From sequence record MN655998.1: a DNA stretch of 64,000 nt; one strand, given 5' to 3'. The position numbers were made by a program, and so were the translations under genes. The notes beneath the pieces are model-generated. The model worked only from the letters and a program-made list of their open reading frames with translations, did not search any database and was not told the origin of the DNA. Of the stretch, positions 1-64,000 are shown piece after piece. Source of the DNA: Escherichia phage E26. How positions within the stretch are numbered: position 1 is the first letter of the stretch; each line of letters begins with the position of its first letter.

Positions 1-169
1 TTTTAGTGAAAGTCGCATAGGCTATTCCCTTAGAATCTGCAAATGCTTTAGCTGTCATGCCTTTGGCTTTTGCCTTCGCAAATTCTACACCCAATTCGAC
101 CCACTGTTTAGACTTTCGTTTTTGGGGAGACGGCTTTTCGTCTTCTGTGATTATTTCAAATACGCTCAT
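1..169 (-). CDS. 5' part of a gene running off the window start; gp2-like (DNA end protector) by position only
   Basis: ATG at complement(167..169), frame open 56 codons to position 1 (MSVFEIITEDEKPSPQKRKSKQW...); lies immediately downstream of gp4 as in T4. Confidence 0.4.
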   Translation of the reverse strand, partial: MSVFEIITEDEKPSPQKRKSKQWVELGVEFAKAKAKGMTAKAFADSKGIAYATFTK

Positions 170-180
170 AATATTATCCT

Positions 181-654
181 CTATTTGTTAAGCCCTTTAA
201 AGCCAAATACTTTCTTTAATGCGTGTTCAGTTATGATCTTAAACTCCATGTTATACTTTTGGCATAATTTCACGGCAGCCAACCATTTTTCGGTATTTTT
301 TGTGTACGTCCATACTTCATGCATATACCGTTGCTTTGTCTTCGCGGTCATTCTTTTTGGCTTTTCCGGTGGCCTTGTCTCTTTAGCTGGTTTAACTTCC
401 CATAAATGCTCCTTGCCATCATCAAACTTAACGTAAAAATCCATAAAGTATCTGTGTCTTTTTCCGTCTGTTGATGACTCATAAGGAATTACTACGGTCT
501 CAGATCCCCATTTTGCAACTCTAGGATTGCGGTCTAGCCACTGCATGATCCATCTTTCCCAGCTTGAACGGTATGTGATTTTCCGTATATCCCCTTTATA
601 TTTTTCCTTATTCTCAGGAACATACTTGCCCTTATAAGTGTTAGATCCTCCCAT
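181..654 (-). CDS. 4: head completion protein gp4-like
   Basis: 157-aa ORF with ATG and GAGGA RBS, divergent from gene 53 as in T4; size fits T4 gp4. Confidence 0.65.
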   Translation of the reverse strand: MGGSNTYKGKYVPENKEKYKGDIRKITYRSSWERWIMQWLDRNPRVAKWGSETVVIPYESSTDGKRHRYFMDFYVKFDDGKEHLWEVKPAKETRPPEKPKRMTAKTKQRYMHEVWTYTKNTEKWLAAVKLCQKYNMEFKIITEHALKKVFGFKGLNK

Positions 655-669
655 TTTAGCACCCTTTAT

Positions 670-677
670 TATAAATA
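670..677 (+). promoter_or_regulatory. T4-type late promoter box (TATAAATA) for gene 53
   Basis: exact TATAAATA 32 nt upstream of the gp53 ATG. Confidence 0.55.
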
Positions 678-709
678 CATAATACTATTTATCAATTGAG
701 GGTGATAAA

Positions 710-1264
710 ATGCTCTTTTCTTTCTTCCCTGCCATAGAATACAACGGCAAGATGATTACTGACATTGTGCGCAATTACCGCGCATATTTCAACGCAATAA
801 TTTCTGATTATAACATACAAACATATTACATTCAAGGTAGTCCACGACCGGAACAAGTTGCATATGAAGTATACGGAAACCAGCAACTTTATTGGATCTT
901 GCTGATGCTTAATGACGTATACGATCCGTTTCATGACTGGATCACCGATCAAGAGACAGCATATGAATCAGCCGAACAACGATATGCAAATGTAGGAGGA
1001 AATCAAGTATTATACCACGTTGATATTGACGGAAACAAGTATTGGAATCTTACCGAATATCCGAAAGGATCAAGCAACTGGTATGATAAAGGGGATATTC
1101 ATCATCGTCATTTGCAGTTTCAAGGTGCATTATCGGCAGTAGACACACTGGAAGATGCGATCCTCCGTAATGAGGAACGACGCAAGATCAAGATCATAGA
1201 TCCTACACAAATTAAACAATTTATTAACGCATTCATTCGAGAAATGGAAAAGGCTGATGTGTAA
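710..1264 (+). CDS. 53: baseplate wedge protein gp53
   Basis: 184 aa; N-terminus MLFSFF and GSPRPE..LYW..DW motifs resemble T4 gp53; precedes gp5. Confidence 0.85.
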   Translation: MLFSFFPAIEYNGKMITDIVRNYRAYFNAIISDYNIQTYYIQGSPRPEQVAYEVYGNQQLYWILLMLNDVYDPFHDWITDQETAYESAEQRYANVGGNQVLYHVDIDGNKYWNLTEYPKGSSNWYDKGDIHHRHLQFQGALSAVDTLEDAILRNEERRKIKIIDPTQIKQFINAFIREMEKADV

Positions 1265-1275
1265 GGTGATTAATT

Positions 1276-3075
1276 ATGCTAATGTTTAATAACTCCGTTA
1301 AATGGTTTACCGGAATTGTAGAAAACAGGGAAGACCCATTAATGCTGGGGCGTGTTCAGGTTAGGATTCATGGTATACATCCTTCGCTATCCGCACACGG
1401 TGACATTCAAGGTCTTCCAACCGAAGATCTATTATGGATTACGCCAGTACAAGATATTACAAGCGCGGCGATCTCCGGTATAGGTCAAAGCCCTACTGGT
1501 ATTGTTGAAGGTTCAATGGTATTTGGTTTGGCTTTAGATGAACGTTATTTAAACTGCGTTATTCTGGGTACTATTGCCGGACAATATACAGAGAAACCAC
1601 TCACTACAGAAGGTTTTTGCGACCCTTCCGGTGCATATCCGCGTTATATCGGTAATGATGTTAATATTCTTGCCCGTGGCGGTATTAACCCAGAAACCGG
1701 ACAAACAACAAAACCTGATAGTGTCTATATTCGAGATGAAAACACTGGAGTTGCAGTAAATCCAGACGACGAGCCATTAGATCAAATTCCGGTTGATGAT
1801 AATCCTGATTTTACAATAGAAAAAATGCTTCGTGGCGATGAGGGATATCGTGAGAAATGGTATCTTGATTCAGAAGGATATCCGACAATAGGCATCGGGC
1901 ATTTGATCATTTATAAGAAAACCAGTGATCTGGGTATTATCAATAATGAACTTTCTAAGCTGGTAGGGCGTGAAGTTACAAACGGAAGACTTACCGCCGA
2001 AGAAGTTAGTAAAGTATTTGCCGACGATATAGAAAAGACTCGTCGTGATATGCGCAAACATCCACGAATTGCACCTGTCTATAATAAATGTAATGCCTCA
2101 CGTCGTATGGCATTAGAAAATATGGCGTTTCAAATGGGTGTTGGTGGATTGGGTAAATTTAAGAATAGTCTTGCTGCGATGTTAGCGGAAGAATGGAAAC
2201 AAGCCTATGATGGATTACGTCAATCGGTATGGGCTAACCAAACTCCAGGACGTTCAAGCCGTGTTTCTAAAATTATTTTAACTGGTAACTTAGAATCATA
2301 TGGCGTAATTGCTCCTAAGAAAGAGGAAACTGTTTCAGATGATCCGAGAGCACGTTTGAGAAATGCCCGTATTGCTGCCTATAAGACGCAGAGAGCAGAA
2401 GAAGACCCAGAAGCACCGTTTACCCCACAAGACACACGAATCATGTTTAAAGAGCCTAAGAGTTCGTATTCTGCGAGGTATCCTTATAACCATGTGTACG
2501 AGTCAGAGAGCGGTCATATTATCGAGATTGATGATACTCCTTCTCATGAGCGATATCATCGCAAACATCCTTCTGGTACATTTGAAGAAACCAGACCGGA
2601 CGGAACGAGGGTAGAAAAGATTGAAGGTGATGATTATCTGATCGTTAAACAAGGCCGGAAAGTAAACGTTAAGGGTAATTTGCAAGTTGTTGTTGAAGGT
2701 GACGCGCAAGTTTATTATATGGGTAATGTGATGCAAACCGTTGATGGTAACGTCACTGAATTTATTCGTGGCAATGTTAATCAGACCGTTGAAGGTACTG
2801 CTAACATGCATGTTGTTGGTGATGTTATCGCACAGCTTGACGCTAATTTGACGGCTAACGTCAAGGGTAATGCTGAATTAATGATCGAGGGTAACACTAC
2901 AGAGACAATTAAAGGTAACTATGATTTAACCGTTGAGGGTAATTTTAATATGACCGTCAATGGCACTAAATCAGATCAGGTTAATGGTGACTGGTCCCGT
3001 AATTGTGGTGCAAGCGTTAAAGATATTGCATCTGGTACAGTTAAAATTGATGGTAGCCGTATTGATCTTGGGTGA
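1276..3075 (+). CDS. 5: baseplate central spike / tail lysozyme gp5
   Basis: 599 aa; internal lysozyme signature (EGYREKWYLDSEGYPTIGIGHL) and C-terminal V-x-G-N beta-helix repeats. Confidence 0.9.
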   Translation: MLMFNNSVKWFTGIVENREDPLMLGRVQVRIHGIHPSLSAHGDIQGLPTEDLLWITPVQDITSAAISGIGQSPTGIVEGSMVFGLALDERYLNCVILGTIAGQYTEKPLTTEGFCDPSGAYPRYIGNDVNILARGGINPETGQTTKPDSVYIRDENTGVAVNPDDEPLDQIPVDDNPDFTIEKMLRGDEGYREKWYLDSEGYPTIGIGHLIIYKKTSDLGIINNELSKLVGREVTNGRLTAEEVSKVFADDIEKTRRDMRKHPRIAPVYNKCNASRRMALENMAFQMGVGGLGKFKNSLAAMLAEEWKQAYDGLRQSVWANQTPGRSSRVSKIILTGNLESYGVIAPKKEETVSDDPRARLRNARIAAYKTQRAEEDPEAPFTPQDTRIMFKEPKSSYSARYPYNHVYESESGHIIEIDDTPSHERYHRKHPSGTFEETRPDGTRVEKIEGDDYLIVKQGRKVNVKGNLQVVVEGDAQVYYMGNVMQTVDGNVTEFIRGNVNQTVEGTANMHVVGDVIAQLDANLTANVKGNAELMIEGNTTETIKGNYDLTVEGNFNMTVNGTKSDQVNGDWSRNCGASVKDIASGTVKIDGSRIDLG

Positions 3076-3083
3076 GGTAACTA

Positions 3084-3650
3084 ATGGTTGAAATTCTTCC
3101 GATGAGTTCAAAATTGGAGGATATCAGCGAGCGAGAAATCTTTGAGGTGGTGTTCTCTTATAAAGCAACGCCACCGGATGCAAATACCACATACACGATT
3201 AAAGAGTTTAAGATCAGCGAGTATCGCCCTAATAAGGGCGTTACCGTTGAAGAAACTAAAATATCTGGTGAGTATAGGGATAGTTTTTCGCTTGGCGCGG
3301 ATTCTCTTAAATATATAACGAAAGATCGAATTAAAAAATCTGCCGGAAGTTTTGATGATTTACCAGATCCAACTACCGCAGATCTATATTATTTTAACGC
3401 TCCTACACGTCTACAGGAGGTTTATACTTATAAAGTAACCCTAACCTATATCCAATCTGTTTCAGAGTCTTCTGGTGGTTCTGGTGAAGGAAATAGTGGT
3501 GGTTCCAATAGCCGAGAGGGTTCTGGTGAAACTAATCCTCCTCCGGTAGTAACCGAGCACACAATAGAGAAAGTTTATACTCAAACCGTTTTTGGAAATT
3601 GGGATGTGTGGGCGCAGCAACTAAGAGATTATGTACATAGGGGTGTTTAA
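3084..3650 (+). CDS. hypothetical protein in the T4 gene 5.1 position
   Basis: 188-aa ORF with RBS, between gp5 and the PAAR gene; Gly/Ser-rich linker [20 protein letters not shown]. Confidence 0.5.
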
Positions 3651-3943
3651 TGGCTGGATTATCCTACGATAAAGCTAAAACTACAGGGCACGGAAACTAC
3701 CCACCTACGGTAATTAATGCAACTCAATCTAAGGTATTTGTTGAGGGTATCCCTGTATTAGTCGAAGGAGACCCAATTACACCACACACAAAAACAACAA
3801 AGCCTTATGATACACACGGGGGAACTACGGTCGCCAGTACCCCGAAAGTATTTGTTACCGGAAAGAAAGCAATTCAAATGGCAGATCGTATTAGCTGTGG
3901 CGATACCGTCGCTATGGCATCACCGAAGGTATTCATAAAATGA
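3650..3943 (+). CDS. 5.4: PAAR-repeat spike tip protein (gp5.4-like)
   Basis: 97 aa, same length and position as T4 gp5.4; start overlaps upstream stop. Confidence 0.6.
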
Positions 3944-5844
3944 CAAAGCAAAAGATTACACAAATTCCTGATATTTTTAATGCTGCTACATTCGATGAAA
4001 TTAAAAGCGCATTAACAGACTGGATGAGAAACCAGGAAGAATTTAAAGATTTTGATTTTAATGGTGCTGGTATTAACGTATTGATGGACTTGCTCGCATA
4101 TAACACTCTGTATATTCAGCAATTCGCTAACGCCGCGCTATATGAATCTTTTATCAGAACGGCAATTAAGCGTAGTTCAGTTGTTCAAGCCGCGCAAGAT
4201 TTAGGATATTTGCCAGCAAGTAAAACTAGTGCATCGACTACAATTATGTTGCACGTAACACATCCGCGAAATCCGGCAAGTATTCGAATCCCACGAGGAA
4301 CTAAATTTATTGCAAGTGTGGATCGCCAGACGTCTTATCCGTTTGTGACTACCGAAGACGTTGTGAGCGTTTTAGGTTCAAATGGTTTATATACGCCTAT
4401 GCTTAAAGTCGCACAAGGTCGTATTGTTCGTACAGAAATGTTATTTGATCCGAAGAAACAAATTCTGATCCGCGATCCTGATATTGACCGCGCTCAGGTT
4501 AAATTGTGGGTAGACGGTGCTGAATGGAAAGACTGGACGCGAGAAAGCATTGTTAATGCAACTGGCGCTAGTAATATTTTCTATATGCGTGAAACCGTAG
4601 ACGGTCATACAGAAATCTTCTTTGGTGAGGGTGAATCAACTTTATCTGCTGCTGGCGGTGCACTGGAAGCAAATTATATTGGTGGACTTAAGCCGTCAAC
4701 TGGCGCTAATATTGTTATCGAATATATCAGCACTAAAGGCGCGGAAGCAAACGGTTCAGTTAATTTCACATACGCGGATACCCTTGCATCTATCTCTATT
4801 GTTAAAATTATTGAGAATCCGACAAATGATCGTGATTATGTCGGTGCGGATGGTGGTGGTGATCCTGAATCAATCGAACGTATCCGTGAACTTGCTCCGG
4901 TAATGCGTGAATCTCAGCGTCGTTGTGTAACTGCTTCCGACTATGAGGCTTTTGTGTCTAGCCGTTTTGGTAGTATTGTTCAGGCGGTACAATGTTTCAC
5001 CGACCGAGAAAAACCGGGTTATGCTTTTGTTGCTGTTAAGCCTAAATCTGGCTTGCGCTTGACAACCGTTCAAAAAGAAGATATGCGGGATTATCTGGCA
5101 AAATATAACCTTGCCCCTATCACGCCGAGCATCATTGACCCTAACTATCTGTATATTAAACAGAATATTAAAGTTTCCTATTCAATCAACGACTTGTCAG
5201 AATCAGAGCAGTGGTTGCGCGGTGCGGTTATTGATCAGATTGATGCATATTATACCGACGAAGTGGAAATTTTTAACCAGACCTTTAGTAAGTCTAAAAT
5301 GCTTGCGCGTATTGACAAAGCTGATGTATCTGTGATAGGTTCTAGTGCAGAAATCGAGATGGTGCGAGAGATCGACAACTTCTATAAAGCACCGATGGCT
5401 GGAATCAAGTTTTTAAACCAGTATAAGAGCGGAATCAAGTCTAGTTCATTCAACTTCGAAAAGGACGACAAGCAATATCCGATCCATTATGTAAGTACAG
5501 AAATGAACAAAGAATCCGGTTTAGCTAAATTGCTGGTTGGACCTTTCCCTGTTGATTCTACAATCGCTTTACCGCACTATTCCGGCACTGATTTTGATAA
5601 AGAGGTTATCGACGGTGCGGACCTATACTTTGAGGTTGGAGAGGTTAAGCATTATGACGACCTTATTTCATGGGATCTGGGTAAACTGAATATCAATAGC
5701 GATCGCTTTACTGGTTCATATATTGAGTTGACAGCTAAACCGATTGCTGATAACATCTTTACTAAAGACGGTTCTTTGATCGTGTTTGAAAACGATCTCC
5801 GTCCTCAGTACACAACTATTAGTCTGGAGGCAATTGCTCAATGA
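3940..5844 (+). CDS. 6: baseplate wedge protein gp6
   Basis: 634 aa; strongly T4 gp6-like ([33 protein letters not shown]). Confidence 0.9.
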
Positions 5845-8800
5845 TTAAAGCGCCTAGTGTAACTAGCTTGACAATAGAAAAATTGTCTGCTAATCAGGCG
5901 TATATCACATGGGATGACGTAGGCGAAAACTTCTTTTATTTTGTGGAGTTAGCCGAAACCAGAACACGAGACGGGGAGATCATCCCCGTCGATGAGTTAA
6001 GCTGGGTAAACCTGGGATATACTGCCGAACAAAACTGGTTTGAGGATAAAAACCTTTTTCCAGAATATTATTACAAGTTTCGTGTAGCAGTAGCCGCAGA
6101 AGGATTTGAACAAAGTAAATGGGTTGAAACAGAAGAGTTTCAGACATTTAAAACAAACGCATATAATTTTTCTATGATGCGAGAGTTCAACCTTGCAAAT
6201 GAGTTTATAAAGGAAAAATTTACATACGATAATCGAGAGTATGTCAAGTTTAATACTGACCTGATTCAAGCATCATTGATGAAGGAAGATTTTGTCTTTA
6301 GTCCTGAATATGCAAACATGACAAATATCTCAAACTACATTGTAGTTGATGAGAACTTTCATGAAATACAGGATCACATAGAAAAAGTTTGTATTGATAT
6401 AAACCGCACTATGTTAGCGGAAATGAACGGTGTTTTGTACCTTTTCGAACGGTTCCAGCCGATCGTGAAAGTGTCAAATGATAAAGGTCAATCATGGAAA
6501 GCATACAAGGCTTTTAATGACCGTGTAGGCAATCCGGTTTCCCGTACATGCGTTTATCAGTCTAAAACAACTACTTACGTTTTAGGTTATGACCGAATCT
6601 TTTACGGACGACAAGCGAGCGATACTCGATGGAGCGCGGACGATGTTCGATTTAGTGATGATACGATCACTTTTGCAAAGGTTGGTGACGAGAACGATTT
6701 AGGGTTTGATGTTGAGGTATTTGGCGTATTTTCCCGATTAACAGGCGACACCACAAAATACGCCGAAGCGATGGCGTGTAGTGACGATTATTTGTGGGTT
6801 GGTGCTAAGGATGTTATTCGCAGGATTCGCCTTAAGAATACTCCGGTCGATACCGTACAGGGTTCGCCTACGTTTGGAGAAAAAATATTCGATCCTGATG
6901 TTATCAGAGTAACAGGAAATGATAAAGCTGTCATTCAGAAAATGGATGTGATCGACGGTAAATTGCTTGTATTTGTTACGGGTGAAGTTAAACAGCGTTA
7001 TCAAGATCCAACTAAACCAGAAAACGTTGTTCCGTCAGATGATGCGGGTGTATACTTAATAGGGAGTGATGGTCTGTCTTTTCAGAGAGTATTTGGCAAC
7101 ACTCCGCAGGAAAGGGAATATATTCAGCATGGGTTCAGTAATATGTCAACCAATGGTGATGAGGTGTTCATAAGCCATTATAATCATCACTTCGAAAGCA
7201 TTTTACCTGATCCAGAAACTGCCGCGAAATATGAATTAGGCGAAGCTGTGAAATATTCTCAGGAGCCAACTTATCTAACTGATAAGAAAATACATCAAAC
7301 TACTTTCAGAGCAAGTTATGATGATTTGCGTATTTGGGAGTTAGGACCGCAAGCGTATTATAATGAGGCTGATTATACATGGATGCGTCGAAACGGTGTC
7401 CGTGTGTGGATCACAAATGATAATCGCCCGTTGGTTGTTTATCCAGAGGTTATCTATACTCAAGAAGTTGATACGTCCGGCATTCTTGATCAAAATAGGG
7501 TCAACCGAGAAGTTTATGATAAAGGGACCGTGACCTGTTATCTTAACAATGTTAAATTTGAAGGATTCAAACAATATGCATCCGGTGTAATGTTCCATAA
7601 AAACACGGGAGAGATCATAGGATTCTATCAATTTAACTATCGCGTTCGTGATCAGGTTGGTGTATATTGGAAACCTACAAATGTAGCATTTGTTGCTGAA
7701 TTGCAAAATCAGGTTCGAGAGGTTCCCTGGGTTCCGGTTCACTACGATCGAGAGCAAGATCCAGATTTGCGACCTTTACTGAATAAGATGACACCTGATA
7801 GCTTTTTACTTGAGAACGAAAATTTCAGAAAATTCTCTGAATATTATCTGCAATTCTTAAGTGATGGTTCAGGAACATATTATAATAAACTAAAAAATCT
7901 GATTAAAAACAAATATCCACGCGAGCAAGATGCATATGAGTATCTTTGGTCAGAGATGAACAAACGAAACATCTATGCAGATAAAAACAAGCGAGATGCG
8001 GTAGTAAGATTCTTTGAATCCCGCAAATCAGATTTTTATTCCACTAAGGGCGTGGAGGCTTCTTATAAGTTCTTGTTTAAGTTACTTTATAATGAAGATG
8101 TGGAAATTGAGGTTGAATCACAAGCCGGACTAGAGTATGATATTGTTGTTAGTTCAACGAACATTGACGAGGATATCGTAGGTCGCACGATTTATACTCC
8201 AACCGGACGGGCTAACGTGACTTATCTTGAAAGGGAATATGAAGGTGGTCGCCTACGCTGGCGAGTAACCATTCATAACCTGATCGGGCGGTTCGAAGAA
8301 GGTCAAGTGATCAAATCAGAGAAAACAGCGTTTGAAGGGATGATCCTTGTTGGTGTACGTGGTAAAGAGTTGTTGAGTAGTTCAATCGACTATATCAACC
8401 GCTCACGAAGCCAATACACCATGAAGATTAAAAGTGCATTGCCAGTTTCTCGCTATGCAAATGATGTAATGCGATTCGTTCATCCTGTCGGCTTTGGGTT
8501 TATCGGTGTTACCCTGCTTACGATGTTCATTAACAGCGGGTTAAGCATGAAACACACAGAGACGATAATTCAATCTCTAAAAAATTATAAGTTTGACAGC
8601 GGATTGCCTAGCGTGTATCCTGATCGGGTGGCAGACCTTGACGTTGACGGAAACATTAAGAAAGACCCGCTTACCGGAAAAGCATTATATTTGACTTCAC
8701 CTTTAATTGGTGAAGAATTTCCGGTTCCCCCTGAATATGATCAGGAGAACAGCGAATTGTTCCACGGACTTAAAGCAAGCGAACGAAGATTTGCAATGAG

Positions 8801-8927
8801 TCCACTGTTTGACCAGTCGGCGGTAACATTCTCTATGTTCCGTGAACTTGTAGATAAACGGTTGAAGGATAATATAGGGAATCCACGCGATCCGAAGAAT
8901 CCGACACAGAGGAAAATTAATGGCTAA
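5841..8927 (+). CDS. 7: baseplate wedge protein gp7
   Basis: 1028 aa, size and position as T4 gp7 (1032 aa); start overlaps gp6 stop. Confidence 0.85.
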   Translation: MIKAPSVTSLTIEKLSANQAYITWDDVGENFFYFVELAETRTRDGEIIPVDELSWVNLGYTAEQNWFEDKNLFPEYYYKFRVAVAAEGFEQSKWVETEEFQTFKTNAYNFSMMREFNLANEFIKEKFTYDNREYVKFNTDLIQASLMKEDFVFSPEYANMTNISNYIVVDENFHEIQDHIEKVCIDINRTMLAEMNGVLYLFERFQPIVKVSNDKGQSWKAYKAFNDRVGNPVSRTCVYQSKTTTYVLGYDRIFYGRQASDTRWSADDVRFSDDTITFAKVGDENDLGFDVEVFGVFSRLTGDTTKYAEAMACSDDYLWVGAKDVIRRIRLKNTPVDTVQGSPTFGEKIFDPDVIRVTGNDKAVIQKMDVIDGKLLVFVTGEVKQRYQDPTKPENVVPSDDAGVYLIGSDGLSFQRVFGNTPQEREYIQHGFSNMSTNGDEVFISHYNHHFESILPDPETAAKYELGEAVKYSQEPTYLTDKKIHQTTFRASYDDLRIWELGPQAYYNEADYTWMRRNGVRVWITNDNRPLVVYPEVIYTQEVDTSGILDQNRVNREVYDKGTVTCYLNNVKFEGFKQYASGVMFHKNTGEIIGFYQFNYRVRDQVGVYWKPTNVAFVAELQNQVREVPWVPVHYDREQDPDLRPLLNKMTPDSFLLENENFRKFSEYYLQFLSDGSGTYYNKLKNLIKNKYPREQDAYEYLWSEMNKRNIYADKNKRDAVVRFFESRKSDFYSTKGVEASYKFLFKLLYNEDVEIEVESQAGLEYDIVVSSTNIDEDIVGRTIYTPTGRANVTYLEREYEGGRLRWRVTIHNLIGRFEEGQVIKSEKTAFEGMILVGVRGKELLSSSIDYINRSRSQYTMKIKSALPVSRYANDVMRFVHPVGFGFIGVTLLTMFINSGLSMKHTETIIQSLKNYKFDSGLPSVYPDRVADLDVDGNIKKDPLTGKALYLTSPLIGEEFPVPPEYDQENSELFHGLKASERRFAMSPLFDQSAVTFSMFRELVDKRLKDNIGNPRDPKNPTQRKING

Positions 8928-9915
8928 TGAAAATAGTGTGATCTATCGCTCAATCATTACTAGTAAATTCAGAACGGAAAAACTTCTGAATTTCTATAAT
9001 TCTGTAGGCGATGAGGCAAATCAAATTACAATTTATGGAACGTTTGGACGTTCGGAGCCGTGGTCAGAAAACGAAAAAGAGGTGGGCTTTGCCCCACCTT
9101 ATCCGACCGATTCAACGGCTGGTGTTGTTGACATGTGGACCCATATGATGGGGGCGGTTAAGATTAACAAATCACTTCTTGATGCGGTTATCCCTCGTAA
9201 AGATTGGGGTGATACCGGACAGGATAACCCGCGCACATTCTTTATCAATGACATTGTTGTTGTCAACTCAGCACCATATAACCGAACTGATGTTGGTAGC
9301 GGCTGGATGGTGTATCGCGTAACCGATGTTCCTGATCGCGGTTACTGCTCGATTTCAAGCATTGATGCTAAAGTAGAGTGTTTGAAGTTGGGCGGAAAGT
9401 GGACCCCCACTCATGAATCAATTGCGCCACCTGTAGGAAAGGGCGATTCTATTGATATGGGTGATGGGTATCGTTGGGAATATCTGTACACAATTCCACC
9501 TGATGCGGCGATCAACCGTTGCACCAATGAACATATTGTTGTACCGTTCCCCGATGAACTGCGACAAGATCCGGCGCGTTGGGGCTATGACAATGTGATC
9601 ACCTGGTATAATGACTATAATCTGCTTTATCGGCTGAAAGTAGTAACTTTGCGTTTTCAGGCTTATATGGACTCTGCGCAATTCCCAACTACCGCGTTAG
9701 TGGGTAATACTGGTTTCCGTCAGTTAAGCATTATCCTTAACCCATTGGAAAAGAAAGCACGCCCTAGCGATCCAGACGTTAAAGCGGTTAACGATAAGTA
9801 CCGACCGCAAGACTTAGAGCCACACTCAGGAGAAATGATCTACATGGAAAACCGACAACCTATCGTTCGGTCATTAGATCAAACAGAACTTGTTTCTGTA
9901 TTGTTTGAGTTCTAA
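8920..9915 (+). CDS. 8: baseplate wedge protein gp8
   Basis: 331 aa; T4 gp8-like throughout (FGRSEPWS, GEMIYMENR). Confidence 0.88.
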   Translation: MANENSVIYRSIITSKFRTEKLLNFYNSVGDEANQITIYGTFGRSEPWSENEKEVGFAPPYPTDSTAGVVDMWTHMMGAVKINKSLLDAVIPRKDWGDTGQDNPRTFFINDIVVVNSAPYNRTDVGSGWMVYRVTDVPDRGYCSISSIDAKVECLKLGGKWTPTHESIAPPVGKGDSIDMGDGYRWEYLYTIPPDAAINRCTNEHIVVPFPDELRQDPARWGYDNVITWYNDYNLLYRLKVVTLRFQAYMDSAQFPTTALVGNTGFRQLSIILNPLEKKARPSDPDVKAVNDKYRPQDLEPHSGEMIYMENRQPIVRSLDQTELVSVLFEF

Positions 9916-9930
9916 GTGTATGATTTAAAA

Positions 9931-9957
9931 AGCCAATTCGAGAGAGTTGGCTTTTTC
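9931..9957 (+). terminator. rho-independent terminator after gene 8
   Basis: AGCCAA / TTGGCT stem with 10-nt loop followed by TTTTT. Confidence 0.6.
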
Positions 9958-9968
9958 TATTTTGGGTG

Positions 9969-9997
9969 TTGACAGTCTTGTCTGGTAAAGGTATAAT
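9969..9997 (+). promoter_or_regulatory. sigma70-type (early) promoter for the inserted methyltransferase cassette
   Basis: TTGACA, 17-bp spacer, TATAAT; about 30 nt upstream of the 10027 ATG. Confidence 0.65.
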
Positions 9998-10026
9998 GCT
10001 CACATCTAAACAACGGAGGATAAATT

Positions 10027-10284
10027 ATGGCACGTCGTAAATTTACAGATAATTGTGAAGCAATTCAGGTATCCCCTTGCGGTTGGGATGTGATCGCGAA
10101 CGGTGAAAAGATCGGCGAGATCATCGATCATACTCATTCATCACTAGCCGATTACACCGATGAACTATGGGAGGGTATCAACTTCATGAATGACACTAAA
10201 CGATTCAAGACTATCGACGAAGCTATCTATTTTGTGTATAATCCAACTTTCGGTATGTGGGGAACTAGAAAATGGCACGCGTAA
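10027..10284 (+). CDS. hypothetical protein (cassette gene 1)
   Basis: 85-aa ORF with GGAGGA RBS; no recognisable motif. Confidence 0.5.
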   Translation: MARRKFTDNCEAIQVSPCGWDVIANGEKIGEIIDHTHSSLADYTDELWEGINFMNDTKRFKTIDEAIYFVYNPTFGMWGTRKWHA

Positions 10285-10601
10285 ATATTAAATTGCATTA
10301 CACAATGGGTAAACCAAAACATCCAATGCATAAAGTGTTTTGGGGCTTGCATCTTCAAGAAAAATGGCATGATAACTATTGGTTTTGTGACCATGATAAG
10401 AAGTGGCATTCTCAAGATGAAGTTAATGCGATGATGGAACAGGGTATAAAATTTAATTACTCTAATTATGACCATAGCATTACTTGTATTCGAAAATTGA
10501 AACGGTTTATTCGAAAGAATCCGCAATTTAAAAACTTTGTGTTCTTTATGTCTCATGTTTATTTGGGGCATAGCGTTACAGTAACAGCAAAGGTTAAATA
10601 A
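10272..10601 (+). CDS. hypothetical His/Trp-rich protein (cassette gene 2)
   Basis: 109-aa ORF overlapping neighbours at both ends (coupled). Confidence 0.45.
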   Translation: MARVNIKLHYTMGKPKHPMHKVFWGLHLQEKWHDNYWFCDHDKKWHSQDEVNAMMEQGIKFNYSNYDHSITCIRKLKRFIRKNPQFKNFVFFMSHVYLGHSVTVTAKVK

Positions 10602-11440
10602 TGGCACGACTTTCTAAACAAGAACAAAAATTACACGATCGGGTGATGGAGTTGATTAATTCAGATCGCCCATTGACATATGAAGAAAAAGAATTTTGCT
10701 ATAATAACTATCATGGCGATGGGCTAGGTGGTTCCGGTGCATTCTTTACCCCAGAAGGGCTTGCATGGGATTTTACCATCGATGCACATTGCACAGGAAA
10801 AGTATTAGATCTTTGTGCTGGGATCGGTCGCTTATCTTTTTGTATGTTACATCGTTGTAAGTCAGAAAAGATCGTATGCGTCGAACTCAATCCAGAATTT
10901 GCGCGGATTGGCAAGCGACTATTACCGGAAGCAGAATGGATCACCAGCGATGTATTCGAATTTGAGTCAAACGAAAAATTCGATGTTGTAATTAGCAATC
11001 CACCTTTCGGGAAAATCAATACAACCGACACAAAGGATGTATTTGAGTACACTGGCGGCGAATTTGAATTTAAGGTTATGACGCTAGGGCAAAAGTTTGC
11101 CGATGTTGGCTATTTTATTGTTCCTGTGGGTTCCGCTGGTTTTGCTTATTCCGGCAGACCTTATTATGACGGGACCATGAAGTCTAATAAATATCTAAAA
11201 TGGAGCAAACAAACTGGTTTGGTGACTTATGCCGGATGTGGGATCGATACATCAATCTATCGCGATGAATGGCACAGTACCAACGTTTTAACAGAAGTGG
11301 TTGAGGTTCGGTATTACGAGAAAGAAGCCGTAGAAGCGCCTAAATCGCGTCCTAACAAACAAATAGAAGAAAGTAAGGAGATTACCTTACCGAAACAGGA
11401 AAGCGAGTCTGGGACGCTCTCAGATTTGTTTGGCATTTAA
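10601..11440 (+). CDS. putative DNA N6-adenine methyltransferase
   Basis: 279 aa; AdoMet motif I VLDLCAGIGRL followed by catalytic NPPF; unlike T4 Dam in sequence. Confidence 0.7.
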   Translation: MARLSKQEQKLHDRVMELINSDRPLTYEEKEFCYNNYHGDGLGGSGAFFTPEGLAWDFTIDAHCTGKVLDLCAGIGRLSFCMLHRCKSEKIVCVELNPEFARIGKRLLPEAEWITSDVFEFESNEKFDVVISNPPFGKINTTDTKDVFEYTGGEFEFKVMTLGQKFADVGYFIVPVGSAGFAYSGRPYYDGTMKSNKYLKWSKQTGLVTYAGCGIDTSIYRDEWHSTNVLTEVVEVRYYEKEAVEAPKSRPNKQIEESKEITLPKQESESGTLSDLFGI

Positions 11441-11444
11441 TTAT

Positions 11445-11470
11445 AAGCCGTCCTTGTGGGCGGCTTTTTT
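11445..11470 (+). terminator. rho-independent terminator after the methyltransferase gene
   Basis: AAGCCG / CGGCTT stem followed by TTTTTT. Confidence 0.6.
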
Positions 11471-11480
11471 GTATGTATTT

Positions 11481-11488
11481 TATAAATA
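11481..11488 (+). promoter_or_regulatory. T4-type late promoter box (TATAAATA) for gene 9
   Basis: exact TATAAATA 27 nt upstream of the gp9 ATG. Confidence 0.6.
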
Positions 11489-11515
11489 ATACATCATAAC
11501 ATGAGGAATTAAACA

Positions 11516-12370
11516 ATGGCACAAGTTCCAAAGAAAAGAATAGACACCGGTACTGTCGGCAATCCATCGACTGGCGATATCTTATATGATGGCGGCAATA
11601 AAATTAACGATAACTTTGATTCAATATATGACGCATTTGCTGATCAGCGGTTTAAAGACGTAGACCACGGTGTGGGAAGAATGGTTATTCATGCAACCGG
11701 ATACTATCAGAAGCATCCACGTCAAAGCTACGCGGGTTCCGCTGTTGAGATTGGGAGTCTACACGATATCGATACAACTCAAGGCGCACTTATTGCTATT
11801 CTACCTAAAGCAAAGGTCGGCGAGGGTGTTGTATTCATAAATAGTAACGGTAGCCTTTCAACGACGACACCGCTCAATATTCGAACTCAAGCAGGTGATT
11901 CTATTAGCGGTTATTCCGGTGATGCTACAATAACACAACCATTTTCAAAAGTCACTGTTTGGTGTACTGCCGTTGAAGGTAGTCGCGTAACGTGGCGATT
12001 GGGTATCGAAAGTATGTTTACCGATACAACAACGCCATTAGATAAAACAGTTAACGTAACTGGAGTAGCAACAAACGTTGCTATTGCCGCAAAAACAGAA
12101 TACGTTTCCATCAAATTATTAACTACCGCTAGCAATACATCCGGTTCAAAAATGCGTTCAAGTGAAACGCTACTGATGATTGATTCTAAAGCCGGAAAAG
12201 TTTATGCGACGGAATATGCAGTTTTGCAGAAGACAGAAGATGAACTATACATGGTTCGTTATTTCATCGGTTCCGGCGATAAAGTATATGCAGAGTATAA
12301 GGCTACTGGCGAAAATATTCGTTTAGCAGTTAAAGCCGTAGACACTATTAAAATCGGGGTTGCTACATGA
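11516..12370 (+). CDS. 9: baseplate wedge / long tail fiber socket protein gp9
   Basis: 284 aa; N-terminal GDILYDGGNKIN motif as in T4 gp9. Confidence 0.85.
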   Translation: MAQVPKKRIDTGTVGNPSTGDILYDGGNKINDNFDSIYDAFADQRFKDVDHGVGRMVIHATGYYQKHPRQSYAGSAVEIGSLHDIDTTQGALIAILPKAKVGEGVVFINSNGSLSTTTPLNIRTQAGDSISGYSGDATITQPFSKVTVWCTAVEGSRVTWRLGIESMFTDTTTPLDKTVNVTGVATNVAIAAKTEYVSIKLLTTASNTSGSKMRSSETLLMIDSKAGKVYATEYAVLQKTEDELYMVRYFIGSGDKVYAEYKATGENIRLAVKAVDTIKIGVAT

Positions 12371-14169
12371 AACAATTAATTAATATCGGTAACGTTGTTG
12401 ATGACGGTACAGGTGATTATTTAAGAAAAGGTGGTCAAAAGATTAATGACAACTTTTCTGAACTTTATACTAAGCTGGGGGATGGTGATATCCCTCATGC
12501 ATCCGGCGCGTGGAAAACTCACACACAACCAGTATTAAAACCAAATTTTGGTGATGCATGGGCGATTAATACAACGAACAACTCTGTTTCTGTTGAATTG
12601 CCTAAAGGAAGCGCGAGTGATTACAATAAAACAATTAAACTTCGTGATGTTTGGCGCTCATGGGCTGCACATAACGTAACATTGAAGCCAGCACAAGGTG
12701 ATACCATTAAGGGATCTCCAATCGACCGTGAGTTGTATAAAGATTTCATGGATGTTGAATTGGTTTATTGTGCTCCTGGACGTTGGGAATATGTCGAAAA
12801 TAAACGAGTAGATACTATCACCACTTCCGATTTAAGCACAGTCGCCAAAGAAGTTTATATTGCAACCGAAGGACAAACAGACTTCCCCAATGTGTTTGGT
12901 TCCAATACTTACAATATTCGAAATGTTGAAGTGTATTATCGCGGTAACTTGCTTTATTATGGCAAGGATTTAACCGATGATTCTAACTATGGTTCAATCG
13001 GTGAAAACGGTGATATTGTTCCGCTGGACGGTAAAAGCATTAAATTACGCTTCCCTTGTTCGGCGGGTGATACCATTCAAATCATAACTTATATGGACGG
13101 TATCGCATCCTTCCGGTCAAGCTATATTACTCATACAATCCGCGTTTATGAAACAGGAATGACCACTTTGGAATCCATCCCTGGTGAAGTTTGGGTTGGT
13201 GAACTAGCTAATAAGAAAGAATTTACTAATGCTGAATTAGGCGTAAGTAAGCGAGATCTTATTAATCCAAATTCATTTGAATTGCTAATCAACGGCACAC
13301 AAATGATTAAAGCGGGTGATGCGGATTTACCTTCCTTTATTTGTGAAGGCGCTGACGGTGAAACGGAAGAAACCTGCGTACTTGCTGGCGGTCAATGGGT
13401 GGAATCTGGGGAAGATTATTCATTGATGTTCGACGAAAACAGCGTGGTGACTGGTATTAAATTATCTAAAGCACTAGATAACCGAGATACTATCACAATT
13501 CGCTGGTTTAATAATGATATCGGAACATTAATGGAATGGGACGGTGTAGGCGGTATTAAAGAAAAAGCAGATAAAATCTATCTTAATAACGAAGATGAAG
13601 TTACTCTGACAAATCGAATTGAATATACCGATTTCCAGAATCCAAGCCAAGCAACTAAACGCCCAATGGAAGATTATACAGGTCGTGTGATGGATATCTA
13701 TTCCATATTCGATATTTTCTATCCTATAGGCACAATTTATGAAAATGCGCATAACCCAGCTAACCCAGCGACCTATATGGGATTTGGTACATGGGTACGG
13801 TATGCGGAAGGTGAATTTTTGGTTGGTTGGTCATCCGATGCAAGCGATCAAAACTTCGCACTAAACAATAACGATCTTGATACACATGGTCAACCTACAC
13901 ACACCGCAGGTGGTAACGGTGGTGATGTTGCATATCAGATCAAGAAAAATATGATTCCTGAATTACAGAGCAGCGATCGAGTTCTTGTAAAAGATGATAA
14001 CGGAAATATTATTATCGGTGGTTGTCAGGTAGATCCTGATGCAGTAGGTCCAGCGTTTACCAAATATCGCGAAGATAATGTTAAAGTTAATCAGGGAAAT
14101 ACTGACCCATCAATGATGGGTATTCTTCCTCCATACAGAACTGTCTATCGTTGGCTAAGGGTAGGTTAA
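12367..14169 (+). CDS. 10: baseplate wedge protein gp10
   Basis: 600 aa; N-terminus IGNVVDDGTGDYLRKGG matches T4 gp10. Confidence 0.9.
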   Translation: MKQLINIGNVVDDGTGDYLRKGGQKINDNFSELYTKLGDGDIPHASGAWKTHTQPVLKPNFGDAWAINTTNNSVSVELPKGSASDYNKTIKLRDVWRSWAAHNVTLKPAQGDTIKGSPIDRELYKDFMDVELVYCAPGRWEYVENKRVDTITTSDLSTVAKEVYIATEGQTDFPNVFGSNTYNIRNVEVYYRGNLLYYGKDLTDDSNYGSIGENGDIVPLDGKSIKLRFPCSAGDTIQIITYMDGIASFRSSYITHTIRVYETGMTTLESIPGEVWVGELANKKEFTNAELGVSKRDLINPNSFELLINGTQMIKAGDADLPSFICEGADGETEETCVLAGGQWVESGEDYSLMFDENSVVTGIKLSKALDNRDTITIRWFNNDIGTLMEWDGVGGIKEKADKIYLNNEDEVTLTNRIEYTDFQNPSQATKRPMEDYTGRVMDIYSIFDIFYPIGTIYENAHNPANPATYMGFGTWVRYAEGEFLVGWSSDASDQNFALNNNDLDTHGQPTHTAGGNGGDVAYQIKKNMIPELQSSDRVLVKDDNGNIIIGGCQVDPDAVGPAFTKYREDNVKVNQGNTDPSMMGILPPYRTVYRWLRVG

Positions 14170-14170
14170 T

Positions 14171-14815
14171 ATGATTTCGAAAACACGTTCAAAAGCTAGT
14201 GTATTTTCCAGCGATGCGGCGTTTATTTCATACGATCCAGGATCGAAAGATCCTGTTATCGGTGGTTCTCGTCCAATTGGTGGCGTTAATGTCGATCAAT
14301 CAAGAAAAGGTTCCTATGTGAGCAACGTTCAATCTGCAATTGATGACCTTTATTCATTGTCAATGATCCGAATTGGTGATGTGTTGGTTACAACCAACTC
14401 AACTCCACCACAAGCCGCAGGACAGATTGAAACTCTGTCATTTTCTGGTTCTGTTAACAATCAGCATAATCCAGACGCAAACAAAGTATTAATTGATGTT
14501 TTGGGTTATCCATTTATTGTTGATGTTGGGTCTTCCGGCGTTTCTCTATGTGAGAAAGTAACGGAAAAATTTACCGAACTAATGAATAAAAACATTATGT
14601 TCAAAGAAGTAAAAAGAAAAGGAAGTAGCAACGACCAATTAGAAATTCATTATATCGATTCTCTTGAACATCCACCAACCGATATTAACAAGTACGGAAT
14701 TACAATCACAGGAAATGTTGATTCTCCTGCTCGTGTTGGTTATGGTTCATGGTCTCGAATGGGTACAGAAGAGAAATTTGGAACTACCCTATATTATTTC
14801 AAACGTATTGCATAA
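14171..14815 (+). CDS. 11: baseplate wedge protein gp11
   Basis: 214 aa between gp10 and gp12, as T4 gp11. Confidence 0.8.
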   Translation: MISKTRSKASVFSSDAAFISYDPGSKDPVIGGSRPIGGVNVDQSRKGSYVSNVQSAIDDLYSLSMIRIGDVLVTTNSTPPQAAGQIETLSFSGSVNNQHNPDANKVLIDVLGYPFIVDVGSSGVSLCEKVTEKFTELMNKNIMFKEVKRKGSSNDQLEIHYIDSLEHPPTDINKYGITITGNVDSPARVGYGSWSRMGTEEKFGTTLYYFKRIA

Positions 14816-14826
14816 GGTGATGTATA

Positions 14827-16227
14827 ATGGCAAACAATACTATTAACCATGTAAAAGACGATGCTCAATACGTCAAGTTTAACCCTGTAAATGATTGGCC
14901 TCAAAGCATTACCAACGTACAAGCGGCTTTAGCCGCTATTAATGGCTTTGCCGTAAATGGATTACCGGACGCTACGGAAGATACAGCCGGGATCGCTGCA
15001 ATCGCAACTCAGGAAGAAGTAAACGACGGGACAGTAGACAATAAGATCGTGACTCCAAAAACACTGGCTGTTAAAATGTCACGTCCAGATGCCACAAAAG
15101 AAGTAAAAGGCATTACCCGATTTGCCACGATGGAAGAATCGCTGCAAGAGAGCAACGAGAACATAGCAATCGGTCCAGACACACTAAACCATTACTTCAC
15201 CACTAAAAAGGCGTCAGAGAGCGTTCAGGGGACTATTAAGATATGTTCTCTTGAGGCGGCAAAGATTGGCAGTGATGACACAATGGCAGTAACACCGAAA
15301 AAGATGCACACTGCCATTGCACAGATTGTACCTGGATTAATTCCAGATCAAAACACAGCAACCGAAAGCGCACAGGGTTTAGTTCAGTTAGCAACCAATG
15401 CGCAAGTTTTACAAGGCCAGATTCGAGAAGGTTTTGCAATTAGTCCTTATGCATTTGCAAATGCTCGCGCCAATGAGAATCAGGCGGGTACTGTTAAGAT
15501 CGCCAGTCAGTCACAGATGAATGCTGGTTCAGATGATACTGTAGTTGTTTCTGCTAAGAAGTTTGCAAGCACTAAGGCAACAACGTCTCAATACGGTATT
15601 GTTAAACTACGAGACACCGTGGGAAGTGAGGCTAACGCTGCACTATCAGCAAATGCTAAGGTTCTTCCTAGCACTGGCGGTACGGTAAGCGGAAACGTCT
15701 ATAAAGGTTCAAACTCAGACGGCAACCAGTTTGTTACTAAAAATGAATTAGCGAATCACGCAATGCCAATTGGTGGTATTATCCTTTCTGGATTCAATGC
15801 CGATCGAGGTGACTTTCTGATCTGTAATGGTCGTTCGCTGAATAAAAATCAATATCCGCAATTATTTTCTGCGATTGGTTATACCTTTGGTGGTTCAGGT
15901 GACAATTTTAACATTCCTGATATGCGCGGTTTAGTTGCTCGTGGTTGCGATCATGGAAGAAACCTTGATCCAGGTCGTCGATTTGGTTCTTATCAAGAAG
16001 ACGCAATGCAGAGAATTACTGGTAAATTCCCTGTAGCTGACCGCTGGCGCGGTTGGTATGGTGGAGCATTTACTGCACAGCGCGGTCAATGGAGCACGAA
16101 CTATAAAAACGGTGGTGGTGATGATTGGGGTACTACTGTTAACTTTGACTCAGGAAGATCCGTAAGAACGGCTAACGAGACTCGCGTCAAGAGTCTGGCA
16201 TTAAACTATATCATAAGGGTGCGCTAA
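14827..16227 (+). CDS. 12: short tail fiber protein gp12
   Basis: 466 aa; repeated G(T)VKI..(G/A)SDDT..V..KK N-terminal repeats and C-terminal LNYIIRV as in T4 gp12. Confidence 0.9.
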   Translation: MANNTINHVKDDAQYVKFNPVNDWPQSITNVQAALAAINGFAVNGLPDATEDTAGIAAIATQEEVNDGTVDNKIVTPKTLAVKMSRPDATKEVKGITRFATMEESLQESNENIAIGPDTLNHYFTTKKASESVQGTIKICSLEAAKIGSDDTMAVTPKKMHTAIAQIVPGLIPDQNTATESAQGLVQLATNAQVLQGQIREGFAISPYAFANARANENQAGTVKIASQSQMNAGSDDTVVVSAKKFASTKATTSQYGIVKLRDTVGSEANAALSANAKVLPSTGGTVSGNVYKGSNSDGNQFVTKNELANHAMPIGGIILSGFNADRGDFLICNGRSLNKNQYPQLFSAIGYTFGGSGDNFNIPDMRGLVARGCDHGRNLDPGRRFGSYQEDAMQRITGKFPVADRWRGWYGGAFTAQRGQWSTNYKNGGGDDWGTTVNFDSGRSVRTANETRVKSLALNYIIRVR

Positions 16228-17996
16228 TGATTGAACAATTAAACATCCACGAGATCCCACATGTTGACGGTGTACCAAGCGAAGGACAGCACCGTATTAA
16301 CTGGATCAAGAATGGCGAATGTTTAAGCGCAGCAACGACACAGACTGGCAATGACGGGACGCTTAACCGCGCCCCTGTTGCAATTCAAGAAAACGTTGCA
16401 CGCGTAAACGAAAACGCAAAATCAACCGTCGCTAAAGTTAACGAGGTTGTAACGGCGGTTAACGATATTAAAACAACTTTAGGGGTAATTTCTGACGGAA
16501 GTATCATTGATGTGGTTAACCAGACTGTCGCAAAAGTTGAATCCGTCGAAGAGAACTTAGGAGAAACAGCAAGAACTCTGCAAACAACGGTAGACGCTGT
16601 GTCAGAACTTAACATCAAGATTGGTGATCGCCCCGCTGCCGATCCGAGCACAAGAACAATCTATGATGACATTTCTTTCATCAAACAAGAAATGGGTTCT
16701 TATCCTAACTTTAATATCAATGGTTCCCCTGATGCTGGCAGTTCCGGTTCTGGCATCAAATACCGAGTTATTCAGAATACCGCAGCATTAAATGACCACG
16801 GTCGCCGAATCGTTCAGCTTGAAAACGACTGGCAAGATTCTGACGTAGGCGAGTTAACAAGACAAGTTAACAAAATGCGCAGTGAGATCGGAGACACGTC
16901 TCTTGCCACACAAGAAAATGTGTATGTTCGTCTCCGCACCAACGCAAGAAACATTGCTAACTTATCAAACGAAGTTCTAGAAGTCAAGAAAGCAATTTTG
17001 TTTGATTCAATCCCTGATATCGGGACTAAAGTCACTACGCTGGGAACTAATTATGAACGTCTAAACAATGATGTTAATGGTGTAGATTCCGGTATTCGTC
17101 CTCGTCTTCTGGCTGTCGAGAATAAGATCGGAACGCCTCAATCGGCTGGAAGCATTGATTATCGATTAACCAACACAGAGCGAGAATTTTTAGATCTTAA
17201 ACAGGTTGTTGGTGTAAGCGGTGCTGACGGTTTGCGCGGTGAAGTTGTTCGACTTTCCAATGAGATTGGCACTGACAGCGATCGACATACTCTAGCCGGA
17301 CGTATTAAAGTTGTAGAAAACACTCAGGGTCGGTTAGAAGCAAGCGTACAGGACATGGAACAGATTGTAGGTGATCGCGAATCAGGTTTGACCGCTGGCG
17401 TTATTAAACTATCAAGTGATATCTATGGCGATGATGGTTCAGAAGATCCATTTACTCAGAAAGGCGTGATTAAAATCGTCAAAGAGCTACAAACATCTAA
17501 CGGAAACAAAGTAGATGATGTACCTGATGACGGTTTTCATTATCTGCGTAAGCACGGCGAATGGGTGCAAGTTGCATATGCTGCTGGAGCATTTAAAAAT
17601 ACCGCAGATATTACGGTTGAACTTGACGAACAGGATGTTTATAAACCGATTCCGCTAAACGATATGACCGAAGAAGTTCCTGCGCGTGGAATGGTTAAGA
17701 GCGAATCTCTTGTTACGGTTAACGACAAAGGCTTATTCCGTTGTGATTTCCGTTGTTCTGTAAATGCGGCACATAACGCTACTTTCGTAGTCGGTATTGC
17801 TAAAAATGGTCTGATTGTACATGAGGTACGAAATGGTCATTATGGAGCTGATGATTTAATTAGCTATTCTACCAGTGCTTTCCTAAATATTGAAAAGGGC
17901 GACCGGATCGATATTCGCATTAAGGGCGTATCCGAAGAAGCATTAGCGCAACAGCTACAAATTAAAGAGTTCCTCTTTGGGATTTCTCCGGTATAA
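16227..17996 (+). CDS. wac: fibritin (whisker) with internal foldon-like motif and extra C-terminal domain
   Basis: 589 aa; N-terminus PHVDGVPSEGQHRINWIKNGE as T4 Wac; foldon-like FHYLRKHGEWVQV is followed by about 140 further residues. Confidence 0.85.
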   Translation: MIEQLNIHEIPHVDGVPSEGQHRINWIKNGECLSAATTQTGNDGTLNRAPVAIQENVARVNENAKSTVAKVNEVVTAVNDIKTTLGVISDGSIIDVVNQTVAKVESVEENLGETARTLQTTVDAVSELNIKIGDRPAADPSTRTIYDDISFIKQEMGSYPNFNINGSPDAGSSGSGIKYRVIQNTAALNDHGRRIVQLENDWQDSDVGELTRQVNKMRSEIGDTSLATQENVYVRLRTNARNIANLSNEVLEVKKAILFDSIPDIGTKVTTLGTNYERLNNDVNGVDSGIRPRLLAVENKIGTPQSAGSIDYRLTNTEREFLDLKQVVGVSGADGLRGEVVRLSNEIGTDSDRHTLAGRIKVVENTQGRLEASVQDMEQIVGDRESGLTAGVIKLSSDIYGDDGSEDPFTQKGVIKIVKELQTSNGNKVDDVPDDGFHYLRKHGEWVQVAYAAGAFKNTADITVELDEQDVYKPIPLNDMTEEVPARGMVKSESLVTVNDKGLFRCDFRCSVNAAHNATFVVGIAKNGLIVHEVRNGHYGADDLISYSTSAFLNIEKGDRIDIRIKGVSEEALAQQLQIKEFLFGISPV

Positions 17997-18004
17997 GAAA
18001 TTAA

Positions 18005-18025
18005 AGGGGCGTTAAGCCCCTTTTT
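18005..18025 (+). terminator. rho-independent terminator after wac
   Basis: GGGGC-GTTAA-GCCCC hairpin followed by TTTTT. Confidence 0.7.
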
Positions 18026-18042
18026 CGTTTATAGGTGATATT

Positions 18043-18975
18043 ATGTCAGGATATGTAACCAATAACCCAAGAGAATTAAAAGACGCTATTCTGCGTCGTT
18101 TAGGCGCACCAGTAATTAACGTAGAAGTAACAGAAGACCAGATTTACGATTGTATTCAGAGAGCATTAGAACTCTATGGGGAATATCATTTCGATGGTGT
18201 GAATAAAGGATATAAAGTATTTCGTGTCAGTGCAGAGCAAGCGCAACATGGGGTATTTGATTTAAGCGATTCTGGAGTATTCGCAGTAACTAAAATAATT
18301 AGAACAAACGTAGGTAGCGCGGCTACGATGGATGGCACTGCCGTTTATCCGTGGTTTACTGACTTTCTGTTGGGTTTAGCGGGTGTAAATGGCGGTTTAG
18401 GATCTGGCTGTAGTAAATTTTATGGACCAAATGCAATGGGCGGTGATCTGGGATATTTCGAACAGCTTATGAGCTATCGAGCCACTATGCAAAATATGCT
18501 TAATCCGCTGCCAGATTATTGGTATAATAGCGCAAACGGACAACTTAAGATCACAGGAAACTTCCGAGAAGGCGATCTCATTGTTGTTGAATTGTATGTT
18601 AAAAGTTATGTTGATGTACCGGACATGATGGGGGCGGTTGCTGGTTATGCTCATGCGGGAGGATGTTCTACCGCTGGCGGGATTAGCGCCGTTTATGATA
18701 ATCCAACCGCCGGATTGAGCGGTATTGTTGCTGGCATGGGTCCGATCAGCGAGAACAAACAGGGCGCATATAATAACCGCTGGGTTAAAGACTGCGCGAC
18801 CGCGTTTACTCGTGAGCTATGGGGGCAGATCTTAGCTAAACATCAAGGGTTGCAATTACCAGGTGGTGTAACAGTTGATGGTGTCAGAATCATCGAAGAA
18901 GCACGCGCGGATATTGAGAAATTACGACAAGAATTGGAATTACTAGACCCACCGTTTGGGATCATTATGGTTTAA
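18043..18975 (+). CDS. 13: neck protein gp13
   Basis: 310 aa; T4 gp13-like ([29 protein letters not shown]). Confidence 0.88.
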
Positions 18976-19036
18976 TGTTTACAATCCGTTCTCGTTTATG
19001 TATAATCAAGGCGAGAACGGATATAGGAGTTTAACA

Positions 19037-19933
19037 ATGAATCATTATGTGTATAAAATAACCAACAAATTAAATGGTAAAATCTATATCGGCGTCCGTA
19101 GCTGTGATTGCGATATCGACAAAGATCCTTATATGGGTAGTGGGGTATTAATTAAAAAAGCTATCCATACTCATGGAGTTGAAAATTTTCACAAAGAAAT
19201 TCTCGAAACATTTGAAACAAGAGAAGAAGCTAATCAAGAAGAAGCCAGATTAGTGACACTAGATTTTGTTAACCGACAAGACACATACAATCTAATTGAA
19301 GGTGGTCTGGGTGGTTGCTACTGGAATACATTTTCAGAAGAAAAAAAGGAAGAGATCAAGAACAAATTAAGACAACATAAACCAGATCCAGAACAATTAA
19401 GAAAATTACATGAATCAAATAGAGGCGTTCCGCGTTCGGAAGAGACTAAATTGAAAGTTAGCCGAGCAAATAAAGGAAGAATCCACACGGAGCAGTCAAG
19501 AAAAAACATGTCCGAAGGGCGAAAAGGTATGGTGTTTTCAGAAGAACACAGAAAAAATATATCAAAAGCAAATGTAGGACGTGTACATTCTCCAGAAACA
19601 TTGGAAAAAATAAGATTAGGGAATTTAGGAAAAAAATTAAAACCAGAAACAATAGAAAAACTAAGAGAGGTTGCCAAGAATCGTCCTCCTGTCTCAGAAG
19701 AAACAAGAAGAAAACTATCAGAGGCAGCAAAGAAACAAATAAGAAACTTCGGGGATAAAATAAGTAAAGGGAAAATAGATAAACCTATATCAACGAGCAA
19801 AACAGTGTATGCGGAAGGTGTTGAATATCCTTCTGTTAGTGTTTGTGCAAGGGCATATGGGATTTCAAACACATCAATATTGAAGAGAATTAATTCAACG
19901 TCAGAAAAATGGAAGGAGTTTTATTATGTTTGA
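19037..19933 (+). CDS. GIY-YIG homing endonuclease (Seg-like)
   Basis: 298 aa from ATG with AGGAG RBS; GIY-YIG core [14 protein letters not shown]; repeated NUMOD3-like basic motifs; C-terminal HTH-like tail. ORF-track start at 18956 rejected (inside gp13). Confidence 0.8.
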
Positions 19934-20666
19934 TAATACCCTATTTGCTCGCCTTGAATCGCAAAAGGATTATGAGAATACACGACAATCAGAGATTCTT
20001 AATCCTTATGTGAACTTTCACAAATATACAAATACTCAGACGTTAGCCGACGTTATGGTCGCCGAAGCTATTCAGATGCGAGGTGTAGAATTATATTACA
20101 TCCCTCGTGAATTTGTCAAACCAGACATGATCTTTGGCGAGGATGTTCAAAGCAAATTTACTAAAGCATGGAAATTTGCTGCTTATATTAACTCATTTGA
20201 TGGGTATGAAGGCGCGGGTAATTTCTTCTCTAGTTTCGGTTATCAAGCCAATGATGAACTAACTTTTACGGTTAATCCTAACCTATTCAAACATCAAGTA
20301 GATGATCAAGAGCCAAAATCAGGTGACTTGATTTATATTCCAATGAGTAATGATTTATTTGAAATCAATTACGTCGAGCCATATCAGCCGTTTTTTCAGG
20401 CTGGCAAAAATGCCATGCGTAAAATTATTGCAGAGAAATTCGTATATAGCGGCGAGGAATTGCGACCAGAATTACAACGCAATGAGGGAATTAATGTTGA
20501 TGAGTTTGCGGATCTGGATCTTGCACCGATCACTAATCTGGACGGGTTAACAGATATCAACTTAGATCAGTACAAAGAAGATAAGCAATTCAGAAGCGAA
20601 GGACAAGATTTTATTGATCCGTTTGATCCTATTAATGGCAAGGGTTCACCTTTCGCCGATTTTTGA
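19926..20666 (+). CDS. 14: neck protein gp14
   Basis: 246 aa; position and size as T4 gp14. Confidence 0.8.
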
Positions 20667-20692
20667 TAAATACTCATAAACAAGGGGGTCAA

Positions 20693-21526
20693 ATGTTCGG
20701 TTGGCACTATAATTCGTCAATTAGAAGGTATATTGTATTGCTGGGTAATTTATTCTCCGGCGTACAAATTAAAAGGGTGCGTAGTGACGGTGAGCGGTTT
20801 ATTAAAGTTCCTATCACCTACGCAAAGAAAGAAAAATTCATGATGAGTCTGGACAAATATAACAATATCTCAAGCGAGGAAGACGTAGCAAAGGTAGAAA
20901 CTATTTTACCGCGTATGTGTCTTTCTTTGATTGATATGACATACGCCCAGAACTTTAAAACAAATATTGCAAATAAGACAGTACCAAAATATACGGCTGA
21001 TGGAATCAGGAGCGTAACACAATATAATCCTGTACCATATAAGTTTACTTTCGAGTTAGGGATTTATACGCGTAACGAAGATGATATGTTTCAGATAATT
21101 GAACAGATTCTTCCTTACTTCCAGCCTCATTTTAACTGCAAGATTAAAGAACTACACGGTAATGATGTATGGATTGACCGAGATATTCAGGTCACAATTA
21201 GTTCTATTACTCCAGATGAACAGGTAGGCGAAGATAAGTTTTCTCGTCGTCGTCTTGAGTGGACCATTATGTTCGAATTTATCGGGTTTATATATCCTCC
21301 AGCTACCGACGTTAAGGGGGAAATTAGAACGATTTATCTTGATTTTCATGCCAATTCTCGTGAATTGAATCCTAGCGGTAATTTTGAATCAGTGGACCAC
21401 GAGGTCGTTAAACGTGACGTCGAGCAAGAAGATTGGGACGGAACAATCAAAGAATCATATTCTAGTGATATTCCAATACCAGTTGCACCAACTCCACCGG
21501 GTCCACGTATTGTAAGAGAATTTTAA
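20693..21526 (+). CDS. 15: tail sheath stabiliser / tail completion protein gp15
   Basis: ATG with AAGGGGG RBS; MFGWHYNSS..RR start and PYFQPHFN motif resemble T4 gp15; ORF-track start at 20663 is a TTG extension. Confidence 0.85.
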   Translation: MFGWHYNSSIRRYIVLLGNLFSGVQIKRVRSDGERFIKVPITYAKKEKFMMSLDKYNNISSEEDVAKVETILPRMCLSLIDMTYAQNFKTNIANKTVPKYTADGIRSVTQYNPVPYKFTFELGIYTRNEDDMFQIIEQILPYFQPHFNCKIKELHGNDVWIDRDIQVTISSITPDEQVGEDKFSRRRLEWTIMFEFIGFIYPPATDVKGEIRTIYLDFHANSRELNPSGNFESVDHEVVKRDVEQEDWDGTIKESYSSDIPIPVAPTPPGPRIVREF

Positions 21527-21539
21527 GAGGTATTTTATT

Positions 21540-23860
<2,321 letters not shown>

Positions 23861-23891
23861 CGATAATGCATAAAAAGATGAGGAAATTCTA

Positions 23892-25892
23892 ATGACTCTA
23901 TTATCACCGGGTTTCGAAACGAAAGAAACTACTCTCTCCACTACCATTGTGCAATCTGCGACTGGTCGCGCGGCACTGGTGGGTAAATTCCAATGGGGTC
24001 CAGCTTTCCAGATTATTCAAGTAACTAATGAAGTTGAATTAGTTAATAAATTTGGTCAGCCGGATAATAACACCGCAGACTATTTCATGAGCGGGGCTAA
24101 CTTCCTCCAGTACGGTAATGATCTGCGTGTTGTTCGTGTACTCAATAAAGAAAAAGCAAAAAACGCAACTGCCCTAGCTGGTAACGTCGAGTTTGAAATC
24201 ACAAACGAAGGTTCAAACTATGAAGTAGGCGATACTATCAAGATTAAACATAACCGTCAAGATATTGAAACGGCGGGTAAAGTAACTAAAGTTGATGGTG
24301 ATGGTAAAGTTAAGGGCGTATTTATCCCAACTGGTAAAATTATCGCTCACGCTAAAGCAATCGGTGTATATCCAGAACTCGATGGCGGTTGGACGGCAGA
24401 GTTCACTTCTTCGTCAGGTAACGGTAGTGCGGCGCTGTCAGTAACTAAAATTGTCACTGATTCCGGTCTTCTGTTAACGGATCTGGAAACTTCCCGCGCC
24501 AATATCACAAATCAAACTTTCTTGACTAAACTCAAGAAATATGATATGCCAGCGGTAAGCGCGATCTATGCTGGTGAGATTGGAAACTCGCTGGAAGTTG
24601 AAATTCTGGCGCGTAGTGCGTTTAAGAACACTGCACCGGATCTGACCATGTATCCTTATGGTGGCGAGCGCACCGCAGCACGCAACCTGATTCCATATGC
24701 ACCGCAGAATGATAATCAATATGCGTTTATTGTTCGTCGTGATGGTGTTGTGGTAGAATCCTATGTACTGTCTACTCTGAAAGGGGATAAAGACGTATAC
24801 GGCAATTCTATCTATATGGACGACTTCTTTGCTCGTGGTTCTAGCCAGTACATCTATGCAACCGCTCAAGGGTGGGTAGATGGTTTCAGTGGTATTATCT
24901 CTCTTGCTGGTGGTGTTTCTGCTAACGAAGCAACGACTGCTGGTGTTGGTGCTGATCCGTTCATCGGTGCGATGATGCAAGGATGGGATCTGTTTGCTGA
25001 ACGTGAATCTATTCACGTAAACCTGTTGATTGCTGGTGCATGTGCTGGCGAAGGCGATGCGTTCTCTACCGTACAGAAACATGCTGTTTCCATCGGTGAT
25101 GAGCGTCAGGATTGCTTAGTAATGGTTTCTCCGCCGCGTAGCACTGTTGTTAATATTCCGGTGACTACTGCAATTGATAACCTGATTGCATGGCGCGAAG
25201 GTTCAGGAAACTATAATGAAAACAACATGAACATTAATACCACTTACGCGGTTATTGATGGTAACTACAAATATCAGTATGACAAATACAACGACGTAAA
25301 CCGTTGGGTTCCGTTGGCTGCTGATATTGCTGGTTTGTGCGCTCGTACTGATGCTGTATCCCAGCCGTGGATGAGTCCGGCAGGTTATAACCGTGGTCAG
25401 ATCATGAACGTGGTTAAACTGGCAATTGAGCCTCGCAAGGCGCACCGCGATCGTCTGTATCAGGCCGCAATTAACCCGGTGATCGGTGCTGGTGGTGAAG
25501 GGTTTATCCTGATGGGTGATAAAACCGCTACGACTGTTCCCAGCCCGTTTGACCGCATTAACGTTCGTCGTCTGTTTAACATGCTGAAAAAGAATATCGG
25601 CGATTCAAGCAAATACAAACTGTTTGAAAACAACGATAACTTTACTCGCGCTTCCTTCCGTATGGAGGTTTCGCAATATCTCAGCACGATTCGCTCTCTG
25701 GGTGGAATTTATGACTTCCGAGTACAATGCGACACCACGAATAACACGCCGGATGTAATTGATCGTAACGAATTTGTTGCTAGTATGTTCATCAAACCAG
25801 CAAAATCGATCAACTATATCATGCTCAATTTCACTGCTGTTGCAACTGGTTCTGATTTTGACGAAATTATCGGTCCAGCTAACCAGGCATAA
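23892..25892 (+). CDS. 18: tail sheath protein gp18
   Basis: 666 aa; size and position as T4 gp18 (659 aa). Confidence 0.93.
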   Translation: MTLLSPGFETKETTLSTTIVQSATGRAALVGKFQWGPAFQIIQVTNEVELVNKFGQPDNNTADYFMSGANFLQYGNDLRVVRVLNKEKAKNATALAGNVEFEITNEGSNYEVGDTIKIKHNRQDIETAGKVTKVDGDGKVKGVFIPTGKIIAHAKAIGVYPELDGGWTAEFTSSSGNGSAALSVTKIVTDSGLLLTDLETSRANITNQTFLTKLKKYDMPAVSAIYAGEIGNSLEVEILARSAFKNTAPDLTMYPYGGERTAARNLIPYAPQNDNQYAFIVRRDGVVVESYVLSTLKGDKDVYGNSIYMDDFFARGSSQYIYATAQGWVDGFSGIISLAGGVSANEATTAGVGADPFIGAMMQGWDLFAERESIHVNLLIAGACAGEGDAFSTVQKHAVSIGDERQDCLVMVSPPRSTVVNIPVTTAIDNLIAWREGSGNYNENNMNINTTYAVIDGNYKYQYDKYNDVNRWVPLAADIAGLCARTDAVSQPWMSPAGYNRGQIMNVVKLAIEPRKAHRDRLYQAAINPVIGAGGEGFILMGDKTATTVPSPFDRINVRRLFNMLKKNIGDSSKYKLFENNDNFTRASFRMEVSQYLSTIRSLGGIYDFRVQCDTTNNTPDVIDRNEFVASMFIKPAKSINYIMLNFTAVATGSDFDEIIGPANQA

Positions 25893-25926
25893 TCAGTAAA
25901 TTAGCATAGATTAAAAGTTAAATCAA

Positions 25927-25945
25927 GCGGGGAGAAAATCCCCGC
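25927..25945 (+). other. intercistronic stem-loop between genes 18 and 19
   Basis: GCGGGGA-GAAAA-TCCCCGC hairpin, no downstream T-run. Confidence 0.5.
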
Positions 25946-25965
25946 TCTATTAAGGAATATCAATT

Positions 25966-26460
25966 ATGGCACTCGATTTGAATGATATTACACGCGGTTT
26001 CGAGTCTGGCGATTTTGCTCGTCCTAACCTGTTTGAAGTTGAGATCCCGTATCTGGGGCAAAACTTTAAGCTGATGTGTAAGGCTGCGACTGTCCCGGCT
26101 GCTACCGTAGAAAAAATTGCTATAGGCTATCAAAACCGTAAAATTAACATCGCTGGCGACCGTGTATACGACGACTGGACCATCACTGTATTCAACGATG
26201 ACGCACACAAGATCCGTGATGCTATCGTTGCATGGAGCGATCAGACACACGGCACTGGTTCGGCGATCACTGGTGCAACTCCTGCACAATATAAGAAACA
26301 AGCTATTGTTCGTCAACTTAACCGTAACACCGAATCAACTAGCGAAAAAACATTGTACGGTATTTTCCCTACCAACGTTGGTGAAGTAACCCTCGATTGG
26401 GAACAAAACAACGAAGTTGAAACGTTTGAAGTTACTTTTGCTATCGATTGGGTAGAATAA
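25966..26460 (+). CDS. 19: tail tube protein gp19
   Basis: 164 aa; FESGDFARPNLF and NEVETFEVTFA motifs as T4 gp19. Confidence 0.92.
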   Translation: MALDLNDITRGFESGDFARPNLFEVEIPYLGQNFKLMCKAATVPAATVEKIAIGYQNRKINIAGDRVYDDWTITVFNDDAHKIRDAIVAWSDQTHGTGSAITGATPAQYKKQAIVRQLNRNTESTSEKTLYGIFPTNVGEVTLDWEQNNEVETFEVTFAIDWVE

Positions 26461-26472
26461 ATATATTATCAT

Positions 26473-26491
26473 GCGGGGAGAAGTTCCCCGC
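26473..26491 (+). other. intercistronic stem-loop between genes 19 and 20 (same family as 25927..25945)
   Basis: GCGGGGA-GAAGT-TCCCCGC hairpin. Confidence 0.5.
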
Positions 26492-26518
26492 CTAATTTCT
26501 CCCAATTCGAGGTGAATA

Positions 26519-28084
26519 ATGTTTAGTAGATTAAAAATGCTTGCGCGTTGGGCTGATTTTGACAACGACAAATACGAAGAACAAATTAAAGATAAAGCAG
26601 AGTCTATCGCCGCACCTAAAAACAATGATGGTGCTACGGAAGTAGAAATTAACGATAATTCACCTGCTAGCTCGTGGAACTCTCTTACCCAGCAATTTTA
26701 CAGCACAGACCAGAAAATCAGCACAACTAAGCAATTAGTTAACACATATCGCGGTTTGATGAATAACCATGAAGTCGAAAACGCTGTACAAAATATCGTT
26801 AACGATGCGATTGTATTTGAAGAAGGTCATGAAGTTGTTTCATTAAATCTTGAGGCGACTGGCTTTAGTGAATCTGTAAAAGAGCGCATTCATGAAGAAT
26901 TTAAAGATCTTTTAAACACTATCCAGTTTGATAGGCGCGGTCAGGATATGTTCCGCCGCTGGTATGTCGATTCGCGTATTTTCTTCCATAAAATCATCGG
27001 CAAAAATCCAAAAGATGGTATCGTAGAATTACGCCAGCTTGATCCACGAAATCTTGAATATGTTCGCGAGATCATTACAGAAGACACACCGGAAGGTAAA
27101 ATTTATAAAGCAACGAAAGAATATTTCATTTACACTGTAGGCAATAGCTCTTATTGCGCAGGTGGTCAAGTATTCTCTCCTAACAGTCGCGTTAAAATCC
27201 CGCGTAGTGCTATTACATACGCTCACAGCGGCTTGATGGATTGCGATGATAAATATATCATTGGTTATTTGCATCGGGCGGTTAAGCCAGCAAACCAGCT
27301 TAAATTGTTGGAAGACGCAATGGTCGTTTATCGTATCACGCGTGCACCGGAACGCCGAGTGTTCTTTATTGATACCGGAAACATGAACAACCGCAAGGCT
27401 GCACAGCACATGAACTCAGTGGCACAGTCTTTTAAAAACCGCGTTGTTTATGATGCATCGACTGGTAAACTTAAAAACCAGCAAGCAAATCTATCAATGA
27501 CAGAGGACTACTGGTTACAGCGTCGAGATGGTAAAGCAATCACCGACGTTACTACTTTACCTGGTGCATCCGGTATGAGTGATATCGATGATATTCGCTA
27601 CTTTAACCGTAAGTTGTATGAAGCGTTGCGTGTGCCATTGTCACGTAGTAATCTCTCCGATGCTAATATGGTGATCGGTGGTGACGGTTCAGAAATTACT
27701 CGCGATGAGTTGGAATTTTCGAAATTCATTAGAACTCTGCAATCACAGTTTTCGGAAGTATTGCGCGATCCTCTGAAATATAATCTGATTCTCAAAAATG
27801 TAATTACGGAAGACGATTGGGATCGTGAAATAAATAATATCAAGGTGGTTTTCCATCGGGACTCTTACTATACAGAAGTTAAAGACGCGGAAATTTTAGA
27901 ACGTCGAATCGGTCTAATCGAACGTATTACACCTTACATTGGTAAATATTTCTCTAACCAGACAGTGATGCGTGACATTCTGAAATATACCGATGACCAG
28001 ATGGACACCGAGAAGAAACAGATCGAAGAAGAAGCGAACGATCCGCGCTTTAAACAAACTCCCGATGAAATAGAGGATTTTTAA
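26519..28084 (+). CDS. 20: portal vertex protein gp20
   Basis: 521 aa; size and position as T4 gp20 (524 aa). Confidence 0.93.
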   Translation: MFSRLKMLARWADFDNDKYEEQIKDKAESIAAPKNNDGATEVEINDNSPASSWNSLTQQFYSTDQKISTTKQLVNTYRGLMNNHEVENAVQNIVNDAIVFEEGHEVVSLNLEATGFSESVKERIHEEFKDLLNTIQFDRRGQDMFRRWYVDSRIFFHKIIGKNPKDGIVELRQLDPRNLEYVREIITEDTPEGKIYKATKEYFIYTVGNSSYCAGGQVFSPNSRVKIPRSAITYAHSGLMDCDDKYIIGYLHRAVKPANQLKLLEDAMVVYRITRAPERRVFFIDTGNMNNRKAAQHMNSVAQSFKNRVVYDASTGKLKNQQANLSMTEDYWLQRRDGKAITDVTTLPGASGMSDIDDIRYFNRKLYEALRVPLSRSNLSDANMVIGGDGSEITRDELEFSKFIRTLQSQFSEVLRDPLKYNLILKNVITEDDWDREINNIKVVFHRDSYYTEVKDAEILERRIGLIERITPYIGKYFSNQTVMRDILKYTDDQMDTEKKQIEEEANDPRFKQTPDEIEDF

Positions 28085-28327
28085 ATGAAACAATTTATCG
28101 AAGCAATTAAAACTCGCGATCTAACGCTGATCGAAAAAGAATTTGATAAGATCATGGAGGCTAAAAAAGCCCAGATCATCGAATCCCAGCGTGTCGAAAT
28201 CGCATCCAGTATCATGATCGAAGGTGAAGAAGAAAAAGACCGCGATGATGAAGAAGATATGGAAGATGAGGACGACGAAGACGAAGATCGCAAAGACGAT
28301 AAAAAAGACAAAGAAGACGACGAATAA
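28085..28327 (+). CDS. 67: prohead core protein gp67-like (acidic)
   Basis: 80 aa with strongly acidic Asp/Glu tail; same length and position as T4 gp67. Confidence 0.65.
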   Translation: MKQFIEAIKTRDLTLIEKEFDKIMEAKKAQIIESQRVEIASSIMIEGEEEKDRDDEEDMEDEDDEDEDRKDDKKDKEDDE

Positions 28328-28339
28328 TAGGAAGCCAAC

Positions 28340-28747
28340 ATGATTAAAGATTTTACTCCTAAAGCTGACTTAGAAACTTTTCTGCCGGAAGCACAGGAAA
28401 AATTGGACATGTTGGCTATGTTTGAGTCAGAAGAACTATTGAAAATCGTTGAAGGTATCTCCGAGGATGAGCCTGAACTGGCGGTAGCAATGCTGTCTAT
28501 CATCGACGGAATTACTGTAAATGAAGCAATGGTTAAACATGTAAACTCACGCGGGGAAGTTGCACGTAAGAAAGATCGCAAAACCCGTGAGCGTAATGCT
28601 TACATGACTACTGGCCTAAGCAAAGCTAAACGCCGTCAAATTGCCCGTCGTGCTGCAAAAACCAAACGTGCAAATCCATCTATCGAACGTCATGCGGAAC
28701 GTAAGCGCAAAAAAGCAATGCGTAAACGTAAGGCGTTAGGATTATAA
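28340..28747 (+). CDS. 68: prohead core protein gp68-like
   Basis: 135 aa, basic C-terminus, between gp67 and gp21. Confidence 0.6.
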   Translation: MIKDFTPKADLETFLPEAQEKLDMLAMFESEELLKIVEGISEDEPELAVAMLSIIDGITVNEAMVKHVNSRGEVARKKDRKTRERNAYMTTGLSKAKRRQIARRAAKTKRANPSIERHAERKRKKAMRKRKALGL

Positions 28748-28758
28748 CAGGAAACAAC

Positions 28759-29454
28759 ATGGAAAAGAACGAATTACTGATCGAACAATGGGGCGTTCCT
28801 TGTGCTCGCGGTAGTTCGTCATTGCTTGAATCATTTGATGATAAGGCTACAGGAAATCTCTATATTCAAGGGATTTTCCTGCAAGCCGAAACAGTAAACC
28901 GCAATAAACGCTGGTATCCTCGCAGTGTTCTAGAAAATGCGGTTACTAAATACATACATGAACAAGTTGAGACACATCAAGCTCTAGGCGAACTTAATCA
29001 CCCAGCAAGAGCAATGCCAGATCCATCTAATGCTTGCATCATAATTGAAAAATTATGGTGGGAAGGTAATAACGTGATGGGTAAAGCCCGTGTTATTGAA
29101 GGGGATAAAGGCGCAGGTGATAAACTTGCTGCACTGATTCGCGCTGGCTGGATTCCTGGCGTTTCCTCCCGTGGGTTGGGTCGGTTGAAAGACTCTGGTC
29201 GCGGATACAATATTGTACAGGAAGGTTTTGTGTTGACGGTTGGTGTTGATGTTGTATGGGGTCCGAGCGCACCAGATGCGTGGGTAACTCCGGTGGTTGA
29301 GTCAACGGATAGCGATTCTAGCGCGTCAGACGCACCAGAAAGCGATAAAACCGAAAATGTGACTAACCCTACAGCCTCACAACAAAACATCGTAGAATCG
29401 AATAATAGCGCGTTTATGGCGCTCGCAGAAGCGTTATCTAAACGCTATAAATAA
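28759..29454 (+). CDS. 21: prohead core protease gp21
   Basis: 231 aa; LGELNHP and GVSSRG motifs as in the T4 prohead serine protease. Confidence 0.82.
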   Translation: MEKNELLIEQWGVPCARGSSSLLESFDDKATGNLYIQGIFLQAETVNRNKRWYPRSVLENAVTKYIHEQVETHQALGELNHPARAMPDPSNACIIIEKLWWEGNNVMGKARVIEGDKGAGDKLAALIRAGWIPGVSSRGLGRLKDSGRGYNIVQEGFVLTVGVDVVWGPSAPDAWVTPVVESTDSDSSASDAPESDKTENVTNPTASQQNIVESNNSAFMALAEALSKRYK

Positions 29455-29485
29455 TAACGTCGTTATCAACAAGAAGGTTATAACC

Positions 29486-30280
29486 ATGCTTAAAGAAATG
29501 CTGCTCGAAGAAGCAAAACAGATCACCGTAGACGTTGCTCTCGATGACCTGTTTGAATCCGTCGAACTGTCGCCGGAAGTAAAAGAAAATTTTGGTGCTA
29601 TCTACGCTCAGGCGGTAAAAGCTAATGCTGTTGCTCTGGCAGAAAGCCACATTGAAAAAATCGCCGCTAAAGCCGATGAACTGGTAGAATCAAAGGTCGA
29701 AGAAGCACGCACCGAGATTGAAACCAAACTGTACGAAGATGCAGATAAATTCCTGAATCACTTAGGCGCTAAATGGCTGGCAGAAAATAAAGAAGCCGTC
29801 ACCCGTAATATTAAAGCGGATCTGTGCGAATCCCTGATTGGTTCTCTGAAAGATGTTTTCGTTACTCACAATGTTGTAGTACCGGAAGAATCTGTGGACG
29901 TTGTTGCTGAACTGGACGAAGCACTCAAAGAAGAAAAAGAAAAAACCTCTGAACTCTTTGATGCCAAACTGCAACTCGAAAGCGAAATTCGCGGCATGAA
30001 GCGTGAACAAGCGATCAATGAAAGCACTCGCGATCTTTCCGATACTCAGAAAGAAAAAGTAACCGCGCTGATTGAAGGTCTGGAATATAGCGAAACTTTC
30101 GATAAGAAATTAACTGCAATTGTCGAAATGGTTGCTAAGAAAGAAGACAAACCAGCGAAGATTGAAGAATCACTAAATACTGATGCCGACAAGCTGAATG
30201 TTATTGCAGAAAATGTCGAAAAATCAGATAAAAAGGCAACTGTAGATTCCGGCGTATCCCGCTACCTGAATTTCATCTAA
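29486..30280 (+). CDS. 22: prohead core scaffold protein gp22
   Basis: 264 aa, highly charged, helical-looking; position as T4 gp22. Confidence 0.8.
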   Translation: MLKEMLLEEAKQITVDVALDDLFESVELSPEVKENFGAIYAQAVKANAVALAESHIEKIAAKADELVESKVEEARTEIETKLYEDADKFLNHLGAKWLAENKEAVTRNIKADLCESLIGSLKDVFVTHNVVVPEESVDVVAELDEALKEEKEKTSELFDAKLQLESEIRGMKREQAINESTRDLSDTQKEKVTALIEGLEYSETFDKKLTAIVEMVAKKEDKPAKIEESLNTDADKLNVIAENVEKSDKKATVDSGVSRYLNFI

Positions 30281-30298
30281 TGTAATTCAAATCTACTT

Positions 30299-30306
30299 TA
30301 TAAATA
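30299..30306 (+). promoter_or_regulatory. T4-type late promoter box (TATAAATA) for gene 23
   Basis: exact TATAAATA 33 nt upstream of the gp23 ATG. Confidence 0.6.
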
Positions 30307-30339
30307 CTTTAGGTTAACAACAAACAAGGTTTAAAGAAC

Positions 30340-31926
30340 ATGAAAACTACCAAAGAACTGATGGAAAAATGGTCCCCGCTGCTGGAAAACGAAAAACTGC
30401 CGGAAATCGCAACTGCGTCTAAGCAGAAACTGGTTGCTAAAATTCTGGAATCTCAGGAAGCGGACTTTGCTGTAGACCCGATCTATAAGGATGAAAAAGT
30501 TGTTGAAGCATTCGGTGGCTTTATCGCAGAAGCCGAAGTTGCTGGCGACCACGGTTATGACGCATCTAATATCGCGGCTGGTCAGACTACCGGTGCAATC
30601 ACCAACGTAGGTCCGGCTGTTATCGGTATGGTTCGCCGTGCTATCCCTAACCTGATCGCATTTGATATTTGTGGTGTTCAGCCGATGAGCACTCCGACTA
30701 GCCAGATCTTTGCAATCCGTTCTGTATACGGTGGCGACCCGCTGAAATCCGGTGCTCGCGAAGCATTCCATCCGATGTATGCACCTGATGCGTTCCATAG
30801 CTCTCTTGCTGCTAAAGAGGCAACTGTAGGTTCACCAACTGGTACTGCATTCGCTAAACTAACTCTTTCCCAGGCTATCGCTGCTGGTGATATCGTATAT
30901 CACACCTTCGCAGAAACTGGTATTGCTTATCTGCAAAACGTAACTGGTGATTCTGTAACACCACAGAAAGTAGGTAGCGAATCCGAAGATGAAGTAGTAA
31001 TGAAGCTGATTGAAGAAGGTAAATTGGCTGAAATCGCTTTCGGTATGGCTACTTCCATTGCCGAAATTCAGGAAGGCTTTAACGGTTCCAGCAATAACCC
31101 GTGGGCTGAAATGTCAATGCGTATTGACAAACAGGTTGTTGAAGCGAAATCTCGCCAACTGAAAGCCCGTTATTCTATCGAAGTTGCGCAGGATCTGCGT
31201 GCTGTACACGGTATGGATGCTGATGCCGAACTGAATGCTATCCTGGCTAACGAAGTTCTGCTGGAAATCAACCGTGAAATCGTTGACGTTATCAACTTTA
31301 CCGCTCAGGTTGGTAAAACTGGTATGACTCAGACCGTTGGTTCTAAAGCTGGTGTATTTGACCTGCAAGACCCGATCGATACTCGCGGTGCTCGTTGGGC
31401 TGGTGAATCCTTCAAATCTCTGATCTACCAGATCGACAAAGAAGCTGCTGAAATCGCTCGTCAGACTGGTCGCGGTGCTGGTAACTTTGTTATCGCTTCC
31501 CGTAACGTTGTAAACATTCTGGCTTCTGCTGATCAGGGTATCAGTCTTGCTATGCAGGGTGCTGCAAAAGGTCTGAATACCGACACCACTAAAGCTGTTT
31601 TCGCTGGTGTTCTGGCTGGTAAGTACAAAGTATTCATCGACCAGTATGCTCGTCAGGACTACTTCACCGTAGGTTACAAAGGCGACAACGAAATGGATGC
31701 TGGTATCTACTATGCTCCGTATGTTGCTCTGACTCCGCTGCGTGCAACTGATCCGCAGTCTTTCCACCCGGTTCTGGGCTTCAAGACTCGCTACGGCATC
31801 GGTATTAACCCGTTTGCAGACAGCAAATCCCAGGCACCGTCCGCTCGCATCACCTCCGGTATGTTGAGCAAAGACAGCGTAGGTAAAAACGCATACTTCC
31901 GTCGTGTATGGGTTAAAGGTTGCTAA
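30340..31926 (+). CDS. 23: major capsid protein gp23
   Basis: 528 aa; near-collinear with T4 gp23 (RRAIPNLIAFDICGVQPM, YFTVGYKG, GIYYAPYVALTPLR). Confidence 0.97.
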   Translation: MKTTKELMEKWSPLLENEKLPEIATASKQKLVAKILESQEADFAVDPIYKDEKVVEAFGGFIAEAEVAGDHGYDASNIAAGQTTGAITNVGPAVIGMVRRAIPNLIAFDICGVQPMSTPTSQIFAIRSVYGGDPLKSGAREAFHPMYAPDAFHSSLAAKEATVGSPTGTAFAKLTLSQAIAAGDIVYHTFAETGIAYLQNVTGDSVTPQKVGSESEDEVVMKLIEEGKLAEIAFGMATSIAEIQEGFNGSSNNPWAEMSMRIDKQVVEAKSRQLKARYSIEVAQDLRAVHGMDADAELNAILANEVLLEINREIVDVINFTAQVGKTGMTQTVGSKAGVFDLQDPIDTRGARWAGESFKSLIYQIDKEAAEIARQTGRGAGNFVIASRNVVNILASADQGISLAMQGAAKGLNTDTTKAVFAGVLAGKYKVFIDQYARQDYFTVGYKGDNEMDAGIYYAPYVALTPLRATDPQSFHPVLGFKTRYGIGINPFADSKSQAPSARITSGMLSKDSVGKNAYFRRVWVKGC

Positions 31927-32007
31927 TATAAGCCATTCCTGAAAACTCCTGTCGGGTGCAATGCCCGACTTATCATAAACCTTATGACAGTGTAAAGTGT
32001 TAATTCC

Positions 32008-32039
32008 AAAGGGAAGACTCGAAAGGGTCTTCCCTTTTT
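32008..32039 (+). terminator. rho-independent terminator after gene 23
   Basis: GGGAAGAC / GTCTTCCC 8-bp stem followed by TTTTT. Confidence 0.7.
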
Positions 32040-32239
32040 GCGTATTATATCCCGTTATAAATAAGGTTGCAAGCCTATATTCTATTGTGAGCGAAAATAG
32101 ATACACACAACAAAGACAGGAAGATGCAGAACATCGGTGGGTTGCTAGCCTAAATCCGGTGGCTATGATATGTGATTTCTTTTGATGCTGGATTTATTAA
32201 AACACAACAAACAATTCCACCAATTTTCGTAGTAACTGC

Positions 32240-32413
32240 ATGGCAAAGGGACCAATGAATGAAATGAGCGTTCATGTTGATATTGGGTCGGATAGATTTG
32301 GTAGATATACAGATCTGGTGTATGCCGACCTTGTTATGACATTCCAGTGTGACGCTAGCGGTATTTTTGGTTTTGGTACGCTGTTCCCTGAATTAACCCA
32401 AAATTCTCCATAA
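32240..32413 (+). CDS. hypothetical small protein (57 aa from 32240; 52 aa from ATG 32255)
   Basis: below ORF-track cutoff; its TAA lies inside the AAGGAGG RBS of the next ORF; a TTGCTA-16-TATGAT promoter-like site sits at about 32142..32169. Confidence 0.35.
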   Translation: MAKGPMNEMSVHVDIGSDRFGRYTDLVYADLVMTFQCDASGIFGFGTLFPELTQNSP

Positions 32414-32423
32414 GGAGGAATGC

Positions 32424-32576
32424 ATGAGTAAGAAAGAAAACAGCTATGTTATGACTCGTAAGGAATACAACAAATTGATGTTAGCATTAGCTTATGCAAT
32501 TATTCGTTCTGATCATGCAATTAATCTGGTAAACAAAGTTAACCGTAGCGTTGATAATGTTTCTAGGAAGAAGTAA
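32424..32576 (+). CDS. hypothetical small protein (50 aa)
   Basis: ATG 6 nt after AAGGAGG; followed directly by a terminator hairpin. Confidence 0.45.
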   Translation: MSKKENSYVMTRKEYNKLMLALAYAIIRSDHAINLVNKVNRSVDNVSRKK

Positions 32577-32585
32577 GTTTATTTT

Positions 32586-32607
32586 GGAATCCTTCGGATT
32601 CCTTTTT
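32586..32607 (+). terminator. rho-independent terminator (UUCG tetraloop)
   Basis: GGAATCC-TTCG-GGATTCC followed by TTTTT. Confidence 0.7.
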
Positions 32608-32614
32608 CTTTTTG

Positions 32615-32622
32615 TATAAATA
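32615..32622 (+). promoter_or_regulatory. T4-type late promoter box (TATAAATA) for gene 24
   Basis: exact TATAAATA 36 nt upstream of the gp24 ATG. Confidence 0.6.
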
Positions 32623-32658
32623 TGATATATCCATTAAGCAAATACAGGATTCATAAAC

Positions 32659-33900
32659 ATGACTCATATTTTTACTGAACTGTTGCGGGAATCTACTTCC
32701 TCAGTAGCTAACCAGACAGCGCGACCGCAACTATTATCATTAACTCGCGCGGTAAACAACCTGATTTTCTCTGATCTGGTAGCAATCCAGCCAACGGATC
32801 AACCAGTATCTGCATTGTACGGCCTACGTTATCTTAATCGTGATGGTCAGATGACTTTCCGAACTGCTACAACCTACGGTGGCGCGGCTGGTGATCGCAC
32901 AGAGATTGAAGAGTTTTCAAAAGAAAAATCTTATGACGAAGGCGCACTGTTCAAATCAGACGATGTTGTATACGAAGTTGTGACCGCTGGTACAGTCGGT
33001 GAAGATGCCGAAACTCCAGAAGCTGCAATCTTTAAAGGCGTAATGACAAACAAAATTCGTTTCTATAGCGATTGTGCATCGGTAGAATACTTTGAAGATA
33101 AAAACACCGAAATTTCGTCTACCTCTATGCAGTTTGATAAATGGCAGGTTAATGTAGGTTCTCGTAAACTGAAAACCTCATTCACGACCGAATTGATGCA
33201 GGATCTTGAGGCAAGCCAAATCAACTCTGAAAACTCTGTAATTGATCTTCTGGCTACGATCGCTTCCGAAGAGATCAACAAAGATATTATTCAGAAGTTG
33301 ATCACTGTATCATCTCGCTATAAAATTAAAGGGATCACCCCTGACGGCGTACTTTCTCTCGTTAGCGTTCAGGATGCACCAGCACAAGCGCGTGAACTTT
33401 ACCGCTATGCTTGCGAAATGAGCAATCAAATGTTGCGGACTTCCTCCTTTGCTGGTACATACGTTTTGGCGTCTTCTCGCGTGGTTGGCCTCCTGCAATC
33501 TTCCGGTTGGATGGAAGAAACCGACAATGCTCTAAGCGAAGGTCGTCTACGTTGCGGTCTGGAAGTGTACGCAGACACGACAACACCTTTCGATTATATG
33601 CTCGTTGGTTGTAAGCACATGATCGGTGATATGGAGAGTGTAGGTTCTCTGTTCTACTCCCCATATACAGAAGCCGACGGCGCTGGCGCGTATAAGAGTG
33701 TAATTGACCCTAATAGCTTCCAGCATCATGTAGCTATTATGAATCGTTATTCACTCTCTGTCAACCCATATACATCAAAAGTTGATCAGGAAGAACACCA
33801 GGTCATCAAGGGTGACGATTGGGGTAAAATGGCTGGACGCTCTGAAATGTCCTACATTTTAGGAATCGAACTGCCACCGCTTGAGATTGACAACGCTTAA
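32659..33900 (+). CDS. 24: head vertex protein gp24
   Basis: 413 aa; gp23-paralog features, size and position as T4 gp24. Confidence 0.9.
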   Translation: MTHIFTELLRESTSSVANQTARPQLLSLTRAVNNLIFSDLVAIQPTDQPVSALYGLRYLNRDGQMTFRTATTYGGAAGDRTEIEEFSKEKSYDEGALFKSDDVVYEVVTAGTVGEDAETPEAAIFKGVMTNKIRFYSDCASVEYFEDKNTEISSTSMQFDKWQVNVGSRKLKTSFTTELMQDLEASQINSENSVIDLLATIASEEINKDIIQKLITVSSRYKIKGITPDGVLSLVSVQDAPAQARELYRYACEMSNQMLRTSSFAGTYVLASSRVVGLLQSSGWMEETDNALSEGRLRCGLEVYADTTTPFDYMLVGCKHMIGDMESVGSLFYSPYTEADGAGAYKSVIDPNSFQHHVAIMNRYSLSVNPYTSKVDQEEHQVIKGDDWGKMAGRSEMSYILGIELPPLEIDNA

Positions 33901-34488
33901 CTAAATATCTAACCAAGACAAGTCAGATCCGCCCAAGATTTTTTCGACGGCGGATCTATTTTCTTGATGATATAAGTTAAAACATGGTATCCCATGTCTA
34001 CGGGCAACATAAACAGCAATTCTAGTTCCTCCCGAAACGATTCCATTAACTTCTTTCGCCCAGAATATCACACAATCTACAGGATCATCAAGTGTCTCAC
34101 CTAAGACTTGAGCAACATTTCTAGAAAACAGATTTTGCATGTATAACGGTATAGAACGAGGATTATCATAAACGTGTTCTAATTCATCCATCGCCAGATT
34201 TTTTTGTTCTAAGGTTTGCCATGCAATCACATCATGACCGTTATGCTTGTGGTCATAAAACTTCCAATTTGGAATGAAAATTTTTCTATAATCTGGATCG
34301 TAATACTTCATGAAAGCATTGTCCATACCGTAAGCCCCTCCAGAATGCGCTACAACGCGATTTTCTGACAATACCCTCCCAATGGTACTAGCCATTATCA
34401 AAATGTCGCTAGGCGCTTTTCTAGAGCCTATTAAAGCACATCTACGAAGTGGTTTTACTCCAAATAGATCTTGTAACTGGTCAAACAT
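33901..34488 (-). CDS. DprA/Smf-like (SLOG-type Rossmann fold) protein
   Basis: 195 aa; ALIGSRKAP...VVAHSGGAYGMDNAF fits the GSR / SGxAxGxD pattern of DprA-type domains; GGAGG RBS. Confidence 0.45.
   Translation of the reverse strand: MFDQLQDLFGVKPLRRCALIGSRKAPSDILIMASTIGRVLSENRVVAHSGGAYGMDNAFMKYYDPDYRKIFIPNWKFYDHKHNGHDVIAWQTLEQKNLAMDELEHVYDNPRSIPLYMQNLFSRNVAQVLGETLDDPVDCVIFWAKEVNGIVSGGTRIAVYVARRHGIPCFNLYHQENRSAVEKILGGSDLSWLDI
33925..33965 (+). terminator. terminator-like hairpin for gene 24, lying inside the 3' end of the convergent gene
   Basis: AGATCCGCC / GGCGGATCT 9-bp stem followed by ATTTTCTT. Confidence 0.45.
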
Positions 34489-34641
34489 AATATTTCCTCC
34501 ATAGAAAGCAATATCATACTACAAGTTAATAACAAATACAAGTATCCGCGTAGCGGAAGCGAGCACAGCGAGCAATAAAACACTTCCAGTAATTGATTAA
34601 TAAATGTTCGAAACAAATTTTTATTATTCTATAAGATAAGT

Positions 34642-34666
34642 CTTCGTTTTGATCATAATTTAATCA
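34642..34666 (+). repeat. direct repeat copy 1 (CTTCGTTTTGATCATAATTTAATCA)
   Basis: 25-nt exact copy; flanking bases also similar. Confidence 0.7.
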
Positions 34667-34791
34667 TACATGTAAAAAACTACACAAAAGGATATCGCTT
34701 CGCGAACTCCTACGGAGTATAACATTTGTGTTACAATATGTAGTGATTAATAATTAACCAAAGATACATTTTCTATGTTCTAAAGATCTTT

Positions 34792-34816
34792 CTTCGTTTT
34801 GATCATAATTTAATCA
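34792..34816 (+). repeat. direct repeat copy 2 (CTTCGTTTTGATCATAATTTAATCA)
   Basis: identical 25-mer 150 bp downstream of copy 1. Confidence 0.7.
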
Positions 34817-34868
34817 AACAGTATTAATATTGTGCACATGTAAACTAAAATTATGTTAATAACATATA

Positions 34869-34894
34869 CAAAAAAGCCGCCCCGAAGGACGGCT
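34869..34894 (-). terminator. rho-independent terminator (UUCG tetraloop) after the 145-aa gene
   Basis: minus strand AGCCGUCC-UUCG-GGGCGGCU then U-run. Confidence 0.65.
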
Positions 34895-34902
34895 AATGTT
34901 AA

Positions 34903-35340
34903 TTATTTGTTGATAACGATCTGATTTCGGCGAATGGTAACATTACTCTTAGAGATGATCAGATCATCCGGCACTACGTTAGTTTTGTATGGCTGGAAGC
35001 GAACAAGCATCTGATTGCGTTTAGACCCTTCCTTAATCTTGATTTCCATCTGGATATTGTTGCCTACGTGAGCAACCGCAATTTCACCTTTATTCTCATA
35101 GACCAACTTGCTGGTAACGTCTCCTGCAAAAGCCTTAATAACTTGCAATGCTTCGTCGTATGCGGTAGAGCTGTGAACTTTCAGAAGGCCAGCCGTAGCA
35201 AGACGGGAGCAAGTGATCGCCGGAGATTGCCAAACATCAACATTAATTTGCTCAATCAGAGTAACACCGCCCTGATCAACTGCTTTGAATGCTTCAAACA
35301 TTGCCTTTTTCATTGCTACGTGGTTTTTACGGAATTTCAT
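34903..35340 (-). CDS. hypothetical protein
   Basis: 145-aa ORF with GAGGTGA RBS; no recognisable motif. Confidence 0.55.
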   Translation of the reverse strand: MKFRKNHVAMKKAMFEAFKAVDQGGVTLIEQINVDVWQSPAITCSRLATAGLLKVHSSTAYDEALQVIKAFAGDVTSKLVYENKGEIAVAHVGNNIQMEIKIKEGSKRNQMLVRFQPYKTNVVPDDLIISKSNVTIRRNQIVINK

Positions 35341-35386
35341 AATTAGTCACCTCTATTGATTAGTTATTCAAAATATTAATTACAAA

Positions 35387-35662
35387 TCAGGACATTGCCC
35401 GTTTGAATGCGTCCATTATAACAGTGTTATTTGGCTTGTCAACACGTTTTTGAACTTTATTTTTAAATTTTTTGTTGATGTGGTGTTTACGATAAACAAC
35501 CTTTTCACGGTTGGCGTAAGCCTCGCGTGCGTCTTTTACCATCAACCATGCCTTAGCCGCATCTTGTCCGCTGATCCCGCCAATCTTCTTAGCAATATCA
35601 ACAAAATTAAGACCGTGGTCTTCGCGTAGCATGTAAACCATTAACGCTGTTTTCTTGTCCAT
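35387..35662 (-). CDS. hypothetical protein (91 aa), possible HTH
   Basis: ATG overlaps the upstream TGA (ATGA); ORF-track start at 35770 has no RBS. Confidence 0.5.
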   Translation of the reverse strand: MDKKTALMVYMLREDHGLNFVDIAKKIGGISGQDAAKAWLMVKDAREAYANREKVVYRKHHINKKFKNKVQKRVDKPNNTVIMDAFKRAMS

Positions 35663-35859
35663 CACTTCGCCCCATTGACGATTAACAGGATAGTGATCAG
35701 TACCGGAAACTGGATCATGACAGTACCAAAAAACCGGATAAACGCATTTTCCGACTTCCACACATGACATGCGACTAGCTGATAGACCATTGTTGCAACC
35801 AAAGCCAGAAAATACATCTCGATTGGTGCTTCTTTGATCAATCGTACAATCTCATTCAT
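35662..35859 (-). CDS. small hydrophobic (membrane) protein
   Basis: 65 aa with one or two predicted transmembrane stretches. Confidence 0.45.
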   Translation of the reverse strand: MNEIVRLIKEAPIEMYFLALVATMVYQLVACHVWKSENAFIRFFGTVMIQFPVLITILLIVNGAK

Positions 35860-35985
35860 ACTTCACCTCATACATTCATAAACACAACAACGAATAATAC
35901 AGTAACAGTTATCAACGCCATTTTCAACCCCATATTCATAATATTTTCTTCGCCTCACGATGACAGTAGCATGTCGATGCGTGCC

Positions 35986-36013
35986 ATTATAGGCATCTAA
36001 ATCGCTCTGTCAA
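35986..36013 (-). promoter_or_regulatory. sigma70-type promoter for the 65-aa/91-aa gene pair
   Basis: minus strand TTGACA, 16-bp spacer, TATAAT, just downstream of the hoc terminator. Confidence 0.5.
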
Positions 36014-36023
36014 GCACTAAAAA

Positions 36024-36049
36024 CAAAAAAGCCACCCCGAAGGATGGCT
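36024..36049 (-). terminator. rho-independent terminator after hoc (paralog of 34869..34894)
   Basis: minus strand AGCCAUCC-UUCG-GGGUGGCU then UUUUUU. Confidence 0.65.
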
Positions 36050-36060
36050 GATAGATTTCA

Positions 36061-37275
36061 TTAAGCAGGATGCGTTTCACGAATGCATAGAACTCGCTCT
36101 AACGTATCTCGGTCCAGTTTATGTAAATCTTTGGAATGATACATGAAACCATTGCGAGATTCCATGCAAGTGCAATCACTATATTTTTCTTCCGCTGCCG
36201 CGATTGTCTCCAGATCTTTGGCGTACTTGCTGGTAGAATAAACTTCTCGGTCACGCCACTCTAACCCAGCCTCATTGAATTTAACAATCTCGTCAAATAC
36301 CCACCATCCAATGTAGATAAATGAAGTTTTGCGCCACGGGATCGGGTGTACGTAACGAAACATTTTAACAACTTCCATTGAACATTTTCTACTTGTACTT
36401 GTTGCAACTTCTACTGTTTCATTTTCGATCTGTTGATATAGTTTAGCAACACACCAGAATTTGGCTGTGTCATCGTAAGTAGCACTCTCTTTGAACAGAT
36501 GACCGTCTGGAGTGATAGAAAATCCTTCCTGTGCTTCGCCGACCTCATTACCGATCAGAGTCGGTGACAGTTGCCCTTCGCGCTGCAAATACCAGTTATG
36601 TTTGATCGTCAATTCAGGCATACCGCTAGAATCGCCTACAATGTCCTCTGACACAACATAATTAAGTAAGATCTCATTACCTAGTGCCACGGTCTTTGAT
36701 TCCACCACATCCTGTTCTACGTTCATTGTTGCCAGCATGATTTTAGTCGATGCGCTATTGGCTGAATCTTCCGACTCACCCCACACTTTTACAGTATACA
36801 CGCCGTTTTTATCTGCTGTAAATTTTTGGATTGTAATATCCTGTTTTGTGTCTATAACTTCTTCGCCCTTACTCCAACTATAATGTAGTTCATAGTTGTC
36901 TGATGGAGTCTTCCCACCAGAAAAATTTACTGTTGCATGTAATTCTACGTCTGTTTGTGATGATACGTAGAAATGCTGCGGTTCGGTGATATTTACGATT
37001 AATTCCGCTTCTTCCATGAGGAAAACTTCAGATTCTACTGATGTCGTCGTATCGGTATCTTGTACCGTTACTTTATAGCTACCCGCATTTTCACTTGTTG
37101 CGCCTTCTACAGTTAGCGTAGCTGTGTTATTTTCATGCGGTTGGTCGTCTTTTGTCCATGTATATGTCAAATTGCTGGGTAATGGTTCGTCACCCTCTAC
37201 AGTCGCCGTTAAGGTGAAACCATCGCCAGCAAGAAAACATCTTTTGTCAGATTTAATTGATACTGTGAAAGCCAT
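36061..37275 (-). CDS. hoc: outer capsid decoration protein Hoc
   Basis: 404 aa; Ig-like domain repeats plus C-terminal capsid-binding motif (YVHPIPWRK..GWWVFDEI..ESRNGF) as T4 Hoc. Confidence 0.85.
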   Translation of the reverse strand: MAFTVSIKSDKRCFLAGDGFTLTATVEGDEPLPSNLTYTWTKDDQPHENNTATLTVEGATSENAGSYKVTVQDTDTTTSVESEVFLMEEAELIVNITEPQHFYVSSQTDVELHATVNFSGGKTPSDNYELHYSWSKGEEVIDTKQDITIQKFTADKNGVYTVKVWGESEDSANSASTKIMLATMNVEQDVVESKTVALGNEILLNYVVSEDIVGDSSGMPELTIKHNWYLQREGQLSPTLIGNEVGEAQEGFSITPDGHLFKESATYDDTAKFWCVAKLYQQIENETVEVATSTSRKCSMEVVKMFRYVHPIPWRKTSFIYIGWWVFDEIVKFNEAGLEWRDREVYSTSKYAKDLETIAAAEEKYSDCTCMESRNGFMYHSKDLHKLDRDTLERVLCIRETHPA

Positions 37276-37470
37276 ATAAAGCCACTCCCATCGAAAATCC
37301 GAATTTAATTAATTGAAATAGTTGATTGTCATCAACCAGATAACCATTGCGAGATTCCAATACATGAGTATTAGAATAGTGATGCAACGAGGCCGAAATA
37401 GTATCGATCTCGTCTGGGTATTTGTTCTGTTTGATGTAATACATTGATTTTGTTAGACATGTAGTATCCT
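37253..37470 (-). pseudogene. remnant of a duplicated hoc C-terminal segment
   Basis: 16-nt identity with hoc (CCATTGCGAGATTCCA); encodes HVLESRNGY like the Hoc tail; the only RBS-ATG is in another frame. Confidence 0.45.
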
Positions 37471-37540
37471 CTTTTTAATTGCATAACGGAACTACAATTA
37501 AAATTATAACAAATATTTCACAACTTTTATCACCCAAAAA

Positions 37541-38266
37541 TTACTTGAGTGTGTGGAATTGGCTATGTTTAGTCTCTCGCACCTTGACAGACCCATCGCG
37601 TTTGATATAATAGATCAGTGACTTGAGGGTGTCGTGTACATACGCGTGCGGGAAACGCTCTGGATACTTCTTCCAATCTGGAGTATTAACGATCCAGTCG
37701 AAAATCCACCACGGGCAGGAGTAGTAACCACGACCGCCACCGATCAAGCAAATGGTCGGACGGAAGCCAGTAAGATCGCAAAATGAATCAGTGTCATGTG
37801 ATGGGGAACGATGTTCTGCTTCGTCAGAGAAAATGTTTGCTACCGGAGATTTCACTTTAACTTCCGGTGCTTCTTCAACATCTGACTTAACTTCTTCGAC
37901 CACTGGTTCAACTGCTGGAGATTCTTCTTTTGTTTCTTCAATGACGATCTCAGTTTCTTTCATTGCTTCAACCAGAGACGGGTCAACTTCGTCGAATACC
38001 ACTTTATCATCTGCGGTGTCTGCTGCCAGAATAAGATCGTTAATACTGGTTCCTTCTGCCGGAGTTTCTTCTTCCATTTCGGAAGCCAGTTTAGTTAATT
38101 CGGTTTCTACGAACTCGATCATGTTCTCTAGTGATAAAGTCTTTTTGACCTTAATATCAAATTGTTTTGCGTAGTCAGCTAATTCTGTTTTAGCTGTTTT
38201 CTGTGCTTCTTTGTCGTCGGACGCCGCAATAGCGCGGAGTTCTTCGAAATATTCTTTATCAAACAT
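37541..38266 (-). CDS. inh: Inh-like protein (prohead protease inhibitor) sharing the Hoc-type C-terminal motif
   Basis: 241 aa; acidic centre; C-terminal PWWIFDWIV resembles Hoc GWWVFDEIV; position after hoc as in T4. Confidence 0.55.
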   Translation of the reverse strand: MFDKEYFEELRAIAASDDKEAQKTAKTELADYAKQFDIKVKKTLSLENMIEFVETELTKLASEMEEETPAEGTSINDLILAADTADDKVVFDEVDPSLVEAMKETEIVIEETKEESPAVEPVVEEVKSDVEEAPEVKVKSPVANIFSDEAEHRSPSHDTDSFCDLTGFRPTICLIGGGRGYYSCPWWIFDWIVNTPDWKKYPERFPHAYVHDTLKSLIYYIKRDGSVKVRETKHSQFHTLK

Positions 38267-38292
38267 GTTATTCTCCTGATTGGGGGTGTTTG

Positions 38293-38300
38293 TATAAATA
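38293..38300 (+). promoter_or_regulatory. TATAAATA late-promoter-like box upstream of uvsW
   Basis: exact TATAAATA 36 nt upstream of the uvsW ATG. Confidence 0.4.
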
Positions 38301-38336
38301 TTTGTATACTGTATTTATTGAGTGAGGCTATTCGCT

Positions 38337-39839
38337 ATGCAAGATATTAAAATTCACTTTCTGAACTACTCCCATGTTCAAATTGAATGTAGCGATTCAA
38401 TTTTATTAGAAATGCGAGATTATTTTAGTTTTGAAGTCGAGGGAGCGCGGTTCCAAAAAAGATTTAAGTATGGTGGATGGGATGGGCGTATTCGTCTTTT
38501 AGATTACAACGGAAAGCTGCCAATCGGCCTAACTAAAACCGTGGGAATCTTCGCTAAAAATATGGGCTATAGCGTATGGGTAGATCCTCGCTTATTCGAA
38601 AAAGAACAAGTTACAGAAGAAGAAATTACAAAATGGTGTAATGACTTAGAATTATATTCCGGTGCTAACAGGATCACCCCGCACTGGTATCAATCAAAGG
38701 CTGTCTTTGAAGGTATTCATCATAAACGCCGTATGTTAGTTTTGCCTACGTCCGCTGGTAAATCTGCGATTGCTTGTATGTTGTCTCGTTGGTACTTAGA
38801 GAACTACGAAGGGAAAGTGCTGATCATCGTTCCTACCACGTCGCTAGTGCTGCAAATGCGTGATGATTTTGTTGATTATCGCCAGTTTCCTTATGAAGCA
38901 ATTCATACTATCATGAGCGGTACTAGTAAACACGTAGGTGATCGCCTGATCGTTGTTAGTACGTGGCAATCAGCATGTAAACAGCCTCGTGAGTGGTTCC
39001 AACAATTCGGGATGGTTATTGTTGACGAATGTCACAAGGCTACTGCTAAAAACCTGCTAAACATCGTTACTGATATGGATCATTGCCAGTTTAAGATCGG
39101 CATGACTGGTTCCCCTCGTGACGGGAAAGCTAACATGATGCAGTATGTCGGGCTTTTCGGTGATATTTCTAAGATCGTGAGTATTGACCGCCTGATGGAA
39201 GAAGGGCAGGTGACAAAACTGAAAATTAACTGTCTTTTCCTTCGTTATACCGATGAGGAATGTAGCGCGGTTAAGGGTAGAGAATATGCGGAAGAGATCA
39301 AGTATATTACGTCTAACCCACGACGAAATAAGTTTGCTTGTAATTTGGCGCTAAAACTCGCTAAGAAGGGCGAAAACGTATTCCTGATGTTCCGCAATAC
39401 TAAGCACGGAAAACTTATGTATGATGCGTTACAGAAGGTACACGACAAGGTTTATTATATTGACGGTGGAGTTAAGACAGAAGAACGTGATGAATTTAAG
39501 AAAATGGCGGAGGGTGACACCGGGATCATTTGTGTTGCGTCTTATGGTGTGTTCTCTACTGGTGTTTCAATTAAGAATTTGCACCATGTTATTTTCGGTC
39601 ATCCAGTGAAGGAATCAACTATCGTTCGTCAGAGTATCGGTCGTGCATTGCGTAAACATGGTTCTAAGGATATTGCAACGGTCTGGGATCTTATCGATCA
39701 TCTGGCGGTGAAGACAAAGAGCAAGAATGCTAAGAAACAGTTTAGTCACCTTAATTATGCTCTTAAACATGCCCTTGAAAGAATAAAAATTTACAACACC
39801 GATCGATTCGAATATGTCACGAAAACCATCGAGATTTAA
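38337..39839 (+). CDS. uvsW: UvsW DNA/RNA helicase
   Basis: 500 aa from ATG; helicase motifs LPTSAGKS and DECH; N-terminus as T4 UvsW; ORF-track start at 38322 is GTG. Confidence 0.9.
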   Translation: MQDIKIHFLNYSHVQIECSDSILLEMRDYFSFEVEGARFQKRFKYGGWDGRIRLLDYNGKLPIGLTKTVGIFAKNMGYSVWVDPRLFEKEQVTEEEITKWCNDLELYSGANRITPHWYQSKAVFEGIHHKRRMLVLPTSAGKSAIACMLSRWYLENYEGKVLIIVPTTSLVLQMRDDFVDYRQFPYEAIHTIMSGTSKHVGDRLIVVSTWQSACKQPREWFQQFGMVIVDECHKATAKNLLNIVTDMDHCQFKIGMTGSPRDGKANMMQYVGLFGDISKIVSIDRLMEEGQVTKLKINCLFLRYTDEECSAVKGREYAEEIKYITSNPRRNKFACNLALKLAKKGENVFLMFRNTKHGKLMYDALQKVHDKVYYIDGGVKTEERDEFKKMAEGDTGIICVASYGVFSTGVSIKNLHHVIFGHPVKESTIVRQSIGRALRKHGSKDIATVWDLIDHLAVKTKSKNAKKQFSHLNYALKHALERIKIYNTDRFEYVTKTIEI

Positions 39840-39845
39840 TAAATA

Positions 39846-39867
39846 GGGACTTTAATGTCCCTTTATT
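39846..39867 (+). terminator. stem-loop after uvsW (leaky terminator)
   Basis: GGGAC-TTTAAT-GTCCC followed by TTTATT. Confidence 0.45.
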
Positions 39868-39882
39868 CTACGGAGATTAAAA

Positions 39883-40119
39883 ATGATTAGCTTTAAACGT
39901 TTTTTGGTTGAGGCCGCTATTGACGGTTTCATGAGTAAGATTTATTCTTGTAATACTATCGAGGGATTAAATGAACTTGAGGCATATTATGAGAAGCGCA
40001 AGAAAGAAACAGAATTGAAACCTGCTGATGATATTTCGATCCGTGATGCCATCGCTGGACGCCGTAAGCAATTGGAAGCGGACAACGAGCCAGAAGAGGA
40101 GCCGGAAGAGGATTTTTAA
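39883..40119 (+). CDS. uvsW.1: UvsW.1-like small acidic protein
   Basis: 78 aa, acidic C-terminus, directly after uvsW. Confidence 0.6.
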   Translation: MISFKRFLVEAAIDGFMSKIYSCNTIEGLNELEAYYEKRKKETELKPADDISIRDAIAGRRKQLEADNEPEEEPEEDF

Positions 40120-40124
40120 GATAT

Positions 40125-40149
40125 AAAAAAGCCCCATCATTGATGGGGC
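40125..40149 (-). terminator. rho-independent terminator at the end of the uvsY operon
   Basis: minus strand hairpin GCCCCA..TGGGGC followed by UUUUUU. Confidence 0.55.
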
Positions 40150-40182
40150 AAAATAAACCAATTAAAATCGGTTATCAACAAA

Positions 40183-40359
40183 TTACATTAACAGCATTGT
40201 TTGCTCTACGAGTTGTTCTTGTTCTTCGCCGTTCGCATCTTCACTAATCGAACGTTCTGTTACTAGCTGTAAGCAGTAGCCAGTGTGAACAACGCCGTTT
40301 TCTGTCTGGACGGCTAACGCATCCTCGACAGGTTGTTTACAACAAATACAGATTTTCAT
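40183..40359 (-). CDS. small Cys-rich protein (uvsY.-2 position)
   Basis: 58 aa, MKICICCKQ..., GGAGG RBS; below ORF-track cutoff. Confidence 0.45.
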   Translation of the reverse strand: MKICICCKQPVEDALAVQTENGVVHTGYCLQLVTERSISEDANGEEQEQLVEQTMLLM

Positions 40360-40379
40360 AAAATTCCTCCTGTATGTAT

Positions 40380-40787
40380 TTAGCGACCAGATTCCAGCAT
40401 ACGCAATTCTATAGCATTCTTGATCGCAAATCCACGAGATTTAACGATATCAAGTGCGCGACCAGCGAAATCCATTACCATCTGGTAATATGCAATTTTC
40501 GTATCAAGTGGTAAGATCTCGTCGTCTGCTGCCATGACAACTTTCAATTCTGATTTCTCATACTCAGCGCGACACCAGTCATCACTACGATTAGTGTAAA
40601 AGTCAAGACGATTTTTCATAGCCTTTTTCTTTTTAGCCTCAAGAGCAATCGTCTCTCTTTTCGCCTCGCTGTAAATCCTTAACCACTTTGAGTATACTAC
40701 CGGATTATTCAGCGCCTCCCATTGCAACTTAGTCGCATCGATCTTCATGTCAGCTTCTAATTGTTCTTTCAAATCGTTTAGGTCCAT
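40380..40787 (-). CDS. uvsY: recombination mediator UvsY
   Basis: 135 aa; KSRGFAIK and LDFYTNR motifs as T4 UvsY. Confidence 0.9.
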   Translation of the reverse strand: MDLNDLKEQLEADMKIDATKLQWEALNNPVVYSKWLRIYSEAKRETIALEAKKKKAMKNRLDFYTNRSDDWCRAEYEKSELKVVMAADDEILPLDTKIAYYQMVMDFAGRALDIVKSRGFAIKNAIELRMLESGR

Positions 40788-40834
40788 AATATCCCCTTAT
40801 TCACACTAAGACCTATATCATATCACACACAAAA

Positions 40835-41221
40835 TCACTTTGCAAGTCTTATGCGTAGTTGTTCAAGATCATCTGGGTTATCTATTACTGAAAAGTAGAT
40901 TGATACTATGATTGAGTTATCGTCGTACTGCGGAGTTACTTCTACTGTCAGGTTTCGGACCCGTGGTTCATAGTTTCGGATCGCCTCATTGATGTTTTTT
41001 GATAAGGTATCCACTGTCAGTGGGTTCATGTTCTCAAACAGTGATTTATTGAGATCGCATCCAAACAGTGGATCAAATGGACGAGATCCCTTGCGAGTAG
41101 TAACGATCAGTAGAATAGAATCCTTAACCGCTTTAATCCCTATGTTCTTTTTAACGTCGTTATTCCACGATCTGGATATATTGAGATCCAAATCAGTATA
41201 CATCTGATTAATAGTTGCCAT
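40835..41221 (-). CDS. 25: baseplate wedge protein gp25
   Basis: 128 aa from ATG (MATINQMYTDLDL); TTRKGSRPFDP and SVIDNPDD motifs; ORF-track start at 41233 is TTG. Confidence 0.88.
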   Translation of the reverse strand: MATINQMYTDLDLNISRSWNNDVKKNIGIKAVKDSILLIVTTRKGSRPFDPLFGCDLNKSLFENMNPLTVDTLSKNINEAIRNYEPRVRNLTVEVTPQYDDNSIIVSIYFSVIDNPDDLEQLRIRLAK

Positions 41222-41229
41222 GTTATACC

Positions 41230-41859
41230 TCAAAGAATTTTAAGGAAACTGGATAGACCTGATAATGAATATACACCAGATTCCCCGCATTCGCACTTGA
41301 TCGGTACTGCCAGCGTGATTTGATTTCTTGTTAGCTCGTCGATCACTTCTTCCACTTTATCCGTGGTAAGCATATCCAGCACGCGGTCAAAGTCCTGTGC
41401 GTTCAGGTCGTCTATATTGAATTGCTGATCGCCGATCACGATATATTCGATACATGCAATTACCATCTGCATAATATCAACATCTTCTGTAAACTTAGGT
41501 TGACGAAACTTGATTTTTACTTGTCCTAAGTCCAGAATATACGGTTCAACTTCTGGTATCTGTGTGCGTGAAACATCAAGAGAATATACTTTCTCTTTAT
41601 TGCATACACCGCATACCCAAGTAGCATCAATTTTCATCTTATTGAGGCTGTGACACCATAAGAGAAGAAAAATATATTCTGCTTCGCATTTCTCTAGCTC
41701 TAATGCATTGATCCCCGTACATTCATGTATGATCTCTATAACAACCTCTGACAGCTTGCCAGTCTCTTTTGCTGCTACCAGTTTTTGAAATTCGCCGAAG
41801 GTGAAAGCACGGGCGTGTATCAACTTTTCGCCTAATTGGATCTTGAAAAAGTATTGCAT
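41230..41859 (-). CDS. 26: baseplate hub protein gp26
   Basis: 209 aa; size and position upstream of gp25 as T4 gp26. Confidence 0.75.
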   Translation of the reverse strand: MQYFFKIQLGEKLIHARAFTFGEFQKLVAAKETGKLSEVVIEIIHECTGINALELEKCEAEYIFLLLWCHSLNKMKIDATWVCGVCNKEKVYSLDVSRTQIPEVEPYILDLGQVKIKFRQPKFTEDVDIMQMVIACIEYIVIGDQQFNIDDLNAQDFDRVLDMLTTDKVEEVIDELTRNQITLAVPIKCECGESGVYSLSGLSSFLKIL

Positions 41860-41901
41860 AATAAAACACCCTTTATAAACACATAGAATTATTTAGTATT
41901 T

Positions 41902-41909
41902 TATAAATA
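41902..41909 (+). promoter_or_regulatory. T4-type late promoter box (TATAAATA) for gene 51
   Basis: exact TATAAATA 20 nt upstream of the gp51 ATG. Confidence 0.55.
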
Positions 41910-41929
41910 CCCGAAAGGGGGATTATACC

Positions 41930-42700
41930 ATGAATATTATCCGAATAAAACTACCGGAAGGTGTGCAGAGATTTAAACCATTCACGGTAAAAGATTATAG
42001 AGATTTCCTTCTGGTGTCAACTGAAATTAAGATGAATCCAGAAGAAGAACAAACGATTCTTGATGAGCTATTAGAAGAAATATATCCAGAAGTAGATCCT
42101 GCATTTCGTGAATATATTTTCCTGAATGTCTTTACTAGTTCAATTGGTAAAACTAAGATACCGCTTTGTTTTACTTGCCCGACTTGCAACAAAGAAAGAA
42201 AAATGTTGCTTAACTTACAGATTGAAGCACTAAAACCAATCGTTCTGGAGGCCGCAGGGCTTAAAATAACTTTCCGGTATGTGAAACCATCAACCGACTA
42301 TGCAAAAACGTTTCTAGATGCGATAGAGCGTGTATCTGATGGTATTAATGATTATCTATGGACTGAATTACCGGAAGAAGTTAGAGAACAGGTTATCGAT
42401 TCAATCTCATTTGCTGAATTTGAAGAAGTTGTTAAGCAGATGCACACGATCAAGATCGAACAAAAGATATCTTGTTGTGAAAGTCATGATCTAAAATACA
42501 TAGGTCTTCTTCCATTATTCAAATTGTTGTTGAATCCAGATGAGTTATTCATCTTTTATCGAATAAACCATCTATTGGCAAAATCAAATTATTCTATCAG
42601 TGATCTTATGGATATGTTACCGATTGAGAGAAACATTGCATTGACACTGGTCGAGAAAGACGTAAAAGAGGCAAACAATGCAAAGAACGGGGTTTCCTAA
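41930..42700 (+). CDS. 51: baseplate hub assembly protein gp51
   Basis: 256 aa; divergent from gp26, precedes gp27. Confidence 0.7.
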   Translation: MNIIRIKLPEGVQRFKPFTVKDYRDFLLVSTEIKMNPEEEQTILDELLEEIYPEVDPAFREYIFLNVFTSSIGKTKIPLCFTCPTCNKERKMLLNLQIEALKPIVLEAAGLKITFRYVKPSTDYAKTFLDAIERVSDGINDYLWTELPEEVREQVIDSISFAEFEEVVKQMHTIKIEQKISCCESHDLKYIGLLPLFKLLLNPDELFIFYRINHLLAKSNYSISDLMDMLPIERNIALTLVEKDVKEANNAKNGVS

Positions 42701-43787
42701 TGTCTCAATAAAACTTTATCAGGATTATGAGGCGTTTCTAAATCATCGCTTTATAGAGTTGGGTGCTACCTTTGTTACAATGACTCTGCGTGATTCGATC
42801 CGTGGGGTCAATGAAGGATTGTTGCAATTCTATGATAATAAAGCGATGCATACAAAATTAAACGGACGAGAGATTATTCAGATTTCGCTATCCACTGCCA
42901 ACACAGATGAAGTGTTCAACCGAATCTATGGGATCTCTCATAGTAATGTAACTATTGACCAAAAATCTGACAACATTTTAACATTCCAGTTAAAGAGCTA
43001 TCACGAAACACTAAACCTTAAATTTTCTCGCGCATTGACAAATAACGCTGTTAATAACGTAACCAGTATGATTGATGCCATCTATAAGGAAGTTCCTTTA
43101 TGGAAACCTACTATAAAGGGCGATAACGTTGTTATTCCTCGTTGCCCGTGGGTTAGTACCATAAATGACTATATGGATTTTGTTAGGGCATACGGGCAAA
43201 GCGTAGAAACCGAGTCTTTCGTGTATTGCTGGGAAGATTTTGATGGTATAACGATCGCTGGACACGATACAATATTAAAAAATGAGCCAATACCAGCTAT
43301 AATCTGTGAGCCTAGACTCATGGGGCAATTTATTGATATGTCGCCTAATCTGATGGTTTTTAATTTCGAGTGGCAGACTAAGAGCAATGCTAAAGTTAAA
43401 AATTCATTTAGCAATGTGACATACACAACTATTGATTTTGTTACTAAGCAGTATAATAAAATTGTTGTTGGTAATGGGGATAATATTGCACACTTTGCTC
43501 ATGGTGGCGCTTATGGTAATTTAACTTATAAGAATGCGTTTTTGGAAGGTTCTAAACTTGCCATAATAGAACAATATGATTCATATGCTACCGCCGTGTG
43601 TCACGGTAATTTTTCGTTGCGCCCCGGTATGGTTATTCGATTCTTTGATGAGAAACAACAAGCACGCAATGATTTTATTGTTGACGAAGTTGTGCATGAA
43701 ATTAGCCGAGAGCAATCATTAACTCACCTGTATATGATCGGTAACAGCGAAGAATTACAGGAAGTAAAATTTGAAGGTAAGATATAA
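42678..43787 (+). CDS. 27: baseplate hub protein gp27
   Basis: 369 aa; N-terminus and SLTHLYMIGN motif resemble T4 gp27. Confidence 0.88.
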   Translation: MQRTGFPNVSIKLYQDYEAFLNHRFIELGATFVTMTLRDSIRGVNEGLLQFYDNKAMHTKLNGREIIQISLSTANTDEVFNRIYGISHSNVTIDQKSDNILTFQLKSYHETLNLKFSRALTNNAVNNVTSMIDAIYKEVPLWKPTIKGDNVVIPRCPWVSTINDYMDFVRAYGQSVETESFVYCWEDFDGITIAGHDTILKNEPIPAIICEPRLMGQFIDMSPNLMVFNFEWQTKSNAKVKNSFSNVTYTTIDFVTKQYNKIVVGNGDNIAHFAHGGAYGNLTYKNAFLEGSKLAIIEQYDSYATAVCHGNFSLRPGMVIRFFDEKQQARNDFIVDEVVHEISREQSLTHLYMIGNSEELQEVKFEGKI

Positions 43788-44305
43788 TGACAGAAACTAA
43801 ACCTATGTTAAAATTTGTTGTTCCTGTAAAAAAATTAGAGATAAACGGGAAACATATTAAGATCCCAAAAATGGGGATTAAGCAACATCGATTATTAAAA
43901 GATGTTCGTAGCTGTGATGAAACATTAAAGATTCTTCTTGATTCAATCTGTCCTGGGTTAAACGCTGCCGAGTCTGAATTGGTTATGCTTAACCTTTGTG
44001 CGTTTAATGGTAAGTGTCTGGAAGAAAAAGATGGTCTTAAGCTGTCTGATGTGTATATTTGTACAGAGACCGAATTTACTTTAAATGGTAAAGTCTTTAA
44101 ATTTAAAAATCCAATGTATACTTCTGACCCCATTATCGATGACGCTGATTTCTTGAGTCATCATTATCACGATCCTAGCGTAGACTTCCATGATTTCCCA
44201 GCTTTTATTATGGATTGGGCTACAGGATTAAGAAAAACTATTGCACTGGATACACCGGAAGGTACTATCTATGGTGGAATTAACATATTGGATCGCCTAT
44301 CATGA
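43787..44305 (+). CDS. 28: baseplate hub distal protein gp28
   Basis: 172 aa between gp27 and gp29. Confidence 0.75.
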   Translation: MTETKPMLKFVVPVKKLEINGKHIKIPKMGIKQHRLLKDVRSCDETLKILLDSICPGLNAAESELVMLNLCAFNGKCLEEKDGLKLSDVYICTETEFTLNGKVFKFKNPMYTSDPIIDDADFLSHHYHDPSVDFHDFPAFIMDWATGLRKTIALDTPEGTIYGGINILDRLS

Positions 44306-46035
44306 ATGACGCATTAACATCATTTCGCGGGATGCGCAAGGAAGCGGAAGAAAACCCGATTGATAAACTTAACAAATTAGATAAACTTGATTCTATTGAT
44401 AATTTGCAAGCCGCTACCGAATTGGTGGCAGAGACAGTAGAACAAAAATCTAATGAAGTTGTTGGTGCGGTAGAGGATAACACCGCAGCCAATGAATTGA
44501 CGGCAGAGAATACCCAATCTACCGCTGGCAATACCCAAAAAACTTATGAAGAATTGCAAAAACTCAATAATTTCTCTTCTCAGATGAATGAGAAATTACG
44601 TGGTTTTGGTGTTATGATGGAACGTAGATTTGGTGTTGTCAGTAAAATGGCTAGCGGTATTGGTGCGATTGAAGAAGCACTGAAAAAACCGGAACAACCG
44701 CAAACAATGCCATCACCTCAGCCAGTTTTGCCTACTGTACCGGAACAGCCTAATAATGACAACTATCAAGGTCTTCCAAAGAAAAAACCAGATGTTGAGG
44801 AACGGAAGAAAAAGAACGCCGCAGATAAGCGTAATGCGGATTCTATGGAAAATCTTCTTAAAGTTGTTCGTGGAGGATTTAAAGAAACCATAGGCATCTC
44901 TAATAAGGTCTTAGGGATGTTATTTAAGATCACCTTGACCGCTATGGCAGAAGCCGCAAAATGGGGCGCTATTTTGATGGGTATTGTTTTTGCCATCGAT
45001 ACCCTTATGATTCATTTCAGATATTGGAGTGATTTATTCGAAACACAATTCGATGAATTTATGGATAAGGCCGGAGAATGGGCTGGACCAATTAGTGATA
45101 TTCTAACAACTATTCGTCAAGTTCGAGATTATTGGTCTAAAGGTGAATATGGAGAATTAATTAAATCGCTGGTTATGGGTATTGGTGATGCATTCTATAA
45201 AACCTTTATCCAACTTGATCGAATTATCACTACTGGTATTGCTAAAATTCTTCGCATGATCCCTGGTATGGGTGATTATGCCGATAAGTTAGAATATGGT
45301 GCTTTAAAATCTGCTGTCGCTCAAGGCTATACGCCAAATGAAAGAGAACTCGAATTAATGGATAAGGTCGAGTCTGAACACGAAGAGGACAAATACGGGG
45401 AGCGCACAGGGTGGACCGGAAAAGCCCGTGATATTGGCGAAGCTATTGGGGATTCTATTAAGGATAAAGTTAACGAAGGTCTTGTTAGTCTGGGTTGGAG
45501 AGATCAAAAGGATGTTGACGCAGAGAAACGACAAGAAGAGTTAAAGCGCGGGGAATACAAGTCTGTTTCTGCTGAACAACGATCTGCTAGTCGTAAACTT
45601 AAAATTAAAAGCGAGGGAGCGATCAATAATATTAATGAAGTTATGGAGAATTTGAGCGGTGACTATGACAAAGAAAGAATGGGAGAGTTGAAAAAGGATA
45701 TTGATGTTTACCGTGAGAAAGTTCAAGATCCTACATTAGTTGAAAGTGATCGTTCTCAGTTAGAGCGTCTTATTGAAAAATTTGATGAGATGTATGCTGA
45801 TAAAACTAAGGGTGTTGTGCAAACACAGCCAGTTCCGGCAACTGAAACGGAAACAGCAAAACAAGCGGAGCGTACTGAACAAATGCAGAAACAAGCTGCA
45901 ATCCAGCAACAAACGACAAATCAGACCTCAAACGTAAATAATACACAAATTGTAACAAACAATAGAACTATTAAACAGGGTGCACCAACAACTAGAATTG
46001 ATGCCCCCGGTACAATTAATATGGGGAACTTTTAA
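44302..46035 (+). CDS. 29: baseplate hub / tail length determinator gp29
   Basis: 577 aa; size and position as T4 gp29 (590 aa). Confidence 0.85.
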   Translation: MNDALTSFRGMRKEAEENPIDKLNKLDKLDSIDNLQAATELVAETVEQKSNEVVGAVEDNTAANELTAENTQSTAGNTQKTYEELQKLNNFSSQMNEKLRGFGVMMERRFGVVSKMASGIGAIEEALKKPEQPQTMPSPQPVLPTVPEQPNNDNYQGLPKKKPDVEERKKKNAADKRNADSMENLLKVVRGGFKETIGISNKVLGMLFKITLTAMAEAAKWGAILMGIVFAIDTLMIHFRYWSDLFETQFDEFMDKAGEWAGPISDILTTIRQVRDYWSKGEYGELIKSLVMGIGDAFYKTFIQLDRIITTGIAKILRMIPGMGDYADKLEYGALKSAVAQGYTPNERELELMDKVESEHEEDKYGERTGWTGKARDIGEAIGDSIKDKVNEGLVSLGWRDQKDVDAEKRQEELKRGEYKSVSAEQRSASRKLKIKSEGAINNINEVMENLSGDYDKERMGELKKDIDVYREKVQDPTLVESDRSQLERLIEKFDEMYADKTKGVVQTQPVPATETETAKQAERTEQMQKQAAIQQQTTNQTSNVNNTQIVTNNRTIKQGAPTTRIDAPGTINMGNF

Positions 46036-47093
46036 TGAAAATTAGTGTTATCAATGATGCCGTTGATAGCTTTAAAGCGGGGGTTAAAACCTCCGCTGGT
46101 TTTACCTCAAAAAATAAAGGGAAAACATTAACCGCTCAATTCCCCGCTGAACGTGCTAGCGGTAATGATGCTAGCGGTTATTATATCAACGACTTATATA
46201 ATAATGGTCTGTTATTCACTGCATACGATTATACATCTCGTACTACTGGATCGTTGCGTGATTTCAGGAAAAAGAAAAATGTTGCTAGCGGTTTTGGCGG
46301 TAGCGTTAATATCGCTGGTTTTGATTTAAATTTGGGTGGGAGAAATGCTGCATTTGACCGAGAGGCAATTGCTAATATTCTTCTTCCTCGTAGTCAATCT
46401 GACGTTGACGCTGCTAGCCATAAGTTTAATGATGTTGGTGAATCTGTCATTTCTCGCGGCGGTGGTACTTTAGGCGGTGCTCTTTCTAATATGGCATCTA
46501 CTGCCGTTTTTGGTGGTATCGAAAGTATTACTGGTGGATACCTTGCCGATCACGGTGAACAGATTTATAATACTGCGCGAAGCATGTATGCGGGTGCTGA
46601 CGCACGAACTAAAAACTACGTATGGCATCTAACCCCACGTAGTATTGAAGACCTTCGCAATATTCTGATCATATACGAAACGTTTTTAGAATTGTCTTAT
46701 GGTTCTAGTGGTATTTCCAGCACCGCAAAAGAATTAAAAGCGGAAGTTGATGCGTGGTATAAAAATACACTATTGAGAAAATCCACCCCAGAGGAAGCGA
46801 AGAGAAATGATACTCTGTTTGAAGGGATCACCGATTTTCTATCAAACGCAATTACTGTATCTAACCCGACAATATGGATGATCTCTAACTTCGGTAAGCG
46901 TACATCGTTTGAAGGGCGTAGCGATGTATTTGGTCCCGCTCAGATCTCAAGTGTACGTCTGGACAAGTCGCCTGATGGTAAGTTTAATGGCCTTGCTATT
47001 TCTCCTAACTTGCCGAGTACCTTTGTTCTGGAAGTATCATTTAGAGAGATCTTGACACTTTCCCGTGGTACTATATTTGGGAGTGCGGCATAA
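46035..47093 (+). CDS. 48: baseplate tail tube junction protein gp48
   Basis: 352 aa; position and size as T4 gp48. Confidence 0.85.
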   Translation: MKISVINDAVDSFKAGVKTSAGFTSKNKGKTLTAQFPAERASGNDASGYYINDLYNNGLLFTAYDYTSRTTGSLRDFRKKKNVASGFGGSVNIAGFDLNLGGRNAAFDREAIANILLPRSQSDVDAASHKFNDVGESVISRGGGTLGGALSNMASTAVFGGIESITGGYLADHGEQIYNTARSMYAGADARTKNYVWHLTPRSIEDLRNILIIYETFLELSYGSSGISSTAKELKAEVDAWYKNTLLRKSTPEEAKRNDTLFEGITDFLSNAITVSNPTIWMISNFGKRTSFEGRSDVFGPAQISSVRLDKSPDGKFNGLAISPNLPSTFVLEVSFREILTLSRGTIFGSAA

Positions 47094-48025
47094 TGTTTGA
47101 TTTAAATGACTTTAACGAACAAGCCGCTAACCTTGACTTTCAGCGATCTAACTTATTCAGCGTGGCATTTGCCACCACTCCAAGTAATAAGACACAAGCG
47201 ATCCTAGAAAGTATGGGCGGTGCGGTATATGATATTATACCAAATGCATTAAATGACTATTTCGGGATTACTCGTGGTGATTATACTGACGCATTAACAA
47301 ATCTTGCTGTACAGGGTGTTAGGCGTGCTGTTGATTCATCTGGTGTCAAAAAGTATCTTTTAGGTGCAATGTCATCCCGCGTAGTTCAATCTCTTCTGGG
47401 GCAATTTGATGTTGGTACATATGCGCTTGACTGGTTCAATATGGCATATAAGACAAGCGGTCTTCTGGTGTATGCTGTTAAGGTTCCAGAAAACAGATTG
47501 AATTATGAAATGGACCGTAACCACAATGCGCCAAACATTCGAATTACCGGACGTGATTTCGATCCGCTTGTATTGAGCTTTAGAATGGACTCTAGCGCAT
47601 CAAACTATCGAGCAATGCAGGATTGGGTTAACTCAGTAGAAGACCCCGTTACAGGGCTTCGTGCGCTTCCTGTTGACGTTGAAGCAGATATTCAGGTCAA
47701 CTTACATAACCGAATGGGAGTTCCTCACACGATCATGATGTTTAATGGTTGTGTTCCTGTTGGTGTGAGTGCACCGGAATTAAACTATGAAAACAACAAC
47801 GAAATCACAACATTCGATGTTACTTTCGCATATCGTTCTATGCAAACTGGTGCTGTAGGAGAGCAAGCCGCGCGAGAATGGATTGAGGATAAGGCAATAA
47901 ACGCAATAACAAACACGTTCGGCAATAATTTACTTGATAGTGGGTTATCTGCTGCTGGTAATGCTTTATCGCGTCTAAATGGCGTTGGTGGGCGTGTGGT
48001 GAATACTGTCACTAACTGGTTCTGA
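47093..48025 (+). CDS. 54: baseplate tail tube initiator gp54
   Basis: 310 aa; tube-like C-terminal motif (TTFDVTFAYRS) as T4 gp54. Confidence 0.85.
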   Translation: MFDLNDFNEQAANLDFQRSNLFSVAFATTPSNKTQAILESMGGAVYDIIPNALNDYFGITRGDYTDALTNLAVQGVRRAVDSSGVKKYLLGAMSSRVVQSLLGQFDVGTYALDWFNMAYKTSGLLVYAVKVPENRLNYEMDRNHNAPNIRITGRDFDPLVLSFRMDSSASNYRAMQDWVNSVEDPVTGLRALPVDVEADIQVNLHNRMGVPHTIMMFNGCVPVGVSAPELNYENNNEITTFDVTFAYRSMQTGAVGEQAAREWIEDKAINAITNTFGNNLLDSGLSAAGNALSRLNGVGGRVVNTVTNWF

Positions 48026-48034
48026 TAAGCGAAA

Positions 48035-48058
48035 GGCGGGGATAATCCCCGCCTTTTT
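48035..48058 (+). terminator. rho-independent terminator after gene 54
   Basis: GGCGGGGA-TAA-TCCCCGCC followed by TTTTT. Confidence 0.7.
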
Positions 48059-48569
48059 ATTTGATTAAATCATCACATTGTTTGCGTAGTTTATAGCGAT
48101 ACTGTTTTGATTGTAGCAATTGAAGTTTTTCATAATCCCCTTCCTCATATGCAGCCGAAAGATCATCTTGATATGCTGCTTCCGTCCCGATTACACATAC
48201 TCCAAATTTTCTACGACGGTCGGCATCTTCCATTGCTTTGCGATTCATTTCTTCAATTGAATTTTCATGACCATAATAATATTCGTAAATGCGTTTCTTC
48301 TCTGCTTCTTTATCTGCCTTAATCTTTGCGATCTGTTCTGCTGATTCCGGTTGACGACCTAAACGCTGTAATGAGGCGTCTTTCTTTTCAAGGTAGTCAA
48401 TCACGCAATCTTCAACGCTATTAAATGGAAAACGTGACTCTTTCTGCCATCGTTCACATGACCGTACAAACTCGTGTGTATTCTTAGATGCAAGTGCCAG
48501 ATCATGCACAGCGCACCCATTAAGCATAGCCACTAAAGCCGCAAGACCAATCAGTTTAATCATTTTCAT
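48057..48569 (-). CDS. predicted secreted protein / lipoprotein
   Basis: 170 aa; signal peptide ending in a lipobox-like LNGC; start overlaps upstream stop (ATGA). Confidence 0.55.
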   Translation of the reverse strand: MKMIKLIGLAALVAMLNGCAVHDLALASKNTHEFVRSCERWQKESRFPFNSVEDCVIDYLEKKDASLQRLGRQPESAEQIAKIKADKEAEKKRIYEYYYGHENSIEEMNRKAMEDADRRRKFGVCVIGTEAAYQDDLSAAYEEGDYEKLQLLQSKQYRYKLRKQCDDLIK

Positions 48570-49390
48570 TTAGTCACCTCACCGAAAATTGTAAATTGTC
48601 TACGATTCTCATCACCGAAAGATTCTACTACGTCGTTTACCTTGACGCAAGTCCCGCGCGGTAAAATTACTTCACATTCGCAAGGATTCCATGCAATTGA
48701 CCCAACAACAAAACCTTTATGATCTTTTACGTCAATTACCCACGATACATTACAAGAATGTTGCATCTTTCCGGTCATGGATTCATATCGATTCTCACAA
48801 TAAAGGCTAGTGCTGTTTGATAGCCAGCCTCCAAAGATGATCGGTGTCATGCTGGTTGACACAAAGTTTTTAAAGGTAAATTCCTTATCTTCAATAATAC
48901 GCTCTATTGTCTGAATGTCAAGATGTTGACCGCGATAAAGAGTACCGTTTAACTTTTCGGTTTTATCCATGACGCAATCCATCAAATCAACAATCTCTGA
49001 TATCTCATCGGTCATGTCTTCTTCCCCTAAGAGAGCACCATTTACCCATTCGTATTGTTCAGACACATAATCACAGATTGCATTATATTCTGCTGGGGTT
49101 ATGTTGTTATGTTTGTAATGTTTGAATACATTATCTCCAAAGTCTTCGGAGTGTACTTCATACATCACATTAATGATTTTCTTGACAAATCCATAATCTT
49201 GTGTCTCACGCTCAAGGAAGCGGATAACCTTCACATAATCATCAAAGTTAATCTGATCGCTGATCATCTCAGTGATCATGTAACCATTAATCCCCTCAAT
49301 GTCATATGTTTCGATGTAATTATCCATACGTTCCATCATTGATTCGCGTGATTCTTCTGAAAGACGAAAATCCTGTAATTTCTTGAACAT
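48566..49390 (-). CDS. ADP-ribosyltransferase, short Alt paralog (Mod-like)
   Basis: 274 aa; R-S-E triad motifs LYRG, FVSTS and CECEVILPRG in the same order as in the adjacent Alt. Confidence 0.7.
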   Translation of the reverse strand: MFKKLQDFRLSEESRESMMERMDNYIETYDIEGINGYMITEMISDQINFDDYVKVIRFLERETQDYGFVKKIINVMYEVHSEDFGDNVFKHYKHNNITPAEYNAICDYVSEQYEWVNGALLGEEDMTDEISEIVDLMDCVMDKTEKLNGTLYRGQHLDIQTIERIIEDKEFTFKNFVSTSMTPIIFGGWLSNSTSLYCENRYESMTGKMQHSCNVSWVIDVKDHKGFVVGSIAWNPCECEVILPRGTCVKVNDVVESFGDENRRQFTIFGEVTK

Positions 49391-49468
49391 TTTAAGCCTC
49401 CCATATAACAGAAAACGGGGCTAGTATAAAACTAGTCCCCGTTTGAGTCAACCATTATTTCTTAAAAA

Positions 49469-51520
49469 TTACATTTTAAATTTATCTGGCATTGCGTCTA
49501 CAGATACCAGATCAGCGATAAGCTGACGTAGAGTTGCCTTATCTGCTTTCTTACGTTCGGTTTTAGCTTCGCTAATGAAGCTGGAGAAAGACAGGTCAGA
49601 AGCAGGTTTAACAACACCTTCACGGATGAATGCATCACCGTCCGCGATCATCTCGCCAGATTCTTGTAATGCTGCCAGTTCATTTTTGTTCATAATATGT
49701 GCCTCAATGTAATAAGTTTCTTGTGAATCCGTCGATGCCGTAGCACGAGTTACCGTATCAAAGGATAACACAACACCGCGAGGAAGTAAAATCTCGCATT
49801 CTTTGTAAGCAAATGCTTTGTTACCTACTGGCAAGACAGGGATGTTTTCCGCGCCAGCAATGGAGAAAGCAACATTAGCGCCACCTTCACCGCGAGAGCC
49901 AGCCATAGAATCAACACCAGCAACGGCACTAGCCACGTTTGCATTCCAGCCGCCAAAAATGTTAGGTGCAAGGGAAGTGCTCACATAGTTTTTAAAGTAA
50001 AACGCTTTTTGCTTACGTGCAGTTTCCCACATTTGCGACCGGAAGTCCATACCACGATACAGAATAGTACCCGGATCAAGTTTAACTCCATAGTTGGAGA
50101 AGGCATTATCCAGTGCATCGCACATCTTGACCAATTCTTCTGGATCTGCGATGCCTTCAAACTCTTCCAGCTTACGATCAGTTAGGAAGTTGTTCATATT
50201 GATGTATGCTGCATCGGCATATTCGCTCAATACAAAACCTTCCGCGCCAGGCAGATCAAGATCAATATCTGCCATCATTTCACCCATGTTGCTAGCAATT
50301 GCTTCAAACATACCGGAAGCAACATTACGTAGGGCATCGGTTTTAATCTGTGTGATGTGACTACGCAGCATTTCAGCTTTTACATCTGCTGGCATAGACT
50401 GGTCTACTCGATCCATTGCCAGGGCGGTGATCTTGTTTTCGAATACTTCCTCGCTCATGATTTCTTTTAAGCGTTTGATTGATGCTGCGATAACTTCCGC
50501 AGACAACGGATCATATTGATCCTGAACTTTTACCAGTTCGCTTACTGCGTATTTTGCATCGGCTTCGCTTTCAAAAATAGTACGCATGAAACCATAGCGA
50601 GTGATAATATCACTTGTCCAGTCATTCAGAGAACGGGCGGTTGAACGTTCTAAGGCTTGACGATCAATCAGAGTATTAAACTGTTTCTTAGGTTCGGCTT
50701 CGGTGATATCTTCTTCTGGTTTAAGATTAATTTTTTCTGGATGATTCACGTAGTCGCTGTTATATGTCGCTTGAGTTTTCAGCATTTCTTCTTTAGTCAA
50801 ACGAGATTTAGCCGCTACGCGTTGTTCTGCTTCCGCGTTTCGTTCTTCTTCTGACACAAGACTAGCCGCATATGCCTCATCTTTAGTCAGAGATTCACCA
50901 GTAGCCTTAGATACCCAGCGATCACCTAAATCACTTTCTACTTTAGTGAACAAGGATTCATCAAGTTTAATCCCTTTAATCTTATCAATCGCCATCCCGC
51001 GACGCTTGACAACAACTAAAGCGATCTTTTTGCTGGTCATTACTTCCTGCTGGAATACTTCAAACTTCGGTGTACGACGCACCAAACGCTCTATAACGCG
51101 CTTAACCAGTTCGGTCTTACCTTTCATGCGGGATACGTTAAAACGGAACATAACAGCGTCTAATTGCGCTTTACGGGCTGTTTCCATAACCACATCAAAA
51201 GCACTTGCCATAACTGCAATCGGGTTATCGCCTAGACCATTTTTAAGCTGTACAATACGACCGCTTTTGTTCATTTCGCACAGTACAACATGTGCGGTTT
51301 TGTCACCCATACGAATGATTTTAGGTGTTTTGTTGGTGAAGTTACAAAGACGGACAATCACATCTTTATCGCGTGTCTGTACTGCAAAAAGCTGTTTAGG
51401 ATTCTGCTTAGGCTTTAAGCACTGTACCGGAGCAATACTGCCAAAGTTTTCTTCCTCTTCCGTCAACAGCCATTTCTCGAAAGATTCAATCATTAGATCG
51501 TCGATTTCTAAGTTAAACAT
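49469..51520 (-). CDS. alt: ADP-ribosyltransferase Alt
   Basis: 683 aa; motifs LYRGMDF, YVSTSLAPNIFGG and YKECEILLPRG; size as T4 Alt (682 aa). Confidence 0.85.
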   Translation of the reverse strand: MFNLEIDDLMIESFEKWLLTEEEENFGSIAPVQCLKPKQNPKQLFAVQTRDKDVIVRLCNFTNKTPKIIRMGDKTAHVVLCEMNKSGRIVQLKNGLGDNPIAVMASAFDVVMETARKAQLDAVMFRFNVSRMKGKTELVKRVIERLVRRTPKFEVFQQEVMTSKKIALVVVKRRGMAIDKIKGIKLDESLFTKVESDLGDRWVSKATGESLTKDEAYAASLVSEEERNAEAEQRVAAKSRLTKEEMLKTQATYNSDYVNHPEKINLKPEEDITEAEPKKQFNTLIDRQALERSTARSLNDWTSDIITRYGFMRTIFESEADAKYAVSELVKVQDQYDPLSAEVIAASIKRLKEIMSEEVFENKITALAMDRVDQSMPADVKAEMLRSHITQIKTDALRNVASGMFEAIASNMGEMMADIDLDLPGAEGFVLSEYADAAYINMNNFLTDRKLEEFEGIADPEELVKMCDALDNAFSNYGVKLDPGTILYRGMDFRSQMWETARKQKAFYFKNYVSTSLAPNIFGGWNANVASAVAGVDSMAGSRGEGGANVAFSIAGAENIPVLPVGNKAFAYKECEILLPRGVVLSFDTVTRATASTDSQETYYIEAHIMNKNELAALQESGEMIADGDAFIREGVVKPASDLSFSSFISEAKTERKKADKATLRQLIADLVSVDAMPDKFKM

Positions 51521-51561
51521 TTTATATCCTCTAGTTGATAACCTATAAACCTATATTTATG

Positions 51562-51582
51562 AAAAGGGGGCTTAACGCCCCC
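51562..51582 (-). terminator. rho-independent terminator (GGGGGCGUUAAGCCCCC family)
   Basis: minus strand hairpin then UUUU, downstream of the 70-aa gene. Confidence 0.6.
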
Positions 51583-51587
51583 ATTTA

Positions 51588-51800
51588 TTATAATGCACCA
51601 TCGAGCAATTGCTCTAATGTGTATCCTGAATAGTCTTTTTCAATCAGGATATATTTTCCTACTCGTTTAATACAACCGCGCATTTCAACGTATTCTGCGT
51701 AGTTGATGGTGCGAGTTGTTCCATCTTCTAGCAAAGCAGTACCGATTTCGTTAATGCGGTCATAAGTTACGTCGGTAATGATGATTTCGATGTTAGCCAT
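51588..51800 (-). CDS. hypothetical protein (70 aa)
   Basis: ORF with conserved cassette leader and RBS. Confidence 0.55.
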   Translation of the reverse strand: MANIEIIITDVTYDRINEIGTALLEDGTTRTINYAEYVEMRGCIKRVGKYILIEKDYSGYTLEQLLDGAL

Positions 51801-51865
51801 TTGATACTCCTTAGTAGTTCGTTTCGGTATGGGTGTATTATGATATACACCCTCTGTTATGTCAA
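51801..51865 (-). promoter_or_regulatory. PeSL-like early promoter/stem-loop cassette a
   Basis: minus strand TTGACA, 17 nt, CATAAT with GGGTGTAT..ATACACCC inverted repeat, then conserved leader CCGAAACGAACTAGGAGAATCAA-ATG. Confidence 0.6.
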
Positions 51866-51871
51866 CAACTT

Positions 51872-52051
51872 TTAGAACATTTTTGAAATTAATTCTGCTT
51901 TGATTTCGCAGAGAACATCTAAAGATTTCTCGTCACCCGCTTTTGCTGCTTCTGATTGCATTTTTGAAATGGCTTCAACGTAAGTGCAATTATAAGCCGC
52001 TTGAACTTTAGCGATTGCGATGATTGCCGATTCGATGGTTAAGTGTTTCAT
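51872..52051 (-). CDS. hypothetical small protein (58 aa)
   Basis: below ORF-track cutoff; ATG preceded by the cassette leader RBS (GGAGAATCAAAC). Confidence 0.45.
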   Translation of the reverse strand: MKHLTIESAIIAIAKVQAAYNCTYVEAISKMQSEAAKAGDEKSLDVLCEIKAELISKMF

Positions 52052-52112
52052 GTTTGATTCTCCTTTCGTTTCGGTATGTGTGCATTATAGGGGATCACCG
52101 ATCCCCTGTCAA
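52052..52112 (-). promoter_or_regulatory. PeSL-like cassette b
   Basis: TTGACA, palindromic 17-bp spacer GGGGATCGGTGATCCCC (two GATC sites), TATAAT, conserved leader; -35 overlaps the end of the DUF262 gene. Confidence 0.6.
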
Positions 52113-52640
52113 CAACTTTTTTGAATTATTTTTTAATTGCTCATCTTGTAATAGAGCAATAACATGCTGGCGATGTTCTTCCGATTGAGGCACACCGAAA
52201 AAGTTTGTTTTGTAGAAATATTCTAATCGATCTTCTCGTGTGCTCTCTTCCATCATGATCGCGGGTAGTCCGAGATTTCGGAAACGTCGCTTTTCTGCTG
52301 GCGTAAAATCACTGTAATACAACATAGAATCATCATTACCAGCAATGCTAAACTCATCTTTCATAAAGGAGAATATTGCGTTTAAACGCTGTTTACCGTC
52401 CACGATTTCGATCTCATAGCGAGAGCCATCATCAATCTTAGCCATTGCGATAGCACCAACCGGAAAATCATTAATCAGGTTTTCGATAAACATACGTTTG
52501 TTTTCGGTGTCCCATACCAAAGGACGCTGATAATCTGGGTTCATGTTGATATAGCCATCTTCTAACCACGCCTCATAAACAGAGATGACAAAGTTTTTAG
52601 TATTGGTATAGTAACGGCGTTTAGGCGTTAAACGGTTCAT
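52095..52640 (-). CDS. DUF262 / ParB-like nuclease-domain protein (GmrSD N-terminal-domain-like)
   Basis: 181 aa from ATG (MNRL, AGGAGA RBS); motifs DYQRPLVW and DGKQRL; ORF-track start at 52676 is TTG. Confidence 0.6.
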   Translation of the reverse strand: MNRLTPKRRYYTNTKNFVISVYEAWLEDGYINMNPDYQRPLVWDTENKRMFIENLINDFPVGAIAMAKIDDGSRYEIEIVDGKQRLNAIFSFMKDEFSIAGNDDSMLYYSDFTPAEKRRFRNLGLPAIMMEESTREDRLEYFYKTNFFGVPQSEEHRQHVIALLQDEQLKNNSKKLLTGDR

Positions 52641-52641
52641 G

Positions 52642-52971
52642 TTATAGTCTCCTGAATGGATCATCACGTAAATCAATATCTTTTAAGAACTCATCCCATG
52701 AATGGCGGATATTGTTCTTAATTCTCCAGATAAGCGCAGGGATTGAACGCTCTCCCATCTGGAAGTAAGGATCATATGATCCATATGCCCAATATGCTAC
52801 TACAATTCCACAATCAGCGCAATAATATTCTATTTCACTTGCTGGCGACCAAAGTCCATCAATATGATCGGTGATCCTGCTTTCGATGTTATGGCTATGG
52901 CAATCAGGGCAACGGATGCAATGACCTTGTTTATCGTAATTTGACGTTAGCGAATACTTAAACAATCTCAT
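52642..52971 (-). CDS. Zn-ribbon protein
   Basis: 109 aa; CxxC..H and CxxC pairs (CIRCPDCHSH, CADCG); start overlaps upstream stop by 1 nt. Confidence 0.5.
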   Translation of the reverse strand: MRLFKYSLTSNYDKQGHCIRCPDCHSHNIESRITDHIDGLWSPASEIEYYCADCGIVVAYWAYGSYDPYFQMGERSIPALIWRIKNNIRHSWDEFLKDIDLRDDPFRRL

Positions 52972-53687
52972 TATAGATCCTTATTTGCTTCAAATACTGC
53001 CTTTGCGAATCCTCGCGGGGTAAGTGACCTTATAGTCTTTGTTTTCGTTCCTTTCCCGCCTAGCTTAGAATGCTGTTTACTGTACCCTTTATTAATCTGC
53101 AACGGTTTCTTTTCTGGCATTATAAAGCCTTGTCCGGTCCATAAGCAAGTCCTTTTCGGGTACATATCACGGGCGGCAATATACTCAGGAAAAGTAGGAT
53201 GTTTATCATCTTCCGGCAAATAACCGCCATATTCCCACGGATGGAACATATAATCAGGCTTACGCCACATGCTAGAGATAACGCTTACAGGATTCTCTAT
53301 CATGTAGGGAACTCCTAGCCATTCACCCAAATAAGCGGTTATTTTAGCTGCCCGTACATCATGAACTTGAATCAATGGTCCTTGCTCTCGTTTCTTTCGT
53401 TCAAAGTGTGCAGCGCCACTAACAGCTAAATTGGTGCACGGTGGGAATGCAAATATAATATCCGGTTTCCCCCATTCAAGGTCCATTGCTCTTTCTAGCC
53501 AGTTCAAATCAATCCATGTGTTTACATATGTAATGTTTGGATGTTCAAATCGGGTATTATATTTTTTGTATGTACCGTGGTCGCCATCGTCAGCATTAAA
53601 GCAGATCACCTTATGACCTGCTTTAGCCCATTCTAACCCCATTATCCCCGATCCGTCAAAGTTGCAGAATATTAATTTTTGTTTCAC
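52971..53687 (-). CDS. compact DNA (cytosine-5)-methyltransferase-like protein
   Basis: 238 aa; motif I FDGSG, PC motif FPPCTNLAVSG, ENV-like MIENPV; GTG start overlapping upstream TGA with GGGGG as RBS. Confidence 0.5.
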   Translation of the reverse strand: MKQKLIFCNFDGSGIMGLEWAKAGHKVICFNADDGDHGTYKKYNTRFEHPNITYVNTWIDLNWLERAMDLEWGKPDIIFAFPPCTNLAVSGAAHFERKKREQGPLIQVHDVRAAKITAYLGEWLGVPYMIENPVSVISSMWRKPDYMFHPWEYGGYLPEDDKHPTFPEYIAARDMYPKRTCLWTGQGFIMPEKKPLQINKGYSKQHSKLGGKGTKTKTIRSLTPRGFAKAVFEANKDL

Positions 53688-53935
53688 GCTGCCCCCATTG
53701 GTTTGATAGTAACAGAATCTAAAAGACCTTTGTTAGCCAGTTCGCGGCAAGTTTTCAGATCCGCAACTTCCCAGCCAGCCGCAATCAGGTTATCAATCAG
53801 GCTGTTAGCAATTTCTTCGCTCATGAAAGAGCACTGTTTGCCGATGGTGTAGCGTACACGCTGTAATTTCAGTTTACGGAAGCCTTTAACGTTCAGGTCT
53901 TTAGCGATTTTCTTTGCGGTTTCGATGTTAGCCAT
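53684..53935 (-). CDS. hypothetical protein (83 aa), first gene of the operon
   Basis: ORF with cassette leader RBS. Confidence 0.5.
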   Translation of the reverse strand: MANIETAKKIAKDLNVKGFRKLKLQRVRYTIGKQCSFMSEEIANSLIDNLIAAGWEVADLKTCRELANKGLLDSVTIKPMGAA

Positions 53936-54004
53936 TGTTTGATTCTCCTAAGTGGTATCTCGTCTTGATGGTTGTATTGTAGGGGAGTTATCCTCCCCTG
54001 TCAA
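53936..54004 (-). promoter_or_regulatory. PeSL-like cassette c
   Basis: TTGACA, spacer GGGGAGGATAACTCCCC (inverted repeat), TACAAT, leader. Confidence 0.55.
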
Positions 54005-54018
54005 CACTTTTTATAAAA

Positions 54019-54186
54019 TTATTTGTTAATTTCCGGTGCGTTGCTTGGATAGTAACCTTCTTTAACTCCGAGGTATTTCGCAACCATCCCTACAATCTTC
54101 TGTGCTACTACAATGTCAAATTTCAGATAATCTTCACCGTAGGTTTCAATGATATATGCTTCACATGCTGCTTTAGTCTCGAACAT
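54019..54186 (-). CDS. small protein (55 aa), paralog copy 1
   Basis: MFETKAACEAYIIETYGEDYLKFDIVVAQKIVGMVAKYLGVKEGYYPSNAPEINK; near-identical second copy at 57287..57454. Confidence 0.6.
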   Translation of the reverse strand: MFETKAACEAYIIETYGEDYLKFDIVVAQKIVGMVAKYLGVKEGYYPSNAPEINK

Positions 54187-54249
54187 TTTGATTCTCCTAT
54201 TTCGTTTCGGTATGTGTGTATTATAGGGGATCTCCCGATCCCCGTCAAC
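54187..54249 (-). promoter_or_regulatory. PeSL-like cassette d
   Basis: TTGACG-like -35, spacer GGGGATCGGGAGATCCCC, TATAAT, leader. Confidence 0.55.
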
Positions 54250-54263
54250 AACTTTTTTTAAAA

Positions 54264-54545
54264 TTATTCGTGATTAGTTTCGATGTTGTGCATTTTGCAC
54301 CAGTTCAGCCAATCGCCCAGTTCTTGATAGTTGATGCTTTTATCTGCTGCCATCGTTTTTGTCTTGATACCCATATGTGCGTTATGAGTAAGCATTTTTA
54401 CAGTGAACTCGATTTTATCGCCTTTAGCTTTAACATCAACCAGTTTGGTCCACTGGCTACCAGCACCGCGAATGTTCATGCCAACGATGTTTCCGATGTA
54501 TGCTTCTTTGTTTTTCAGGATTTCGGTTGCTTTGATGAATTTCAT
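54264..54545 (-). CDS. hypothetical protein (93 aa)
   Basis: ORF with cassette leader RBS. Confidence 0.5.
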   Translation of the reverse strand: MKFIKATEILKNKEAYIGNIVGMNIRGAGSQWTKLVDVKAKGDKIEFTVKMLTHNAHMGIKTKTMAADKSINYQELGDWLNWCKMHNIETNHE

Positions 54546-54607
54546 TTTTGATTCTCCAGTTCGTTTCGGTATGGGTGTATTATGCTATGTTCTTACTTTG
54601 GTGTCAA
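54546..54607 (-). promoter_or_regulatory. PeSL-like cassette e
   Basis: TTGACA, 17 nt, CATAAT, leader; no spacer palindrome in this copy. Confidence 0.5.
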
Positions 54608-54615
54608 CAACTTTT

Positions 54616-54885
54616 TTAGATATTTTCAGAAATAAATTTTAAAACTTGACGTAAATGTTTCTCATCTTTGATAGTCGCCGGAAGTTCTTCTTTTACTTCC
54701 TGTGCAAGATAGATATTTCCGTTCCAAGTGAAAGATCCGTCTTCGTTTACGCGATAGCTGAACATCCACTCGCAATCATTTTCGATTTCATATACACACA
54801 GAAGAGTGTAATCTTCAAAGCTATTGAGTTCAAGGTCGAAGCCGTGACGTTTTGCAAAGTTGGTAGTGGTTTTAGTCAGTGCCAT
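54616..54885 (-). CDS. hypothetical protein (89 aa)
   Basis: ORF with cassette leader RBS. Confidence 0.5.
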   Translation of the reverse strand: MALTKTTTNFAKRHGFDLELNSFEDYTLLCVYEIENDCEWMFSYRVNEDGSFTWNGNIYLAQEVKEELPATIKDEKHLRQVLKFISENI

Positions 54886-54954
54886 TGTTTGATTCTCCTA
54901 AGTGGTATCTCGTTTCGATGTGTGTATTATGCTATAGGCGTGTTCTGGTGTCAA
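54886..54954 (-). promoter_or_regulatory. PeSL-like cassette f
   Basis: TTGACA, 17 nt, CATAAT, leader. Confidence 0.5.
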
Positions 54955-54978
54955 TTCTTTTTTTAAAATTTTATGCAA

Positions 54979-55004
54979 TAAAAAAGCCGACGCTAAGGTC
55001 GGCT
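54979..55004 (-). terminator. rho-independent terminator after paralog A1
   Basis: minus strand AGCCGAC-CUUAGC-GUCGGCU then UUUUUU. Confidence 0.6.
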
Positions 55005-55011
55005 AATAAAA

Positions 55012-55320
55012 TCATTTAGACAAATAATCATTCTGTGCAATCCGGTCAGCATGTTCCGGCGTTACGTCAATTGCAATCACTTTAACGCGTGCTTTCTTGC
55101 GACCTGGGTTTTCTCGTAGCCAGTGCGTGTGACCGTACAAATTTTTATACTTTGATGCTTCTTCGAAGGTACGGATCGGACCTGGGTAATCAGCGTAAAG
55201 GATCTCTAGATCTTCGGTGATGTAAAAATATACATCGTAATTGCTGTTCTCTAGCTTAAGCAGAGACTTTCGGAACATTGGGAGATTTTCGCGGGTAAAT
55301 TCAAAGATATTATCTTTCAT
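55012..55320 (-). CDS. HxHW-family paralog A1
   Basis: 102 aa from ATG (MKDN, GAGGA RBS); GHTHWL then VKVIAIDV. Confidence 0.55.
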   Translation of the reverse strand: MKDNIFEFTRENLPMFRKSLLKLENSNYDVYFYITEDLEILYADYPGPIRTFEEASKYKNLYGHTHWLRENPGRKKARVKVIAIDVTPEHADRIAQNDYLSK

Positions 55321-55344
55321 AGTATTATCCTCAATAGTTGGATG

Positions 55345-55367
55345 AAAAGGGGGGCTTAACGCCCCCA
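55345..55367 (-). terminator. rho-independent terminator (GGGGGCGUUAAGCCCCC family)
   Basis: same hairpin as at 51562..51582 and, on the other strand, after wac. Confidence 0.6.
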
Positions 55368-55371
55368 TATA

Positions 55372-55659
55372 TTAAAACAGTCCTTCCTGTACACCGTAAT
55401 AGAGTTCGTCGCTGATAATTTCATTAATGCGACGGTGTGCATATTCCTGATTTGCGAAGTTGTCAGCAAGTTCTACTTTAGTTTCTCCGTCATGAGTCCA
55501 TTTAGTGATAACTTTACCATCTGCAAATTTGAAGTTGAACTCTTTAGCTACCGCATCGCGTACCAGACGTGCAAACTTATTGTTGCGGATTGCATTGTCG
55601 GTTTCGTGTGCAGCGTGAGCGAATTTGTTAACTTTCAGAGTGATAGTAATGTATGCCAT
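55372..55659 (-). CDS. small protein, family C paralog 1
   Basis: 95 aa; RLVRDAVAKEFNFK matches REVRKALAKEFNTK in 58672..58983. Confidence 0.5.
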   Translation of the reverse strand: MAYITITLKVNKFAHAAHETDNAIRNNKFARLVRDAVAKEFNFKFADGKVITKWTHDGETKVELADNFANQEYAHRRINEIISDELYYGVQEGLF

Positions 55660-55734
55660 AATTTGATTCTCCTAGTTAGAAAGTGTATCTCGTTTCGATG
55701 GGTGTATTATGCTATACACCCGACCTTATGTCAA
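55660..55734 (-). promoter_or_regulatory. PeSL-like cassette g
   Basis: TTGACA, 17 nt, CATAAT flanked by GGGTGTAT..ATACACCC, leader. Confidence 0.55.
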
Positions 55735-55740
55735 CACTTT

Positions 55741-56019
55741 TTATAAAATAATTTTTTGATATTTTTCTATGATGTTCGTGTAAGTCACATCAACCGCTAG
55801 CACCGTTGCTTCGAATCCACCGTTTAGCCAATGGCTATGGTCATGATCGTGAAAGAAACCAAGACCAGTACGAAGACCTTCTTTATATTCTGCGCGTACA
55901 TTTAGATCATCATCGATAAACAGATAAAACCATGAATTTTTACTAGGATTGATGATACAACCTTTCAGATTAGGGAGAATATCACGACTAAGAATAAACT
56001 TATCACCTACTTTGAACAT
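55741..56019 (-). CDS. HxHW-family paralog A2
   Basis: 92 aa from ATG (MFKVGDKF, GAGGA RBS); HSHWL then VLAVDV. Confidence 0.55.
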   Translation of the reverse strand: MFKVGDKFILSRDILPNLKGCIINPSKNSWFYLFIDDDLNVRAEYKEGLRTGLGFFHDHDHSHWLNGGFEATVLAVDVTYTNIIEKYQKIIL

Positions 56020-56033
56020 AATATTTTCCTCAC

Positions 56034-56342
56034 TTATAAAGTTTGACCGTTGTTTTTCGCGTAATGCTGAATGCGTGCTTGATCTGCTTCCGCTGGTGAT
56101 AGATTCCATGCAACCACTACAACTTCTGACGCATCGTCATCCGTTTTTGATACCCAATGATTATGATTCATACAATTGTTTGCTATCGCGTGAGCAAATG
56201 ATTTCATCACTGGAGATGTATAATCATAGTAACGGATTTTCAGATTTTCATCAACATACAAGTAGATCGTATAAGGTTTATATTCAGTAACCAGTAACAG
56301 ACAGTTACGCAATTCTGGGAAAATCTTTTTAGTTAATTTCAT
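56034..56342 (-). CDS. HxHW-family paralog A3
   Basis: 102 aa from ATG (MKLTKK, GAGGA RBS); HNHWV then VVVVAWNL. Confidence 0.5.
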   Translation of the reverse strand: MKLTKKIFPELRNCLLLVTEYKPYTIYLYVDENLKIRYYDYTSPVMKSFAHAIANNCMNHNHWVSKTDDDASEVVVVAWNLSPAEADQARIQHYAKNNGQTL

Positions 56343-56343
56343 T

Positions 56344-56553
56344 TTATAATCCTCGGTCGCGGCTATAGTACACGGTACGCCATACAATTTCATGTTTCGT
56401 GTCGCTCCAGCACACGATCTCATTTACTCTTAAATCTTTGTTATCAACAAAAGATGAACATTGTGACGTTTCTTTCATCATTTTATCTGCTGTTTTCTCA
56501 TCAAATACAGCACAGATTTCTTTATACACTCGATAATCTTTAAACTTGCTCAT
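56344..56553 (-). CDS. small protein, family B tandem paralog 1
   Basis: 69 aa; MSKFKDYRVYKEICAVFDEKTADKMMKETSQCSSF against MSKFKDYKAYQQILRVYEPEFAEKMMEDASKCPSF in the neighbour. Confidence 0.55.
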   Translation of the reverse strand: MSKFKDYRVYKEICAVFDEKTADKMMKETSQCSSFVDNKDLRVNEIVCWSDTKHEIVWRTVYYSRDRGL

Positions 56554-56555
56554 AA

Positions 56556-56765
56556 TTAACACCAATCAAGAGTTTTTGAAAACACATCTATCCATTGTTG
56601 AGTATATGCGGTTTCTTTCCATGATACAATACCGGTAGAATAATGGTTTTTGTTTCCAGAAAAGGACGGGCATTTTGATGCATCTTCCATCATCTTTTCG
56701 GCGAACTCTGGTTCGTATACTCGCAAGATCTGTTGATATGCTTTGTAGTCTTTAAATTTGCTCAT
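56556..56765 (-). CDS. small protein, family B tandem paralog 2
   Basis: 69 aa; see paralog 1. Confidence 0.55.
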   Translation of the reverse strand: MSKFKDYKAYQQILRVYEPEFAEKMMEDASKCPSFSGNKNHYSTGIVSWKETAYTQQWIDVFSKTLDWC

Positions 56766-57030
56766 AATCGTTAACTACCTTATCAGCTTCTTTTATTGTT
56801 TTTACATCAACTGCGATAACCCGTAAAGGTTCGTCGTGGTTCCACCAATGATCGTGAATATCAGCTTGTGATTTATCACCAAAGGAATCACGAATATCAT
56901 TTTTACATTTATAGCTAATGTGACCGTCATAGTCAACATAAAGGTAATTATCGAAAATCGGCGTTTTTAAGATCATACCGAAAAATCTTTCTTTGTGTGT
57001 CTTATCCAGCGTTGCAGTAATTCGCATCAT
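56752..57030 (-). CDS. HxHW-family paralog A4
   Basis: 92 aa; HDHWW then VIAVDV; GAGGA RBS. Confidence 0.55.
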   Translation of the reverse strand: MMRITATLDKTHKERFFGMILKTPIFDNYLYVDYDGHISYKCKNDIRDSFGDKSQADIHDHWWNHDEPLRVIAVDVKTIKEADKVVNDYEQI

Positions 57031-57042
57031 AATATATTCCTC

Positions 57043-57222
57043 TTAGAAAGGGATGGTCATTTCTTGAGCTTGTACATTCTCGTTAGGATTAAACTTCATC
57101 CAACCGATATTGTCTACCAGCATATGTACATTTTTATCATACCCTACGTGAGTAGTCAACACTAAATGTGCTTTACCTTCAACGATGATTTCCATGTACT
57201 TCTGAACTTCGATAGCTTTCAT
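57043..57222 (-). CDS. hypothetical small protein (59 aa)
   Basis: below ORF-track cutoff; cassette leader RBS. Confidence 0.45.
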   Translation of the reverse strand: MKAIEVQKYMEIIVEGKAHLVLTTHVGYDKNVHMLVDNIGWMKFNPNENVQAQEMTIPF

Positions 57223-57283
57223 TTTGATTCTCCGTTTGTTGTCTTGATGGGAGTATCTTACTACTCCCTTTAATCATTGTCAA
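57223..57283 (-). promoter_or_regulatory. PeSL-like cassette h
   Basis: TTGACA followed by GGGAGTA..TACTCCC inverted repeat around a weak -10, leader. Confidence 0.45.
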
Positions 57284-57286
57284 CTA

Positions 57287-57454
57287 TTATTTGTTAATTT
57301 CCGGTGCGTTGCTTGGATAGTAACCTTCTTTAACACCCAGATATTTTGCAACCATTCCGGTGATCTTCTGTGCTACTACGATATCGAATTTCAGGTAGTC
57401 TTCACCGTGGGTTGCTACAATGTATGCTTCGCATTCTGCTTTAGTCTGGAACAT
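57287..57454 (-). CDS. small protein (55 aa), paralog copy 2
   Basis: MFQTKAECEAYIVATHGEDYLKFDIVVAQKITGMVAKYLGVKEGYYPSNAPEINK; last ~47 nt identical to copy 1. Confidence 0.6.
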   Translation of the reverse strand: MFQTKAECEAYIVATHGEDYLKFDIVVAQKITGMVAKYLGVKEGYYPSNAPEINK

Positions 57455-57518
57455 TTTTGATTCTCCTATATCTCGTTGGTATGTGTGTATTATAGGGGAT
57501 CTCCCGATCCCCTGTCAA
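57455..57518 (-). promoter_or_regulatory. PeSL-like cassette i
   Basis: TTGACA, spacer GGGGATCGGGAGATCCCC, TATAAT, leader. Confidence 0.6.
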
Positions 57519-57526
57519 CAACTTTT

Positions 57527-57835
57527 TTATTCTTCATCTTCATTTTTATCTTTATATGCGTACTTCATAAATTTGTCTGCTACTTTGTCCGCGTTTTCAG
57601 GTTCTACGTCTGACGCTAGGACAACAGCTAGTTCGGTTTTGTCGTTTCCATCATACCAATGATTATGAGTGTCGTTTTCTTTGATATAAAACGAATCATT
57701 TGGAGTTGTGCGACAATATACGTCTAAATTCCCATCGATATAAAAGATCCAATCCGAATACAAAATGATTGTTTTAGCCAGATTTTTATTGTCTCTTACA
57801 AAAGGTTCCGCGACAAATAGCTTAGTTTGTTCCAT
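57527..57835 (-). CDS. HxHW-family paralog A5
   Basis: 102 aa from ATG (MEQTK, GAGGA RBS); HNHWY then VVLASDV. Confidence 0.5.
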   Translation of the reverse strand: MEQTKLFVAEPFVRDNKNLAKTIILYSDWIFYIDGNLDVYCRTTPNDSFYIKENDTHNHWYDGNDKTELAVVLASDVEPENADKVADKFMKYAYKDKNEDEE

Positions 57836-57851
57836 AGTAATTTCCTCAAAA

Positions 57852-58043
57852 TTATACAGCTTCGTAAACTTCCCAATGTCCAACACCAGCACGCTTAACG
57901 AAAAGGTTTTCTTTGATGTTATTCATAAACGTCTGGATGGATTTAATGCGGTTGGAAGGTTTCCAGTCTTCGTTAGCATTGCGGCGATACATTATAACAT
58001 TACCAGATCGCTTATATTCAGCAACCATTTTAAGACCACACAT
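57852..58043 (-). CDS. hypothetical protein (63 aa)
   Basis: ORF with GAGGA RBS. Confidence 0.45.
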   Translation of the reverse strand: MCGLKMVAEYKRSGNVIMYRRNANEDWKPSNRIKSIQTFMNNIKENLFVKRAGVGHWEVYEAV

Positions 58044-58099
58044 AATAATATCCTCAATTTGTGGGAGAGTATTACCCTCCCAATTATTGTTATACTACA

Positions 58100-58402
58100 T
58101 TACGCAAAATGGCGTGTCAATGCTTCTTTTGCTGTTCCGCTAAGATTCTCGATCTCTCCTGGCATAACATCAACCGCCAGAACTTCTACAACATCCTCTG
58201 ATCCTAACCAGTGAGTATGACCTTTGTAGAACTTGATATCCCATTTAACGCTATCGCTAGCCCACCACACATCACCGTCGATAAAGTTGATGTAAAGCAC
58301 ACTACGACACATTGAATTAATTACTTTCAATACTGCGCCTTTCATCTCTTCCACGGTATGGTCTTCCATTTTGAAGACCTCACCTACCTGAACTTTTGCC
58401 AT
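58100..58402 (-). CDS. HxHW-family paralog A6
   Basis: 100 aa; GHTHWL then VLAVDV; GAGAGGTGA RBS. Confidence 0.55.
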   Translation of the reverse strand: MAKVQVGEVFKMEDHTVEEMKGAVLKVINSMCRSVLYINFIDGDVWWASDSVKWDIKFYKGHTHWLGSEDVVEVLAVDVMPGEIENLSGTAKEALTRHFA

Positions 58403-58419
58403 TTAGTCACCTCTCTTTA

Positions 58420-58599
58420 TTACATAACAATCACGCCAGCCGTTGAAAGTTGATGTTTCAACTGAGCATTTTCTGCTACCGTCAAATCAATGATTTCTTG
58501 TGACGCTGCAATCATATAGCCATTGGTGATATTGTTTTGCATCAGTTCAATGGTTTCTTCGTTGTAGCGGATTTTAGCGATGATTTCGTTGAAGTTCAT
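58420..58599 (-). CDS. hypothetical small protein (59 aa)
   Basis: below ORF-track cutoff; cassette leader RBS. Confidence 0.45.
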   Translation of the reverse strand: MNFNEIIAKIRYNEETIELMQNNITNGYMIAASQEIIDLTVAENAQLKHQLSTAGVIVM

Positions 58600-58663
58600 A
58601 ATTGATTCTCCTAGTTCGTTTCGGTATGTGTGTATTATAGGGGAGTTTAGCCTCCCCTGTCAA
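58600..58663 (-). promoter_or_regulatory. PeSL-like cassette j
   Basis: TTGACA, spacer GGGGAGGCTAAACTCCCC, TATAAT, leader. Confidence 0.6.
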
Positions 58664-58671
58664 CAACTTTT

Positions 58672-58983
58672 TTAAAGTTTTTCCATGATAACGGTCATAA
58701 TTACATCTTCTGCGCGAGCGGTCAGATTATCAGCGTCAGCATGTGGGCGGTTGGTTGTTACAGAGATAACACCGTTGCGCACTGGTTTGATATTGATATC
58801 AAGATGATCCGCGAAACGTTCGCCAGTTACAGAATGAATTTTGGTGTTAAATTCTTTTGCCAGTGCCTTGCGAACTTCACGAATCAGGATAGCGTTTTTC
58901 AGTTGGTTCTCCGCGCTCATGGTCTTCTGGGTGTTCATGGTTCCGTCGAAGTCAATCATTGGCAGCGTTACGATGTATTTCAT
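58672..58983 (-). CDS. small protein, family C paralog 2
   Basis: 103 aa; shares the VRxAxAKEFN motif with 55372..55659. Confidence 0.5.
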   Translation of the reverse strand: MKYIVTLPMIDFDGTMNTQKTMSAENQLKNAILIREVRKALAKEFNTKIHSVTGERFADHLDINIKPVRNGVISVTTNRPHADADNLTARAEDVIMTVIMEKL

Positions 58984-59057
58984 TTTTGATTCTCCGTTTA
59001 AGAAAGTGTGTTTCGTTTTGATGTGTGTAGTATAGGGGATCGGTGATCCCCTGTCAA
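58984..59057 (-). promoter_or_regulatory. PeSL-like cassette k
   Basis: TTGACA, palindromic spacer GGGGATCACCGATCCCC, TATACT, leader. Confidence 0.55.
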
Positions 59058-59070
59058 CAACTTTTTTGAA

Positions 59071-59415
59071 TTATTTTTTCATGAGCTTAATTGCTTCTTC
59101 CATAGCCAACACATTTCGATAGTTAGGGTATCGTGTTAGATCGTCATACATTCGCTTAAGGGTGGAAACTTCCTCAAACTCTGGGTTTTCTAGATACAGT
59201 TGAACAAATTGTTTCTCTATCATCTCTGCTTTTAGCTTGTCTGCTTGTTCCTGTTCATATGATTTAGTTGGACCCAACACCAACAAAATGATAAAGGTGA
59301 TCAACGGGCTAATGATCAACGATAGGATAACATAACCGATAACGCTACGGTTTAAACGGCTTGCATACATGCCTACCAGGAAAACAAAAAGGATATAGAT
59401 AAACAGAAAGAACAT
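59071..59415 (-). CDS. small membrane protein
   Basis: 114 aa; two N-terminal hydrophobic helices then charged tail. Confidence 0.5.
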   Translation of the reverse strand: MFFLFIYILFVFLVGMYASRLNRSVIGYVILSLIISPLITFIILLVLGPTKSYEQEQADKLKAEMIEKQFVQLYLENPEFEEVSTLKRMYDDLTRYPNYRNVLAMEEAIKLMKK

Positions 59416-59422
59416 ATAATGG

Positions 59423-59896
59423 TTACTCCTTATTTTCGCGCTCGTACTTTTCGAAATAAAATTCTACTGGCTGGTCATTAATTGACAGCAAGCCAAAGCG
59501 TTTAGCCGCTCGCAATCCCATATTGCGCTGAATGTACTTCTGGAAGTTCTCGCGTATACACTTACGCCAGTATTCTAAGCCCATACAGCTTTTATAAAGA
59601 TTGCATTGCACACACGCCGGATTCATGTTATCAAGTATATCATGTTCCGGTTTATGCATTCCTACAACCTTATACTTCCACGATCCATCATCATTACGGG
59701 CAATTCGTCCATTTTCATCATAGACTACCTTTGAGCGTCGCAATACTGGTTTGATGTGGTCTGCGTGCCAGCGATCCCCTAGTTCCTCGCCACAATAGGC
59801 ACAACGTCCACCATATTTCATTTTCAGGATCTGGCGTTGCTCTTTCTTTGACAATTTTTTAGGTTTAGGGGCTTTTGCCCCTTCATTATCACACAT
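59423..59896 (-). CDS. small HNH endonuclease
   Basis: 157 aa; HNH core CAYCGEEL..WHADHIKPV..NMNPACVQCN. Confidence 0.65.
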   Translation of the reverse strand: MCDNEGAKAPKPKKLSKKEQRQILKMKYGGRCAYCGEELGDRWHADHIKPVLRRSKVVYDENGRIARNDDGSWKYKVVGMHKPEHDILDNMNPACVQCNLYKSCMGLEYWRKCIRENFQKYIQRNMGLRAAKRFGLLSINDQPVEFYFEKYERENKE

Positions 59897-61385
59897 CGAA
59901 TACCTCTTTTACTGTATTTGCAGTGGTCTTGTCGTAGCGAATACGTTTGATGATTGGGAGAAATAAAGAGAACTCCGGTTCATCTTCTTTACGTGATTTG
60001 CTGCGGATATACCCGTTGCATGTCATCTCAATGACTTTTCCAATCAGGTTATGACGATCAGCCCATAACATTTCTCGGTCGAGTTCATTTCTACGATCGA
60101 ACGGAATTACACGTTCAATACCATCATCACCTTTTTCGGTTGTAGTGTCGGTTAATCCAGATCCGGTGTTAGTCATCATTCGTCCGCACGCACTACGGAC
60201 AGTAAAACCGCCTACCTTATTGGGGTCTTTACTATGCGGATATACATCAACAATTTCCGCGTCGAAGTCAATCACTTCTTTAAATTTAACCTGATCTTTA
60301 CTACGGCGATCTTCAAATACACCATGTAAATTTTTAAGGATAATACCTTCTAAGCCCATGTTTACATAGCGATGATATACTTCGCGAGCTTCGTCTATAT
60401 TGTTAACTACAGTGTTTTCGATTATCTGAACACGAGGATCGTTAAGTTCTTCAACAATCTGTTTTAGTTCTTCGAATCGATCTTTATATTGCTTCGTTGC
60501 TTTCTCGTTTCCGTAATACACATCACGGTCGATAACATCCCAGACAGTGTAAACAATACATTGGGCTTCTTCTTTTGGAATAGTTCCTTTCAGTGATTTG
60601 TTGAGGATACCATTTCCGGTCTGACGATCTGCAACAACGGATTCTTTTACTGCTTCCGCTACTGGAGTTAATGGCATTTCCTCTTCTTCAAATATCCATG
60701 ACAGAGTACCATCATAAACGCTCTCAACGAAGTTCTGCGCTGGTGTTTGTGAAAGGGTAGGCATATATACCAATTCGCCATCTAGAACAATTCCACGGCC
60801 TCGTAGACGCTCTAAAACCGCAAACAAATCATCAAGCCCTTGATAGGTATTACCTGAGCGGGTATAGATTGCTAATGTTTCCCCGTCAATATCAGCCATA
60901 CCACGAGCGCCATCGCTTTTAAGTTGTGCATACGCCGGATATTTGATATTGGCAATAGTCTTATCAGAACATGACGATGCAAGGTGGCACGGTTGCTGAG
61001 GAATCAGTTTCTTCCATACCTTGTTTGCAGTGGTAGCGGAACAGCCGCATTCCAGATCACGATTCAGGACCATCATCGCAACTTTAGCATCATCCTCTGA
61101 CAAGCAAGTCAGAGTATCGGTAACTAGCTGTAATGCTGCATTACCAGTTACTTGACGCGTGGCAAGTTTATTTTTAAAGACCTGTAATGCACCGGATAAA
61201 GACAATACAGACGAATAGCGAGATGGTTTATCGTATTTCTTTACGCCAAACGTAACCTGTTTGCAATATGCCAGATAAAAGCATTCTTTCAGCGTTTCAT
61301 TGCTCGCGGATTCTTTCAGGATCTTTTCTTTCAGCGATGTTTTGTCGGTTGCTGCAAGCTGATTAATGATATTAAGAATTGACAT
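59889..61385 (-). CDS. 30: ATP-dependent DNA ligase gp30
   Basis: 498 aa from ATG (MSIL); adenylation motif KSDG (AYAQLKSDGARG); EGIILKN, FLPI..R..DK; ORF-track start at 61391 is GTG. Confidence 0.95.
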   Translation of the reverse strand: MSILNIINQLAATDKTSLKEKILKESASNETLKECFYLAYCKQVTFGVKKYDKPSRYSSVLSLSGALQVFKNKLATRQVTGNAALQLVTDTLTCLSEDDAKVAMMVLNRDLECGCSATTANKVWKKLIPQQPCHLASSCSDKTIANIKYPAYAQLKSDGARGMADIDGETLAIYTRSGNTYQGLDDLFAVLERLRGRGIVLDGELVYMPTLSQTPAQNFVESVYDGTLSWIFEEEEMPLTPVAEAVKESVVADRQTGNGILNKSLKGTIPKEEAQCIVYTVWDVIDRDVYYGNEKATKQYKDRFEELKQIVEELNDPRVQIIENTVVNNIDEAREVYHRYVNMGLEGIILKNLHGVFEDRRSKDQVKFKEVIDFDAEIVDVYPHSKDPNKVGGFTVRSACGRMMTNTGSGLTDTTTEKGDDGIERVIPFDRRNELDREMLWADRHNLIGKVIEMTCNGYIRSKSRKEDEPEFSLFLPIIKRIRYDKTTANTVKEVFDV

Positions 61386-61851
61386 TTTCACCTCGTTTTG
61401 TTAAACGTTCACGAATATCATTGAGGATACTACAAAATTCCGATTCAGTCAATATAGTCTTTAACGGATCAGTTCCACCTATACTATGACGTAATTTCTT
61501 ATTTCCGGTCGAGAGTAATGCTTTACAAAATTCTGGGTTATTCCGTGCCATCGTAACAAATGCCAGATGTACCAGTCTGTAATAATGCTCACTCATTCGA
61601 TGAATCGGGCGACCCTGAAAATATAACATGTGATTCTCAATCTTTTCAGTTCTTCCGGTTCTTTTTGCTTTGCCACCATGCATCAAAAAGATTTCTCTTT
61701 GTCTCTGAGGGTTCTTAAATCTTAGCCCCTGTAAAAATCCTTCTGTGCTGTTAATATCGCAACCAAATAGACGGAATGGTCTTTTATTGAAATTACTCAA
61801 TTCACCAGATGGATAAGGTCCACCCGCATAGATATCAATTTCAGAAGTCAT
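61372..61851 (-). CDS. NADAR (YbiA-like, DUF1768) domain protein
   Basis: 159 aa; GELSNF...STEGFLQGLRF and HSIGGTD..L.....ILNDIRERL fit the YbiA/NADAR pattern. Confidence 0.5.
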   Translation of the reverse strand: MTSEIDIYAGGPYPSGELSNFNKRPFRLFGCDINSTEGFLQGLRFKNPQRQREIFLMHGGKAKRTGRTEKIENHMLYFQGRPIHRMSEHYYRLVHLAFVTMARNNPEFCKALLSTGNKKLRHSIGGTDPLKTILTESEFCSILNDIRERLTKRGENVNS

Positions 61852-62005
61852 TGAAACTAATCTCGCTAATCAGAGAGAACGGATCATAATCGTCATGAGG
61901 AATATCGACAGTAATCGAATGAGGATTTACCCATACACCAAACTGGTCTTCTTCGGTGAATACTTCGGTATGGATTTCGTGGATGTTTACATTCATAGTT
62001 TTCAT
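61843..62005 (-). CDS. hypothetical small protein (about 53 aa)
   Basis: AAGGA RBS and ATG; stop overlaps the NADAR start; below ORF-track cutoff. Confidence 0.3.
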
Positions 62006-62057
62006 AATAAAATTCCTTAATAATCAATAACTTACAAAATCATATAGCCAAAATATA

Positions 62058-62076
62058 GGCGGGATTATTTCCCGCC
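62058..62076 (-). terminator. stem-loop after gene 31
   Basis: minus strand GGCGGGA-AATAA-TCCCGCC then U-rich tract. Confidence 0.45.
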
Positions 62077-62087
62077 GTTTAAAATCA

Positions 62088-62411
62088 TTAACCGTAAACT
62101 ACCACAATATTCTGTTTGTGCGTTACAGTCCATTTCAGGTCGATCTCTTCTTCCTTCTTAACGCCGTTAATAACGTCTGGATGAGGAACTTTATTAAGTT
62201 TCCCATGAGGAAGCAATACAGTCTTGCCCAGCAATTCTTTATCAACGTTATCACCGATATCAATAATCTTACCGACTAAAGGAATCTCTCCCATAGTTCG
62301 TTTTTGCTCGATGATAATACCAAAATCGCTCTTTACTTCGGTCCCTGCGCTTTCCGCTTTAGCTTCAATGATCACATAGTCACCAAGTGCTTTAGGAGTT
62401 TTAACGGTCAT
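62088..62411 (-). CDS. 31: co-chaperonin gp31 (GroES-like)
   Basis: 107 aa; GroES-like size; VPHP motif as T4 gp31; position between ligase and cd. Confidence 0.8.
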   Translation of the reverse strand: MTVKTPKALGDYVIIEAKAESAGTEVKSDFGIIIEQKRTMGEIPLVGKIIDIGDNVDKELLGKTVLLPHGKLNKVPHPDVINGVKKEEEIDLKWTVTHKQNIVVVYG

Positions 62412-62447
62412 AATTTTCTTACCTCTTCAATTCATCTCAATAGTAAA

Positions 62448-63065
62448 TTATTTATATTTCGCGACCTTTGGATTTCTCCGCAGACCGGAATGTATTTGCG
62501 CTATACAACAATAAGAAACATTAAACATATCAGCTATAATTTGCTTCTTAACTTTTCCTTTAAGCCGCATTATTTCTTCGACTTGCGCATTTGTCAGTTT
62601 TGCCCGTGAGTGGTTTTCACCGACATTGTTATTGAGTCCAGTTCTAAATGAATGTCTCATATTTTCTAGTAAGGTTACTATTTCTAGATTCCACACATAA
62701 TTGCAGGTTTTTACACCATTGATGTGATTAACCTCAAGTCCGGTAACGTCTCCTAGAAATGCATTTGCTACAAGTCGATGTATCTTTTCGGCTTTAACTG
62801 AGATTTTACCATTGTCTTTTTGTTTTGACAATGTTGAATAATAATATCCATATCGGTCTAAAATTGGTTTTATTATTTTACCAGCACGTTTTTGTTTTAC
62901 GAGCTTAATATTACCGGGAGAAACTTCTCTATAAAATTCGATACTTCGGTCAATAGATCTCAATCTACCATAATTAGAGATTTCATACCACGGATAACCT
63001 ACAGCTTGTCTCCATTCTTCCGGCGCTGGTAATACGATATTATCATCTTTTGTTTCCATTGTCAA
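62448..63065 (-). CDS. HNH homing endonuclease (NUMOD4 + HNH type)
   Basis: 205 aa; WYEISNYGRLRS (NUMOD4-like) and VNHINGVKTCNYVWNLE (HNH) motifs. Confidence 0.75.
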   Translation of the reverse strand: MTMETKDDNIVLPAPEEWRQAVGYPWYEISNYGRLRSIDRSIEFYREVSPGNIKLVKQKRAGKIIKPILDRYGYYYSTLSKQKDNGKISVKAEKIHRLVANAFLGDVTGLEVNHINGVKTCNYVWNLEIVTLLENMRHSFRTGLNNNVGENHSRAKLTNAQVEEIMRLKGKVKKQIIADMFNVSYCCIAQIHSGLRRNPKVAKYK

Positions 63066-63388
63066 CTGCCACCGTAAATTTCGACGATCTGCGCTGGAGT
63101 CAGCCCGTCTACATTAATCAGACTATCAAGCCCAAAACTACGGAAACCTTCAACTGCAATTTCATATACTGGCAAAGATGTTTCTGAGTCTTTACGCGGT
63201 TTTTCAACATTCGGAACTAACCACTTTTCGTATGTTTCGAAAGGCATCAGTGCCGGATCTCGCGTGGCGATCATCTCACGGACAGTACCATCTTTCTTAG
63301 TAAACTGCAAAGAGTGAGTACCGACCGAAAACATTTTCTTTAGTGCTTCACGAAGTGCGATATTATCAACTTGTTCAGTCATTATCAA
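63062..63388 (-). CDS. hypothetical protein (T4 31.1/31.2 position)
   Basis: 108-aa ORF coupled to both neighbours. Confidence 0.5.
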   Translation of the reverse strand: MIMTEQVDNIALREALKKMFSVGTHSLQFTKKDGTVREMIATRDPALMPFETYEKWLVPNVEKPRKDSETSLPVYEIAVEGFRSFGLDSLINVDGLTPAQIVEIYGGS

Positions 63389-63881
63389 TACCCTTCAAAT
63401 CAGTCAATAATGCTTTTGGAATACGCGTGATCGTAATATCTGCATTATTCAGAATATCAGCCCAATCACGCCCACCATTTCGATCATATGTGTCGCAATA
63501 GTATAGATGTTTAATTCCACTGTTTGCAATTGCTTTAGCGCAATCTGGACACGGTGAAGCAGTACACCACATACTAGCGCCTTCAATCGATACACCGCTA
63601 CGGGCAGCAAACAAAATAGCATTTAATTCAGCGTGGATCTCGTTTTTCTGTGACCATGCACTATGCTCTGGTCGTTTTTCTGGGATCATTTTGCCGTCAT
63701 CATCCAGCCAACCGTTTTTATGTGCATGACAGCTACAATTTACTTGCCCTGCTGGAGTTCCGTTAAATCCAGTAGAAATGATTCGCCCGTCTTTTTCGAT
63801 CAGTGCGCCTACCTTCCACGAAACACATTTAGAGTTCTTTGCGATCAGATAGGCGATCTGCATGTAAGTTTGTGACAACAT
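63375..63881 (-). CDS. cd: dCMP deaminase
   Basis: 168 aa; zinc-binding HAELNAI ... PCPDC signature; N-terminus as T4 Cd. Confidence 0.92.
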   Translation of the reverse strand: MLSQTYMQIAYLIAKNSKCVSWKVGALIEKDGRIISTGFNGTPAGQVNCSCHAHKNGWLDDDGKMIPEKRPEHSAWSQKNEIHAELNAILFAARSGVSIEGASMWCTASPCPDCAKAIANSGIKHLYYCDTYDRNGGRDWADILNNADITITRIPKALLTDLKGIDND

Positions 63882-64000
63882 AATATAATCCTCACATATT
63901 AATTAACCGTATACGCGAAAGTATTCTACTGACCCGTCGCTATACTGTTTTACATTGAATGTATTCACACCATGATTATTTCTCATGATGACATATACAC

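Follow-up and report, generated by a model that had tools for sequence, protein, structure and literature searches.

Cassettes of ORFans that are headed by PeSL (promoter-early stem-loop) elements have been described in the phages RB49 and phi1 (Arbiol et al. 2010, PMC2839356). A few of these elements lie inside the virion module, where they keep early transcription from extending into the late genes (PMC2839356). Other described systems of relevance here concern proteins that bind to sliding clamps. The hydrophobic-acidic C-termini of T4 gp43, gp55 and gp33 bind to gp45 and are interchangeable. The C-terminus of T4 gp43 (EKASLDFLFG) is a known gp45-binding tail, and likeness to this tail also led to the gp45-binding loop of T4 ligase, which was subsequently verified by ITC and a crystal structure. 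The affinity of T4 ligase and gp43 for gp45 is in the micromolar range. In gp55, the clamp epitope has been described to follow a pattern of a conserved tail behind a variable linker. The consensus for binding to the bacterial beta clamp is QL[S/D]LF, usually in a C-terminal position. Finally, DNMT1 is a DNA methyltransferase (MTase) with a clamp-interaction motif, which targets the enzyme to newly replicated DNA via PCNA.

Here we compare with these systems the junction of genes 8 and 9 of Escherichia phage E26, a Krischvirus (RB49-like). The analysis was based on a stretch of 64,000 nucleotides of its genome (MN655998.1), referred to as the window.

Layout of the cassette

Genes 8 and 9 are separated by a terminator, a sigma70 promoter, ORF85, ORF109, an MTase gene, a second terminator and a late promoter, in this order (Table 1). 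The same succession, with three coupled genes, had been proposed in an earlier note on this DNA, and each of its elements was recovered at its place. The view taken there of a self-contained, sigma70-driven and terminator-bounded module inside the late baseplate operon is likewise supported.

Table 1. Features at the gene 8/9 junction in the E26 window
Feature	Position	Strand	Basis or remark
Gene 8, baseplate wedge subunit, late, left flank	8920..9915	+	Pfam PF09215 Phage-Gp8, E=2e-143; gp8 in RB49 and GEC-3S annotation
Stem-loop terminator	9927..9956	+	13-bp stem, then T-run; annotated in GEC-3S
sigma70 early promoter	9969..9997 (-35 9969-9974, -10 9992-9997)	+	TTGACA-17-TATAAT, 12/12 consensus
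GGAGG	10015-10019	+	Upstream of ORF85 start
ORF85 (85 aa, phrog_16603)	10027..10284	+	ORFan, putative variable cassette cargo
ORF109 (109 aa, phrog_12630)	10272..10601	+	His/Trp-rich ORFan, putative variable cassette cargo
MTase (279 aa)	10601..11440	+	Start in TAATG overlap with ORF109
MTase catalytic domain, aa 1-240	10601..11320	+	Gamma-type amino-MTase motifs X, I, IV
Motif X FFTP, aa 48-51	10742-10753	+	N-terminal to motif I; not mentioned in the earlier note
Motif I DLCAGIGRL, aa 70-78	10808-10834	+	SAM-binding
Motif IV NPPF, aa 133-136	10997-11008	+	Catalytic, after motif I
Disordered Glu/Lys/Ser/Pro-rich linker, aa 241-271	11321..11413	+	AF2 pLDDT <50 for aa 248-269
C-terminal peptide TLSDLFGI, putative gp45-binding motif	11414..11437	+	Likeness to gp43 tail
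Intrinsic terminator closing the cassette	11445..11466	+	9-bp GC-rich stem, then T6; z=-4.1; annotated in GEC-3S
T4-type late promoter box TATAAATA for gene 9	11481..11488	+	Exact match, 28 nt 5' of gp9 ATG
Gene 9, baseplate wedge / tail-fibre connector, late, right flank	11516..12370	+	Pfam T4_gp9_10_N, E=1.4e-40

The stem-loop behind gene 8 folds with an MFE of -17.5 kcal/mol (z=-4.8), a value equalled in 0 of 200 shuffles. As judged from its sequence, it is a putative end of late transcription from genes 6-8 and at the same time the putative stem-loop part of a PeSL-type element. Perfect sigma70 consensus sites are strongly enriched in the window (8 as compared to 0.09 expected). ORF85 and ORF109 overlap by 13 nt. 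Nine of the ten matches to the late box in the window lie on the plus strand, which is the late-gene strand, and the late box ahead of gp9 is arranged in the same way in the diverged Krischvirus-like lineage L015.

The architecture of the cassette is already known and fits the published PeSL model. The GEC-3S record annotates a terminator, a promoter and a terminator at identical places, and the promoter is listed as the predicted RB49 early promoter Pe:73830 (Nolan et al. 2006). As in the PeSL cassettes of RB49 and phi1, a strong sigma70-consensus promoter stands beside a terminator-like stem-loop directly 5' of non-core ORFs, and the unit is transcriptionally insulated. However, the stem in E26 (AAAAAGCCAA...TTGGCTTTTT, an A/T-flanked GCCAA) is positioned 5' of the -35 box, whereas a typical stem is of the form GGGG...CCCC and lies between the boxes. 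Stems of the typical form are present elsewhere in the window at 52, 57 and 58 kb. In addition, the 3' end of the E26 cassette consists of a plain terminator and the late promoter instead of a second PeSL, and the pair of flanking PeSLs that is associated with excision as a mini-circle was not found at this locus. Furthermore, the cassette is not variable but fixed in all Krischvirus genomes. Gene 43 is flanked by PeSLs. We consider it rather probable that the region is an early-expression cassette of the PeSL type which, in the Krischvirus lineage, has become fixed at the junction of these two late genes, as one part of a joint explanation together with the clamp-tethered MTase discussed below.

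Distribution at the gene 8/9 junction

The cassette was found in all Krischvirus records. In T2, Tulanevirus and Pseudotevenvirus it is missing, and gene 8 is directly followed by gene 9. Between the two genes there are 63 bp in T2, 9 bp in Aeromonas phage AS-gz and 10 bp in RB16. Since genes 8 and 9 adjoin in these three phages, T4-type phages have no insert at this position, in agreement with what the earlier note had suggested for T4. The cassette resembles morons in having its own promoter and terminator and in being flanked by genes that are adjacent in related phages; expression from a prophage does not apply to this phage, which is strictly lytic. As a finding that would speak against a moron-like module, the earlier note had named a cassette conserved in all relatives with an inactive MTase. 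Conservation was indeed observed across Krischvirus, but the catalytic motifs of the MTase are invariant across the family.

An MTase gene is also present between genes 8 and 9 of three diverged Krischvirus-like lineages, in L015 and L037 without a small ORF and in L036 together with an unrelated 154-aa ORF. Two further lineages, L034 and L035, represent double-MTase fusions of the JA11 type. The record of vB_EcoM_Skers was rejected as a natural deletion of the cassette. In this record, the reading frame runs from aa 1-65 of the MTase directly into the large terminase and genes 9-16 are missing, and it is therefore regarded as an assembly artefact.

The two small ORFs

Neither ORF85 nor ORF109 has a match in Pfam or NCBIfam, and the PHROG match of either one is without function. 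ORF85 forms one cluster among 5.8e9 proteins and occurs in Krischvirus and in three Vequintavirus records; it is missing from the cassettes of L015, L036 and L037. ORF109 is found in five clusters in all. It is present as two alleles within Krischvirus, one of about 99% and one of about 73% identity, and the identity to the Vequintavirus copies is about 70%. The AF2 model of ORF109 (pLDDT 53) is unusable. In the Vequintavirus FV3, among the rV5-like phages, both ORFs are adjacent to each other without an MTase gene.

The small genes had been suggested as possible partners that confer specificity or regulation on the MTase. A role of ORF85, ORF109 or both as subunits would be in line with the translational coupling of the three genes in all Krischvirus genomes, with an MTase that has no obvious target recognition domain (TRD) and with the two small ORFs that also precede the MTase homolog in Pseudotevenvirus and Slopekvirus. 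The distribution of the genes speaks strongly against this. The small ORFs of Pseudotevenvirus belong to different PHROGs, and in other genera the ORFs in front of the MTase homolog are unrelated and fall into other PHROG families. At the 8/9 junction the MTase occurs alone in L015 and L037 and next to an unrelated ORF in L036, and the pair does without the MTase in FV3. Moreover, the 73%-identical allele has replaced ORF109 in many Krischvirus genomes, whereas the identity of the MTase remains at 96-99%. A partnership is thus extremely improbable, and ORF85 and ORF109 would instead be unrelated ORFan cargo which arrived in the cassette later.

Class and substrate of the MTase

The catalytic domain, for which AF2 gives a confident model, contains motifs I, IV and X of the gamma-class N6-adenine MTases. 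Among 37 homologs, G46, A47, F49, T50 and P51 of motif X (GAFFTP, aa 46-51) are invariant and F48 is nearly so. The same is true for C72, A73, G74, I75 and G76 of motif I and for N133, P134, F136 and G137 of motif IV, where P135 is nearly invariant. Sequence and structure comparison revealed no recognisable TRD in the domain, the end of which lies at about aa 240. In contrast to gamma-class MTases such as M.TaqI, HsdM, M.BseCI and the Eco57I family, with which it shares 14-19% identity, the cassette enzyme has a size of about 240 aa and neither a recognisable TRD nor a partner S subunit. It is most probably an orphan gamma-class amino-MTase acting as N6-adenine DNA MTase.

That the substrate is DNA we infer mainly from the C-terminal tail and the genomic contexts. 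The best matches at the sequence level include RNA and protein MTases (PH1948/METTL5, RsmC and PrmC), METTL5 and PH1948 are also among the best structural matches, and the MTase is annotated as rRNA-MTase-like or as PrmC in RB49 and several other records. Together with the lack of an evident TRD, this would be compatible with a modification of host RNA or protein (m6A or m2G in rRNA or tRNA, or a release-factor glutamine) during early host takeover. However, all NCBIfam scores stay far below their cut-offs (38.7 as compared to 199.1 for PrmC, TIGR03534, and 29.9 as compared to 295 for RsmC). The PrmC/HemK annotation, for which the Rossmann core alone aligns, was rejected. While fold searches do not separate DNA-MTase from RNA-MTase relatives, in the structure comparison the number of aligned residues is larger with the gamma-class DNA MTases than with the RNA MTases. 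A tail of the clamp-binding type would make no sense on an RNA or protein MTase, and homologs are encoded among the replication and nin genes of a lambdoid phage and beside other DNA MTases and relaxases on mobile elements. RNA or protein as the substrate therefore appears improbable. Studies of a Krischvirus methylome or of the enzymology were not found in the literature searched.

The enzyme had also been described as unlike T4 Dam. This holds, since tblastn with the MTase detects one place per Krischvirus genome in spite of the dam ortholog; a separate T4-type dam gene is located elsewhere in RB49. Like T4 Dam, the cassette MTase is phage-encoded, has no cognate endonuclease and presumably serves anti-restriction or self-marking, but it belongs to a different class without detectable similarity. 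Besides Dam and the cassette MTase, the RB49-like phage encodes a third MTase-like gene.

A polymerase-like tail behind a variable linker

The feature of the MTase that is most informative, a C-terminal tail like that of the polymerase, had been overlooked in the earlier note. While the sequence of the linker varies among Krischvirus isolates, the C-terminal tail is conserved. In RB49, gp43 ends in ...ASLTDLFDI and the MTase in ...GTLSDLFDI; the MTase in the E26 window has ...DLFGI. The motif [ST]L[ST]DLF is present in 2 out of 618 RB49 ORFs, namely gp43 and the MTase alone, and is located at position -8 in both of them. When the last eight residues of the 618 ORFs were scored against the gp43 tail, gp43 itself reached 39, the MTase 32 and the next best ORF 19. 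The tails of the Krischvirus gp33 (..PTNTLDI) and gp55 (..SLDQFYEIEN) differ from that of gp43 and the MTase. The cassette MTase thus combines what characterizes T4-type clamp partners, a gp43-like motif at the extreme C-terminus and a flexible, variable linker.

A recombination scar from gene 43 was considered as a source of the tail and rejected. The last 14 nt of the MTase gene are identical to those of gene 43. However, synonymous differences are present in three of the five codons ahead of them, and the match does not extend past the stop codon; the resemblance therefore lies at the protein level.

A proposed clamp-tethered methyltransferase

We favour, with some confidence, a clamp-tethered, co-replicational orphan N6-adenine DNA MTase that is encoded in a PeSL-type early cassette. 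The enzyme would be composed of the catalytic domain (aa 1-240), a disordered linker of about 30 residues and a hydrophobic/acidic C-terminal peptide of 8 residues. Host RNA polymerase would allow its early production, and with the onset of replication the tail would dock on loaded gp45 sliding clamps, from where the MTase could processively methylate nascent or newly replicated phage DNA. The gene for gp45 itself is located outside the E26 window. RB49-type phages have been reported to contain unmodified cytosine, so that methylation could label the genome as self or keep it safe from restriction by the host. An anti-restriction role remains speculative, with Dam and the third MTase-like gene also encoded.

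The occurrence of similar tails was analyzed in a family sample of 145 diverse representatives, 93 of which have tails of at least 10 aa. Within the last 12 residues, the motif Q-x-x-L-F is present in 23 of these 93 members, as compared to 0.06 on average and at most 2 for shuffled tails, and it occurs in 0 of 2926 windows from the catalytic domains of the family. These tails match the beta-clamp consensus; one member, for example, ends in ...QQLDLFGEAA. The beta-type members that were examined reside in a lambdoid nin region, on a plasmid, in an ICE and in an island, all of which are elements replicated by the host replisome.

Other members do not follow this pattern. The chromosomal (enterobacterial) homologs have neither linker nor tail, and the homologs of the T4-like and jumbo phages Aeromonas 65, CC2, phiM12 and fHe-Yen9-04 are also tailless. 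In Pseudotevenvirus and Slopekvirus, the MTase ends in ..DLFTFTIE and gp43 in ..SLNDLFGDW; the (N/D)LF core alone is shared and covariation is weak. The MTase tail of L015 is TLDFVDFSEI, and neither this lineage nor its gp43 was recovered in two scans of IMG/VR. A further MTase tail among the diverged Krischvirus-like lineages is SLSMFDI.

The MTase could thus also be a freely diffusible orphan DNA MTase whose gp43-like tail arose by coincidence or serves as the ligand of another partner, with no clamp role. All chromosomal and several phage homologs do without a tail, the match to the own gp43 is weak in Pseudotevenvirus, and the 14 nt shared with gene 43 would allow for some common ancestry of the very end. 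On the other hand, coincidence accords poorly with a motif that is found in 2 of 618 ORFs at exactly the C-terminus in both, with the retention of the tail while the linker varies, and with the independent enrichment of the beta-clamp consensus (23 of 93 tails, 0.06 expected) on other family members, which sit in elements that use the host replisome. We regard a diffusible enzyme as unlikely.

Alternatively, the tail might act as a competitor or regulator at the clamp, influencing how polymerases exchange or when gp45-dependent late transcription takes place, and methylation would be secondary. It is near-identical to the polymerase tail, the tails of gp43, gp55 and gp33 compete for the same clamp sites and can replace each other, and the very strong promoter predicts early expression. 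Yet the catalytic motifs are invariant throughout the family and enzyme activity is therefore under selection. The same tail logic also recurs on the beta-type members of plasmids and ICEs, where there is no late transcription to be timed. A primarily regulatory function is accordingly very unlikely, and tethering of an active MTase to the clamp is preferred.

Comparison with known clamp-bound enzymes

As an early module of a published type, the cassette is unremarkable; the part that matters is the clamp-binding-type tail. It appears to have gone unreported so far: a clamp-binding MTase in phages or bacteria was not found in the literature searched, which is no proof of novelty. With the T4 gp45 partners gp43, gp55, gp33 and the ligase loop, the MTase shares a hydrophobic/acidic peptide, at the C-terminus behind a variable, unstructured linker and near-identical to the tail of the cognate gp43. 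In contrast to these proteins, its binding is predicted from sequence, and no MTase is among the gp45 partners described in the literature consulted. If confirmed, a DNA methyltransferase would join the partners of the T4-type clamp and, by extension, those of the bacterial beta clamp, and coupling to replication would account for a methylation fast enough to outrun restriction in phages, plasmids and ICEs that lack hypermodified bases. It would also provide a natural example of clamp-motif swapping between types of replisomes, and the short, portable module of peptide and linker might be used for tethering in engineered systems.

In a wider reading, to which we give an even chance, the family phrog_3820 would comprise widespread orphan DNA adenine MTases of mobile elements that ride the sliding clamp, the tail being exchanged to fit the replicating clamp: QL[SD]LF in lambdoid phages, plasmids and ICEs, where it would fit the beta clamp of the host, and the polymerase-mimicking gp45 type in T4-like phages. 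If this is true, an element that is incoming or replicates rapidly could have every new duplex methylated ahead of its encounter with host restriction enzymes, and in Krischvirus the enzyme could add self-marking to a genome with unmodified cytosine. The family would then represent for prokaryotes and viruses what DNMT1-PCNA is for eukaryotes and their maintenance methylation. In both cases a DNA MTase would be directed to new DNA via the clamp. DNMT1, however, is a non-homologous C5-cytosine MTase with an N-terminal PIP box, whereas the MTase of the phage belongs to the amino-MTases, has its gene on a mobile element and carries its motif at the C-terminus.

The cassette between genes 8 and 9

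Every element that the earlier note had listed from gene 8 through gene 9 was found in the window, and the folding of both cassette hairpins far exceeds that of shuffled sequences. The window contains eight perfect sigma70 consensus sites, compared with 0.09 expected. A perfect site on the minus strand, antisense within the late neck/tail gene block and at the start of a 246-aa plus-strand ORF, is a possible antisense early promoter. Over the 3.4-kb cassette region, 57 complete genomes of Krischvirus (RB49-like, Straboviridae) share 96-99.5% identity with the window, phage ELT4 being the top match. Because genes 8 and 9 are only 63 bp apart in T2, 9 bp in Aeromonas phage AS-gz and 10 bp in RB16, this comparison of the junction identifies the cassette, as judged from the genomes, as a lineage-specific insertion of Krischvirus.

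Coordinates of the features discussed (positions in the window unless another record is named)
Feature	Position	Strand	Remark
gp8	8920-9915
Stem-loop, 13 bp + T-run	9927-9956		z-score -4.8 vs shuffles
Perfect sigma70 promoter TTGACA-17-TATAAT	9969-9997
ORF85 (85 aa), ORF109 (109 aa), MTase (279 aa)	downstream of promoter; ORF109 10272-10601		three translationally coupled ORFs
GC-rich terminator	11445-11466		z-score -4.1 vs shuffles
Late-promoter box TATAAATA	11481-11488
gp9	11516-12370
Perfect sigma70 site TTGACA-18-TATAAT	20090-20119	-	at start of ORF 19926-20666 (+)
PeSLs of the hyperplastic region	52084-52112, 57489-57518, 58634-58663	-	textbook form
Third MTase-like gene, whole region	52095-53935	-
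DUF262/ParB-nuclease-like ORF	52095-52676	-	193 aa
Cys-rich ORF	52642-52971	-	109 aa
Third MTase-like gene	52971-53687	-	238 aa
RB49 ORF140w + ORF141w	AY343333 73902-74148 (L002 1526-1772)		split ORF85
RB49 gene 43, 3' end	L006 15776-15803
RB49 gp30 ligase	L013 24126-25622
vB_EcoM_Skers MTase fusion (L027)	MW748999 13405-15222
Dickeya phage JA11 fused MTase	L021 1501-2670		same type in L034, L035

The view of the cassette as a moron-like early module was likewise correct, and this kind of element is already published. The GEC-3S GenBank record annotates a terminator, a promoter and a terminator at exactly the positions of the cassette's signals. In RB49 the genes are named ORF140w-143w, with ORF143w noted as methyltransferase-like, and the promoter was predicted as early promoter Pe:73830, the sole one between 60.7 and 98.4 kb (Nolan et al. 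2006). About 50 promoter-early stem-loop (PeSL) elements per RB49/phi1 genome have been described, each a strong sigma70 promoter with a stem-loop terminator upstream of ORFans; a few lie within the virion module, where they stop early transcription running on into the late genes (Arbiol et al. 2010, PMC2839356). Compared with a typical PeSL, as found in textbook form in the hyperplastic region, the cassette lacks a GGGG...CCCC stem and is bordered downstream by a simple terminator and a late promoter.

Two deposited records deviate. ORF85 is split by a frameshift in RB49 and is a single intact 85-aa ORF in all other Krischvirus genomes; the split is likely a sequencing frameshift in the 2003 record. 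In the 'complete genome' of Skers, MTase codons 1-65 run in frame into the large terminase gene, and genes 9-16 are missing, which is almost certainly an assembly artefact.

The MTase as constant element

The two small genes had been proposed as partners of the MTase, an idea that we reject. At the gp8/gp9 junction of three diverged Krischvirus-like metagenomic lineages the MTase stands alone (L015 and L037) or behind an unrelated 154-aa ORF (L036), with identities in L015 of 88% for gp8, 77% for gp9 and 62% for the MTase, and in Vequintavirus FV3 the ORF85 and ORF109 homologs adjoin each other without any MTase. The Pseudotevenvirus and Slopekvirus MTase homologs lie in the early 41-61 region, preceded by small ORFs of other PHROG families. 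Neither small ORF matched a Pfam or NCBIfam family, and both are narrow ORFans among 5.8 billion proteins (one cluster for ORF85, five for ORF109). Across these genomes the MTase is the constant element of the cassette and the small ORFs are exchangeable cargo. ORF109 occurs in Krischvirus as two alleles, ~99% (RB49/GEC-3S-type) and ~73% (Phi1/JSE-type) identical to the window copy, between flanking genes of 96-100% identity, and a third version (~70%) is present in rV5-like Vequintaviruses. At the sequence level, the dimorphism indicates that a single ORFan has recently been exchanged horizontally.

The MTase is assigned to phrog_3820 (E=5.9e-117) and scores above the cut-offs of the Pfam families MTS, Methyltransf_25 and Eco57I. 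Since motifs X (FFTP), I (DLCAGIGRL) and IV (NPPF) do not vary among 37 homologs, the enzyme is not degenerate, with intact m6A-type catalytic motifs. AlphaFold2 gave a confident domain for residues 1-240 (mean pLDDT 85), whose closest structural neighbours are all N6-methyladenine makers: lmo1582 (score 17.5, 207 aligned residues), METTL5 (16.8, 175), PH1948 (16.4, 173) and Type I HsdM, M.BseCI, MmeI and M.TaqI (14.3-15.2, 182-223). Mostly more residues align with the gamma-class DNA MTases than with the two RNA MTases; the fold fits relatives of both kinds and does not alone decide the substrate. A target-recognition domain is not evident in the MTase. The PrmC annotation in several records is wrong, because the PrmC and RsmC sequence-level matches are far under the family cut-offs.

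The window also contains a third MTase-like gene (RB49p189) with a C5-cytosine-type FPPC motif, coupled to a Cys-rich ORF and to a DUF262/ParB-nuclease-like ORF (DYQRPLVW...DGKQRL). For Krischvirus SAP an unexplained cytosine modification has been reported, and none for its 99.96%-identical relative TB34 (PMC13390438); this locus may bear on it.

A polymerase-like C-terminal tail

Residues 248-269 of the MTase are Glu/Lys/Ser/Pro-rich with pLDDT <50, and the C-terminus reads TLSDLFGI in the window copy and, in both RB49 and GEC-3S, TLSDLFDI. The RB49 DNA polymerase gp43 ends in ...EKVASLTDLFDI, which corresponds in position to T4 gp43 889-EKASLDFLFG-898, the binding peptide for the gp45 sliding clamp. 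In a comparison of the gp43 tail with the final 8 residues of every RB49 ORF of at least 40 aa (618 ORFs), the scores were 39 for gp43 itself, 32 for the MTase and at most 19 for any other. Furthermore, gp43 and the MTase are the only two places in the RB49 genome with [ST]L[ST]DLF, each time 8 residues from the C-terminus. By this scoring the MTase tail is nearly identical to the clamp-binding peptide of its cognate polymerase. A recent recombination tract from gene 43 was ruled out: the two genes share only their last 14 nt, synonymous differences occur in three of the five upstream codons, and there is no nucleotide match past the stop codon. From one Krischvirus isolate to another the linker differs (PKQESESG, PEQETASG, PEDKSPSG) and the tail stays the same, a pattern also described for the clamp epitope of gp55 and its unstructured linker.

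Two further observations concern RB49. The early promoter downstream of gene 43 has its -35 box, TTGACA, within the final codons of the gene, TTT GAC ATT (FDI); the same bases therefore belong both to a promoter element and to the coding sequence of the clamp-binding tail. Third in the genome by likeness to the gp43 tail (score 19) is the C-terminus of gp30 ligase, ...TVKEVFDV; T4 ligase binds gp45 via an internal loop, not its C-terminus.

Tails across the family

Among 1.84 billion representatives, a profile search picked out 1078 family members. Tails were analyzed in the 145 best members with a complete domain, 93 of which have tails of at least 10 residues. Q-x-x-L-F is present in the last 12 residues of 23 of these 93, usually at the very C-terminus or followed by 3-5 residues; 1000 shuffles of the tails gave 0.06 on average and never more than 2, and 2926 windows of the catalytic domains gave none. 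LF was found in 47/93 tails (4.1 expected). The Q-x-x-L-F tails match QL[S/D]LF, the usually C-terminal consensus for binding the bacterial beta clamp, and such members were found in elements replicated by the host replisome: a lambdoid phage, between the O/P replication genes and ninB (P0119, ...QQLDLFGEAA), a ParA/ParB/relaxase plasmid-like contig (P0187), an integrase/relaxase element adjoining other orphan DNA MTases (P0130) and a genomic island (P0268). T4-like members have T4-type tails, namely TLSDLFDI in Krischvirus, TLTDLFDI in L037 (P0002), TLDFVDFSEI in L015 (P0003), SLSMFDI in L036 (P0004) and (D/E)LFTF(T/R)IE in the Pseudotevenvirus/Slopekvirus type. From this distribution, tail type appears to follow the type of clamp replicating the element. 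In Pseudotevenvirus and Slopekvirus the MTase and gp43 tails have just the (N/D)LF core in common. A tail is missing from some homologs in T4-like and jumbo phages and from chromosomal enterobacterial copies, e.g. the Citrobacter freundii island copy. In Salmondvirus-type jumbo phages (JA11) a second C-terminal domain of ~140 aa, fused to the MTase domain, replaces the clamp-type tail, and the gene adjoins another DNA adenine methylase gene.

Proposed function

Overall, what stands of the earlier interpretation is the cassette itself, which was already known, without the small-gene partners; the interest lies in the putative clamp-binding tail, previously unremarked. We propose that host RNA polymerase makes the MTase early and that the enzyme would dock on loaded gp45 clamps and processively methylate adenines at N6 in newly replicated phage DNA, by which the phage genome could be shielded from restriction or self-marked. 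The computed basis is the autonomous cassette with its sigma70 promoter and terminators on both sides, the intact motifs, the disordered linker, the polymerase-like tail and the clamp-motif enrichment in the family. RB49-type phage genomes have been reported to be without cytosine hypermodification. Within an incomplete coverage of the literature, we found neither a Krischvirus methylome nor a report of a bacterial or phage MTase with a clamp-binding motif; the novelty of such a motif is thus not proven.

In T4, gp43, gp55 and gp33 each bind gp45 through a hydrophobic/acidic C-terminus, and these C-termini can be exchanged for one another. T4 DNA ligase has a gp45-binding loop that was spotted by its likeness to the gp43 tail; ITC and crystallography later confirmed it. 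The MTase tail was detected by the same kind of similarity, and would combine an orphan phage MTase with the sliding-clamp tool-belt.

Follow-up and report, generated by a model that had tools for sequence, protein, structure and literature searches.

Among fibres that end in a foldon, fibritin is the textbook example, and its whiskers are regarded as acting solely on the tail fibres of the phage itself. In T4 (Wac; PDB 1aa0, 2bsg and 3j2o) the N-terminal domain serves in neck attachment (PMC3797505), and the foldon forms the end of the protein and is sufficient for trimerisation, whereas in the RB49-type fibritins, known from RB49 and other Krischvirus (Letarov and Krisch, 2013), the foldon is internal and reportedly insufficient (PMC3797505), and is followed by a globular domain of 140 residues. 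RB49 fibritin forms trimers, and its folding and trimerisation require this expanded C-terminal domain (PMC3797505), an already published module that has been termed "alien" or "unrelated to T4 Wac" without being given a fold (PMC3797505; PMC9569957). The 44RR-type is counted as a separate type of fibritin (PMC3797505).

The window analysed here, a stretch of 64,000 nucleotides from Escherichia phage E26, contains the wac gene of a Krischvirus, or RB49-like phage, at 16227..17996 on the plus strand, a confirmed open frame of 589 codons plus a stop codon that encodes the already-described RB49-type fibritin (neck whisker) of a T4-like E. coli phage, of the same family and architecture as that of RB49. 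The "neck whiskers protein" of PHB13 is 99.8% identical to it in amino acids, and the PHROG 1056 family ("fibritin neck whisker") matches residues 1-581 with E=3.6e-186. The gene is flanked by gp12, for the short tail fibre, and gp13, for the neck, in the local order gp10-gp11-gp12-wac-gp13, the same position as in T4, and 12 other Krischvirus genomes as well as 44RR2.8t share the order gp12-wac-gp13. The T4 fibritin structures 2bsg and 3j2o match residues 6-427 (E=4e-50), bearing out the preliminary description, which had matched the N-terminus and coiled-coil body to T4 Wac.

The N-terminal domain (residues 1-50; 16227..16376, plus strand) has its homologue in the T4 fibritin domain for neck attachment, aligns with residues 5-50 of that protein and is the best conserved stretch among distant fibritin homologues; the T4 N-terminal fragments 1ox3 and 2ibl match residues 6-84 with E about 1e-15. 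By homology, the shaft (residues 51-425; 16377..17501, plus strand) corresponds to the segmented coiled coil of the T4 protein, a single collinear alignment joining residues 6-427 to T4 residues 5-432. The last coiled-coil segments and the foldon are covered by a match to Pfam Fibritin_C (residues 368-451; 17328..17579, plus strand), which spans profile positions 2-92 of 93 and scores 104.7 bits against a cut-off of 21 (E=2.9e-30). At the end of this match, internal rather than C-terminal in the protein, lies the foldon-like beta-hairpin motif DDGFHYLRKHGEWVQV (residues 434-449; 17526..17573, plus strand), identical to the T4 foldon PRDGQAYVRKDGEWV at 10 of 17 positions. Across 11 homologues, down to 30% identity, D435, Y439 and R441 never vary, and the conservation of W446 is 90% or higher. 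The T4-type fibritins in the phage collection cease to align at query residue 449-452 and thus end at the foldon, as had been said of T4. In a monomer AlphaFold2 model of foldon plus knob the foldon segment has a pLDDT below 50, a value uninformative on the hairpin since this is expected to fold only as a trimer.

Exactly 140 codons follow the foldon before the stop codon (residues 450-589; 17574..17993, plus strand), as the preliminary description had approximately counted, and its tentative proposal of a compact C1q/TNF-like beta-sandwich agrees with both structure prediction and fold search of these residues. The region is predicted, with high confidence, to fold as a C1q/TNF-like knob, a ten-strand jelly-roll beta-sandwich superposable on C1q, TNF or BclA heads, and most structural neighbours of the model are ligand binders. 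The Pfam C1q and TNF families do not match E26 Wac, and BclA_C reaches 18.6 bits, below its gathering cut-off of 38. Several family members likewise have sub-threshold BclA_C, TNF or C1q matches, among them P0018 with BclA_C (27.9 bits, E=2.4e-6, below the cut-off of 38) and P0028 with TNF (E=1.5e-5). As gathering thresholds are not reached, the knob is best regarded as a fold-level relative of the C1q, TNF and BclA_C families and not as a member of them, and its sequence identity to C1q/TNF superfamily heads is 10-20%. The heads of C1q, collagen VIII/X NC1 and Bacillus exosporium BclA/ExsFA sit on collagen stalks, whereas the E26 stalk combines an alpha-helical coiled coil with a foldon. TNF-like heads of phages (cyanophage A-1(L) short tail fibre CBD, A4 tail fibre, TM4 gp23 RBD, lactococcal phage 1358 RBP and PRD1 P5) sit on tail or vertex fibres with receptor binding demonstrated or assigned; in contrast, the predicted E26 knob sits on a neck whisker. 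No C1q/TNF or jelly-roll description of any fibritin was found in the literature searched, of which coverage was incomplete, and the fold assignment may be an addition to published knowledge, supplying a concrete structural hypothesis for a long-known module.

When strands are labelled by canonical topology rather than from coordinates, those assigned to the inner sheet (A, H and F) show low entropy (0.2-0.3), and values of 0.7-1.05 mark out the outer strands B' and E, and likewise the A'-B' loop, as variable, a pattern that fits an inner-sheet trimer interface. Both the fold family and the trimeric shaft suggest that the knob would be a trimer. The putative apex loops were examined for the concentration of variability that receptor-binding heads show there, with a negative result; the CD (HNAT) and EF (NGHYGxD) loops are conserved, and what varies is the N-terminal third along with the outer strands. 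For loops so conserved, a variable host ligand is no better a match than a partner that itself hardly varies, of which the long tail fibre is an example.

The 44RR-type fibritins (Aeromonas phages; Biquartavirus and Tulanevirus) have the same length, at 587-588 aa; their foldon is largely degenerate (PAETGRWYFENGAWKK), and the C-terminal domain behind it runs to about 140 residues with IVPV at its end. In a profile-profile comparison (hhalign) the Krischvirus domain aligned with the 44RR-type domain over 121 collinear columns (E=7.7e-6, probability 84%, identity ~22%), and the two C-terminal modules are probably homologous, which may be a new addition; it is thus suggested that the RB49 and 44RR fibritin types, treated as unrelated, share one domain. 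Between the Krischvirus profile and the single Providencia (Gualtarvirus) domain, which has a sub-threshold BclA_C match, the hhalign probability was 12%.

The E26 allele differs from RB49 Wac in being chimeric. Its shaft is of the RB49 type, with an amino acid identity of 99.7% to RB49 and of only 77% to JSE (dS about 1.7), whereas over residues 453-589 the identity is 82% to RB49 and 94% to JSE. Ahead of the breakpoint, the allele last differs from JSE at 17651, and only two further differences from JSE occur up to 17996; the 71 differences from RB49 within the domain begin at 17654, and the breakpoint is also seen in sliding-window identity. From sequence comparison, then, E26 wac appears to be a recombinant in which an RB49-type shaft is joined at residue ~476 (17651..17654) to a JSE-type knob, an observation that may be new. 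The clean breakpoint, together with a higher dN/dS in the knob (0.17-0.5) than in the shaft (0.04-0.18), points to independent evolution of the knob. It is possible, however, that the recombination merely reflects easy crossover beside the highly conserved gp13 rather than selection. RB49 and ECD7/PHB13 have near-identical shafts and different knobs, and these natural chimeras offer ready-made material for testing knob function.

Taken together, these comparisons make it likely that the RB49-type Krischvirus fibritin consists of a T4-like N-terminus, a shaft, a foldon-homologous hairpin and a C1q/TNF-like trimeric knob at the tip. The N-terminus would bind the neck, and the trimeric segmented coiled-coil shaft would carry the retained hairpin, to which the jelly roll of 140 residues would be joined almost without a linker, so that each whisker would end distally in a globular, trimeric knob. 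The knob region would act in folding and trimerisation, for which it is reported to be needed because the RB49 foldon-like motif alone is insufficient (PMC3797505); this accords with the role of the C1q, collagen NC1 and BclA heads and with the decay of the foldon in distant domain-bearing fibritins, both taken up below. The knob may double as the distal binding module of the whisker. Candidate roles for the knob thus include trimerisation nucleus, tail-fibre docking site and accessory adhesin.

Tentatively, and with slight preference over pure docking of the long tail fibres, the knob is proposed to be an accessory low-affinity adhesin for a host-surface component; this added ligand binding is favoured because Fibritin_C is kept upstream and because phages commonly use the fold as a receptor-binding tip. 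Indirect evidence for host binding comes from the structural neighbours, the mosaic alleles and the lack of covariation with the long tail fibre. Against it, host-range differences among RB49-like phages have been attributed to gp38, Wac not being invoked (PMC9569957). It is more doubtful that the knob represents a third receptor-binding device of T4-like phages besides the long and short tail fibres. If it did, the whisker could end in a lectin-like or pattern-recognition head, possibly cation-dependent at the conserved apex, by which the virion would be reversibly tethered to a host-surface polymer; recombination would shuffle knob alleles among co-circulating Krischvirus, and the sharing of a head by the RB49-type and 44RR-type would imply fewer independent acquisitions of C-terminal modules in fibritin evolution.

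The adhesin proposal is contested most seriously by a reading that is itself possible, though short of likely, in which the knob is a docking module that captures the knee of the long tail fibre in the course of assembly and, when conditions are unfavourable, keeps the fibres "up", with no host binding at all. By analogy, the C-terminal moiety of T4 fibritin contacts the tail fibre near the knee (PMC3797505), and conservation of the apex loops extends throughout Krischvirus and to a relative with 54% identity. As candidate partners, gp34, gp35 and gp36 keep an identity of 95-99.8% regardless of the wac allele, and a conserved site with a conserved partner is coherent. However, the T4-homologous Fibritin_C segment kept upstream could itself serve docking, and the alleles of the knob differ by ~20% and recombine freely, while the tail-fibre proteins show no change to match. 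When covariation of knob alleles with the long-tail-fibre genes was sought in five genomes, no coupling appeared, and gp37 alleles do not co-segregate with the knob; because gp34-36 hardly vary, this absence of coupling is weak evidence.

Alternatively, and rather improbably, the knob may be a mere folding or registration cap, that is, a C-terminal nucleus of trimerisation that stands in for a foldon grown weaker and has no binding function of its own. The heads of C1q, collagen NC1 and BclA are C-terminal trimerisation nuclei of fibrous stalks. Within the fibritins, the foldon segment has decayed in distant domain-bearing members such as 44RR and P0020, with 15% identity there, which fits the knob having taken over trimerisation, as does, in RB49, the dependence of folding and trimerisation on the C-terminal domain noted above. 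However, conserved, solvent-exposed apex loops would be superfluous for pure folding, ligand binding is typical of most structural neighbours, and that several genera have retained a head of 140 residues where the long fibre is most exposed suggests more than folding.

Fibritins with a putative C-terminal head are found across the genera Krischvirus, Biquartavirus, Tulanevirus and Gualtarvirus. With nothing but the 140-residue domain as query, a word-indexed protein search yielded no more than two fragments of 110 aa, and the full-length query was then used; an exhaustive profile search gave 14 matches, of which the multi-stretch P0025, P0026, P0029 and P0034 were discarded as false positives because they are HYR, FG-GAP, Ig or dockerin repeat proteins. 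By tblastn, the domain is present in all 57 Krischvirus records of the phage collection at 80-100% identity. Being a conserved, normal part of every Krischvirus fibritin, it does not have the unusualness that the preliminary description had implied; that description had also envisaged that the motif might prove spurious and the C-terminal region normal in close relatives, and the second of these is the case, whereas the motif, given the Fibritin_C match, is genuine. The combination of fibritin with a C-terminal domain is already known, and the result of the genome scan is a correct re-discovery.

That the extension is an artefact, whether of read-through, gene fusion or mis-assembly of fibritin with an unrelated downstream frame, is of negligible probability. 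Nothing found speaks for it, and it is refuted by the 589-aa frame, free of indels in 12 independently sequenced Krischvirus genomes and also seen in metagenomic proteins, by the purifying selection on the region (dN/dS below 0.5), by the confident domain model and by a terminator-like element 3' of the stop codon. This element, directly downstream of wac at 18003..18031 on the plus strand, resembles an intrinsic terminator, with a hairpin (AAAGGGGCGTTAAGCCCCTTT; stem of 8 bp, including 5 G-C pairs) followed by the T-run TTCGTTT, and a terminator is annotated at the equivalent site after wac in G2494, G2248 and Makalu001.

An uninterrupted open reading frame of 589 codons occupies 16227..17996 of the window on the plus strand, in the canonical T4-type order gp10 (12367..14169), gp11 (14171..14815), gp12 (14827..16227), wac and gp13 (18043..18975), which is followed by a homing-endonuclease ORF, gp14 and gp15. 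The encoded protein shares 99.8% identity with the one annotated as 'neck whiskers protein' in Escherichia phage vB_EcoM_PHB13 (Krischvirus RB49), which places the window in an RB49-like T4-type phage. PHROG 1056, 'fibritin neck whisker', covers residues 1-581 (E=3.6e-186), and residues 6-427 are collinear with solved T4 fibritin (2bsg, 3j2o; E=4e-50). Just past the wac stop and before gp13 lies a strong hairpin resembling an intrinsic terminator, AAAGGGGCGTTAAGCCCCTTT followed by a T-run (18003..18031, plus strand; stem-loop 18003..18023), which is foldable on both strands and at whose equivalent position some relatives have an annotated terminator.

The preliminary description had reported a foldon-like segment followed by about 140 further residues, and both observations hold. 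The Pfam Fibritin_C profile aligns to residues 368-451 with its positions 2-92 of 93, scoring 104.7 bits (curated cut-off 21; E=2.9e-30), and this match ends in the motif DDGFHYLRKHGEWVQV (residues 434-449, nt 17526..17573), identical to the T4 foldon PRDGQAYVRKDGEWV at 10/17 positions of the HMMER alignment. D435, Y439 and R441 do not vary, and W446 hardly varies, among 11 homologues whose identity goes down to 30%. The foldon segment has a pLDDT <50 in an AlphaFold2 monomer model of residues 385-589, a value to be expected if the hairpin folds only in a trimer and one that argues neither way. Alignments of T4-type fibritins from the phage collection to the window Wac stop at query residue 449-452, indicating that the T4-type proteins end at the foldon; the window Wac continues for exactly 140 residues beyond it (17574..17993).

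It had also been implied that this C-terminal domain, hereafter the knob (residues 450-589), is unusual; comparison with other T4-like fibritins upheld the foldon motif and revealed the C-terminal region to be standard in close relatives. By tblastn the knob occurs in 57 phage records, all Krischvirus and including RB49, Phi1, JSE, GEC-3S, ECD7 and KFS-EC, at 80-100% identity and constant length, and all 12 wac genes that were fetched have 589 codons with no indels. The 'RB49 type' has been described as one of eight alternative fibritin C-terminal forms, and RB49 fibritin is among those that require additional sequences from an expanded C-terminal domain for folding (Letarov & Krisch 2013, PMC3797505). 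A later paper still calls the C-terminal moiety of RB49-like Wac 'unrelated to that of T4 Wac' and its role unknown (Golomidova et al. 2022, PMC9569957). The window wac encodes a known RB49-type fibritin, present in all close relatives, and is ordinary as a discovery.

An AlphaFold2 model of the knob, built from an 11-sequence alignment, is all-beta with 10-11 strands (mean pLDDT 92.5, pTM 0.86), and three independent fold comparisons of this model gave the same answer, a C1q/TNF-like jelly roll. Structural neighbours, with comparison scores in brackets, were the Caprin-2 C1q domain (15.1), EDA-A1 (15.0), ExsFA (14.6), the BclA C-terminal domain (14.5), C1q (14.0) and Collagen VIII NC1 (13.8), as well as, from phages, the cyanophage A4 tail fibre (14.5), the cyanophage A-1(L) short tail fibre CBD (14.0), PRD1 P5 (12.8), mycobacteriophage TM4 gp23 RBD (12.5) and lactococcal phage 1358 RBP (10.9), and a Photorhabdus TNF-like lectin (10.8). 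Foldseek recovered the same families from the PDB (E about 1e-6) and hundreds of phage fibre C-termini from BFVD (best E=1.7e-9), among them collagen-repeat and C1q-annotated proteins. Sequence comparison points the same way, though below threshold: BclA_C matched the window domain (E=0.0018) and the 54%-identical P0018 (E=2.4e-6), and distant single-domain relatives picked up by an exhaustive profile search match TNF or C1q. As far as prediction goes, the earlier suggestion of a compact beta-sandwich, perhaps C1q/TNF-like, is borne out: as modelled, the knob is a relative of the C1q/TNF superfamily at fold level, outside curated sequence families. A literature search of incomplete coverage found no C1q/TNF fold assigned to any fibritin. 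Distant metagenomic relatives of the knob (P0028, P0031, P0032, P0035 and P0033) include small stand-alone proteins of 154-209 aa; one relative, of 313 aa, has two TNF/C1q-like domains in tandem, and another, fibre-like and of 553 aa, has the domain C-terminally.

A similar layout exists in the Aeromonas 44RR-type fibritins (43 records, Biquartavirus and Tulanevirus), in which a degenerate foldon (PAETGRWYFENGAWKK in 44RR2.8t wac, 3001..4764 of locus L002) is followed by a domain of ~140 residues terminating in IVPV. The RB49-type and 44RR-type modules are probably one diverged domain, since profile-profile comparison of the Krischvirus knob with the 44RR-type domain gave a probability of 84% (E=7.7e-6) over 121 collinear columns reaching the C-terminus. 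A fibritin of Providencia (Gualtarvirus) is laid out alike and matches BclA_C below threshold, but hhalign of the Krischvirus profile against this single domain gave a probability of 12%. In the distant domain-carrying fibritins P0020 and P0024 the foldon is likewise degenerate; that of P0020 is AGQDGSYYIRDNVLTPMT, its tryptophan lost, and identity is 15% in the foldon segment, 32% in the shaft and 44% at the N-terminus. Such decay would fit the knob as a replacement trimeriser. Directly after 44RR2.8t wac (L002 4806..4907) lies a repeat annotated as '6 copies of repeated sequence detected in intergenic regions of genome'.

In the model, strand A begins ~3 residues past V449, leaving essentially no linker between foldon and knob. 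Since the chain enters and leaves a C1q/TNF jelly roll at the base, the knob would be seated directly on the foldon, at the distal tip of the whisker. Its close structural neighbours are all obligate trimers, and the heads of C1q, collagen VIII/X and BclA serve as nuclei on which the stalk trimerises; the knob would similarly be the folding nucleus for the trimeric whisker stalk. Head-nucleated trimerisation agrees with the folding requirement reported for the RB49 C-terminal domain (PMC3797505). Conservation fits a trimer, with entropy of 0.2-0.3 in putative inner-sheet strands A, H and F and of 0.7-1.05 in strands B', E and the A'-B' loop, these labels following canonical topology rather than coordinates. 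A C1q/TNF-like structure together with a folding-nucleus role is considered likely.

The window wac is a clean recombinant, RB49-type and then JSE-type. It follows the RB49 sequence almost without change as far as nt 17651-17654 (residue ~476; 99.7% amino acid identity and dS 0.03 for the shaft); beyond that point only two nucleotides up to the stop distinguish it from JSE, whereas the shaft is only 77% identical to that of JSE with saturated dS (about 1.7). The breakpoint of Makalu002 differs, lying near 17700. Across Krischvirus, the gp12 C-terminus and wac shaft form a variable island (window ~15970..17650) with at least three deep alleles, RB49-, JSE- and JK32-type, at 20-30% nucleotide difference, saturated dS and dN/dS of about 0.1; JK32 combines an RB49-type gp12 end with a wac allele of its own. 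Purifying selection acts on the whole of wac and is weaker on the knob (dN/dS 0.17-0.5) than on the shaft (0.04-0.18). Pfam PF28231.1 is precomputed for JSE/JK32-type fibritins (P0005, P0006, P0007 and P0009) and not for window-like ones. The fold assignment, the 44RR-type link and these natural shaft/knob chimeras may be modest but useful additions, making the old question of the role of alternative fibritin C-termini directly testable.

Beyond structure and folding, the knob could be an accessory adhesin for a putative host ligand, a tentative reading that stops somewhat short of probable. In its favour, knob alleles are swapped independently of the shaft, gp34, gp35 and gp36 are 95-99.8% identical in amino acids regardless of wac allele, and there is no co-segregation between gp37 and knob alleles; the fold commonly serves phages as a fibre-tip receptor-binding head, and the T4-like Fibritin_C retained upstream could still make the T4-type tail-fibre contact. 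About as likely, or slightly less so, is that the knob is instead a tail-fibre docking module, in favour of which the conservation of the apex loops (HNAT, NGHYGxD) is what would be expected opposite a conserved partner, and host-range differences among RB49-like phages have been attributed to gp38 alone (PMC9569957). That the knob is purely a folding cap is improbable.

Downstream of wac, the start of gp13 (18044..~18490) has 94-100% nucleotide identity in nearly all of 11 comparable genomes, UPWr_E1 being the exception with 81-91% from ~18310, and at the 3' end (18494..18975) identity drops to 73-97%. The window, PHB13, KFS-EC and Makalu001/002 have an insert between gp13 and gp14, a GIY-YIG (Seg-like) homing-endonuclease ORF (window 18956..19933, plus strand) that in reality probably starts at the Met near 19037; Phi1 (segC) and G5211 have other endonucleases at this site, which is empty in RB49, JSE, JK32, G2494, G2248, UPWr_E1 and SFHK24.

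Follow-up and report, generated by a model that had tools for sequence, protein, structure and literature searches.

Sequence, profile and fold comparisons confirm that the open reading frame between neck genes 13 and 14 in the window (the whole 64-kb stretch of DNA that was analysed, which is from a Krischvirus, or RB49-like, phage) can be assigned to the family of free-standing Seg-type GIY-YIG homing endonuclease genes. The gene probably came to lie in the 13/14 spacer by intronless homing with co-conversion of its flanks, a reading that we draw from the distribution of the gene and from the divergence around it. An intact homing endonuclease gene at 13/14 is a correct and ordinary finding for T4-type phages, and it leaves the current understanding of such elements unchanged. 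The 298-amino acid protein is 100% identical to QHB48747.1 of Escherichia phage E26, deposited as a "hypothetical protein"; that annotation is here corrected to Seg-like homing endonuclease. The protein is at most 44% identical to sequences beyond its own cluster and thereby extends the Seg family by a distinct allele.

Gene structure and overlap with gene 14

19037..19933, + strand: Seg-like GIY-YIG homing endonuclease gene, 298 amino acids plus stop (open reading frame, Shine-Dalgarno, Pfam, PHROG)
19025..19029, + strand: Shine-Dalgarno AGGAG, 7 nt 5' of the endonuclease ATG
19926..19933, + strand: endonuclease TGA/gp14 ATG overlap, ATGTTTGA, read directly

The reading frame runs from the ATG at 19037 to the TGA at 19931-19933, and the gp14 ATG is at 19926, giving an overlap of 8 nt. 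Longer forms can be called from TTG 18956 or from ATG 18998, the latter being the 311-amino acid database form; 19037 is the best start because the longer calls begin within the promoter and stem-loop described below and because the homologues begin at the methionine equivalent to 19037. An RNA that starts 3' of the -10 box is predicted to be unstructured around the Shine-Dalgarno sequence (dG -3.4, z 0.09). The surrounding genes encode fibritin (wac), gp13 (PHROG 211; PF26809), gp14 (PF11649, 1.7e-101) and gp15 (PF16724). Both gp13, which stops at 18975, and gp14 are full length and collinear with RB49. The earlier note had proposed a free-standing gene between 13 and 14 whose stop codon overlaps the gp14 start; PHROG and Pfam identify the neighbours as gp13 and gp14, and both proposals stand. 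The cassette has a G+C content of 34.8%, lower than that of gene 13 (44.1%) or of the window (40.6%).

There is no T4-type late promoter TATAAATA between 11488 and 23853, and consequently nothing to indicate that the endonuclease gene contains a late promoter serving gp14. A candidate explanation of the gp14 Asn3-to-Asp change, that it was forced by the overlapping stop codon, was rejected because the RB49 sequence ATGTTTAAC also yields a stop codon (TAA) in that frame.

Domain organization and catalytic residues

19037..19321, + strand: GIY-YIG catalytic domain, aa 1-95, with YVY (4-6), YIG (17-19), E69 and N85 (Foldseek, profile)
19334..19741, + strand: eight in-register 17-residue NUMOD3-like helix units, aa 100-235 (Pfam, AF2, repeat register)
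19781..19930, + strand: C-terminal I-TevI-like helix-turn-helix, aa 249-298 (PF20987 sub-threshold, Foldseek, AF2)

The modular plan, as modelled, is I-TevI-like, with a GIY-YIG nuclease at the N-terminus and a helix-turn-helix at the C-terminus joined by a long NUMOD3 linker. The protein matches PHROG 314 'homing endonuclease' (8.7e-62) and Pfam SegE_GIY-YIG PF19835 (34.2 bits, cut-off 25), and PF01541 falls below its cut-off in the 298-amino acid protein (19.4 versus 22.6 bits). The AF2 model has a mean pLDDT of 89.7, with values of 93-98 over aa 1-90, and its catalytic domain is matched by Foldseek to I-TevI 1MK0/1LN0 with a probability of 1.0 and a TM(target) of 0.64. A single-sequence phmmer search of the PDB gave no match; I-TevI was reached only by the fold search and by the profile of 54 homologues (1LN0 at E 3.6e-8).

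Four catalytic domain residues, Y6, Y17, G19 and N85, are invariant in 54/54 homologues, and E69 is present in 53 of them. In the profile alignment Y6 and Y17 align with Y6 and Y17 of I-TevI, and E69 and N85 with the I-TevI ...ERENF... and ...GYN... segments (E75 and N90). The I-TevI R27 segment is an insertion relative to the profile and has no alignable equivalent in the 298-amino acid protein, where the helix bearing Arg27 is replaced by a DxYMGSG loop. The window protein has R21, in a column occupied across the homologues by H (33), R (10) or T (8); RB3 SegH, which is annotated as a homing endonuclease, has H at this column.

The Pfam NUMOD3 match (PF07460) scores 34.6 bits against a cut-off of 20.4 (1.8e-8), and the helices of this region in the AF2 model return every 17 residues. 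The eight units are predicted to make up the linker and minor-groove-binding region; the linker lacks a zinc finger, there being no Cys between aa 95 and 269. The C-terminal tail is weak by sequence (PF20987 I-TevI_DNA-bd, E 8.5e-4, 19.6 bits, under the cut-off of 27) and clear by fold (Foldseek 1I3J_A, probability 1.0), and AF2 models aa 257-297 as strand-strand-helix-helix-strand. PF20987 is on record for P0003, a metagenomic allele of the same site, and the C-terminus of the window protein is 53-56% identical to those of the Phi1 allele and of P0002, a second metagenomic allele. The GIY-YIG N-terminus, the NUMOD3-like repeats and the HTH-like tail read by the earlier note are all recovered, and the catalytic residues, whose absence would have spoken against an endonuclease, are in place.

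Occupancy of the 13/14 site

Among 57 Krischvirus records, from a collection that does not include E26, the 13/14 site is empty in 41 and holds one of three other Seg-like genes in the remaining 16 (7 Makalu-type, 6 Phi1-type including Phi1 "SegC", and 3 G37-3-type); the window allele is found in 0/57. Empty sites, among them those of RB49, JSE and SSG23, consist of a 36-nt spacer, the sequence of which is identical in these three, where it was read. Comparison with these insert-free relatives, as the earlier note had suggested, indicates that the endonuclease gene of the window replaces the 36-nt spacer. P0002 (44% identity) and P0003 (40%) are likewise flanked by genes 13 and 14. The ATGTTTGA overlap with gp14 recurs in the Phi1 and P0002 alleles, and the P0003 overlap is also of 8 nt, with the sequence ATGCTTAA. 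The alleles vary in length from the 298 aa of the window/E26 protein to 304 (P0002), 271 (Makalu), 263 (P0003), 214 (G37-3) and 194 aa (Phi1). Relatives from IMG/VR (L016-L024, 28-55% identity) are uninformative on the 13/14 site, as none lies beside gp13/gp14 homologues.

The empty spacer of RB49 contains a GGGGG...CCCCC stem-loop, and three different endonuclease genes have been inserted at, in or over this stem-loop. JSE has an endonuclease gene one spacer further along, between genes 14 and 15. Endonuclease genes have landed repeatedly at the neck-gene junction of RB49-like phages. The alleles at this one site, with few to eight NUMOD3 units, form a natural series for relating linker length to the distance between binding and cleavage.

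Conservation of the cassette and divergence of its flanks

18802..19963, + strand: haplotype block in the window and four other carriers, 2-5 SNPs (mismatch maps versus L005-L008)
18924..18975, + strand: last 52 nt of gene 13, a cluster of allele-specific, mostly synonymous substitutions (comparison with JSE and RB49)
19926..19943, + strand: first 18 nt of gene 14, 5 substitutions versus the empty-site phages RB49, SSG23 and JSE

The cassette is 99.5-99.8% identical in four other carriers (L005-L008), whereas their adjoining essential genes differ by 2-3.5%. This amounts to 2-5 differences in the 950-nt cassette versus 45-79 in 2508 nt of genes 13, 14 and 15, and divergence of the cassette between carriers is 5-14 times lower than that of the essential genes next to it. 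Most flanking-gene comparisons are 96.5-98% identical, with gene 13 at 99.9-100% in L006 and L008 (Fisher p 1e-4 to 6e-8). The carrier backgrounds vary, wac being only 79% identical in L005, and the block at 18802-19963 appears to be a unit that travels together. At least four other assemblies have the endonuclease reading frame at full length, as the window does, and the SNPs among carriers are 7 synonymous and 1 nonsynonymous; the intact reading frame shows signs of purifying selection.

Where genes 13 and 14 adjoin the cassette, divergence from the empty-site phages climbs to 20-35%, over the end of the former and the first 18 nt of the latter. Against JSE there are 18 mismatches in the last 52 nt of gene 13 and 27 in the 881 nt upstream (Fisher p 7e-13); against RB49 there are 41 in the last 200 nt and 34 in 733 nt (p 4e-11). 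In gene 14 the first 18 nt hold 5 substitutions, versus 14 in 723 nt (p 4e-5). The equivalent gene 14 tract of Phi1 extends for approximately 440 nt at approximately 22% divergence and then stops. These jumps in divergence are read as gene-conversion tracts and not as selection on the neck proteins, and they fit co-conversion of flanking markers with the endonuclease gene, as it would be recognized from sequence comparison. Together with the empty sites, the conserved cassette and the diverged tracts beside it are signs of mobility in a gene that is not universal, and both bear out the earlier note.

The diverged part of gene 13 at approximately 18777-18920 is found also in empty-site JSE and is therefore not strictly linked to the endonuclease. 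Import of the whole 200-nt gene 13 tract with the endonuclease is weakened as an explanation, since the tract is mostly common to JSE (91% identity) and to PHB13, which has another allele; only its last 50 nt or so is specific to the window allele. The P0002 and Phi1 alleles adjoin an RB49-type gene 13 end, from which it follows that the substitution clusters are not required for self-immunity. A proposal that the length of the NUMOD3 linker sets the reach of the gene 13 cluster was rejected, because the long P0002 allele lies beside an unaltered RB49-type gene 13 end. The candidate target region to which these comparisons point is the 13/14 spacer with approximately the final 50 nt of gene 13 and the initial 20 nt or so of gene 14, and a target in gene 13 or 14, as proposed earlier, is plausible.

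A putative promoter and a stem-loop upstream of the endonuclease gene

18978..19006, + strand: putative sigma70-type promoter TTTACA-17-TATAAT (consensus scan, 11/12 positions)
18984..19022, + strand: stem-loop AUCCGUUCUCG...CGAGAACGGAU enclosing the -10 box (dG -20.1 kcal/mol, z -5.6)
18955..19140, + strand: 186-nt block nearly identical to the P0003 allele, comprising the gene 13 end, the promoter/stem-loop and the first 35 codons (alignment, dot plots)

In Arbiol et al. 2010 (PMC2839356), the PeSL of RB49 and Phi1 is described as a stop codon, a sigma70-like promoter, a stem-loop over the -10 box, a Shine-Dalgarno sequence and an ATG, and the stems as often G-tract/C-tract, repeated across the genome and usually found in hyperplastic regions. 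The predicted upstream element of the window fits this order, with a sigma70-like promoter and stem-loop between a stop codon and the SD/ATG. Like a PeSL, it adjoins a gene that differs between close relatives and has recombination breakpoints in its vicinity; unlike a typical PeSL, it lies in a conserved virion module, its stem arms (CCGTTCTCG/CGAGAACGG) are without a G-tract or C-tract, and it is single rather than one of a flanking pair. At the corresponding position the Phi1 allele reads TTGACT-18-TATGAT. The stem-loop is kept in the Phi1 and P0002 alleles, and in Phi1 the two outer pairs are changed on both sides (CC/GG to AT/AT). A more extended RNA helix, in which the end of gene 13 pairs with the endonuclease AUG, was set aside, as it is not conserved in P0002 and Phi1, which have different gene 13 ends.

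An alternative to homing is that the cassette moves, or has moved, mainly by PeSL-type shuffling, through ordinary homologous recombination at the promoter/stem-loop and in the flanking neck genes, with the endonuclease a passenger whose activity is not needed. The match to the published PeSL definition is one reason to consider it. Another is the 186-nt block, nearly exact in the P0003 allele that is otherwise approximately 40% identical: its end marks a recombination breakpoint after the YMGSG motif, and the block shows that recombination has taken place at the patch. A third is the stem-loop of the RB49 empty spacer, which resembles the PeSL ones and is the place where the three endonuclease genes lie. 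However, the stem-loop is present in a single copy in the 64-kb window, with none between the endonuclease gene and gp14, and a PeSL-like element on the left side only makes the route of excision between two PeSLs as a mini-circle inapplicable. The stem is also not of the described type, no further copy of the stem-loop/promoter turned up when viral contigs were scanned for its exact pattern, and an intact nuclease under purifying selection with conserved catalytic residues is unexpected for a passenger. We regard shuffling of a passenger gene as improbable.

A model for the mobility of the cassette

Intronless homing with co-conversion, which has been shown experimentally for T4 SegE, SegF, SegG and SegB (Edgell et al. 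2010, PMC2988022), is the reading we favor for the window cassette. During co-infection with a relative that lacks the endonuclease gene, early expression of the enzyme would be driven by the sigma70-type promoter of the cassette itself. The helix-turn-helix and NUMOD3 units would bind the intact 13/14 junction and the nuclease would cut nearby, the carrier's own site having been destroyed by the insertion itself. The phage recombination machinery would then mend the break with the carrier genome as template and, in doing so, copy in the cassette plus the neighbouring gene 13 and gene 14 ends. The stem-loop that encloses the -10 box probably shields the cassette from gene 13 transcripts, and may also act as a conserved patch for recombination between alleles.

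We suggest tentatively, and with far less confidence than homing itself, that multiple alleles contest the Krischvirus 13/14 junction, which would then be more than a homing site that is either filled or empty. On this view six or more diverged Seg-like alleles occupy it, at three insertion points that fall within 36 bp around the GGGGG...CCCCC stem-loop, with swaps of sub-domains via the shared promoter/stem-loop block and possible mutual cutting of alleles. I-HmuI and I-HmuII cut one another's alleles in SPO1/SP82. Mutual cutting would explain the substitution clusters at the gene 13/14 ends, which are unneeded for immunity to cutting of the empty site.

Slightly less probable again than shuffling is that the gene is retained for a benefit to the phage, as a weapon that cuts competitor genomes (marker exclusion) or as a DNA-binding regulator, and not for its own spread, or that it is an inactive relic in the course of being lost. 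The clusters unneeded for empty-site immunity would agree with a benefit, and competition between carriers could account for the multiple alleles of the site; however, exclusion is a known by-product of homing (PMC2988022), and the observations do not separate a weapon or regulator from homing. A relic would be consistent with the canonical Arg not being identifiable, with a truncated G37-3-type copy in phage Brandy and with two members of the window protein's own cluster (P0127/P0128 and P0130) that are frameshifted copies; decay thus also occurs in the cluster, unless the frameshifts are assembly errors. Against a relic are the full-length reading frame in the window and at least four assemblies, its 7:1 ratio of synonymous changes, and the intact Y6, Y17, E69 and N85.

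It is very improbable that the gene is ancestral to Krischvirus at 13/14 and was inherited vertically with repeated deletion: although the 8-nt gp14 overlap common to the window, Phi1, P0002 and P0003 alleles (with ATGTTTGA in the first three) and the related C-terminus of those three suggest a single old insertion for the overlap-type lineage, the cassette is much less diverged than the essential genes beside it, the carrier backgrounds differ, PHB13 has the closest flank match (96.5%) yet carries a different allele, and the empty sites have one identical spacer instead of deletion scars.

Comparison with known systems

The nearest system by position is the Phi1 'SegC' (ABR24660.1, with copies in ECD7, kvi and phiS), which occupies the same 13/14 insertion site in place of the spacer and has the same overlap with gp14. 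The two share the same kind of upstream sigma70 promoter and stem-loop, with a stem core of GTTCTCG/CGAGAAC in both, and a related C-terminal helix-turn-helix (56% identity), and the last 35 nt are near-identical. They differ in that Phi1 SegC is only 40% identical overall, has far fewer NUMOD3 units, which accounts for its 194 versus 298 aa, and is flanked by an RB49-type gene 13 end and the long diverged gene 14 tract. The site in Phi1 has been annotated 'segC' since 2007-2010, a name chosen for its resemblance to T4, from which a common target does not follow; segC of T4 lies between 5.1 and 5.3 (PMC2988022). The earlier note mentions neither this annotation nor the alternative alleles of the locus, nor the promoter/stem-loop of the cassette. 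The PeSL papers (Arbiol et al. 2010, PMC2839356; Comeau et al. 2014) list Phi1 segC as a unique gene, and the passages searched in them make no connection between it and a PeSL.

The closest named relative is RB3 SegH (ABI48949.1), an annotated homing endonuclease that is 35% identical over its full length (E 5e-41). It shares the GIY-YIG/NUMOD3/C-terminal HTH plan, the DxYMGSG and KW..W/F tail motifs, and a free-standing gene with ends that overlap its neighbours. SegH reportedly has experimentally demonstrated activity (Sandegren et al. 2005, as cited in PMC2988022). It lies between nrdD and nrdG in Tequatrovirus and not in the neck module, and the targets of the two enzymes must therefore differ.

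I-TevI, encoded by the T4 td intron, is the best structural match for both ends of the model (1MK0/1LN0 and 1I3J). The window gene, in contrast, is not within an intron or intein; its product is missing the linker zinc finger that is the distance determinant in I-TevI, and has eight NUMOD3-like units in place of the one minor-groove helix.

T4 itself has no endonuclease gene at 13/14 (Table 1, PMC2988022), and seven of its free-standing endonuclease genes (segC, segF, segG and four mob genes) form cassettes that lack a promoter (PMC2988022), unlike the window cassette with its putative sigma70-type promoter. The likeness to T4 SegA-G is in the free-standing GIY-YIG genes in spacers of conserved genes, the patchy distribution and the co-conversion of flanking markers (PMC2988022). 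In these comparative signatures the window cassette matches T4 Seg intronless homing, as far as can be judged from sequence.

The endonuclease gene and its neighbours

Direct reading bore out the start, the stop and the 298-aa length of the ORF at 19037-19933, which the earlier note had placed between the neck genes 13 and 14 with its stop overlapping the gp14 ATG; the overlap lies within ATGTTTGA.

Features of the 13/14 region in the window
16227-17996: wac (fibritin); Pfam/PHROG
18043-18975: gp13; Pfam/PHROG
18978-19006: predicted sigma70-type promoter TTTACA-17-TATAAT, 11/12 consensus positions, between the gene 13 stop and the Shine-Dalgarno sequence; consensus scan
18984-19022: stem-loop enclosing the -10 box, dG -20.1 kcal/mol, z -5.6
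7 nt 5' of the endonuclease ATG, plus strand: Shine-Dalgarno AGGAG; direct reading
19037 (ATG) to 19931-19933 (TGA), plus strand: endonuclease ORF, 298 aa; direct reading
19926-20666: gp14; Pfam/PHROG

The neighbours also include gp15, gp16 and gp17. The sequences flanking the gene share about 94% identity with RB49 and related phages, so the window is assigned to Krischvirus. The encoded protein has above-threshold Pfam matches to NUMOD3 (34.6 bits) and SegE_GIY-YIG (34.2 bits), matches PHROG 314 "homing endonuclease" (8.7e-62), and matches QHB48747.1 of Escherichia phage E26, deposited as a "hypothetical protein", with 100% identity. The other members of its 13-member protein cluster all come from Logan and ENA assemblies. 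The nearest sequence outside this cluster, among 5.8 billion, is 44% identical, and the best match in the phage collection searched, which does not contain E26, is 37.5% identical. Two IMG/VR contigs with distant relatives (L018 and L022) each have three separate endonuclease matches within about 4-5 kb; these are clusters of Seg-like paralogues in unrelated contexts.

The large terminase gp17 has 607 aa in the window (22034-23857) and in the remaining carriers of the window allele; in the carrier assembly L006 (Logan DRR831663, 8998-11814) the gene product is 938 aa long and gives a faint LAGLIDADG match, the extra length being probably due to an intein or to a fused endonuclease. The roughly 4-kb stretch 53688-57764 of the window holds no ORF of at least 130 aa on either strand; small ORFs or RNA genes may lie there.

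Architecture of the protein

The protein was modelled with AlphaFold2 from 54 homologues (mean pLDDT 89.7).

Domains of the endonuclease
aa 1-95: nuclease domain, strand-strand-helix-strand-helix; AlphaFold2 model
aa 100-235: linker, eight NUMOD3-like units in register with short helices every 17 residues; AlphaFold2 model and repeat register
aa 257-297: C-terminal module, strand-strand-helix-helix-strand; AlphaFold2 model

The best Foldseek matches in the PDB include the I-TevI catalytic domain (1MK0/1LN0), matched by aa 1-95 with probability 1.0 and a target TM of 0.64, the I-TevI DNA-binding domain (1I3J, also with probability 1.0) and I-HmuI, and the family profile matches the I-TevI catalytic domain with an E value of 3.6e-8. 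The GIY-YIG N-terminus, NUMOD3-like repeats and C-terminal HTH-like tail proposed in the earlier note all stand. The catalytic residues are present on alignment: Y6, Y17, G19 and N85 show no variation in the 54 sequences, E69 is kept in 53 of them, and the conserved residues align with I-TevI Y6, Y17, E75 and N90 in the profile alignment. The gene thus encodes an intact, conserved and modular GIY-YIG/NUMOD3/HTH protein. Where I-TevI has the helix that carries Arg27, this family has a conserved DxYMGSG loop; position 21 is H, R or T, with no assignable Arg27 equivalent. RB3 SegH, an annotated homing endonuclease that is 35% identical over the whole length, has His at this position. There is no cysteine in the whole linker sequence, and the endonuclease therefore lacks an I-TevI-type zinc finger.

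A multi-allelic site between genes 13 and 14

The gene is not universal in relatives. Classed by the distance from gene 13 start to gene 14 end, 57 Krischvirus records fall into four classes and reveal a precise presence/absence polymorphism at 13/14.

Classes of the 13/14 site in Krischvirus
About 1710 nt: empty; 41 records, including RB49, JSE, GEC-3S and SSG23
2579 nt: 271-aa Seg-like gene; 7 records (Makalu_001/002, KFS-EC (2 records), PHB13, MIZ4/5)
About 2317 nt: 194-aa Phi1-type gene; 6 records (Phi1 (2), ECD7 (2), kvi, phiS)
About 2328 nt: 214-aa G37-3-type gene; 3 records (G37-3, G5211, Brandy)

None of the 57, a collection outside which E26 falls, has the window allele. Two metagenomic alleles, P0002 (304 aa, 44% identity to the endonuclease) and P0003 (263 aa, 40%), occupy the gp13/gp14 junction too and show the same overlap of 8 nt. 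The empty sites of RB49, SSG23 and JSE (2434-2469 in L004, L013 and L025, respectively) have in common a 36-nt spacer with a GGGGGAGTATTCCCCC stem-loop. This stem-loop resembles promoter-early stem-loops (PeSLs) of the published G-tract/C-tract type, but the spacer has no promoter in these three phages. Insertions occurred at three different points of the spacer, three endonuclease genes having been inserted before the GGGGGAGTATTCCCCC stem-loop, inside its loop or in its place. The Makalu-type gene directly follows the gene 13 stop, with the spacer kept downstream; in the window, Phi1, P0002 and P0003 types the spacer is replaced as far as the gp14 ribosome-binding site.

Some copies are shortened or split, which could be real decay or assembly errors. 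In Brandy (L012 2669-3094) the G37-3-type gene has been shortened to 141 aa. Within the window allele's cluster, where the affected proteins are P0127/P0128 and P0130, the gene is broken into two parts at the A-run near codon 103 on one contig, and another copy has a frameshift near codon 210.

JSE carries a 252-aa Seg-like GIY-YIG gene of the DPYMGSG family between genes 14 and 15 (L025 3251-4006), preceded by a TATAAT-containing stretch, at the site of the window's 26-nt gp14/gp15 spacer (20667-20692). With 13/14 empty and the 14/15 spacer occupied in JSE, the neck module therefore has at least two endonuclease landing sites.

Promoter, stem-loop and exchange between alleles

A transcript starting just 3' of the -10 box is predicted to be unstructured around the Shine-Dalgarno sequence and AUG. 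The Phi1 allele has TTGACT-18-TATGAT and the same stem core as the window, with two outer pairs altered on both sides (CC/GG to AT/AT; dG -18.5). The PeSLs of RB49 and Phi1, for which the published account describes tests of promoter and terminator/attenuator function and proposes a role as mediators of modular shuffling (PMC2839356), have the same arrangement; the window element differs from a typical PeSL in stem composition, location and copy number, with one in the 64-kb window.

The window and P0003 are nearly identical over 18955-19140 (one indel, one mismatch), a block spanning the gene 13 end, the promoter/stem-loop and 35 codons, beyond which identity falls abruptly to about 40% at the protein level. 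P0002 has this block too, less exactly. Segments are therefore exchanged between the alleles, and one breakpoint falls within the nuclease domain, immediately beyond the YMGSG motif. PeSL-type recombination with no need of a nuclease is an unlikely account of how the cassette moves, and it is compatible with homing.

The 9-nt sequence ATCATTATG is directly repeated, once at the gene 13 end (18961-18969) and once in endonuclease codons 2-5 (19041-19049). The repeat is the basis of an outer RNA helix predicted to pair this end of gene 13 with the AUG, and it is shared by the P0003 allele but by neither the P0002 nor the Phi1 allele. A 12/12 sigma70 consensus (TTGACA-18-TATAAT; 20119..20090, minus strand) inside gene 14 points antisense at the endonuclease gene. 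It is kept in RB49-type gene 14 with or without an endonuclease and destroyed in the diverged Phi1/P0002-type tract.

Signs of mobility and a model for homing

The window was compared with the four other assemblies carrying its allele (L005-L008). The 950-nt cassette (18976-19925) has 2-5 differing positions, as against 45-79 of 2508 in genes 13, 14 and 15 (Fisher p 1e-4 to 6e-8), and the block 18802-19963 is common to all five carriers. In L005, wac is only 79% identical to the window and genes 13-16 are 96.5-99% identical, which indicates a mosaic boundary just 5' of gene 13.

Divergence peaks at the gene ends that face the insert. In gene 13, mismatches to RB49 number 41 over the last 200 nt and 34 over the first 733 (p 4e-11); in gene 14 they number 5 over the first 18 nt and 14 over the remaining 723 (p 4e-5). 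Against JSE, gene 13 shows 18/52 in the last 52 nt and 27/881 upstream (p 7e-13); the differences are concentrated at this end because JSE and the window have most of the diverged tract in common. Phi1 gene 14 is about 22% diverged over about 440 nt and then nearly identical. The G+C content is 34.8% in the cassette and 44.1% in gene 13. Taken together, these are the marks that repeated gene conversion around the insert would be expected to leave, and they point to transfer of the gene together with flanking markers. Not all of the diverged stretches are linked to the window allele, and the gene 13 end exists as several recombinant haplotypes across alleles and empty sites.

Among carriers, the endonuclease gene has 7 synonymous SNPs and 1 non-synonymous SNP, a pattern also seen in the adjacent essential genes. 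A role in competition or regulation, or a decaying one, seems slightly less probable again than PeSL-type recombination, and is likewise compatible with homing. Vertical inheritance with repeated loss is highly improbable beside a cassette less diverged than its flanks.

The homing-endonuclease interpretation of the earlier note is supported. By analogy with T4 SegB, SegE, SegF and SegG (PMC2988022), the endonuclease would be made early from the cassette's own promoter, would bind the uninterrupted 13/14 junction in a co-infecting phage that lacks the endonuclease and would introduce a double-strand break nearby. Recombinational repair with the carrier genome as template would then bring in the cassette together with the gene 13 and gene 14 ends. 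Carriers would be immune, since insertion removes the spacer and sets the two flanks about 950 bp apart. The sequence does not fix the exact target; it is common for free-standing endonucleases to cut far from the gene that encodes them (PMC2988022).

Comparison with known systems

Elements of this type are thoroughly known. The seven seg genes of T4 include none at 13/14 (PMC2988022), and a Phi1 "segC" is annotated at this same junction and recorded as a gene absent from RB49 (PMC2839356). The endonuclease adds a new member, hitherto without annotation, to the Seg family at a site where such genes were already known, and only the multi-allelic site and the common promoter/stem-loop block go beyond the routine.

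Follow-up and report, generated by a model that had tools for sequence, protein, structure and literature searches.

The gap between the major capsid gene 23 and the vertex gene 24 (g23 and g24) of RB49-like phages raises the question of whether the small open reading frames that lie in it are genes, and if so, what keeps them there. In the window, a stretch of 64,000 nucleotides of DNA from Escherichia phage E26 (MN655998.1), the last position of g23 is 31926 and the first of g24 is 32659, giving a g23-g24 gap of 732 bp. The original prediction placed two small ORFs, one of 52-57 aa and one of 50 aa, in a gap of about 730 bp, and all of the features that it described were found in the sequence at their positions:

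32240-32413, plus strand: ORF1, a chimeric remnant ORF, 57 aa from the first ATG or 52 aa from the ATG at 32255
32412-32418, plus strand: AAGGAGG, the Shine-Dalgarno (SD) sequence of ORF2, read directly in the sequence; it overlaps the stop codon that ORF1 shares with its parent gene, geneC (see below)
32424-32576, plus strand: ORF2, a 50-aa late gene (RB49p162 / phrog_16600)

The arrangement of the two ORFs is very tight. The TAA of ORF1 (32411-32413) lies within TAAGGAGG and runs into the SD at 32412-32418, as had been predicted, and the spacing from AAGGAGG to the ATG of ORF2 is 5 nt. The interpretation of the two frames as small genes held for one of them: ORF2 is a genuine small gene, but ORF1 is not a conserved gene. 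We put the probability at about 0.85 that the g23-g24 gap is the scar of a deleted late operon, with ORF1 a decaying remnant and ORF2 the survivor under selection.

The gap and its reading frames

The window belongs to Krischvirus, the RB49-like Straboviridae. The gap sequence has matches of 95-99.9% identity in 57 phage records, every one of which is Krischvirus, and the best match is phage ELT4 (99.9% identical). Literature searches found no work on the g23-g24 slot in RB49-like phages. In T4 the same slot holds segD, a GIY-YIG homing endonuclease, as had been noted earlier, so the slot tolerates variable cargo. However, the 223-aa segD is on the opposite (minus) strand and is unrelated in sequence to the ORFs of the window, neither of which has a nuclease domain.

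The two ORFs differ in how readily chance could produce them. When the gap was simulated 5000 times with a first-order Markov model, 28.5% of the simulated gaps had at least one plus-strand ATG-initiated ORF of at least 50 aa and 3.3% had two such ORFs, and one ORF of at least 50 aa with a strong SD was found in 0.6%. ORF1 alone is therefore within chance expectation, while ORF2 together with its SD exceeds it. Pfam had zero matches for ORF1 or ORF2. A scan of the gap against Rfam gave only a sub-threshold match to fstAT (E = 0.22), and with 22 bits, far under the gathering score of 72, this match was rejected as noise.

Neither ORF is new, as both are annotated in many GenBank records as hypothetical proteins and both have PHROG families, neither of which carries a functional annotation. 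ORF2 is the same gene as ORF162 of RB49 (RB49p162, NP_891733.1), which has 50 aa, lies directly upstream of g24, and is 98% identical, with a single residue that differs (E17K). To this extent the finding is largely ordinary, since ORF1 is a decaying leftover and ORF2 is an already annotated late gene.

Origin of the gap from a late operon

A longer version of the locus is present in a minority of Krischvirus. Full-length copies of two genes, here called geneB and geneC, are found in only six of about 58 Krischvirus records. The carriers of the intact cassette are G2248, Brandy, SSG23, SFHK24, UPWr_E1, and JK32, along with the metagenomic contigs L032-L034. In the first five phages the g23-g24 version is about 3.4 kb long and consists of geneA (102 aa), geneB (about 570 aa), geneC (about 309 aa), and ORF2. 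The JK32 cassette includes an additional gene for a 614-aa coiled-coil protein; its geneC homologue (JK32_00161) has 307 aa and the geneB-type neighbour of this gene has 572 aa. The same four-gene layout is found in metagenomic relatives whose ORF2 forms a separate cluster at the 50%-identity level.

Intact cassettes have exactly one late-promoter motif before geneA and one before g24, so they are single late operons that end at the terminator after ORF2. The terminators and late-promoter motifs of the window are as follows:

32008-32040 (hairpin 32008-32037), plus strand: intrinsic terminator of g23, with a 13-bp stem, a GAAA loop, and a U-run
32056-32063, plus strand: exact late-promoter motif TATAAATA, the putative promoter of the ancestral geneA-geneB-geneC-ORF2 operon
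32586-32612 (hairpin 32586-32602 plus U-run), plus strand: intrinsic terminator closing the operon, with a 7-bp stem GGAAUCC/GGAUUCC
32615-32622, plus strand: late-promoter motif TATAAATA of g24, unchanged in five divergent relatives

The T4 late-promoter consensus is TATAAATA (PMC1524935), and its presence at 32615-32622 confirms the gene 24 late promoter that had been predicted. The hairpin of the g23 terminator folds with -20.9 kcal/mol (z = -5.0). This terminator is kept in all relatives compared, and the records of GEC-3S, Makalu, and G2248 list it as such. The core of the 32056 promoter, ATAAATA, is retained in 27 of 27 genomes. Its conservation was dropped as a signal of selection, since an estimate based on the local substitution density shows that seven invariant columns would arise by chance about one time in three.

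The gap in the window is the cassette operon after two deletions flanked by microhomology. Mapping of the gap onto an intact cassette by blastn gave three collinear blocks, listed here with the junctions and the geneB fragment:

31927-32109, plus strand: block A, with the g23 terminator, the promoter, and the ribosome-binding site (RBS) of geneA
32088-32109, plus strand: remnant of the geneA RBS and start, and deletion junction 1, from alignment to Brandy, G2248, and SSG23
32110-32272, plus strand: block B, an internal piece of geneB
32110-32253, plus strand: segment B, an internal geneB fragment that is non-coding here, 88% identical to Brandy L009 3652-3812 (blastn)
32254-32272, plus strand: deletion junction 2, an imperfect 19-nt geneB/geneC repeat, AATGA..AAAT.AGCGTT, with the crossover at AGCGTT
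32254-32658, plus strand: block C, with the last 48 or so codons of geneC, ORF2, the terminator, and the g24 promoter

At the left of the scar, the start codon of geneA has changed from ATG to ATA (32101-32103), and ATA is found in all short-gap genomes. Junction 1 has the microhomology AAAGAC, which is common to both flanks. Junction 2 was defined by base-level comparison with both Brandy flanks, and its repeat holds the third in-frame ATG of ORF1, at 32264. The ATGs of ORF1 at 32240 and 32255 are supplied by segment B, in a frame other than that of geneB itself, and a 28-aa ORF in segment B (32172-32258) matches JK32_00160 internally. In 23 of 23 short-gap genomes junction 2 is the same, as is the left edge of junction 1. 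In some sublineages segment B has been shortened further by deletions between direct repeats, either ACACAACAAA (-96 nt) or CGGTGG (-22 nt).

These features give a history of the locus. The ancestral order was g23 terminator, late promoter, geneA, geneB, geneC, ORF2, terminator, late promoter, and g24, an arrangement that persists in the minority of Krischvirus and in the divergent metagenomic relatives. Two deletions, one of about 1.5 kb and one of about 1.2 kb and each bounded by short imperfect repeats, took out geneA, most of geneB, and most of geneC. A 1-nt change put the out-of-frame ATGs of the geneB piece in frame with the geneC tail, creating ORF1, and in the lineage of the window a second 1-nt change, in an A/T run, reopened ORF1 to the old geneC stop. 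With this history the locus provides a clean, dated case of T4-type phages shedding accessory late genes, in which microhomology-mediated deletions are followed by stepwise erosion of the scar.

The lost cassette may have encoded fibre-like proteins. The geneB product is glycine-rich with collagen-like stretches and has weak PHROG matches to tail-fibre families, and the geneC product has an alanine-zipper-like helix and weak tail-fibre PHROG matches as well. The architecture predicted for geneC is a conserved N-terminal region, a helix of about 90 residues forming a coiled-coil stalk, and a C-terminal beta-sandwich head. In the AF2 model (pLDDT 74 overall and 80-93 in the head) the helix extends from residue 27 to 117 and the beta-sandwich from about 136 to 290. 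Sequence searches of the PDB with geneB and geneC gave no match, and a PDB fold search with the geneC model gave none that was significant (best E = 8e-3). In BFVD the model had weak fold matches (E about 3e-3) to receptor-binding sandwich domains, coiled-coil fibres, and adenovirus fibre knobs. Stronger BFVD matches were obtained with JK32's own geneC and with an uncharacterised 159-aa protein of Edwardsiella phage PEi21 (E = 2.7e-6). Because the fold matches of geneC are weak and none is significant in the PDB, the term fibre-like stays a suggestion. What is newly recognised is an uncharacterised late operon, possibly fibre-like and variably present, that a minority of Krischvirus have between g23 and g24; it may influence virion surface properties or host interaction.

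Decay of ORF1

ORF1 is the 3' stump of a gene of about 309 aa, which a deletion has joined to part of a gene of about 570 aa that is out of frame. The body of ORF1 (32273-32413) consists of the last 48 or so codons of geneC, as seen from its homology to the C-terminus of JK32_00161 and G2248_00163. ORF1 matches phrog_20809, and phrog_20809 also matches residues 261-302 of geneC. A homology search with ORF1 as the query found only other short remnant ORFs and no parent genes; the parents were found through tblastn on JK32 and with geneC as the query. By tblastn ORF1 is 60-95% identical across Krischvirus records, with the match often in pieces, and in JK32 the match falls on the C-terminal end of the 307-aa protein.

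Most of the parent gene is missing from ORF1. The intact geneC (G2248_00163 / JK32_00161 / SSG23 XHY53008) ends with the same TAA in the same AAGGAGG, but ORF1 lacks the conserved N-terminus, the long helix, and nearly all of the beta-sandwich, so the full-length architecture is absent from it. ORF1 spans only the equivalent of about residues 262-309, which in the geneC model is roughly the last strand and the tail. If ORF1 is translated, its product would be only this last strand and tail of a multi-stranded beta-sandwich.

The reading frame of ORF1 is not maintained among close relatives. A 1-nt difference just past junction 2 (ATGGTTGAT to ATGTTGAT) joins the ATGs to the geneC tail. One frame-breaking variant is an A/T run: intact cassettes have GGTAATTTTGG at this point, most short-gap phages have GGTAATTTTTGG, and the window and ELT4 have GGTATTTTTGG. 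The frame is also broken in the ORF1 region by a polymorphism in a G-run, by a 4-nt insertion in RB49, by a 2-nt insertion in G37-3, and by insertions of 1 nt in kaaroe, PTE-Eco09, and LF73P4. In 011D4 and phiS the remnant has been made shorter by in-frame deletions, of 12 and 15 nt, that leave the frame intact. The short-gap genomes show three states of ORF1:

5 of 23 genomes: homologous frame open to the TAAGGAGG stop
4 of 23 genomes: a 46-aa ORF, mostly in another frame
14 of 23 genomes: no ATG-initiated ORF ending at the SD

Of the 23 near-identical genomes with a short gap, 18 thus have the frame broken or changed. The reading frame is not conserved among relatives with the same nucleotide sequence, and the prediction of a conserved gene could not be upheld for ORF1.

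The substitution pattern also shows decay. ORF1 columns are 14.7% substituted and have 10 distinct indel runs, nine of which are not multiples of three, while ORF2 columns are 2.6% substituted (Fisher P = 1e-4 for substitutions and 2e-3 for indels). Eleven tail residues are invariant among 17 full-length geneC clusters (51-98% identity), and ORF1 keeps eight of them; the replaced residues are P278L, R289C, and P306Q. For the geneC tail, dN/dS is 0.5-0.6 when the remnant is compared with Brandy and 0.22-0.30 when intact genes are compared with each other. ORF1 is a fragment of a pseudogene, neutral and decaying, and it is by chance that its frame is open in this lineage.

These data bear on whether ORF1 might be a new functional micro-protein, recruited from the geneC tail after the deletion. 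Several records list ORF1 as a CDS, there is a separate PHROG family for it, and the tail motif DLVMTFQ..FGFG..LFP is well conserved in nucleotides. However, a recruited protein is hard to reconcile with an unconserved frame that has nine frame-breaking indel variants, with a dN/dS that rises above that of the intact genes, and with the loss of invariant residues. The fragment would also amount to about one strand and a tail taken from a multi-strand sandwich, and an ORF of such size occurs by chance in 29% of simulations. We regard a recruited micro-protein as extremely unlikely, and ORF1 is treated below as a decaying remnant.

The annotation of the remnant differs from genome to genome. The ORF1 equivalents ELT4_211, EpJSE_00166, phi1 ORF161.1, and BN201_0164 (phrog_20809) are the same remnant at the same locus, but the annotated equivalents have lengths of 42, 45, 50, 52, and 62 aa, and their starts, stops, and frames differ:

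42 aa: Makalu_001, PHB13
45 aa: GEC-3S, Phi1, FL04, ELT3, MIZ2
50 aa: Makalu_003, Skers
52 aa: ELT4, JSE
62 aa: FL15
unannotated: RB49, MIZ4, G37-3, phiS, kaaroe, kvi, 011D4

From these differences it follows that the phrog_20809 "family" is a set of pseudogene reading frames. Hypothetical proteins of the ORF1 type and phrog_20809 should be flagged as a pseudogene remnant and not counted as a protein family. Among T4-type genomes, T4 itself offers a precedent for listing gene fragments as ORFs: its alt.-1 and alt.-2 are small ORFs that the T4 record calls leftovers of a partial alt duplicate, interrupted by a stop codon. These fragments come from a duplication at another locus, whereas ORF1 comes from a deletion.

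As a separate observation, a compensating change of 1 nt has opened ORF1 again in ELT4 and the window, and this could also signal selection, and not chance, for an upstream ORF that ends in the SD.

The tight junction between the ORFs was inherited from the intact operon. The original prediction described the two ORFs as coupled. In a functional, translationally coupled pair, ribosomes terminating on ORF1 would unmask or re-use the AAGGAGG, and ORF1 would serve as a leader ORF whether or not its peptide had a function. Several features fit such a pair. The ORF1 stop lies inside the SD, 10 nt before the ATG of ORF2, and the compensating indel reopened the frame in the window and ELT4. A small hairpin (-6.8 kcal/mol) pairs UUCUCC in the last codons of ORF1 with GGAGGA, and a C-to-U change in G2248 preserves this pairing as G-U. 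The stop-in-SD geometry is also found at the geneC-ORF2 junction of intact cassettes, and it is from this junction that the window has it; the upstream ORF has not been maintained everywhere that ORF2 has. ORF2 is intact in all short-gap genomes, including the 14 that have no ATG-initiated ORF ending at the SD and the four in which such an ORF is in another frame. The starts of ORF1 have a weak SD or none, while the near-consensus SD of ORF2 is at optimal spacing and permits independent initiation. In JK32 the gene ahead of ORF2 is another one, and a 29-nt spacer lies between them. The SD-masking hairpin was not significant against shuffles (z = -1.75) and was set aside as evidence of coupling. 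Genomes without the upstream ORF still have ORF2 and its strong SD, so coupling cannot be a requirement, and a functional coupled pair is a decidedly unlikely explanation of the locus.

Selection on ORF2

ORF2 is a real, already annotated 50-aa late gene under purifying selection. It is open at 50 aa in 27 of 27 genomes with zero indels and is intact in all 58 phage records, with tblastn identities of 96-100% in nearly every Krischvirus record and 58% in JK32. Its match to phrog_16600 (E = 2.1e-37) aligns residues 1-50 with positions 1-50 of the 50 in the profile. Six of the 11 differences between the window and G2248 are synonymous (dN/dS 0.18, P = 0.01). In a codon-aligned comparison with JK32, the synonymous sites are saturated (pS 0.96, pN 0.25, P = 7e-7). 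The SD AAGGAGG is invariant in the 26 genomes other than JK32, intact cassettes included. With a conserved frame, no indels, and purifying selection, ORF2 stands as the genuine gene that had been predicted.

After the loss of the cassette, the constraint on ORF2 is seen mainly in the lack of indels. The ORF2 substitutions among the short-gap genomes are four in number and nonsynonymous without exception, which is too few to inform (P = 0.43), and the stretch from ORF2 into g24 is low in diversity overall; for these reasons the indels carry most of the weight. ORF2 has 0 indels in 153 columns, compared to 27 in the other 580 columns of the gap (P = 0.003) and 4 in the 86 columns directly downstream (P = 0.016). 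The four nonsynonymous changes with no synonymous ones, and the equally low number of substitutions in the adjacent non-coding DNA and the 5' end of g24, are what might be seen if the entire gap including ORF2 were decaying junk, with ORF2 surviving through a recent deletion or by hitch-hiking with the g24 promoter. Such a history does not account for the two indel contrasts, for the strong purifying selection on ORF2 in divergent lineages, or for its intact state in all of the phage records, and homologues much more distant than the isolates keep the length and position of ORF2. It is very unlikely that ORF2 is junk, and the evidence points to a gene kept by selection.

The ORF2 family is narrow. 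It comprises seven clusters at 90% identity and four representatives at the 50% level, all of 48-50 aa, with the core Y-x-[LIM]-T-[RK]-K-x-Y-x-x-L-x-L-A-x-x-Y-x-I-[IM]-[RK]-S. A scan of IMG/VR for ORF2 gave two additional loci only, and an exhaustive profile search gave four further small representatives, none with a functional annotation. Wherever the context is readable, in isolates and in the contigs with P0035 and P0036, no other gene lies between ORF2 and the terminator and late promoter that precede g24.

The ORF2 product is a small basic protein of 5.8 kDa with a pI of 10.2. Its AF2 model is a single helix (residues 12-49, pLDDT 85), which is predicted to be amphipathic with hydrophobic residues at heptad-like a/d/e positions. 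With low confidence, ORF2 may be a small oligomerising (coiled-coil) late protein that takes part in virion morphogenesis independently of geneA, geneB, and geneC. A broader proposal has two parts that would both have to hold: that ORF2 is an unrecognised small coiled-coil head component or assembly factor, made late and kept after its partners were lost, and that in a few lineages including the window the reopened geneC stump tunes ORF2 translation through the SD-masking hairpin. This combination is unlikely.

ORF2 is the sole cassette gene kept by selection. Judging from the sequence motif, the 32056 promoter now probably drives a transcript in which ORF2 is the only intact gene. ORF2 would most likely be transcribed late from this promoter through a leader of about 360 nt of gene debris, the transcript would end at 32586-32612, and translation would begin from the gene's own AAGGAGG.

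The terminator after ORF2 folds with -9.2 kcal/mol (z = -2.9). It had been described as a UUCG-loop terminator, and the terminator itself, with its stem and U-run, is real; the loop is different. The window reads CUUCGG at this point, and because of the symmetrical stem the minimum-energy fold has a UUC triloop and not a UUCG loop closed by C-G. The canonical tetraloop, GGGAAUCC-UUCG-GGAUUCCC, is found in the G2248 terminator. JK32, L031, and L032 have a hairpin at the same place after ORF2, with different stem sequences.

The late operon between genes 23 and 24

A late operon lies between g23 and g24 in six of about 58 Krischvirus records and in divergent metagenomic relatives.

Late operon between g23 and g24 in relatives
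3202-6337 (L010): G2248
2159-5316 (L009): Brandy
1657-4816 (L027): SSG23
3398-8448 (L008): JK32
552-3653 (L032): metagenomic relative

The operon contains three cassette genes, of which the window retains remnants, and ORF2, the 50-amino-acid gene that the window has kept. GeneA encodes 102 amino acids and belongs with phrog_16217. GeneB encodes a glycine-rich, collagen-like protein of about 570 amino acids with weak matches to tail-fibre PHROGs, and geneC a protein of about 309 amino acids with a helix of about 90 residues and a beta-sandwich head. The operon may produce virion fibres.

JK32 has an additional gene in the interval between geneC and ORF2 (JK32_00162, L008 6422-8266), encoding a 614-amino-acid coiled-coil protein annotated as tropomyosin-like. 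Its first 60 or so residues are similar to the N-terminus of geneC, and this resemblance suggests a geneC paralogue, in which the attachment module would be common to both proteins and the distal region would differ. In Brandy, geneB (L009 2475-4204) is annotated as two overlapping ORFs of 250 and 327 amino acids, while in G2248, SSG23, and JK32 it is a single gene of about 570 amino acids. Brandy geneB may be frameshifted, or the split annotation may reflect a sequencing error. If the frameshift is real, the cassette could be entering decay in Brandy as well.

The ORF1 frame and phrog_20809

The family matched by ORF1, phrog_20809, has a profile of 45 positions and appears to have been built from remnant frames, namely window 32240-32413 (ORF1 itself) and its equivalents in relatives. 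Full-length geneC matches the profile at residues 261-302, so phrog_20809 represents the C-terminal piece of a longer protein family and is not a family of small proteins.

RNA structures around ORF2

Two hairpins flank ORF2.

Hairpins in the window
32404-32419: small hairpin, UUCUCC-AUAA-GGAGGA, -6.8 kcal/mol, in which the Shine-Dalgarno sequence of ORF2 pairs with the final codons of ORF1/geneC
32586-32602: terminator hairpin 3' of ORF2

A C-to-U change in G2248 keeps the pairing of the small hairpin as G-U, and compared with shuffled sequences this hairpin is not significant (z = -1.75). The terminator has equivalents in G2248 (L010, about 6347-6365), L008, L031, and L032. Its position is constant, while its stem sequence varies among relatives (GGAAUCC, GGGAAUCC, GGGGAAUCC, and GGGGAGAUCC). 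Compared with G2248, the window terminator has lost one G, and the loop, C(UUCG)G in G2248, is thereby reduced from a tetraloop to a triloop. In the terminator and promoter region (32566-32648, + strand) Rfam gives a match to the fstAT antitoxin sRNA that stays below threshold, with 22.3 bits where the gathering score is 72 (E = 0.22), and this match was judged to be noise.

Gene calls around the gap

Two further ORFs of the window are listed here.

Other ORFs in the window
31997-32185, + strand: GTG-initiated ORF of 62 amino acids, running across the g23 terminator and the late promoter and into the geneB remnant
33901-34488, - strand: gene of 195 amino acids, convergent with g24; the RB49 and GEC-3S annotations name its product a DprA-like DNA recombination-mediator protein

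The 62-amino-acid ORF has a CDS annotation in phage FL15; profile searches with it gave only noise-level matches, and it is almost certainly spurious. In the SSG23 record g24 (L027 4797-6143) is labelled "major head protein". Its start is placed 105 nt further upstream and is likely mis-called: the extended gene runs over the last part of ORF2 as well as the terminator and the late promoter. In T4 the place that corresponds to the 195-amino-acid gene, after gene 24, is occupied by rnlB.
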